The notes beneath the pieces were generated by a model. That model made no database searches and was not told the origin of the DNA. It saw nothing but the letters and a program-made list of their open reading frames with translations. A stretch of 20,588 bases of DNA from Dehalococcoidia bacterium (lineage in GTDB: Bacteria; Chloroflexota; Dehalococcoidia; DSTF01; RBG-16-68-14): NCBI GenBank assembly GCA_040882355.1, contig JBBEBM010000053.1, forward strand, positions 62,001 through 82,588, in the 5' to 3' direction. Of the stretch, positions 1 through 20,588 are shown piece by piece. The position numbers and the translations under genes are program-made. Numbering within the stretch: position 1 is the stretch's first letter; each line of letters opens with the position of its first letter.

Positions 1-196
1 AGAAGTCCGGGTGCGCGACCATCGCGGAGGGATTGGGGATACGCATCTCGCGCGGCGCGTCGGCGGAGCGCCAGTCGGGCCCCGCTTCGAGCAGCAGGAC
101 GCGGCACGCCGGGTCTTCCGTCAGCCGGGCGGCGAGCGTCGCGCCGGACGAACCGGCGCCGACGATGACGTAGTCGTACGAGGCCTCACGCGCCAA
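1..196 (-). CDS. GMC family oxidoreductase (choline dehydrogenase-like), 5' part; runs off the window
   Basis: Not in the ORF track. Manual translation from TTG at 196 gives [42 protein letters not shown]..., the typical GMC FAD-binding N-terminus (GxGxxG, LLLEAG). GAGGAG RBS 7 nt upstream; overlaps the peptidase stop. Confidence 0.88.
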
Positions 197-2024
197 CGGC
201 GCGCTCCTCTATCGACCGCAGCACCTCGTGAGCGAACTGGAGCGAGCGCTCCTGGTGCTCGATGTTTTGCTCGATTGCGAGCGACCCGTGGCCCGCGTCG
301 AACCAGATTAGCTCGATCTCCTTGCCCAGCTCGCGCATCTTCTCCTCGTAGACGTGCATCTGGCGCGACGGGCAGCGCGTGTCGTTGCTGCCCTGGATGA
401 CGAGCAGCGGCGCGCGCACGTCAGACGCGTAGGTGATCGGCGAGCTGCGCGCGTGCTCCTCGGGCTTCTCGTCCGGCGTGCCGCCGAAGAGCGCGACCTG
501 GTAACGGCGCAGCGTCTCCGCCTGGTCCTCGTACATGAGCACCCAGTCTGCGATGGCGACCTGCGCGATGCCGCCCGCCCACAGCTCCGGCAGCCTGCCG
601 AGACCGAGCAGCGTCAGGTAGCCGCCGTACGAACCGCCGGCCAGGAAGACCTGGTCCGGGATCGCGATGCCCTGCTCGACGAGCCAGGCGTAGGCGGCGC
701 CGATGTCGTCGACCTCCCAGTGACCGAGGTCGCCCTCGATGCACTTCTGGAACTCGCGTCCGAAGGTTGTCGAACCGCGGTAGTTGATGCTCAACACAGC
801 GAAACCGTGGTCGAGCCACGCCTGCGATCGCGGGCTGAAGCTGTCCATCATGACGGCCGTCGGGCCGCCGTGCACGTTGAGGACCGCGGGGAAGGGGCCC
901 TGGCCTGGCGGCGTCGCGAGCCAGGCCTGGATGCGAGCGCCTTCCGTCGAGTCGTAGGAGACCGATCGCCACTTCGCGCCGGGCGGGGCATCGTCGCCTT
1001 TGAGCAGCACACGGCGCTCAGCGCCCGTTTGCTCATCGAGCGCGACGACGCGCGCCGGACGCGTCGAGTCGCTCAAGAGAACGTATATCTCGCCACCGGG
1101 CGCGAAGTGCGCGTTCACGACCGTGCCGGAAGGATGATCGAGCCAGCGCAGCGAGCCGCCAGTGAGGTCGTAGACCGCCAGCCGCTGGACGGCCTCGTTC
1201 ACCTGCATCATGAGCAGATGCTGACCGTCCTCCGACCAGTCGACCGGAAGCACCTCCCCTGGCACATCTGCGAAGTCGAGATCGACCCGATCGCCGGAGC
1301 GCGGCGACCAGACCAGCGGCCGGCTGAGCCCGCTGCGCGTCGTCGAGCAGAGGACCCGGTCGTCGCCGGGGACGCGCGAAAAGCGCGTGGCGGTCACGCT
1401 CGCGCCCTCGTCGTACAGCTCGGCGATGCGCTCGCCCGTTGCCGTGTCGAACGCCGCGAGGTCGACGTCGGTCGAATTGCTGCGCTCCGTGAGGCCGAGC
1501 ACCGCGATGCCGCCGTCATTCGAGAGGTTCACCCCACGCATGAGCGGTCTCGTGTGATAGAGGAGGGAGCGAGCGCCGATCTCGCCGGCGGCGCCCAGCT
1601 CGATCAGGTAGGTGTGGAAGCCTTCGCGCGTCGCTGTGGTGAGCGTGAGGCGGCTGCAGTCGCGACTCATCGCCAGGCCACCGGACGCGTACAGCGGAAG
1701 GTCGGGCGTTACGTCTTCGGCGTCGCCGCCCTCGAAGGGCACGCGCACGACGTGACCGATCTCGTTGCCCTGCTCGTCGTCGAGATAGTAGACGAAGCGG
1801 CCATCGGGGCTGAGCGACGCCATCACCTTGCCTGCGGGCGCAAAGGTGAGCTGTCGCAGCTCGCCCGAAGGCACGTCCCACGCGTACACCTGCTGGACGC
1901 CGGAGCGGTTCGTCGTGGCGATGCCGCGCGATGGCTCCTGCGAGGCCACGGCGGCGATCGCGATCGTCCAGGCGCGGAAGCGCTGCTTCCAGGGCGCGTC
2001 GGGCGAGAGGTCGGGTTCTATCAT
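186..2024 (-). CDS. S9 family peptidase (prolyl oligopeptidase/acylaminoacyl peptidase-like), beta-propeller plus alpha/beta hydrolase
   Basis: 612 aa; [13 protein letters not shown], nucleophile GGSYGG, Asp in NDTRC, His in AGHGS. Confidence 0.92.
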
Positions 2025-2046
2025 GAGAGCTTCGTCTCCCTACAAA

Positions 2047-2112
2047 GTAGGGGCGCCCCGACCGGTCGGGGCGCCCCTTGCGATAACCTCGCGGGCCAGG
2101 CTTCAGCCTGGC
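2047..2112. repeat. REP-like palindromes (GTAGGGGCGCCCC-GACCGGTC-GGGGCGCCCC and GCCAGGC-TTCA-GCCTGGC)
   Basis: Perfect hairpins between the thiolase and peptidase genes; GTAG foot; the second hairpin recurs at 12868-12887. Confidence 0.7.
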
Positions 2113-2120
2113 GGAACGTC

Positions 2121-3431
2121 CTAGAGCGCCTCGATGATCGTCGAGATGCCCATGCCGGCGCCGATGCACTGCGTGGCCAGGCCGTACTTCTTGCCCGAGC
2201 GGCGCAGCTCGTGGGCGACGGTGGAGACCAGGCGGGCGCCCGTCGCACCCAGCGGGTGGCCGATGGCGAGCGAGCCGCCGTTCACGTTCACGCGGTCGAG
2301 CGGAATGCCCAGCTCCTTGCAGGACGGCAGCACCTGGGCGGCGAACGCCTCGTTGAACTCGACGCGGTCGATGTCACCGGCCTCGATGCCGGCGTGGCGG
2401 AGCGCCTTGTTCGTCGAGGGCACGGGGCCCAGCCCCATCACCTGCGGCTTCACGCCCGCGACACCCATGCCGACGATGCGCGCCAGCGGCTCCAGGCCCA
2501 GCTCCTTGGCCTTCTTCTCGCTCATGAGGAGCGCGGCGGAGACGCCGTCGTTCGTCGGGCAGGAGTTGCCAGCGGTGATCACGATCTCGCGGCTGCCGTA
2601 GCTCTCGAGGCCGCCGATCGGTTTGAGCTGCGACAGCGATTCGATGTTCGTGCCGGGGCGCAGGCATTCGTCACGGTCGAAGAGCACCATCTCGCCCTTC
2701 TCGTCCGGCGCCCAGTTGCCTTCGGCATCGAAGACGGGCGTCTCGACCTGGAGCGGGACGATCTCGTCCCTGTACGCGCCTTTCTCGTAGGAGGCGAGGC
2801 ACTTCTTGTGGCTCTCCACCGCGAACATGTCCATGTCTTCGCGCGAGAGGTTGTAGATCTCGGCCACGTTCTGCGCTGTCTGCGTCATCGACTGGAGCGG
2901 CGGCGAGTCGAGGACGTAGTCCGGGAAGGGCACCGAGAAGTTCGCGCTGTGGTCCGGCGGCAGGTTCCGCTGCATCTCGTTCTGGTCGAGGATGCGCTTG
3001 TTGAACTCGTTGACGCGGTTGCGCGAGGCGCGGCCGTCGCCGCCCCCACCCAGGCCTCGGCCCATGCGCTCGACGCCGAGGGCGATGCCGCACTCCGTCG
3101 CGCCGACCATGATCGACTGCGCGACGCGGTGCAGCGTCTCCATGCTCGAGCCGCACTGGCGGTTCGTGTCGAAGCCGCAGGCCTCGGCGGGCAGGCCGCC
3201 CAGGCGAGCCGCCGTGTTCGCGCCGATGCCGATGAGCTCGCGCACGCCCTGGACGTTGCCCATGCCGATGTCCTCCACCAGCCAGGGGCTCACCTTGGGG
3301 TTGCGCTCCATCAGCGTGCGCAGGACGGCGCCGGCCGTCTCATCGAGACGGGTAGCGACCAGCATGCCGCGCCCGCCGCGCGCGAACGCGGTGCGGACGC
3401 CATCGACCAGTACAACGTTGTTCAGTTCCAT
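2121..3431 (-). CDS. Thiolase (acetyl-CoA C-acyltransferase)
   Basis: NRQCGSS catalytic Cys, NEAFA, GHPLGATG, CIGAGMG; GGAGGT RBS. Confidence 0.95.
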   Translation of the reverse strand: MELNNVVLVDGVRTAFARGGRGMLVATRLDETAGAVLRTLMERNPKVSPWLVEDIGMGNVQGVRELIGIGANTAARLGGLPAEACGFDTNRQCGSSMETLHRVAQSIMVGATECGIALGVERMGRGLGGGGDGRASRNRVNEFNKRILDQNEMQRNLPPDHSANFSVPFPDYVLDSPPLQSMTQTAQNVAEIYNLSREDMDMFAVESHKKCLASYEKGAYRDEIVPLQVETPVFDAEGNWAPDEKGEMVLFDRDECLRPGTNIESLSQLKPIGGLESYGSREIVITAGNSCPTNDGVSAALLMSEKKAKELGLEPLARIVGMGVAGVKPQVMGLGPVPSTNKALRHAGIEAGDIDRVEFNEAFAAQVLPSCKELGIPLDRVNVNGGSLAIGHPLGATGARLVSTVAHELRRSGKKYGLATQCIGAGMGISTIIEAL

Positions 3432-3469
3432 GCTTACCTCCGAAGCGAATTCGCGGGGATTGCGCAGGC

Positions 3470-3499
3470 ACCATAACGCCGTCGCGTGCGGGAAGTCAA
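3470..3499 (-). promoter_or_regulatory. Putative sigma70 promoter of the thiolase gene
   Basis: TTGACT-N18-TATGGT on the minus strand upstream of the RBS. Confidence 0.45.
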
Positions 3500-3857
3500 G
3501 GTCAACAGATGGGAAGCGGATAAGCGGATGGCTTTGCGGTCGCTGGTCACTGGCGCGACAGTGGCCCTGGAAACAGGTCTGCGGGTTGAAACCCGCAGCT
3601 TCTGCAGATCGAACTGACTGGTGGAGGCGAAAGGGCTGGTTGGGCGCGCCGGGTCTGTCAGCGGGTGCGAAACGGATTAACGGATGGCGGAGCAGTCGCT
3701 GATGGCGGGCGTAGGGGCGGCTCGCGAGNNNNNNNNNNCGAGCCGCCCCTACAGCACCCCTGTCGAGAGGGCTTCGCCGTACTGAGATACACCGTAGCTG
3801 CAGACCTTTAGGTCTGCCCAGATCGGACCGACGGTAGGGCTAAAGCCCTGCGGCTAC
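3500..3857. repeat. Cluster of intergenic repeats: CGGAT-motif copies, GTAG REP-like hairpins, REP doublet
   Basis: CGGAT motif at ~3501-3532 and ~3654-3690; CTGCGGGTTGAAACCCGCAG ~3579-3598; GTAGGGGCGGCTCG...CGAGCCGCCCCTAC 3711-3752; inverted pair GTAGCTGCAGACCTTTAGGTCTGC (3794-3817) / GTAGGGCTAAAGCCCTGCGGCTAC (3834-3857). Confidence 0.75.
3729..3738. other. Assembly/scaffold gap (10 N)
   Basis: Run of N in the centre of a palindrome. Confidence 1.
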
Positions 3858-3890
3858 GGGCGCGCCAACCTTCGCTATACTGAAATCGAC

Positions 3891-5081
3891 ATGGCGCCCA
3901 CGCCTGCCCTGAGCGACGCCGAAGGGGACGCCCCCCAGCCGCCCGCTTCCGGCGAGACCGTCCATCTCGACATCAACCCCAAGCTGCTGATCGACAACTA
4001 TCACGGCGAGCTCGACGCCGCCGCGCTCTACCGCGCCCTCGCCCGCCACGAGCACGAGGGGCGCGCGGACGTGCTCGCCGAGATGGCGGAAGCGGAGGAG
4101 CGCCACGCTGCGATCATGGCGAAGCGCCTCGACGAGATGGGCATCGCGCTGCCCAAGCACCGCACCAGCCTGCGCGTGCGCGTCCTCAGCGTGTTCGCGC
4201 GCGTCTTCGGCGCCCGCTCCGTCCTCCCGATCGTCGAGAGCTTCGAAGCGAAGGACTACGCCGCCTACCGCGAGCCGGAGCAGGACCCGGCAGTCATGGC
4301 GCTCGCCGGCGAAGAACGTGGCCACTACCGCACGCTGGGCAGCCTGACGCGCGGCACGCCGGGGCCGGTCGCCATCGCGCAGCACGAGAGCTGGCACCGC
4401 ACGGGCGGCGGCGGCACGCTGCGGGCGACGATCTTCGGCGTGAGCGACGGCCTCGTCTCGAACCTGTCGCTCGTGATGGGCTTCGCCGGTGCGCAGGCCG
4501 ACTCCCAGTTCGTCGTGCTCGCCGGCGTGGCCGGGCTGCTCGCCGGCGCCGCGTCGATGGCCGCGGGCGAGTACGTCTCGATGCGCTCCCAGCGCGAGCT
4601 GTTCGAGCGCCAGATCTCGCTCGAGGAGGCGGAGCTGGCGCTGGCGCCGGAGGAGGAGCGCGCTGAGCTGGCGCTGATCTATCGCGCGAAGGGCGTGCCA
4701 GCCGACGAGGCCGAGGTGCTCGCCGACCGCATCCTGGGCGACAAGCAGATCGCGCTCGATACGCTGGTGCGCGAGGAGCTGGGCCTCGACCCGAGCGAGC
4801 TGGGTTCCCCCTGGGGCGCGGCGATCGGCTCGTTCCTTGCGTTCGCAGCGGGCGCTATCGTGCCGGTGCTCGCGTACTTTAGCGGCAACGCGGGCTGGCT
4901 CCAGTTCGCGATCAGCGCGGTGATGAGCGGCATCGCCCTCTTCGCCGTGGGCGTTGGCGTCTCGCTCTTCACGGGCAAGAGCGCCCTCTACAGCGGCGCG
5001 CGACAGCTCGGCCTGGGCGCGGCGGCGGCGGCGATCACCTACGGCATCGGCTCGCTGATCGGCGTGAGCACGGGGATCTAG
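3891..5081 (+). CDS. VIT1/CCC1 family Fe/Mn transporter with N-terminal ferritin/rubrerythrin-like domain
   Basis: N-terminal ELDAAALY...EERH...EERGH carboxylate/His motifs; VIT1 motifs IFGVSDGLVSN, AGAASMAAGEYVS, REELGL; C-terminal TM helices. Confidence 0.88.
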   Translation: MAPTPALSDAEGDAPQPPASGETVHLDINPKLLIDNYHGELDAAALYRALARHEHEGRADVLAEMAEAEERHAAIMAKRLDEMGIALPKHRTSLRVRVLSVFARVFGARSVLPIVESFEAKDYAAYREPEQDPAVMALAGEERGHYRTLGSLTRGTPGPVAIAQHESWHRTGGGGTLRATIFGVSDGLVSNLSLVMGFAGAQADSQFVVLAGVAGLLAGAASMAAGEYVSMRSQRELFERQISLEEAELALAPEEERAELALIYRAKGVPADEAEVLADRILGDKQIALDTLVREELGLDPSELGSPWGAAIGSFLAFAAGAIVPVLAYFSGNAGWLQFAISAVMSGIALFAVGVGVSLFTGKSALYSGARQLGLGAAAAAITYGIGSLIGVSTGI

Positions 5082-5112
5082 TCGCTGGTTGCTGGTTGCT
5101 GGTCACTGGTAC
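5078..5112 (+). repeat. Heptamer tandem repeat (GCTGGTT/GCTGGTC-like)
   Basis: ctagtc gctggtt gctggtt gctggtc actggta directly after the VIT1 stop; same motif at 6640-6670 and 3538-3555. Confidence 0.75.
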
Positions 5113-5158
5113 CGTCAGGGTTGAGGGCCAGCTTACAGGGCCGAGAGGGGCGCATCCA

Positions 5159-5734
5159 TTGACAGACGTGCTTCTCCCACAGTCCACGCGTCGCATCGTT
5201 GTCTTCGGGCACTCCGGATCGGGCAAGACGACGGTTGGGCGGACGATCGCCGATCGGCTCGGGCTGGCGCGCATCGAGCTCGACGCGCTCTTCCACAAGC
5301 CAAACTGGGAGCCTTCGACAGACGAGGAGTTCCACGCGAAGGTCGCGCGCGCCCTTGAGGATGCGACGCAGGGTTGGGTCGTCGACGGCAACTACAGCCG
5401 CGTGCACGACCTGACGCTCGGCCAGGCCGAGACGGCGATCTGGCTGCGGCTGCCGTTCCGAGTCGTCTACCCGCGTCTCATCTGGCGCACGGTGAGCCGC
5501 GCCTGGACGAAGGAGTCGCTCTGGGGCACGAACCGCGAGTCGTGGCGGCTGTCGTTCATGAGCCGCGACTCGATCTTGCTATGGGGGATCACCAACTGGC
5601 GGCCGCACGTGCGGAAGATGCATCACACCCTCGCCGAGACGCCGCACAACGCCCGCGTGATCGAGATGCGGTCAACGCGCGAGGTCGATGCGCTGCTCAG
5701 GTCGCTGCCTGCGCAACGCGACACGGTACACTAG
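5159..5734 (+). CDS. Adenylate kinase-like P-loop NTPase (FlaR/topology modulation protein-like)
   Basis: RIVVFGHSGSGKTT, IELDALFH, WVVDGNY motifs; start placed at TTG 5159 behind GAGAGG rather than 5096. Confidence 0.8.
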   Translation: MTDVLLPQSTRRIVVFGHSGSGKTTVGRTIADRLGLARIELDALFHKPNWEPSTDEEFHAKVARALEDATQGWVVDGNYSRVHDLTLGQAETAIWLRLPFRVVYPRLIWRTVSRAWTKESLWGTNRESWRLSFMSRDSILLWGITNWRPHVRKMHHTLAETPHNARVIEMRSTREVDALLRSLPAQRDTVH

Positions 5735-5757
5735 GCGGCACGAGAGGGGGACGCGCG

Positions 5758-6654
5758 ATGGCCAGCCCGCAGCTCCAGACGCTGATCGACATCATCCGCG
5801 CCCGCCCGCGCACCGAGAACCCGACCATCGAGCAGCTCCGCGCCGGCATGGACCTGATGAGCGCCAACCTGCCGCTCGCAGAGGGCGTGGGCACGGAGCC
5901 GGTCGACGCGGGCGGCGTGCCAGGCGAGTGGCTGACGCCGGAGGGCGCGGCAGGCGGCGGCACGCTCCTCTTCCTGCACGGCGGCGGCTACGTCATCGGC
6001 TCGGTCGCGAGCCACCGGTCCTGGGTCTCGCGCATCACGAAGGCGTCGGCGGCGCGCACGCTGCTCATCGACTACCGGCTCGGGCCGGAGCACCCGTTTC
6101 CGGCCGCGATCGAGGACGCGACGGCCGTCTATCGCTGGCTGCTGGCGCAGGGCGTCGATCCGGCGCGGCTCGCCATCGCGGGCGACTCGGCGGGCGGCGG
6201 ACTGACAGCGGCGACGCTCCTCGCCCTGCGCGACGCAGGCGACACGCTGCCCGCCGTCGCTGCGCTCATCTCGCCCTGGCTCGACCTGGCCTGCGCGGGC
6301 GAATCGATGTCATCGAAAGCCGAAGCCGACCCGATCCTCAGCCGGGAGCTGCTGCAAGGCTGGGGCGCCCACTACCTGAACGGCGCGGACGCCCGCGCGC
6401 CGCTCGCTTCGCCTGTGTACGCCGACCTCGCCGGCCTGCCGCCGCTGCTCGTGCAGGTCGGCACCGCGGAGGTGCTGCTTGACGACTCCCTGCGCTTCGC
6501 AGAGCGGGCGCGCTCAGCGGGCGTGGACGTCACGCTGGAGCCGTGGGACGACATGCTCCACGTCTGGCACATGTTCTACTTCATCCTGCCCGAAGGCCAG
6601 CAGGCGATCGAGCGGGTGGGGGCGTGGCTGGGGGAGAGGGTCGCTGGTCGCTAG
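5758..6654 (+). CDS. Alpha/beta hydrolase, HSL-family esterase/lipase
   Basis: HGGG oxyanion motif, DYRL, GDSAGG, catalytic Glu/His (EVLLDD, MLHVW); ATG 5758 after GAGAGGGGG. Confidence 0.92.
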   Translation: MASPQLQTLIDIIRARPRTENPTIEQLRAGMDLMSANLPLAEGVGTEPVDAGGVPGEWLTPEGAAGGGTLLFLHGGGYVIGSVASHRSWVSRITKASAARTLLIDYRLGPEHPFPAAIEDATAVYRWLLAQGVDPARLAIAGDSAGGGLTAATLLALRDAGDTLPAVAALISPWLDLACAGESMSSKAEADPILSRELLQGWGAHYLNGADARAPLASPVYADLAGLPPLLVQVGTAEVLLDDSLRFAERARSAGVDVTLEPWDDMLHVWHMFYFILPEGQQAIERVGAWLGERVAGR

Positions 6655-6670
6655 TCGCTGGTTGCTGGTA
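6640..6670 (+). repeat. Heptamer tandem repeat spanning the esterase stop codon
   Basis: gtcgctg gtcgcta gtcgctg gttgctg gta. Confidence 0.7.
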
Positions 6671-6733
6671 CGGTCTGGCGAAGGAGACACGTACGTGCGG
6701 TTAAGTGAGGAGCGGTGAGAGGGCGGCGCAGGA

Positions 6734-6771
6734 TCTGTCAACGGATGAGGGAACGGACTAACGGATGGCGA
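6734..6771 (+). repeat. CGGAT-motif repeat; left arm of the inverted repeat pair around the nuclease gene
   Basis: TCTGTCAACGGATGAGGGAACGGACTAACGGATGGCGA matches the reverse complement of 7953-7989 with 2 substitutions and 1 indel. Confidence 0.85.
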
Positions 6772-6839
6772 TCCTTATGTCATTCCGAGCACTTCGCTGG
6801 CCCTCCGCGCGAGGCGTCGCGCGTTGCTGATCTTGCTCT

Positions 6840-7829
6840 TCATAAGGCCGCGTTCCATCGGGCTTGGGAAGCATCGCGTGCTTCGGCGATGGTGGGATAG
6901 GTGAACAATGTATCCAGCATGCACCACACGCGACCGCTCGGATAGATCTTCCCTGTCGGCAGGCGGTGGCTAGGGGCGAAGGCGGGTCCTAAGGTGTAGA
7001 GGAAAAACGGTTCGCCCCACTCGCCATCCGGAATCTCGGGTATCCGCTCGTGCATGTTTGTCACGACCTCGTAATCATCAAGGTGGTGAATCGACTGCAA
7101 AGCACCGTAATACCGGAACGCGATGTAGTTGGGCGGCTCCTTCGGCCATCCACGACCGCCAGCCGGGTGGAAGTAGCGCTGCCTCTCTTCTACAAGGTCG
7201 ATCCGCGAGACACCCCAGCCGTCGGGCGTTCCAGTCGCAAGCGACACGACGTACACGGCGTTCGAGTCCACGTTCTGCATCGTCACCAACCCTCCCAGAT
7301 AGATCAGCAGCTCATCGAGCAGCCGTTTTTCTTTGTGACCAGATCCCTTGCGAGCCGTGCTCGCCAGCGGCGCAACCTCTTTCCACGACAGAGCCTTGAT
7401 TGGTACGGTGAGACGCTCGCTCGACAGACGTCGTGCGGCAAAATCGTAACTGCATTCGCTCAGGACAACGATGAGCTTCGCGGGGGAGGTACTCCTCCGG
7501 AGCCTCTCGTCATACGTCTTAAGCTGACTATGATCCGGCAGATTCCAGCCCCGTTTCGCCTCGACAATCACGTGCACCACGCCAGGCACCTCGATTTCAA
7601 TGTCGGTGATACCGGCATCGCGCTTGTGCTCTTGCAGCCGAATGACCGCGTTGCTCGCATCTTCGGATGGACGGCCAACCGATTCGAGCAGTGCTCGAAC
7701 GAACCGAGGGCACTGGGCCAACACCCAGCCAAGGCTGAACGTCATGTCGTTTTCGTGATGGCCCAGGAGCTGGAAGACGCTCTTGACCTCACGGCCATGC
7801 AGAGTCAGTCGAAGCGGGTCATTCGCCAT
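6840..7829 (-). CDS. Hypothetical protein with PD-(D/E)XK nuclease-like N-terminal domain and unknown aromatic-rich C-terminal domain
   Basis: 329 aa; HENDMTFSLGWVL ... GITDIEI ... VIVEAK ... QLKTY pattern; visibly lower GC and weaker codon bias than neighbours; AGGAG/AAGGA RBS. Confidence 0.65.
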   Translation of the reverse strand: MANDPLRLTLHGREVKSVFQLLGHHENDMTFSLGWVLAQCPRFVRALLESVGRPSEDASNAVIRLQEHKRDAGITDIEIEVPGVVHVIVEAKRGWNLPDHSQLKTYDERLRRSTSPAKLIVVLSECSYDFAARRLSSERLTVPIKALSWKEVAPLASTARKGSGHKEKRLLDELLIYLGGLVTMQNVDSNAVYVVSLATGTPDGWGVSRIDLVEERQRYFHPAGGRGWPKEPPNYIAFRYYGALQSIHHLDDYEVVTNMHERIPEIPDGEWGEPFFLYTLGPAFAPSHRLPTGKIYPSGRVWCMLDTLFTYPTIAEARDASQARWNAAL

Positions 7830-8135
7830 CCGTTGATCCTTTCTCCTGTCCGTGAAAGACGGCCAACGCCCCGCCTGCGGCGGGCAGGGCGCGCAGCCGT
7901 GCGCCCCTACAGGTCTCGCTTCGGGCCGCGCGCTCTGTGTACAGCTCTGCGTTCGCTATCCGTTAATCCGTTCCTCATCCGTTGACAGACGCGCGACGCC
8001 CCCGCCTGCGGCGGGCAGGGCGCACAGCCGTGCGCCCCTACATCGTCTCGTGTCGGACCGAGTGCTTTCCGTACAGCGCCGCCGTCTGCCATCCGCTTAT
8101 CCGCTCCTACCATCCGCTATTCCGTTCGCGTTTCC
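7822..8135. repeat. Degenerate ~130-bp tandem repeat (~2.5 copies): CGGAT motif + CCCGCCTGCGGCGGG hairpin + REP (GTAGGGGCGCACGGCTG on minus)
   Basis: 7866-7911 nearly identical to ~7996-8042; CGGAT blocks begin at 7822, 7952 and ~8085. Confidence 0.8.
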
Positions 8136-8144
8136 GTCGGCGTA

Positions 8145-8458
8145 CCCGTCGCCTGCTCACACAGCTCGTAGAGCTTTGTCAGCCGACCCTCTCCCCGGTC
8201 CGCCTTCGGCGGGTCACCCCTCTCCCGCGCCGGGCGGGAGAGGGGCCGGGGGTGAGGGCTGCCACGTCATCCGCTAGTCCACCCCCGCATCGGGTCCCGC
8301 GCCCGTCGCCTGCTCACACAGCTCGTAGAGCTTTGTCAGCCGACCCTCTCCCCGGTCCGCCTTCGGCGGGTCACCCCTCTCCCGCGCCGGGCGGGAGAGG
8401 GGCCGGGGGTGAGGGCTGCCACGCCATCCGCTAGTCCACCCCCGCATCGGGTCCCGCG
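8145..8458. repeat. 157-bp near-perfect tandem duplication containing the mutS 3' end and a CCCCTCTCCCG...CGGGAGAGGGG hairpin
   Basis: 8145-8301 equals 8302-8458 except one substitution (gccacgTcat vs gccacgCcat). Confidence 0.92.
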
Positions 8459-11082
8459 GGCTTCGCCTTCTCGCGCAACTCGTAGAGCTTCGTCAGCGCG
8501 TCAAGCGGCGTCATGGCGTCAACCTCCAGCGAGGCGACCTCGTCCAGGAGGGGCGAGCGGGCCGGCAGGAGCGGGAGCTGCTCGACGGGCTCAGTAGGTC
8601 GGCGGCGGGCGGGCGCCGCGCCATTCGCACGCTGTTCGAGCGTCGAGAGCACCTCGCGGGCGCGCTGGACGACGGCCTTGGGCAGGCCGGCCAACTCGGC
8701 GACGTGGACACCGTAGCTGCGGTCGGCGCCGCCCGGCACGATCTTGTGCAGGAAGACGACGCGGCCCTCCTCCTCGGCGACGGCGACGTTCTCGTTGCGC
8801 ACGCGCGGCAGGTGATGCGCCAGCTCGACCAGCTCGTGGTAGTGCGTGGCGAAGAGCGTCTTCGCCGCCAGCTCCGGCCGGTTGTGCAGGTACTCGACGA
8901 CGGCGCGCGCGATCGCCATGCCGTCGTAGGTGCTGGTGCCGCGCCCGATCTCGTCGAGCACGACGAGCGAGCGCGGCGTCGCGTTGTGCAAGATGTTCGC
9001 GGTCTCGAGCATCTCGACCAGGAAGGTGGACTGCCCCGACGCGAGGTCGTCCTGCGCGCCGACGCGCGTGAAGATGCGGTCCACCAGCCCGATGCGCGCC
9101 GACGCCGCCGGCACGAAGCTGCCGATCTGCGCCATCAGCGCGATCAGCGCCACCTGGCGCAGGTAGGTCGACTTGCCGGCCATGTTCGGCCCGGTGATGA
9201 TCACGATCTGCGCGTCCTTCGAGAGCGACGTGTCGTTCGGCACGAACGACGACGGCAGGCCGCTCGCGGGCGTGCCATCGGCCAGCGTGCGCTCGACGAC
9301 CGGATGACGCCCGTCGCGCACATCGATCTCGTCGCCGTCGTGCAGCGCCGGCCGGACGTAGTTGTAGCGCGCAGCCGCTTCGGCGAGCGCGACCGCGACG
9401 TCCAGCTCGGCGGCGGCCGATGCGAAGGCGAGCACCTGACCGCTGGCGGCGGCGACCTGCGCGCAGACCTGCCGGAAGACCTGCTGCTCGATCTCCTGAA
9501 TGCGCTCGCCGGCGGTGAGGATGCGCGTCTCGTGCTCCTTGAGCTGTGGCGTGACGTAGCGCTCGGCGCCGACGAGCGTCTGGCGGCGCTCGTAGTCGTC
9601 GGGGACCAGCGAGACGTTGGGCTTGCTCACCTCGAGGTAGTAGCCGAAGACCTTGTTGTAGCCGACGCGCAGCGACTTGATGCCGGTGCGTTCCCGCTCC
9701 GCCGTCTCCAGCTCGGCGACGTAGCGCTTCGTGTCGCGTGTGATCGCGCGCAGGCTGTCCAGCTCCTGCGAGAAGCCGGCGCGCACCACGTTCCCCTGCT
9801 CGAGGGTCGCGCCGGGATCGTCGGCGATCGCCTGTTCGATCGCGGCGACGACGTCGTCGCACGGACGCAGACGTGACGCGAGCTCGCGCACCGCTTCCGG
9901 CGCTTCTTCGGTCGACACGGCTTCGCGCAGCGAAGGCGCCAGCTCGAGGCCGCGCCGCAGCCCGACGAGGTCGCGCGGCCCGGCCAGTCCGGCGACGACG
10001 CGGCCGCAGAGGCGCTCCAGGTCCGGCATCTTGCCGAGCAAGTCCTGCGCCTGGCCGCGGCGGACGGCGCTCTCGAAGAAGTGCTGCACCTGGTCCAGCC
10101 GCGCCTCGATCGCCGCCCTGTCGAGCAGCGGCTGGCCGAGGCGCCGCGCGAGCAGCCGGGCGCCCATCGCTGTCCTCGTTATGTCGAGAGTGCCAAGCAG
10201 CGAGTGCTCCCGCTTGCTGCTGCGCCCGCCCGCGAACAGCTCGAGATTGCGGCGCGTCGCCGCGTCGAGCAGCAGGAAGCCTTCGGGCCGGTACGACTGC
10301 AGCTTCGTCACGTGGGCCAGCGACGAGCGCTGGTTCTCGCGCAGGTACTGGAGCAGCGCCCCGGCCGCGGCGACCGCGTTCGGCTGCCCGGCCAGCCCGA
10401 ACGCCTCGCTCGACGCGACCGCGAAGTGCTCGCGCAGCGCGCCCTCCGCGACCTCGGTCACGTACCAGTCGGGCGGAAGCGGCGAGACGGCCTCGATGCC
10501 GTCGGGCGGCGGGACGTTCTCCGGCAGCAGCAGCTCGGCCGGGCCGAGGCGGCCCAGCTCGCCGGGCAGCGCGCCCATCGCCACCTCGCCCGCGACGAAC
10601 TCGCCGGTGGAGACGTCGGCGTAGGCGAGCCCAACGACCGCGCGCGGGTCGGCCCACGGCGCGTCGCCGTCCCTGGGTGCTCGCTTCGGGAGCGCGGGCG
10701 CGAGCGCGACGAGGTAGTTGTTCGCCCGCTCGTCGAGCAGGTTGCCTTCGATCACTGTGCCGGGCGTGACGACGCGCACGACCTCGCGGTCGACGATGCC
10801 CTTGCTCGTTGCCGGGTCGCCGAGCTGCTCGCAGATCGCCACCTTGTAGCCCTTCGCGATCAGCCGCGACAGGTAGCCCTCAAGGGCGTGGTAGGGGATG
10901 CCGGCGAGCGGCACGCGCTCGCCCTTGCCCATCGGCTTCGACGTGAGCGTGATCTCGAGCTCGCGCGCGACGAGCTTCGCGTCGTCATCGAACGTCTCGA
11001 AGAAGTCGCCGAGGCGAAAGAAGACGATGGCGTGCGGGTAACGCCTCTTGATGTCGAGGTACTGGCGTCGGATCGGCGTCAT
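8431..11082 (-). CDS. mutS: DNA mismatch repair protein MutS (MutS1)
   Basis: 883 aa; N-terminal FFRLGDFFE, GIPYHA, TGPNMAGKST Walker A, STFLVEM, LDEIGRGTST, ATHYHEL, SYGVHVA. Confidence 0.98.
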   Translation of the reverse strand: MTPIRRQYLDIKRRYPHAIVFFRLGDFFETFDDDAKLVARELEITLTSKPMGKGERVPLAGIPYHALEGYLSRLIAKGYKVAICEQLGDPATSKGIVDREVVRVVTPGTVIEGNLLDERANNYLVALAPALPKRAPRDGDAPWADPRAVVGLAYADVSTGEFVAGEVAMGALPGELGRLGPAELLLPENVPPPDGIEAVSPLPPDWYVTEVAEGALREHFAVASSEAFGLAGQPNAVAAAGALLQYLRENQRSSLAHVTKLQSYRPEGFLLLDAATRRNLELFAGGRSSKREHSLLGTLDITRTAMGARLLARRLGQPLLDRAAIEARLDQVQHFFESAVRRGQAQDLLGKMPDLERLCGRVVAGLAGPRDLVGLRRGLELAPSLREAVSTEEAPEAVRELASRLRPCDDVVAAIEQAIADDPGATLEQGNVVRAGFSQELDSLRAITRDTKRYVAELETAERERTGIKSLRVGYNKVFGYYLEVSKPNVSLVPDDYERRQTLVGAERYVTPQLKEHETRILTAGERIQEIEQQVFRQVCAQVAAASGQVLAFASAAAELDVAVALAEAAARYNYVRPALHDGDEIDVRDGRHPVVERTLADGTPASGLPSSFVPNDTSLSKDAQIVIITGPNMAGKSTYLRQVALIALMAQIGSFVPAASARIGLVDRIFTRVGAQDDLASGQSTFLVEMLETANILHNATPRSLVVLDEIGRGTSTYDGMAIARAVVEYLHNRPELAAKTLFATHYHELVELAHHLPRVRNENVAVAEEEGRVVFLHKIVPGGADRSYGVHVAELAGLPKAVVQRAREVLSTLEQRANGAAPARRRPTEPVEQLPLLPARSPLLDEVASLEVDAMTPLDALTKLYELREKAKPAGPDAGVD

Positions 11083-11256
11083 GGTGGGGCGTCCCGCCTC
11101 CAGCCGGCATCGCTCCGGCCCAGAACGTTTGGCCTAGCGTAGCAGGAACGAAGAACAGGGGACAAGGCGGACACCGAGGACCCGCCGTGCCATCTCCGCC
11201 TTCGAGTTCTCCCACCCCTGTCTTACCTTAACCCTGGATAACCGCGCGTGGCATGC

Positions 11257-11306
11257 CCTGTCGCAGACTCGCCTGGGCGAGAGCCTGCCGAAGGGCTTGT
11301 CGAAGG
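11257..11306 (+). repeat. 50-bp palindromic dispersed repeat (inverted copy at 20068-20116)
   Basis: CCTGTCGCAGACTCGCCTGGGCGAGAGCCTGCCGAAGGGCTTGTCGAAGG; the inverted copy differs by a 1-nt indel. Confidence 0.88.
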
Positions 11307-11432
11307 TTGGCCGCGCTTAACGTGCGCATACTCGCAATTGAGCACCCGCTGGAGGAACTCTTGGAGGACCTGTCGAGCTGCCCATGGCCCATCTGCGCGC
11401 TGCCGGCCCGCGCCGGGACGAGCCGCGCAGCA

Positions 11433-11730
11433 GCGCCCGGCGTCGGGATCAATGAAACGACCCGTTTAGATTCACAGCCCGCAGCGCGCCGCGTCGGCTG
11501 GCTTCCAGGGCCAGCCGCTGAGAAAGGCGATTTTGCAAAACGGACTGGTCAATCAAACGTCTTGGGTAACGGGGCGGCGCCCGGCGTCGGGATCAATCAA
11601 ACGACCCGTTCAGATTCACAGCCCGCAGGACGCCGCAGCGGCTGGATTCCAGGGCCAGCCGCTGAGAAGGGCGATTTTGCAAAACGGACTGGTCAATCAA
11701 ACGTCTTGGGTAACGGGGCGGCGCCCGGCG
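11433..11730 (+). repeat. 144-bp tandem repeat (2 copies plus terminal GCGCCCGGCG)
   Basis: Units at 11433 and 11577, GCGCCCGGCG again at 11721; each unit has TCAAT(C/G)AAACG twice, 100 bp apart. Confidence 0.92.
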
Positions 11731-11805
11731 AGGTCAAACTTCGAACCTCGAACATCGAGTGCCGGCATAGACGCCCTTCAGGCGGCGCGGTATCATCGAC
11801 GTGAT

Positions 11806-12831
11806 ATGTCGGAGGAGCAGCGCGCCCTCGGGGCCCGCCCTCAGGAAGACGTCCGCCCCGACGGGCACGCGGCGCCCGGCGACACCGCCGCCGACGAACG
11901 TTCCTCAACGACCTCCGCGGTCGACGCCGTCTCCAATCTGCGCTACGTCTTCCGCTCGATGCGGCCGCGCCAGTGGACGAAGAACGCGATCGTCTACCTG
12001 GCGCTGATCTTCTCGATCGACCAAGAGTGGGAGCTGGGCGATCCGTCGACCTGGTGGAGCTTGCTGGCCCGCACCACCGCGACCTTCGTCTGCTTCTGTC
12101 TCATCTCCAGCGCCGATTACCTGGTGAACGACGTGGTCGACGCCGAAAACGACCGCCTCCATCCGACGAAGCGCATGCGCCCTATCGCGGCGGGCCTGCT
12201 ATCGCCGCGCGCGGCGATAGTCTGGGCAGTGGCGCTGGGAGCGATCGCGCTCGCCGGCGGCTTCGCAATCGAGTGGCACGTCGGCGCCACGATCGCCGGC
12301 TACGCCGCGCTCCAGCTCGCGTACAGCTTCCTTTTGAAGCACGTCGTGCTCCTCGACATGATGGCGATCGCGGGCGGGTTCGTGCTGCGCGCGATGGCGG
12401 GGGCGCTCGCGATCGACGTGCCGATCTCGCCGTGGCTCTACGTGGTGACGGCGCTGGGGGCGCTGTTCCTGGTGATCCACAAGCGCCGGGCGGAGATCAC
12501 GCTGCTGGAAGAGGGCGCCGCCAGCCACCGGCCGATCCTCGAGGAGTACTCGGCGCCGCTGCTCGACCAGATGGCGTCGCTCGTGACGGCCTCGACGCTG
12601 ACCGCTTACGGGCTCTACACGTTCACGGCCGAGAACCTGCCCGAGAACAACACGATGATGCTCACGATTCCCTTCGTGCTCTACGGGCTGCTCCGCTACC
12701 TCTACCTGGTGCACCAGCGGCACGAAGGTGGCAGCCCGGAAGAGGTGCTCCTCCGCGACTGGCCGCTGATCATCGATATCGCGCTCTGGGTGGTGACGGC
12801 GGCGACGGTGCTGGTGGTGTACCGGGACTGA
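11806..12831 (+). CDS. UbiA prenyltransferase family, decaprenyl-phosphate phosphoribosyltransferase-like membrane protein
   Basis: MRPRQWTKN, YLVNDVVD, DRLHPTKRMRPIAAG, GFVLRAMAG, KRRAE, GGSPEEVLLRD; start set at ATG 11806 because the upstream in-frame extension runs through repeat DNA. Confidence 0.9.
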   Translation: MSEEQRALGARPQEDVRPDGHAAPGDTAADERSSTTSAVDAVSNLRYVFRSMRPRQWTKNAIVYLALIFSIDQEWELGDPSTWWSLLARTTATFVCFCLISSADYLVNDVVDAENDRLHPTKRMRPIAAGLLSPRAAIVWAVALGAIALAGGFAIEWHVGATIAGYAALQLAYSFLLKHVVLLDMMAIAGGFVLRAMAGALAIDVPISPWLYVVTALGALFLVIHKRRAEITLLEEGAASHRPILEEYSAPLLDQMASLVTASTLTAYGLYTFTAENLPENNTMMLTIPFVLYGLLRYLYLVHQRHEGGSPEEVLLRDWPLIIDIALWVVTAATVLVVYRD

Positions 12832-12867
12832 GGGAAGGTCGGGGAGCGGGGCGGCTAGCGGTCAGGG

Positions 12868-12887
12868 GCCAGGCTTTAGCCTGGCCT
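12868..12887. terminator. Hairpin between convergent genes (REP-like, possible bidirectional terminator)
   Basis: GGCCAGGC-TTTA-GCCTGGCC between the UbiA and USP stops; no poly-T tail. Confidence 0.4.
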
Positions 12888-12902
12888 TCGAGCCTGGGAG
12901 GA

Positions 12903-13337
12903 TCAGGCGACCTTCTTGCGTTTGTTCTGCTTGGTCTTCTGCTGCGAGACGAGGAGGACCGGCAGGTGCGACTCGCGGACGACGACGTCGGCGACGCTGC
13001 CGAGCATGAGCTTGTCGAGCGGGCGGCGGGCGTGCGTTGCCATGCAGACGGCATCCACGTTCCAATCGATCGCCGCCTTGCGGATCTCCTGAGGGGCGTT
13101 CCCCCGCCGCACCAGCGTCTTCACGGCCACTCCGGCCTCGCGGAAGCGCTCCGCCACCCAGCTCACGTACTCCGCGGCCTCATGCTCCTCGACCGCCGAG
13201 TTGGGCGTCACAGGCGAGGTGATCACCTGGCAGACGATCACCTCAGCGTCGGTCACCTTGGCGATGCCCAGCGCGTACGGGACGGCTGTCTCTGAGCCGG
13301 TGCTCCCATCGACAGGCAGCAGGATGCGTTGGAACAT
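12903..13337 (-). CDS. Universal stress protein (UspA family)
   Basis: MFQRILLPVDGS start, GxA..EI, DAVCMATH, LGSVADVVVRESHLPVLLV; ATG 13337 behind GAGGTG. Confidence 0.92.
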   Translation of the reverse strand: MFQRILLPVDGSTGSETAVPYALGIAKVTDAEVIVCQVITSPVTPNSAVEEHEAAEYVSWVAERFREAGVAVKTLVRRGNAPQEIRKAAIDWNVDAVCMATHARRPLDKLMLGSVADVVVRESHLPVLLVSQQKTKQNKRKKVA

Positions 13338-13438
13338 GCGGGACACCTCTACTCCGGCGAAGTCTCTCGAAGGGAGTATCGGAGGCTGAGCGACGCGCTT
13401 TAGAGGGCTACTGAGGTCGGCCTAGTCCGTACCAACGC

Positions 13439-13930
13439 TTACCAACGCTCGTAGCGCACCAGCTCGTCGAGCGACGTGCGCGAGATGCCCCGATGGAGCG
13501 ACTCCTTCGATTCCGGGTAGCCGAACGAGATCACCATCGCCACGCGATGCTCGTCCGGCAGGCCCAGCACGCGGGAGGCGCACTCCTGATCGTGCATCGC
13601 CACCGCCCAGAATATGATGCCCTCCGCCCAGGCGGCGAGCATCATATTCTGGGCGGCGCGGCCCGCATCGAAGGGGCCGCCGCCGGGCAGCAGCACGATG
13701 GCGATGACGACGGGCGCGGCCGGCACGTGCTGGGCGAACTGCCCACACGCGGCGACCTCTCGCTTGCGGGCGTCATCTCTCAGCACGACGAAGCGCCAGG
13801 GCTGCGTGTTCTTGGAGCTGCCCGCCATCCGGCCCGCCTGGAGGATGACCCCCAGCGTCTCGTCTGAGATGGGCCGGTCGGCGTAGGCCCTGCTGTCCCG
13901 CTTCGTCCGAATAGCGTCCTGGGCGTCCAT
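13439..13930 (-). CDS. Nitroreductase family protein
   Basis: KRDSRAY, AGSSKNTQPWRFVV, DAGRAAQNMMLAA, ISFGYP; GGAGG RBS and TGnTACAAT extended -10 upstream. Confidence 0.92.
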   Translation of the reverse strand: MDAQDAIRTKRDSRAYADRPISDETLGVILQAGRMAGSSKNTQPWRFVVLRDDARKREVAACGQFAQHVPAAPVVIAIVLLPGGGPFDAGRAAQNMMLAAWAEGIIFWAVAMHDQECASRVLGLPDEHRVAMVISFGYPESKESLHRGISRTSLDELVRYERW

Positions 13931-14027
13931 TCTCGAACCTCCTCCCTGGCTGTCGCCGATTGTAGCACATCTGTACCCCTACAGAGGCGCGCGGAAGCTG
14001 TCGATCAAGATCACAGAGTACTGACCA

Positions 14028-14729
14028 ATGGACCCCAGCGAAACGCTATCCGCCGTTCGACCCATGTTACGCCATCGCTGGCTGCGGATGCTGCTGCTCT
14101 GCACGCCGGGCATGATGGCGGGCGTCAGCATCCTCGCTGCTAGCCAGTCTGCTCTCTGGGTCGTGATCAGCCTGAACGCCATTGCAGGCGTCGTCATCTC
14201 CACCCTCCTCTTCCTGGGCGTGAGCCTGGTTGCCCGCCGGGCGGCGGACGAGCAGGTGGGTCTGGCCCGAGCGGCAGAGCAAGGTCTCTGGCGCGCGCGC
14301 GTGCAGCTCCTCACGATCCACGACGCCAACGGCCTCTACACCCACTGGTACTTCCGCCTCCGCCTCCAGGAAGAGGTCGAACGCTCCCGGCGCTACGGGC
14401 TCCACTTCGTCGTGGTGATCGTCAAGGCGCTGGCGCTCCACCAGGACGTGGAGGTCTCGACGGCGAGCGAGTGGTTCAGCGAGCGGATCCAGCGCCACCT
14501 ACGCAAGGCGGACCTGGCCGGCCTGCTGCAGGACGGCAGTCTGGCGATCCTGCTCCCAAACACCAGCCGCCGGAGCGCCATCCTGGCCAAGAAGCGGCTC
14601 GAGAAAGAGCTCAGCGCGGTGCGGCCGCGCATCGGCATCGCCTGCTTCCCCGATGATAGTGAAGACGCGGGCGAGCTCCTCGCGCAGGGCGCCCACGGCG
14701 CCCTTCAGGCGAACCTCGGCGTCGCCTGA
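14028..14729 (+). CDS. Membrane protein with degenerate GGDEF domain
   Basis: Two N-terminal hydrophobic helices; D..GLY...F..RLQEEVERSRRY, RKAD, LAILLPNT, IGIACFP..; GGDEF position reads QDGSL. Confidence 0.75.
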   Translation: MDPSETLSAVRPMLRHRWLRMLLLCTPGMMAGVSILAASQSALWVVISLNAIAGVVISTLLFLGVSLVARRAADEQVGLARAAEQGLWRARVQLLTIHDANGLYTHWYFRLRLQEEVERSRRYGLHFVVVIVKALALHQDVEVSTASEWFSERIQRHLRKADLAGLLQDGSLAILLPNTSRRSAILAKKRLEKELSAVRPRIGIACFPDDSEDAGELLAQGAHGALQANLGVA

Positions 14730-14846
14730 GCAGCCCAGAACAACACCGCCGACACCGATCCCAACCACGGATCCCCCTGCCCAGGGCGGGCTCTCGTTCC
14801 GTCTGAATTACTGCGCCCTCACCTACGATCTAAGGGGCCATTAGTA

Positions 14847-14877
14847 TTGACACAAGTCGAGGCTTAGCATACACTAA
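14847..14877 (+). promoter_or_regulatory. sigma70 promoter with overlapping TTAG-N6-CTAA operator (DtxR/MntR-like)
   Basis: TTGACA(14847)-N17-TACACT(14870); TTAGCATACACTAA at 14864-14877. Confidence 0.75.
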
Positions 14878-14900
14878 CGCCGCCTATGAGGAGGCGCGAG

Positions 14901-15341
14901 GTGGAACAGCTAGACATCCTGGGCATGCAGCAGGACCTCGGTGAGCGGAAGTCGTACCTCATGTTGCGTTCGCCCGAAACGGGCGCCGTCTTCGCCGTCA
15001 CCCTCTCGCCGCACCAGGTCGACCTGATCGAGACCGCCTCGTGCAAGTGCGCCCGCACGCCGTCCGCCGCCGAGTCGGTGGCAAGCGCGCTCGGACTCAG
15101 CCTCCAGTCGATCGTGTTGGAGCTGCACGGGCAGAAGCCTCAGGCGAAACTGAACCTTTCGCCTGAGGAGGGCGAAGCGCTGGCGGTCGACCTCCACGTC
15201 ATCGAGGCCTTCGCGGTGGCGCTCCGGCACGGCCTTCCGCTCCTACTCAAGAACCCCGACGGCGCCAAGGAAGACGGCCGGCATTCCTTGTCCAGTCCCG
15301 TGCGGTCATTCATCGAGACGCTCGACTTGAGCGGACTCTAA
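14901..15341 (+). CDS. Divergent DUF151/bifunctional nuclease (BFN)-like protein
   Basis: Overall pattern resembles DUF151 (..AVDLHVIEAFAVALRHGLPLLL vs typical EIDARPSDAIALALR..PI; C-terminal VRSFIETLDL); GTG 14901 behind GAGGAGG. Confidence 0.55.
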   Translation: MEQLDILGMQQDLGERKSYLMLRSPETGAVFAVTLSPHQVDLIETASCKCARTPSAAESVASALGLSLQSIVLELHGQKPQAKLNLSPEEGEALAVDLHVIEAFAVALRHGLPLLLKNPDGAKEDGRHSLSSPVRSFIETLDLSGL

Positions 15342-15365
15342 TCGAACACTGAGGGAGGTATACAC

Positions 15366-15962
15366 GTGAACACGCGAACCTGGATAGGACGGCTGATGGT
15401 GAGTCTGGCGATAGGCGGCTTGGTGGTCGTCGCAGTGGATGCTGTGGCCTGCGATGACAATGAATCAGGGGACCCGGACGCGACTATCGCTCCGGGCGCA
15501 GATCCCGAACCAGAGGCTGATCCGGAGGCGGACCCGGAGGCGGACCCGGAGGCCGAACCACAGCCCGAGCCCGGGCCGGGCGTCCAGCCGGCGCCCGCCG
15601 GCTCAACGCAGGTGACCGTCGAGCTGGATGAGTGGTCGATTACACCGGCGCCGGTGCAGGTCACCGGGCCCACCATCTACTTCCTAGCGACGAACGCCGG
15701 CAGTGAGCCCCATGAGCTGGTGGTCATCCGCAGCGACGAGGAGCCTGACCAGCTCCCCGTCCTGCGCGGCGCCGTGCCCGAGGACGAAGTGGACTTCCTT
15801 GGCGAGCTGGAGCAGTTCCCCGCCGGGGACCAGGCTTCCGGGGTGTTCCGGCTCACGCCCGGCAACTACGTGCTCATCTGCAACCTCGTCGAGACGGAGG
15901 AGGACGGCGTGCTGGAGAGCCACTACGAGCAGGGCATGCACACCGCCTTCACCGTCGAGTGA
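15366..15962 (+). CDS. Cupredoxin (type-1 blue copper) lipoprotein with acidic Pro/Ala-rich linker
   Basis: Signal peptide ending AVAC; NAGSEPHELVV (H116); GNYVLIC(172)...H186..GM191; GGAGG RBS. Confidence 0.85.
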   Translation: MNTRTWIGRLMVSLAIGGLVVVAVDAVACDDNESGDPDATIAPGADPEPEADPEADPEADPEAEPQPEPGPGVQPAPAGSTQVTVELDEWSITPAPVQVTGPTIYFLATNAGSEPHELVVIRSDEEPDQLPVLRGAVPEDEVDFLGELEQFPAGDQASGVFRLTPGNYVLICNLVETEEDGVLESHYEQGMHTAFTVE

Positions 15963-15983
15963 CGAGAAACCCCCAAATAAGTG

Positions 15984-16015
15984 TTGACGACAACCATATA
16001 TTAGGCCACACTAAT
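15984..16015 (+). promoter_or_regulatory. sigma70 promoter with overlapping ATTAG-N6-CTAAT operator (DtxR/MntR-like)
   Basis: TTGACG(15984)-N17-CACACT(16007); ATTAGGCCACACTAAT at 16000-16015; AGGAG RBS before ATG 16036. Confidence 0.75.
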
Positions 16016-16035
16016 CACAGATCGTAGGAGACACC

Positions 16036-17097
16036 ATGCTACGCCGACACTTCTCGCTCACAGCCCTGGCTGGCGCGGCGCTCGTCGCGCTTGCCGCCGT
16101 GTCCTGCACGGGCGACGACGGCGAGACGCTGGTCATCGCAGTCCAGCCGACGAGCACCGCCGAGGAGCTGAGCGCGGACGCGGGCGAAATCGAGGACTTC
16201 CTCGAAGGTCGGCTCGACGTGGACGTCGAGCTGAACTTTCCGACAACCTACGCCGGTGTGATCGAAGCGCTCCGCTTCGGACACGCGGACGCGGCGTTCT
16301 TGGGCGCGTGGCCCGCGGCCCTCGCGAAGCAGGAGGCGGATGCGGACGTCGCCCTGGCCGAGATCCGCGAGGTGCTCATCGGCGATGAGAAGCAGGAGCA
16401 GCCCTACTACTTCTCCTACTGGGTCGTCCCGGAGGATAGCCCGTACACCAGCCTGGAGCAACTCGAGGGGAAAGCTGTGGCGTTCCCGAGCCAGATCTCC
16501 ACGTCCGGCTACGTCGCGCCGATGGCGCGGCTCGTCGAGCTAGGACTGCTGCCCGCCGGCGAGCAGGCCGACCCGAACGACTTCTTCGGTGAGGTCTTCT
16601 TCGCGGGCGGCTACGCGCAGGGCTGGGAGGCGCTCCAGGCCGGACAGGTAGACGCCACGGTCATCGCAGGCGACGTGCCGGAGGACCTGTACAACGAGGT
16701 GCTCGCGAACACGAAGGTGATCGACCAGCAGGGACCGGTGCCCTCGCACGCCGTCGTCTTCAGCAAAGACCTCGAGGACCCGCTGCGATCGCAGTTGCGC
16801 GACGCGCTCATGGAGCTGGGACAGCCCGAGAACCGGGAGCTGATGCGGAAGTTCATCTCCGGCATCTTCGTCCGGTTCGAGGAGTCCACAACAGAGGAGC
16901 ATCTCGGCCAGCTCAACGCCTACCTGGAGGCGACAGGTCTCACCTTCGTCGAGGGCAGCCCCGGCGGCGCGCAGCCCATCGCCGACCCGGAGCCCGAGGC
17001 CGATCCAGAGCCGGAAGCGGATCCCGAACCCGAAGCCACCATCCAGCCAGAAGCTGATCCCGAGCCAGAAGCCGACCCGGAGCCCGAGGCCAACTGA
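16036..17097 (+). CDS. PhnD/transferrin-fold ABC substrate-binding lipoprotein with C-terminal ADPEPE repeats
   Basis: Lipobox AVSC; PTTYAGVIEAL, STSGY, GQVDA motifs of the PhnD family; adjacent ATPase and permease. Confidence 0.85.
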   Translation: MLRRHFSLTALAGAALVALAAVSCTGDDGETLVIAVQPTSTAEELSADAGEIEDFLEGRLDVDVELNFPTTYAGVIEALRFGHADAAFLGAWPAALAKQEADADVALAEIREVLIGDEKQEQPYYFSYWVVPEDSPYTSLEQLEGKAVAFPSQISTSGYVAPMARLVELGLLPAGEQADPNDFFGEVFFAGGYAQGWEALQAGQVDATVIAGDVPEDLYNEVLANTKVIDQQGPVPSHAVVFSKDLEDPLRSQLRDALMELGQPENRELMRKFISGIFVRFEESTTEEHLGQLNAYLEATGLTFVEGSPGGAQPIADPEPEADPEPEADPEPEATIQPEADPEPEADPEPEAN

Positions 17098-17102
17098 TCG
17101 CG

Positions 17103-17909
17103 ATGATGCGTGACGCAGCGATGCCAGACGTGAAGACAGCAGCGCCGCCCTACCTGATCGCGGCGCTCGCCCCGGCTGGCCAGCCGGCCGCGAACGGCCG
17201 TGAGCCCGCGCTCGTCGCGCGCGACCTCTGGTTCTCCTACGACGGCCGCGCTCACGCCGTACGCGGCGTCGACCTCGCCGTGCCGCACGGCGCCATGACG
17301 ATGGTGCTCGGACGCAGCGGTAGCGGCAAGACGACCCTGCTCAAGACACTCCACGGACTGCTCCACCCGCAACGGGGCTCCGTGACCGTGGGCGCGAACG
17401 GTGGCGGCCTGCGCCACCGTATCGCGTACGTCCCGCAGACGTTGGGGCTCGTGCGCAACACGAGCGCGCTGGAGAACGCGCTCACCGGCGCGCTGGCCCG
17501 GGTCGGCACGGTGCGCTCGCTGCTCCGGCTCTTCCCGAAGAGCACCGTCGAGCAGGCGAAAGGGACGCTCGCGAGCCTGGGCCTCGGCGACAAGCTCAAC
17601 AAGCAGGTGTACGCCCTCAGCGGAGGCGAGCGCCAGCGCGTCGCGATCGCGCGCGCGCTGATGCAGGAGCCGTCCGTGATCCTGGCCGACGAGTTCGTCT
17701 CGCAGCTCGACCCGGTGACGGCGGAAGAGATCCTGGACATGATGCGCCGGATCGCCGCGGACGGCGTTAGCTTCCTGATTACCACGCACGAGACCGACAT
17801 CGTCGCGAAGTACGCCGACCAGGTCATCGTGATGCGCGAAGGCGCCATCGTTCACGACAGTCGCGCAGCGGCGCTCACCGAGGCCGAGATGGTGGACTTG
17901 CTGCGATGA
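17103..17909 (+). CDS. PhnC-like ABC transporter ATP-binding protein
   Basis: GRSGSGKT, LSGGERQRVAIARAL, ILADEFVSQLDP, TTHE; exact start uncertain (17103/17106/17121). Confidence 0.92.
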   Translation: MMRDAAMPDVKTAAPPYLIAALAPAGQPAANGREPALVARDLWFSYDGRAHAVRGVDLAVPHGAMTMVLGRSGSGKTTLLKTLHGLLHPQRGSVTVGANGGGLRHRIAYVPQTLGLVRNTSALENALTGALARVGTVRSLLRLFPKSTVEQAKGTLASLGLGDKLNKQVYALSGGERQRVAIARALMQEPSVILADEFVSQLDPVTAEEILDMMRRIAADGVSFLITTHETDIVAKYADQVIVMREGAIVHDSRAAALTEAEMVDLLR

Positions 17910-18724
17910 CGTCGCGGCAGATCACGGGCCGCGTGGCGTTCCTGGCGGTTGTCGCCGCGTTCGTCGTCTCGCTCTACCGCTTGGAGCTGCTCGACCCGTC
18001 CGTGGTCTGGCCAGCGCTCCAACGGCTCGGCGAGTTCGTCACGGAGCTGTTCCCGCCGAACTGGGACGTGACACGGACGCTCCTGGGCGCGATGGGCGAG
18101 ACGCTTCAGATCGCCTTCGCCGGCACGCTGCTCGGCTTCCTCTTTTCACTGCCCCTCGCCATCCTGGCGACGCGCACGCTCTTCGGCGGCACGGTGACCA
18201 CAGCCGCGCGACTCGTGATGGGCGCCGTCCGCACCGTCCCATCGCTGCTCTGGGGGGTGATCTTCGTGATCGGCTTCGGGCTGGGCCCAGCGGCGGGCGC
18301 GCTTGGCGTCGCGCTCTACACCGTCGGCTACATGGGCAAGCTGCTCTACGAGGCGTTCGAGGCGGCCGACGCGGAGGTGGTCGAGGCGGTGCGCAGCGTG
18401 AGCGCGAATCGACTTCAGCTCTTCGCGTTCGCGGTGCTGCCGGAGTCGGCGAACGCGCTGATCAGCCAGCTCCTCTTCATGTTCGAGTACAACATCCGCG
18501 CCTCATCGATCATGGGCTTCGTGGGAGCCGGGGGGATCGGCTACTACATGCTGGGGTACATCCAGTTGCTGCAGTACGAGAACCTGATGACCGCCCTGAT
18601 CATCACGTTCGTCGTCGTGATGGCGATCGACTACCTGAGCGTGCGGCTGCGCTCGCTCATCCTCTCGCCTTCGCCCGCGAGCGCACCCAGCCCGTTCGCC
18701 GGGCTCGTGCCGTCAGTCGGGTAG
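17906..18724 (+). CDS. PhnE/PtxC-like ABC transporter permease
   Basis: LFPPNW, ETLQIAFAGT, RTVPSL, GKLLYEAFE, FEYNIRASSIMGFVGAGGIG; ATGA overlap with the ATPase. Confidence 0.92.
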   Translation: MTSRQITGRVAFLAVVAAFVVSLYRLELLDPSVVWPALQRLGEFVTELFPPNWDVTRTLLGAMGETLQIAFAGTLLGFLFSLPLAILATRTLFGGTVTTAARLVMGAVRTVPSLLWGVIFVIGFGLGPAAGALGVALYTVGYMGKLLYEAFEAADAEVVEAVRSVSANRLQLFAFAVLPESANALISQLLFMFEYNIRASSIMGFVGAGGIGYYMLGYIQLLQYENLMTALIITFVVVMAIDYLSVRLRSLILSPSPASAPSPFAGLVPSVG

Positions 18725-19891
18725 CAGCCGGACGAACACCTCGTTCGAAAGCAGGCGGCCTCGTTCAGTGAGGCGCAGCGAGCCACCGTCGATTTCGATA
18801 AGGCCCCACTCGAAGGGCTCCGCCAGCCGCTCGCCATACAGCTCCAACGCATCGACGCTGAAGCGCTCGCGGAACGCCGCGAGGCTGACGCCTTCCACGA
18901 GGCGCAGGCCGAGCACGAGCGTGTCGGACATCGCCAGCTCCGGCGTGACGGTCTCGCCCGAGACGACCTGGCGCATCGGCGTCTCGCCCCCGCCCGCTTC
19001 CGCCGCCCGCCACGATTCGTCGACGAGCGTCAGGTGCTGCTGCGGCAGCGCGGCGTTGGCGAAGCGCACGCCGTCCAGGTAGGAGTGCGCGCCCGCCCCC
19101 AGCGCCAGGTACTCGCGGCACTGCCAGTAGGTGAGGTTGTGGCGACAGCGACGTCTTGGCCGCGCCCAGTTCGAGATCTCGTAATGCTCGTAGCCGGCGC
19201 GCGCGAGGCGCTCCTGCGTCCACTCGTACTGGTCCGCCTGCATGTCGGGATCGGGCGCGGGCGTGCGGCCGCGGGCGACGTCGCGCGCGAGCGGCGTGCC
19301 GTCTTCGACCGTGAGCGCGTAGAGCGAGAGGTGCTCCGGACCGAGCGCCAGCGCCTGCTCGGCGCTCTCCTGCCAGCGCTCGATCGGCTGCTCCGGCAAG
19401 CCGAAGATCAGGTCGAGGTTGACGTTGTCGAAGCCAGCGGAACGCGCCGCCCCGAACGCCGCCTTCGCGTCGGCGCCGGTGTGGATGCGGTCGAGCGCGC
19501 GCAGCTCGTCGTCGTGGAAGCTCTGCACGCCGATGCTGAGCCGGTTGACGCCGAGATCGCGCAGCCCGCGCAGGTACTCCTCGTCGAGCGACCCCGGGTT
19601 CGACTCCACCGTCACCTCGGCGTCGGGAGCGAAGTCGAACGACTCGCGCAGGGCATCCATGATCGGGCGCATCTCGTTCAGCGGCGTCAGGCTGGGCGTG
19701 CCGCCGCCGAAGAACACCGTCGCGACAGGGCGCCCTTCGGTGGCGCTGCGCCACAGCTTCGCCTCGCGCACGAGGCCAACGGTGTACGAGGGGATCATGT
19801 GCTCGTGGCCGGCGTACGAGTTGAAGTCGCAGTAGCCGCACTTGGCGGTGCAGAACGGGATGTGGACGTAGATCGAGAGGGGTTCGAGCAT
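18713..19891 (-). CDS. hemW: Radical SAM heme chaperone HemW (HemN-like)
   Basis: YVHIPFCTAKCGYCDFN (CxxxCxxC), FFGGGTPS, RLSIGVQSF, YEISNW, HNLTYW (HNxxYW); start probably ATG 19891, alternative 19900. Confidence 0.93.
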   Translation of the reverse strand: MLEPLSIYVHIPFCTAKCGYCDFNSYAGHEHMIPSYTVGLVREAKLWRSATEGRPVATVFFGGGTPSLTPLNEMRPIMDALRESFDFAPDAEVTVESNPGSLDEEYLRGLRDLGVNRLSIGVQSFHDDELRALDRIHTGADAKAAFGAARSAGFDNVNLDLIFGLPEQPIERWQESAEQALALGPEHLSLYALTVEDGTPLARDVARGRTPAPDPDMQADQYEWTQERLARAGYEHYEISNWARPRRRCRHNLTYWQCREYLALGAGAHSYLDGVRFANAALPQQHLTLVDESWRAAEAGGGETPMRQVVSGETVTPELAMSDTLVLGLRLVEGVSLAAFRERFSVDALELYGERLAEPFEWGLIEIDGGSLRLTERGRLLSNEVFVRLLPD

Positions 19892-19935
19892 CAAGTTCAT
19901 GGTAGCATGGGCGATCCTCGCGGGCGGGAGCAGAC

Positions 19936-20116
19936 CGACGTTTGATTGACCAGTCCGTTTGGCAAAAGCGCCTTTCTCGCAGGACAGCCCTCGAAGCTAG
20001 CGGGGCGGCGCACTCCGGGCTGCGATTCTGAACCAGCCGTTTGATTGATCCCGATGTCGGGTGACACCCTTCGACAAGCCCTCGGCAGGCTCTCGCCCAG
20101 GCGAGTCTGCGACAGG
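19936..20116 (-). repeat. Inverted diverged copy of the 144-bp element plus the 50-bp palindromic repeat
   Basis: Reverse complement reads ...CCCGACATCGGGATCAATCAAACG...GAGAAAGGCGCTTTTGCCAAACGGACTGGTCAATCAAACGTC, aligning with 11433-11720; 20068-20116 matches 11257-11306. Confidence 0.88.
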
Positions 20117-20276
20117 ACGGCGCTCGCGCCCAGGCGGGTCTGCTTCCGGGCAGACCCGGAACCGGGCAGCCGACGCCAGGTTGTCGACGGTCAGGATAAG
20201 GCAGGGCGGGAACAGCGCCTACGGGAAGACGGCACGGGAAGGCCAGCAGCCGACCACGCGGCGCTATCATGGCCTC

Positions 20277-20414
20277 GTGTCCGATGCAGTCGTCGCGCGG
20301 GCGCCGCGCACCGGCGTCGCCGTGCCGGACGACTCCGAGTTCGACGCCTTCGCGTTCGAGGGCGCGCTGCCCGCGCTGGCGCGCAAGTTGACGAGGCGAC
20401 GGGCGGCCCGTTAG
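20277..20414 (+). CDS. Possible small protein (45 aa) or gene remnant
   Basis: GTG...TAG, MSDAVVARAPRTGVAVPDDSEFDAFAFEGALPALARKLTRRRAAR; strong GC3 bias; TATCAT 6 nt upstream. Confidence 0.35.
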   Translation: MSDAVVARAPRTGVAVPDDSEFDAFAFEGALPALARKLTRRRAAR

Positions 20415-20417
20415 ACT
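20388..20417 (+). promoter_or_regulatory. Putative sigma70 promoter for the tRNA pair
   Basis: TTGACG-N18-TAGACT, 14 nt upstream of tRNA-Val. Confidence 0.55.
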
Positions 20418-20431
20418 TCAGGTGCGTTTGG

Positions 20432-20507
20432 GGGCGATTAGCTCAGTGGCTAGAGCGCTTCCTTCACACGGAAGAAGTCGCAGGTTCGAGTCCTGCATCG
20501 CCCACCA
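20432..20507 (+). tRNA. tRNA-Val (anticodon CAC)
   Basis: Acceptor GGGCGAT/ATCGCCC-A-CCA; D arm TAGCTCAGTGG; anticodon arm CTTCC-TTCACAC-GGAAG; T arm GGTTCGAGTCC. Confidence 0.97.
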
Positions 20508-20515
20508 TGCTGCGC

Positions 20516-20588
20516 GCCGAAGTGGTGGAATGGTAGACACGCTGCGTTCAGGGCGCAGTGCTCGCAAGGGCGTGTGGGTTCAAATCCC
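20516..20588 (+). tRNA. tRNA-Leu (anticodon CAG), truncated by the window end
   Basis: GCCGAAGTGGTGGAATGGTAGACAC; anticodon arm CTGCG-TTCAGGG-CGCAG; long variable arm; GGTTCAAATCCC. Confidence 0.95.

What the first reader, a model, noticed from the sequence alone, without database searches (positions are those of the whole stretch)
16036..16970. PhnD-like binding protein with transferrin-type iron ligands
Seen: YYFSYWVVPEDS (Y125), STSG (155-158), FAGGYAQ (Y193), GPVPSHAVV (H238). Known, from memory of these sequences: the transferrin N-lobe binds Fe via Asp63, Tyr95 (YYAVAVVKKDS), Tyr188 (GYSGA) and His249 (VPSHTVV; VPSHAVV in lactoferrin). Canonical PhnD/PtxB have a His in GxHD where this protein has GGY. 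Three of the four ligand positions appear matched, and STSG could hold the anion. Caveats: the Asp63-equivalent is Gly here (ADAAFLG90), and the first Tyr is also conserved in ordinary PhnD.
Basis: partly seen in the sequence, partly recalled or inferred. Interest (0 to 1): 0.78.

Follow-up and report, generated by a model that had tools for sequence, protein, structure and literature searches.

The report
Transferrin-like iron importer mislabelled phosphonate transporter
A bacterial binding protein labelled as a phosphonate carrier has three of the four residues that animal transferrin uses to hold iron and lies behind a predicted metal-repressor site, so its transporter likely imports ferric iron and likely belongs to the microbial family closest to transferrin.

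Summary
Observation confirmed; the gene runs 16036-17097 and heads a PhnD-PhnC-PhnE-type ABC operon. Y125, S155-G158, Y193 and H238 are invariant in 120 of 120 close homologs. Through bridging homologs they align with transferrin's two Tyr and, weakly, its His ligand. The Asp ligand (Gly90) and the carbonate-anchoring Arg (Ser155) are missing.

Context points to a metal. DtxR, FTR1 or Fur genes flank 40 of 80 related loci, against 0 of 40 canonical PhnD loci of the same phylum. A DtxR-type TTAG-N6-CTAA box precedes 27 of 81 loci (shuffles 0.31). The Tyr/His clade is much closer to transferrin than canonical PhnD is; some members (Nitrosopumilus, Heimdallarchaeota) have all four ligands.

Best reading: a ferric-iron-plus-anion importer (0.62). 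Manganese or another metal is a real rival (0.2), because roseobacter members sit beside MntR. No binding was measured. The transferrin-PhnD kinship is already published (McQuaid 2018, seen only through a review), and this scan found the same clade twice before on other genomes (e1-2234305, e1-5316087).

The parts
16036..17097 (+). Substrate-binding lipoprotein, PhnD fold, Tyr/Tyr/His clade (353 aa)
16036..16107 (+). Predicted lipoprotein signal peptide ending at Cys24
   Evidence: sequence; Cys24 kept in at least 90% of aligned rows
16303..16305 (+). Gly90, at the position of transferrin's Asp ligand (ligand absent)
16360..16362 (+). Glu109, invariant; aligns with ovotransferrin Glu80 (second-shell role recalled, not checked)
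   Evidence: 120 of 120; 38 of 47 Tyr/His rows vs 4 of 40 canonical
16408..16410 (+). Tyr125, equivalent of the first transferrin Tyr ligand; shared with canonical PhnD/PtxB
16498..16509 (+). S155-T156-S157-G158 anion cradle (PtxB STS motif; Ser155 at the place of transferrin's carbonate-binding Arg)
16612..16614 (+). Tyr193, equivalent of the second transferrin Tyr ligand; His in canonical PhnD/PtxB
16672..16674 (+). Asp213, invariant in the close clade; candidate substitute carboxylate (inference)
   Evidence: 120 of 120, 80 of 80, only 15 of 47 in the wider clade
16747..16749 (+). His238, equivalent of the transferrin His ligand; capping Tyr/Asp in PtxB/PhnD
16900..16902 (+). His289, clade-specific conserved His of unknown role
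   Evidence: 120 of 120; 39 of 47 Tyr/His rows, not among the six commonest residues in canonical rows
16972..17094 (+). Acidic Pro-rich tail; the same kind of linker joins the binding domain to a cupredoxin in fused homologs
16001..16014 (+). TTAG-N6-CTAA palindrome (predicted DtxR-family operator), just after a TTGACG hexamer at 15984-15989
   Evidence: TroR motif in PMC10783522
17103..17909 (+). ABC ATPase, PhnC-like (below the PhnC equivalog cut-off)
17906..18724 (+). Single PhnE-type permease with clade-specific Tyr138, Glu180, Met192, Tyr195
   Evidence: TIGR01097 240 vs cut-off 216.7
15366..15962 (+). Exported cupredoxin (domain 15603-15959) with a His...Cys...His...Met set; fused to the binding protein in homologs
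14886..15341 (+). Small gene ahead of the cupredoxin; only a faint bifunctional-nuclease-domain match (E 0.19); role unknown
14847..14877 (+). Sigma-70-type promoter match (14847-14875) overlapped by a second TTAG-N6-CTAA box (14864-14877)

Best explanation
This operon encodes an ABC transporter whose binding protein carries Tyr125, Tyr193 and His238 at transferrin's ligand positions, and it likely imports ferric iron under predicted repression by a DtxR-family regulator. Shown: the residues and their conservation, the operon layout, the palindromic box, the DtxR gene elsewhere in the genome, the iron-gene neighbourhood in relatives, and fusion to a cupredoxin in some homologs. Inferred: (1) when metal is scarce the repressor leaves the two boxes and the cupredoxin and transporter genes are transcribed; (2) the membrane-anchored protein closes on Fe(III) held by two phenolates and one imidazole; (3) the inherited STSG helix end holds a synergistic anion (phosphate, carbonate or a small carboxylate such as citrate), which, perhaps with Asp213, fills the sites left by the missing Asp; (4) the permease, in which His and Arg have become Tyr and Met, passes the metal inward; (5) least certain, the blue-copper protein oxidises Fe(II) to Fe(III) for capture.
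For: Conservation: 120 of 120 and 80 of 80. Covariation of Tyr193 with His238: 47 both, 54 neither, 9 one only, of 110. Tyr/His rows and His-type rows are separated by one change on a tree built without those columns (SH-aLRT 93). Closeness to transferrin: the clade profile scores melanotransferrin 87 and ovotransferrin 76 bits, the control profile 35 and 34. PF00405 is matched at E<=0.1 by 18 of 44 vs 1 of 33. A Heimdallarchaeota member has transferrins as its best PDB hits (E 2.8e-12; first PhnD-type 0.007). The model superposes on holo-ovotransferrin N-lobe at Z 22.9, rmsd 2.9 over 259 residues. Neighbours within about 6 kb of 80 loci: DtxR 33, FTR1 14, Fur 5, TonB receptor 15, against none in 40 canonical loci (Pfam identities). 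Box: upstream in 27 of 81 loci (shuffle mean 0.31, maximum 3; other spacings 0), 7 of 22 class-sample loci, 0 of 40 controls and 25 of 30 Nitrosopumilaceae loci (shuffle 0.38). It matches the motif of iron-sensing TroR (PMC10783522). Two of the genome's 4 exact boxes lie here. Permease: Tyr138 in 71 of 71 and 26 of 26 vs His in 16 of 26 controls; Met192 in 64 of 71 and 24 of 26 vs Arg in 15 of 26. Transferrin can hold Fe(III) with two Tyr plus anions alone and prefers hard Lewis-acid ions (PMC3525939, PMC9957567 passages).
Against: No binding or expression data. Two of transferrin's key residues are missing here (Asp ligand, carbonate Arg). The protein itself has no PF00405 match, and its direct PDB search gives PtxB at E 7.7e-16 and a transferrin only at E 1. 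By fold, PhnD-type proteins (Z up to 25.7) rank above or tie with transferrin lobes. The His equivalence rests on low-scoring segments. The box does not name the metal: the alphaproteobacterial MntR site has the same TAG-N6-CTA spacing (PMC1698941). Roseobacter Tyr/His members lie beside an annotated MntR and keep the canonical permease His and Arg. A predicted cobalt-transporter gene (CbtA) lies near most Nitrosopumilaceae loci. Half of the 80 loci have no DtxR, FTR1 or Fur neighbour, and 17 of 80 have neither such a gene, a TonB receptor nor a box. Related genomes are not independent, and the clade profile was chosen by two of the matching residues.
Confidence: 0.62

Rival explanations
1. 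It is a metal importer, but for manganese (or cobalt, or Fe and Mn alike), controlled by a Mn-sensing DtxR-family repressor; an oxidising partner would deliver Mn(III) to the Tyr/His site.
For: Roseobacter plasmid members sit divergently from a gene annotated mntR, behind a di-haem peroxidase-like gene, with the same box; 42 plasmid records match a member of that subclade. The MntR consensus has the same spacing. The genome's own DtxR has Asp at the first metal-site position, which I recall as MntR-like (numbering recalled). CbtA neighbours in Nitrosopumilaceae. No Nramp was found in the own genome.
Against: The close clade is flanked by FTR1 (14 of 80), Fur (5) and TonB-receptor/ExbBD genes (15; 10). 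A phenolate-rich site favours trivalent ions over Mn(II) (general chemistry; PMC9957567 passages). Roseobacter members branch nearest the canonical rows on the tree and have a canonical permease, so they may differ from this locus. The second DtxR metal position is mostly His here and Glu in the roseobacter MntR.
Confidence: 0.2
2. It is still an oxyanion carrier (phosphate, phosphite, phosphonate or another oxyanion): the Tyr193/His238 pair retunes anion specificity, and the operon is only co-regulated with iron genes.
For: PF12974, TIGR01098 and TIGR01097 are met. STS, Tyr125 and mostly Tyr72 are kept as in PtxB. The best sequence and fold matches of the protein itself are PtxB, ArrX and PhnD. 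HtxB shows that these two positions can change with the anion.
Against: 0 of 40 canonical loci share the iron neighbours or the upstream box. The permease loses its His and Arg. The clade gains further transferrin-like positions (Asp90 in 10 of 47, Glu109). No PhnJ was found in the own genome (94% complete) or in 22 carriers, though this is weak because only 4 of 50 other genomes of the class have it.
Confidence: 0.12
3. It binds a preformed small iron chelate or Fe(II) as an intact substrate rather than chelating Fe(III) directly as transferrin does.
For: Gly/Ser90 leaves room for a bulky ligand; TonB-dependent receptors flank 15 of 80 loci.
Against: Two invariant Tyr and a His at the exact transferrin positions suit direct inner-sphere binding. 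Homologs with all four ligands exist: Asp90, Tyr193 and His238 in 30 of 30 Nitrosopumilaceae loci, and the Tyr125 motif in 28 of 30.
Confidence: 0.06

Closest known systems
PhnD/PtxB/HtxB family of ABC binding proteins (PF12974, TIGR01098) with PhnC and PhnE
   Same: Fold, STS anion cradle, hinge Tyr, operon layout, PhnE-type permease.
   Different: His of STS-H is Tyr193; the capping Tyr/Asp is His238; below the PhnD equivalog cut-off; permease His/Arg become Tyr/Met; DtxR box and iron-gene neighbours in place of any found in canonical loci.
Transferrin lobe (serum transferrin, ovotransferrin, lactoferrin, melanotransferrin; PF00405)
   Same: Lobe fold (Z 22.9, rmsd 2.9, 259 residues), both Tyr ligands and the His ligand, the Glu at ovotransferrin 80, an anion site at the same helix end.
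   Different: One lobe, predicted lipoprotein, coupled to an ABC transporter; Gly for the Asp ligand; Ser for the carbonate Arg; no PF00405 match for this protein.
FbpA/FutA/AfuA ferric-binding proteins with FbpBC (features recalled)
   Same: Proposed job: Fe(III) with Tyr, Tyr, His and a synergistic anion, handed to an ABC importer.
   Different: Different family: no PF13343 match, the Tyr ligands are 68 residues apart rather than adjacent, and the permease is PhnE-type.
Phytotransferrin (ISIP2a)
   Same: Reported common origin with transferrin among phosphonate-binding periplasmic proteins (McQuaid 2018 as summarised in PMC7676907).
   Different: Eukaryotic, taken up by endocytosis; no sequence comparison with it was made here.
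EfeUOB and Fet3/Ftr1 oxidase-coupled iron uptake (mechanism recalled)
   Same: A cupredoxin or peroxidase partner beside an iron-uptake unit; the window's cupredoxin model matches auracyanin, EfeO and azurin; FTR1 neighbours 14 of 80 loci.
   Different: Here the carrier is an ABC system; no FTR1 was found in the own genome; the oxidation step is untested.

Membership tests
PhnD/PtxB phosphonate-phosphite binding proteins | Family profiles PF12974 and TIGR01098 above cut-off | tested here: met
   167 vs 27 bits; 146.9 vs 112
PhnD/PtxB phosphonate-phosphite binding proteins | PhnD equivalog TIGR03431 above cut-off | tested here: not met
   128.1 vs 261.1
PhnD/PtxB phosphonate-phosphite binding proteins | STS-H ligand motif | tested here: not met
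   STS kept, His replaced by Tyr193 in 120 of 120
PhnD/PtxB phosphonate-phosphite binding proteins | Capping Tyr (PtxB) or Asp (E. coli PhnD, HtxB) | tested here: not met
   His238 at that column
PhnD/PtxB phosphonate-phosphite binding proteins | C-P lyase in the genome | tested here: inconclusive
   PhnJ not found in own genome (94% complete) or 22 carriers, but present in only 4 of 50 other genomes of the class
Transferrin family | PF00405 match | tested here: not met
   None for this protein; 4 of 9 scanned Asp90 homologs and P0124 pass the cut-off of 20.3
Transferrin family | Lobe fold | tested here: met
   Z 22.9, rmsd 2.9, 259 aligned to 1iej; PhnD-type chains score as high or higher
Transferrin family | Two Tyr ligands (human Tyr95, Tyr188) | tested here: met
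   Y125 = ovotransferrin Y92, Y193 = Y191 via bridging homologs; ligand set from PMC3525939, ovotransferrin equivalence recalled
Transferrin family | His ligand (human His249) | tested here: met
   H238 aligns with melanotransferrin H279 and ovotransferrin H592, in low-scoring segments
Transferrin family | Asp ligand (human Asp63) | tested here: not met
   Gly90; Asp in 0 of 120 close homologs, 10 of 47 distant Tyr/His rows
Transferrin family | Arg anchoring carbonate (human Arg124) | tested here: not met
   Ser155 at ovotransferrin Arg121
Transferrin family | Binds Fe(III) with a synergistic anion | not testable with these tools
   needs spectroscopy or a structure
FbpA/FutA ferric-binding proteins | PF13343 family match and adjacent Tyr pair | tested here: not met
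   no PF13343 match at E<=0.001; Tyr125 and Tyr193 are far apart in sequence
FbpA/FutA ferric-binding proteins | Structural match to FbpA | tested here: inconclusive
   not among the rows shown
DtxR-family regulon | Palindromic operator at the promoter and a DtxR gene in the genome | tested here: met
   boxes at 16001 and 14864; DtxR with FeoA domain on contig C77
DtxR-family regulon | Metal sensed is iron | tested here: inconclusive
   metal-site residues mixed; MntR uses the same spacing
Type 1 copper cupredoxin (upstream gene) | Cupredoxin fold with His, Cys, His, Met | tested here: met
   model pLDDT 97; best matches auracyanin E 8.8e-7, EfeO, azurin; four residues invariant in 11 rows; no Pfam match above cut-off

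The most novel reading that the evidence does not exclude
The Tyr/Tyr/His clade is the living prokaryotic stem of transferrin. It would be a widespread, unrecognised ABC importer of Fe(III) plus anion in Chloroflexota, Acidobacteria, Planctomycetota, Omnitrophota, ammonia-oxidising archaea and Asgard archaea, fed in some lineages by a blue-copper ferroxidase. The orphan 'phnCDE' of marine ammonia-oxidising archaea would then be their missing iron transporter, and eukaryotic transferrin would descend from an archaeal member that has all four ligands.
Probability: 0.3. Interest if true: 0.9.

Novelty: new variant of a known kind. Interest (0 to 1): 0.7.

Why it matters
It gives a testable answer to two stated gaps. 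The phnCDE of ammonia-oxidising archaea was suggested to carry 'a different substrate' (PMC7490402), and no iron-specific importer is known in Nitrosopumilus maritimus (PMC6776035, PMC9723733); I did not check that strain's own gene. The clade also offers single-lobe proteins with three or four transferrin ligands on an intact PhnD anion cradle, so the switch from anion carrier to iron carrier can be studied residue by residue. The kinship itself is already in print, which limits the surprise.

Tried and rejected
Direct sequence search of the protein, or of residues 184-245, against the PDB did not reach transferrin (E 1; only cutinase); bridging homologs were needed. Fold search alone does not separate PhnD from transferrin, and FbpA was not among the rows shown. 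The ESM Atlas gave only PF12974 clusters. The 19-base TTAGG-N9-CCTAA pattern had 0 of 81 hits. Absence of FeoB (own genome, 0 of 22 carriers, 8 of 50 others) and of PhnJ (0 of 22 vs 4 of 50) is too weak to count. The genome also has two FecB-type binding proteins, no Nramp and no FbpA-type match above cut-off. In one search the Tyr125 column read Gln for Nitrosopumilaceae because of a one-column shift; the motif check gave 28 of 30. No RNA holder was listed. McQuaid 2018 and the insect transferrin paper were not held. Ten literature searches listed no paper that characterises such a prokaryotic protein as a metal binder; I saw listings only for most hits, and most subscription papers are not in the library.

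Full report
**The gene and operon.** The ORF is 16036-17097 (353 aa), followed by an ATPase (17103-17909) and one permease (17906-18724). The binding protein meets PF12974 and TIGR01098 but not the PhnD equivalog; the permease meets TIGR01097. Source labels of close homologs are mostly Dehalococcoidia/Chloroflexota.

**Conservation.** Among the best 120 of 1012 homologs, E109, R111, Y125, S155-G158, Y193, D213, H238 and H289 are invariant; position 90 is Ser (70) or Gly (50). Y125, Y193 and H238 are also invariant in the best 80 of 156 genome loci, which span Chloroflexota, Acidobacteria, Planctomycetota, Rokubacteria, Omnitrophota, Binatia and archaea. From the 150 best 50%-identity representatives I kept the 113 of at least 240 aa, of which 110 had residues at the three columns. 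Y193 and H238 occur together in 47, neither in 54, one alone in 9. Asp at position 90 occurs in 10 of the 47 and in 0 of 40 rows with the canonical His at 193. On a quick tree without columns 90, 193 and 238, the canonical rows need one change against the Tyr/His rows (SH-aLRT 93, no bootstrap).

**Relation to transferrin.** The protein alone finds PtxB (E 7.7e-16) and a transferrin only at E 1, and it has no PF00405 match. I built a clade profile (window, 42 of the 47 Tyr/His rows, one Tyr-only row; long rows left out) and a control profile (33 of the 40 canonical rows). The clade profile scores melanotransferrin 87 and ovotransferrin 76 bits; the control scores 35 and 34, while scoring PtxB higher (251 vs 152). 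PF00405 is matched at E<=0.1 by 18 of 44 against 1 of 33. Part of this gain is by construction, but the best stretch against human transferrin (profile positions 71-167) appears to end before Tyr193. P0229, labelled Heimdallarchaeota, has transferrins as its top PDB hits. Counting in the printed alignments gives G90 = ovotransferrin D60, E109 = E80, Y125 = Y92, S155 = R121, Y193 = Y191, H238 = melanotransferrin H279 and ovotransferrin H592. The His segments score only 3.2 and -0.4 bits. The human ligand set (Asp63, Tyr95, Tyr188, His249, carbonate held by Arg124) and Fe binding by two Tyr plus anions alone come from passages of PMC3525939; the ovotransferrin numbering of the ligands is recalled. 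The AlphaFold model (pLDDT 85.5) matches PhnD-type chains at Z up to 25.7 and holo-ovotransferrin N-lobe at Z 22.9, rmsd 2.9, 259 residues. I could not read its coordinates. That the three side chains meet is inferred from PtxB, whose equivalent Tyr, His and capping Tyr line the pocket (PMC5700983 passages).

**Neighbourhood and regulation.** Recurring neighbours of the 80 loci were DtxR with FeoA domain, FTR1, Fur, TonB-dependent receptor, ExbB, ExbD and TonB. With profiles built from these neighbours, 40 of 80 loci carry DtxR, FTR1 or Fur (33, 14, 5) and 15 a TonB receptor; none of 40 canonical loci from the same phylum (about 6 kb each side where the contig allowed) carry any. In a class-wide sample, 11 of 22 Tyr/His loci have such a gene within 1.5 kb; some of these overlap the 80. 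TTAG-N6-CTAA lies upstream in 27 of 81 loci including the window (shuffle mean 0.31, maximum 3; spacings 5, 7 and 8 give 0) and upstream of 0 of 40 controls (1 of 40 anywhere). The 3.33-Mb genome has 4 exact copies: two here (14864, 16001), one before a probable ferritin-like di-iron gene (faint match, E 0.005) and one unexplained. The first overlaps the only promoter match in the region. The motif equals that of iron-sensing TroR of Haloferax (PMC10783522 passages), and the genome has a DtxR gene. Kin are not independent, so these counts describe a pattern and are not a test.

**Permease and partner.** The permease differs at Tyr138, Glu180, Met192 and Tyr195 in both the close clade and Nitrosopumilaceae, where controls mostly have His, Gln, Arg and Ile. 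I infer a path suited to a cation. The upstream gene 15366-15962 folds as a cupredoxin with invariant His, Cys, His, Met. The same domain is fused to the binding protein in 8 of 120 close homologs and in P0140 and P0187. Against a specific role, the genome has 7 related cupredoxin frames.

**Wider clade.** In the family of a Nitrosotenuis genome (taken as Nitrosopumilaceae), 50 of 101 genomes match the Nitrosopumilus protein P0160. In the top 30, Asp90, Tyr193 and His238 are present in 30, the Tyr125 motif in 28, and the box upstream in 25 (shuffle 0.38); a CbtA gene is usually nearby. Passages of PMC7490402 say the phnCDE of these archaea may carry a different substrate. Passages of PMC6776035 and PMC9723733 say N. 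maritimus lacks known iron-specific importers. Whether those papers mean this gene was not checked.

**Results against.** Roseobacter plasmids carry a Tyr/His member behind a peroxidase-like gene, divergent from an annotated mntR, with the same box and a canonical permease. The MntR site has the same spacing (PMC1698941 passages). The DtxR metal sites near the close clade are mixed. So the metal is not settled. Absence of PhnJ and FeoB is weak evidence.

**Mechanism.** Most likely (0.62): metal-repressed import of Fe(III), held by Tyr125, Tyr193 and His238 with an anion in the STSG cradle, possibly supplied by a copper oxidant. Rivals: manganese or another metal 0.2, oxyanion 0.12, intact chelate or Fe(II) 0.06. 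It works like a transferrin lobe or FbpA on this reading, but it is not a member of either family; by sequence it belongs to the PhnD superfamily and fails that family's ligand motif.

**Novelty.** The common origin of transferrin and phosphonate-binding proteins is published (McQuaid 2018, not held; seen only as summarised in PMC7676907), and NCBI already uses the name 'PhnD/SsuA/transferrin family'. I recall, unverified, that the paper also noted prokaryotic relatives beside iron genes; its text and supplements bear on novelty. Passages of PMC7972479 had nothing on prokaryotic homologs. My ten searches listed no experimental study of this clade. No supplements were read. Two earlier reports of this scan reached the same reading on other genomes; I had formed it before seeing them, and they are not independent evidence. 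Verdict: new variant of a known kind, interest 0.7.

Noticed in passing
window 3891-5081 (+): Rubrerythrin-VIT1 fusion gene (iron-export or detoxification type) about 11 kb upstream of the operon; no exact box before it.
   Followed up: no
G000:C34:10963-12123: One of the genome's four exact boxes lies just upstream of a probable ferritin-like di-iron gene with only a faint Pfam match.
   Followed up: partly
G000:C77:35263-37496 (L181): The genome's DtxR gene lies tail to tail with two exported cupredoxin-like genes.
   Followed up: partly
L185 3466-8323 (Salipiger abyssi pPABY3) and L186: Cassette mntR / di-haem peroxidase-like gene / Tyr-His binding protein / ATPase / PhnE on plasmids of cultured roseobacters; 42 plasmid records match the subclade; a tractable test system that may carry manganese.
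   Followed up: partly
P0229 (Heimdallarchaeota label): Single-lobe archaeal protein whose best PDB matches are all transferrins, with Asp, Tyr, Tyr, His in place; groups with Nitrosopumilus-type members on the tree.
   Followed up: partly
L193-L222: CbtA gene and a small helix-turn-helix gene recur upstream of the four-ligand operon in Nitrosopumilaceae.
   Followed up: partly
distant representatives, e.g. P0176, P0191, P0206, P0207, P0208: A branch inside the Tyr/His clade has lost both Tyr193 and His238, and many other members have a further Tyr at position 213 (23 of 47).
   Followed up: no
window 14028-14729 (+): Membrane protein with a degenerate GGDEF domain (E 7.5e-6) directly upstream of the boxed promoter.
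   Followed up: no
window 6840-7829 (-): Lower-GC 329-aa ORF without a Pfam match, flanked by a 31-nt imperfect inverted repeat (6741-6771 and 7823-7853); looks by eye like a PD-(D/E)xK nuclease.
   Followed up: no
window 8111-8424, 11430-11717, 11244-11705 with 19937-20129: Intergenic tandem duplications of 157 and 144 nt, and a dispersed repeat shared in inverted orientation between the 11.2-11.7 kb and 19.9-20.1 kb regions.
   Followed up: no
window 18713-19900 (-) and 20432-20588 (+): HemN/HemW-type radical SAM gene convergent on the operon; tRNA-Val(CAC) and a second tRNA cut by the window end.
   Followed up: no
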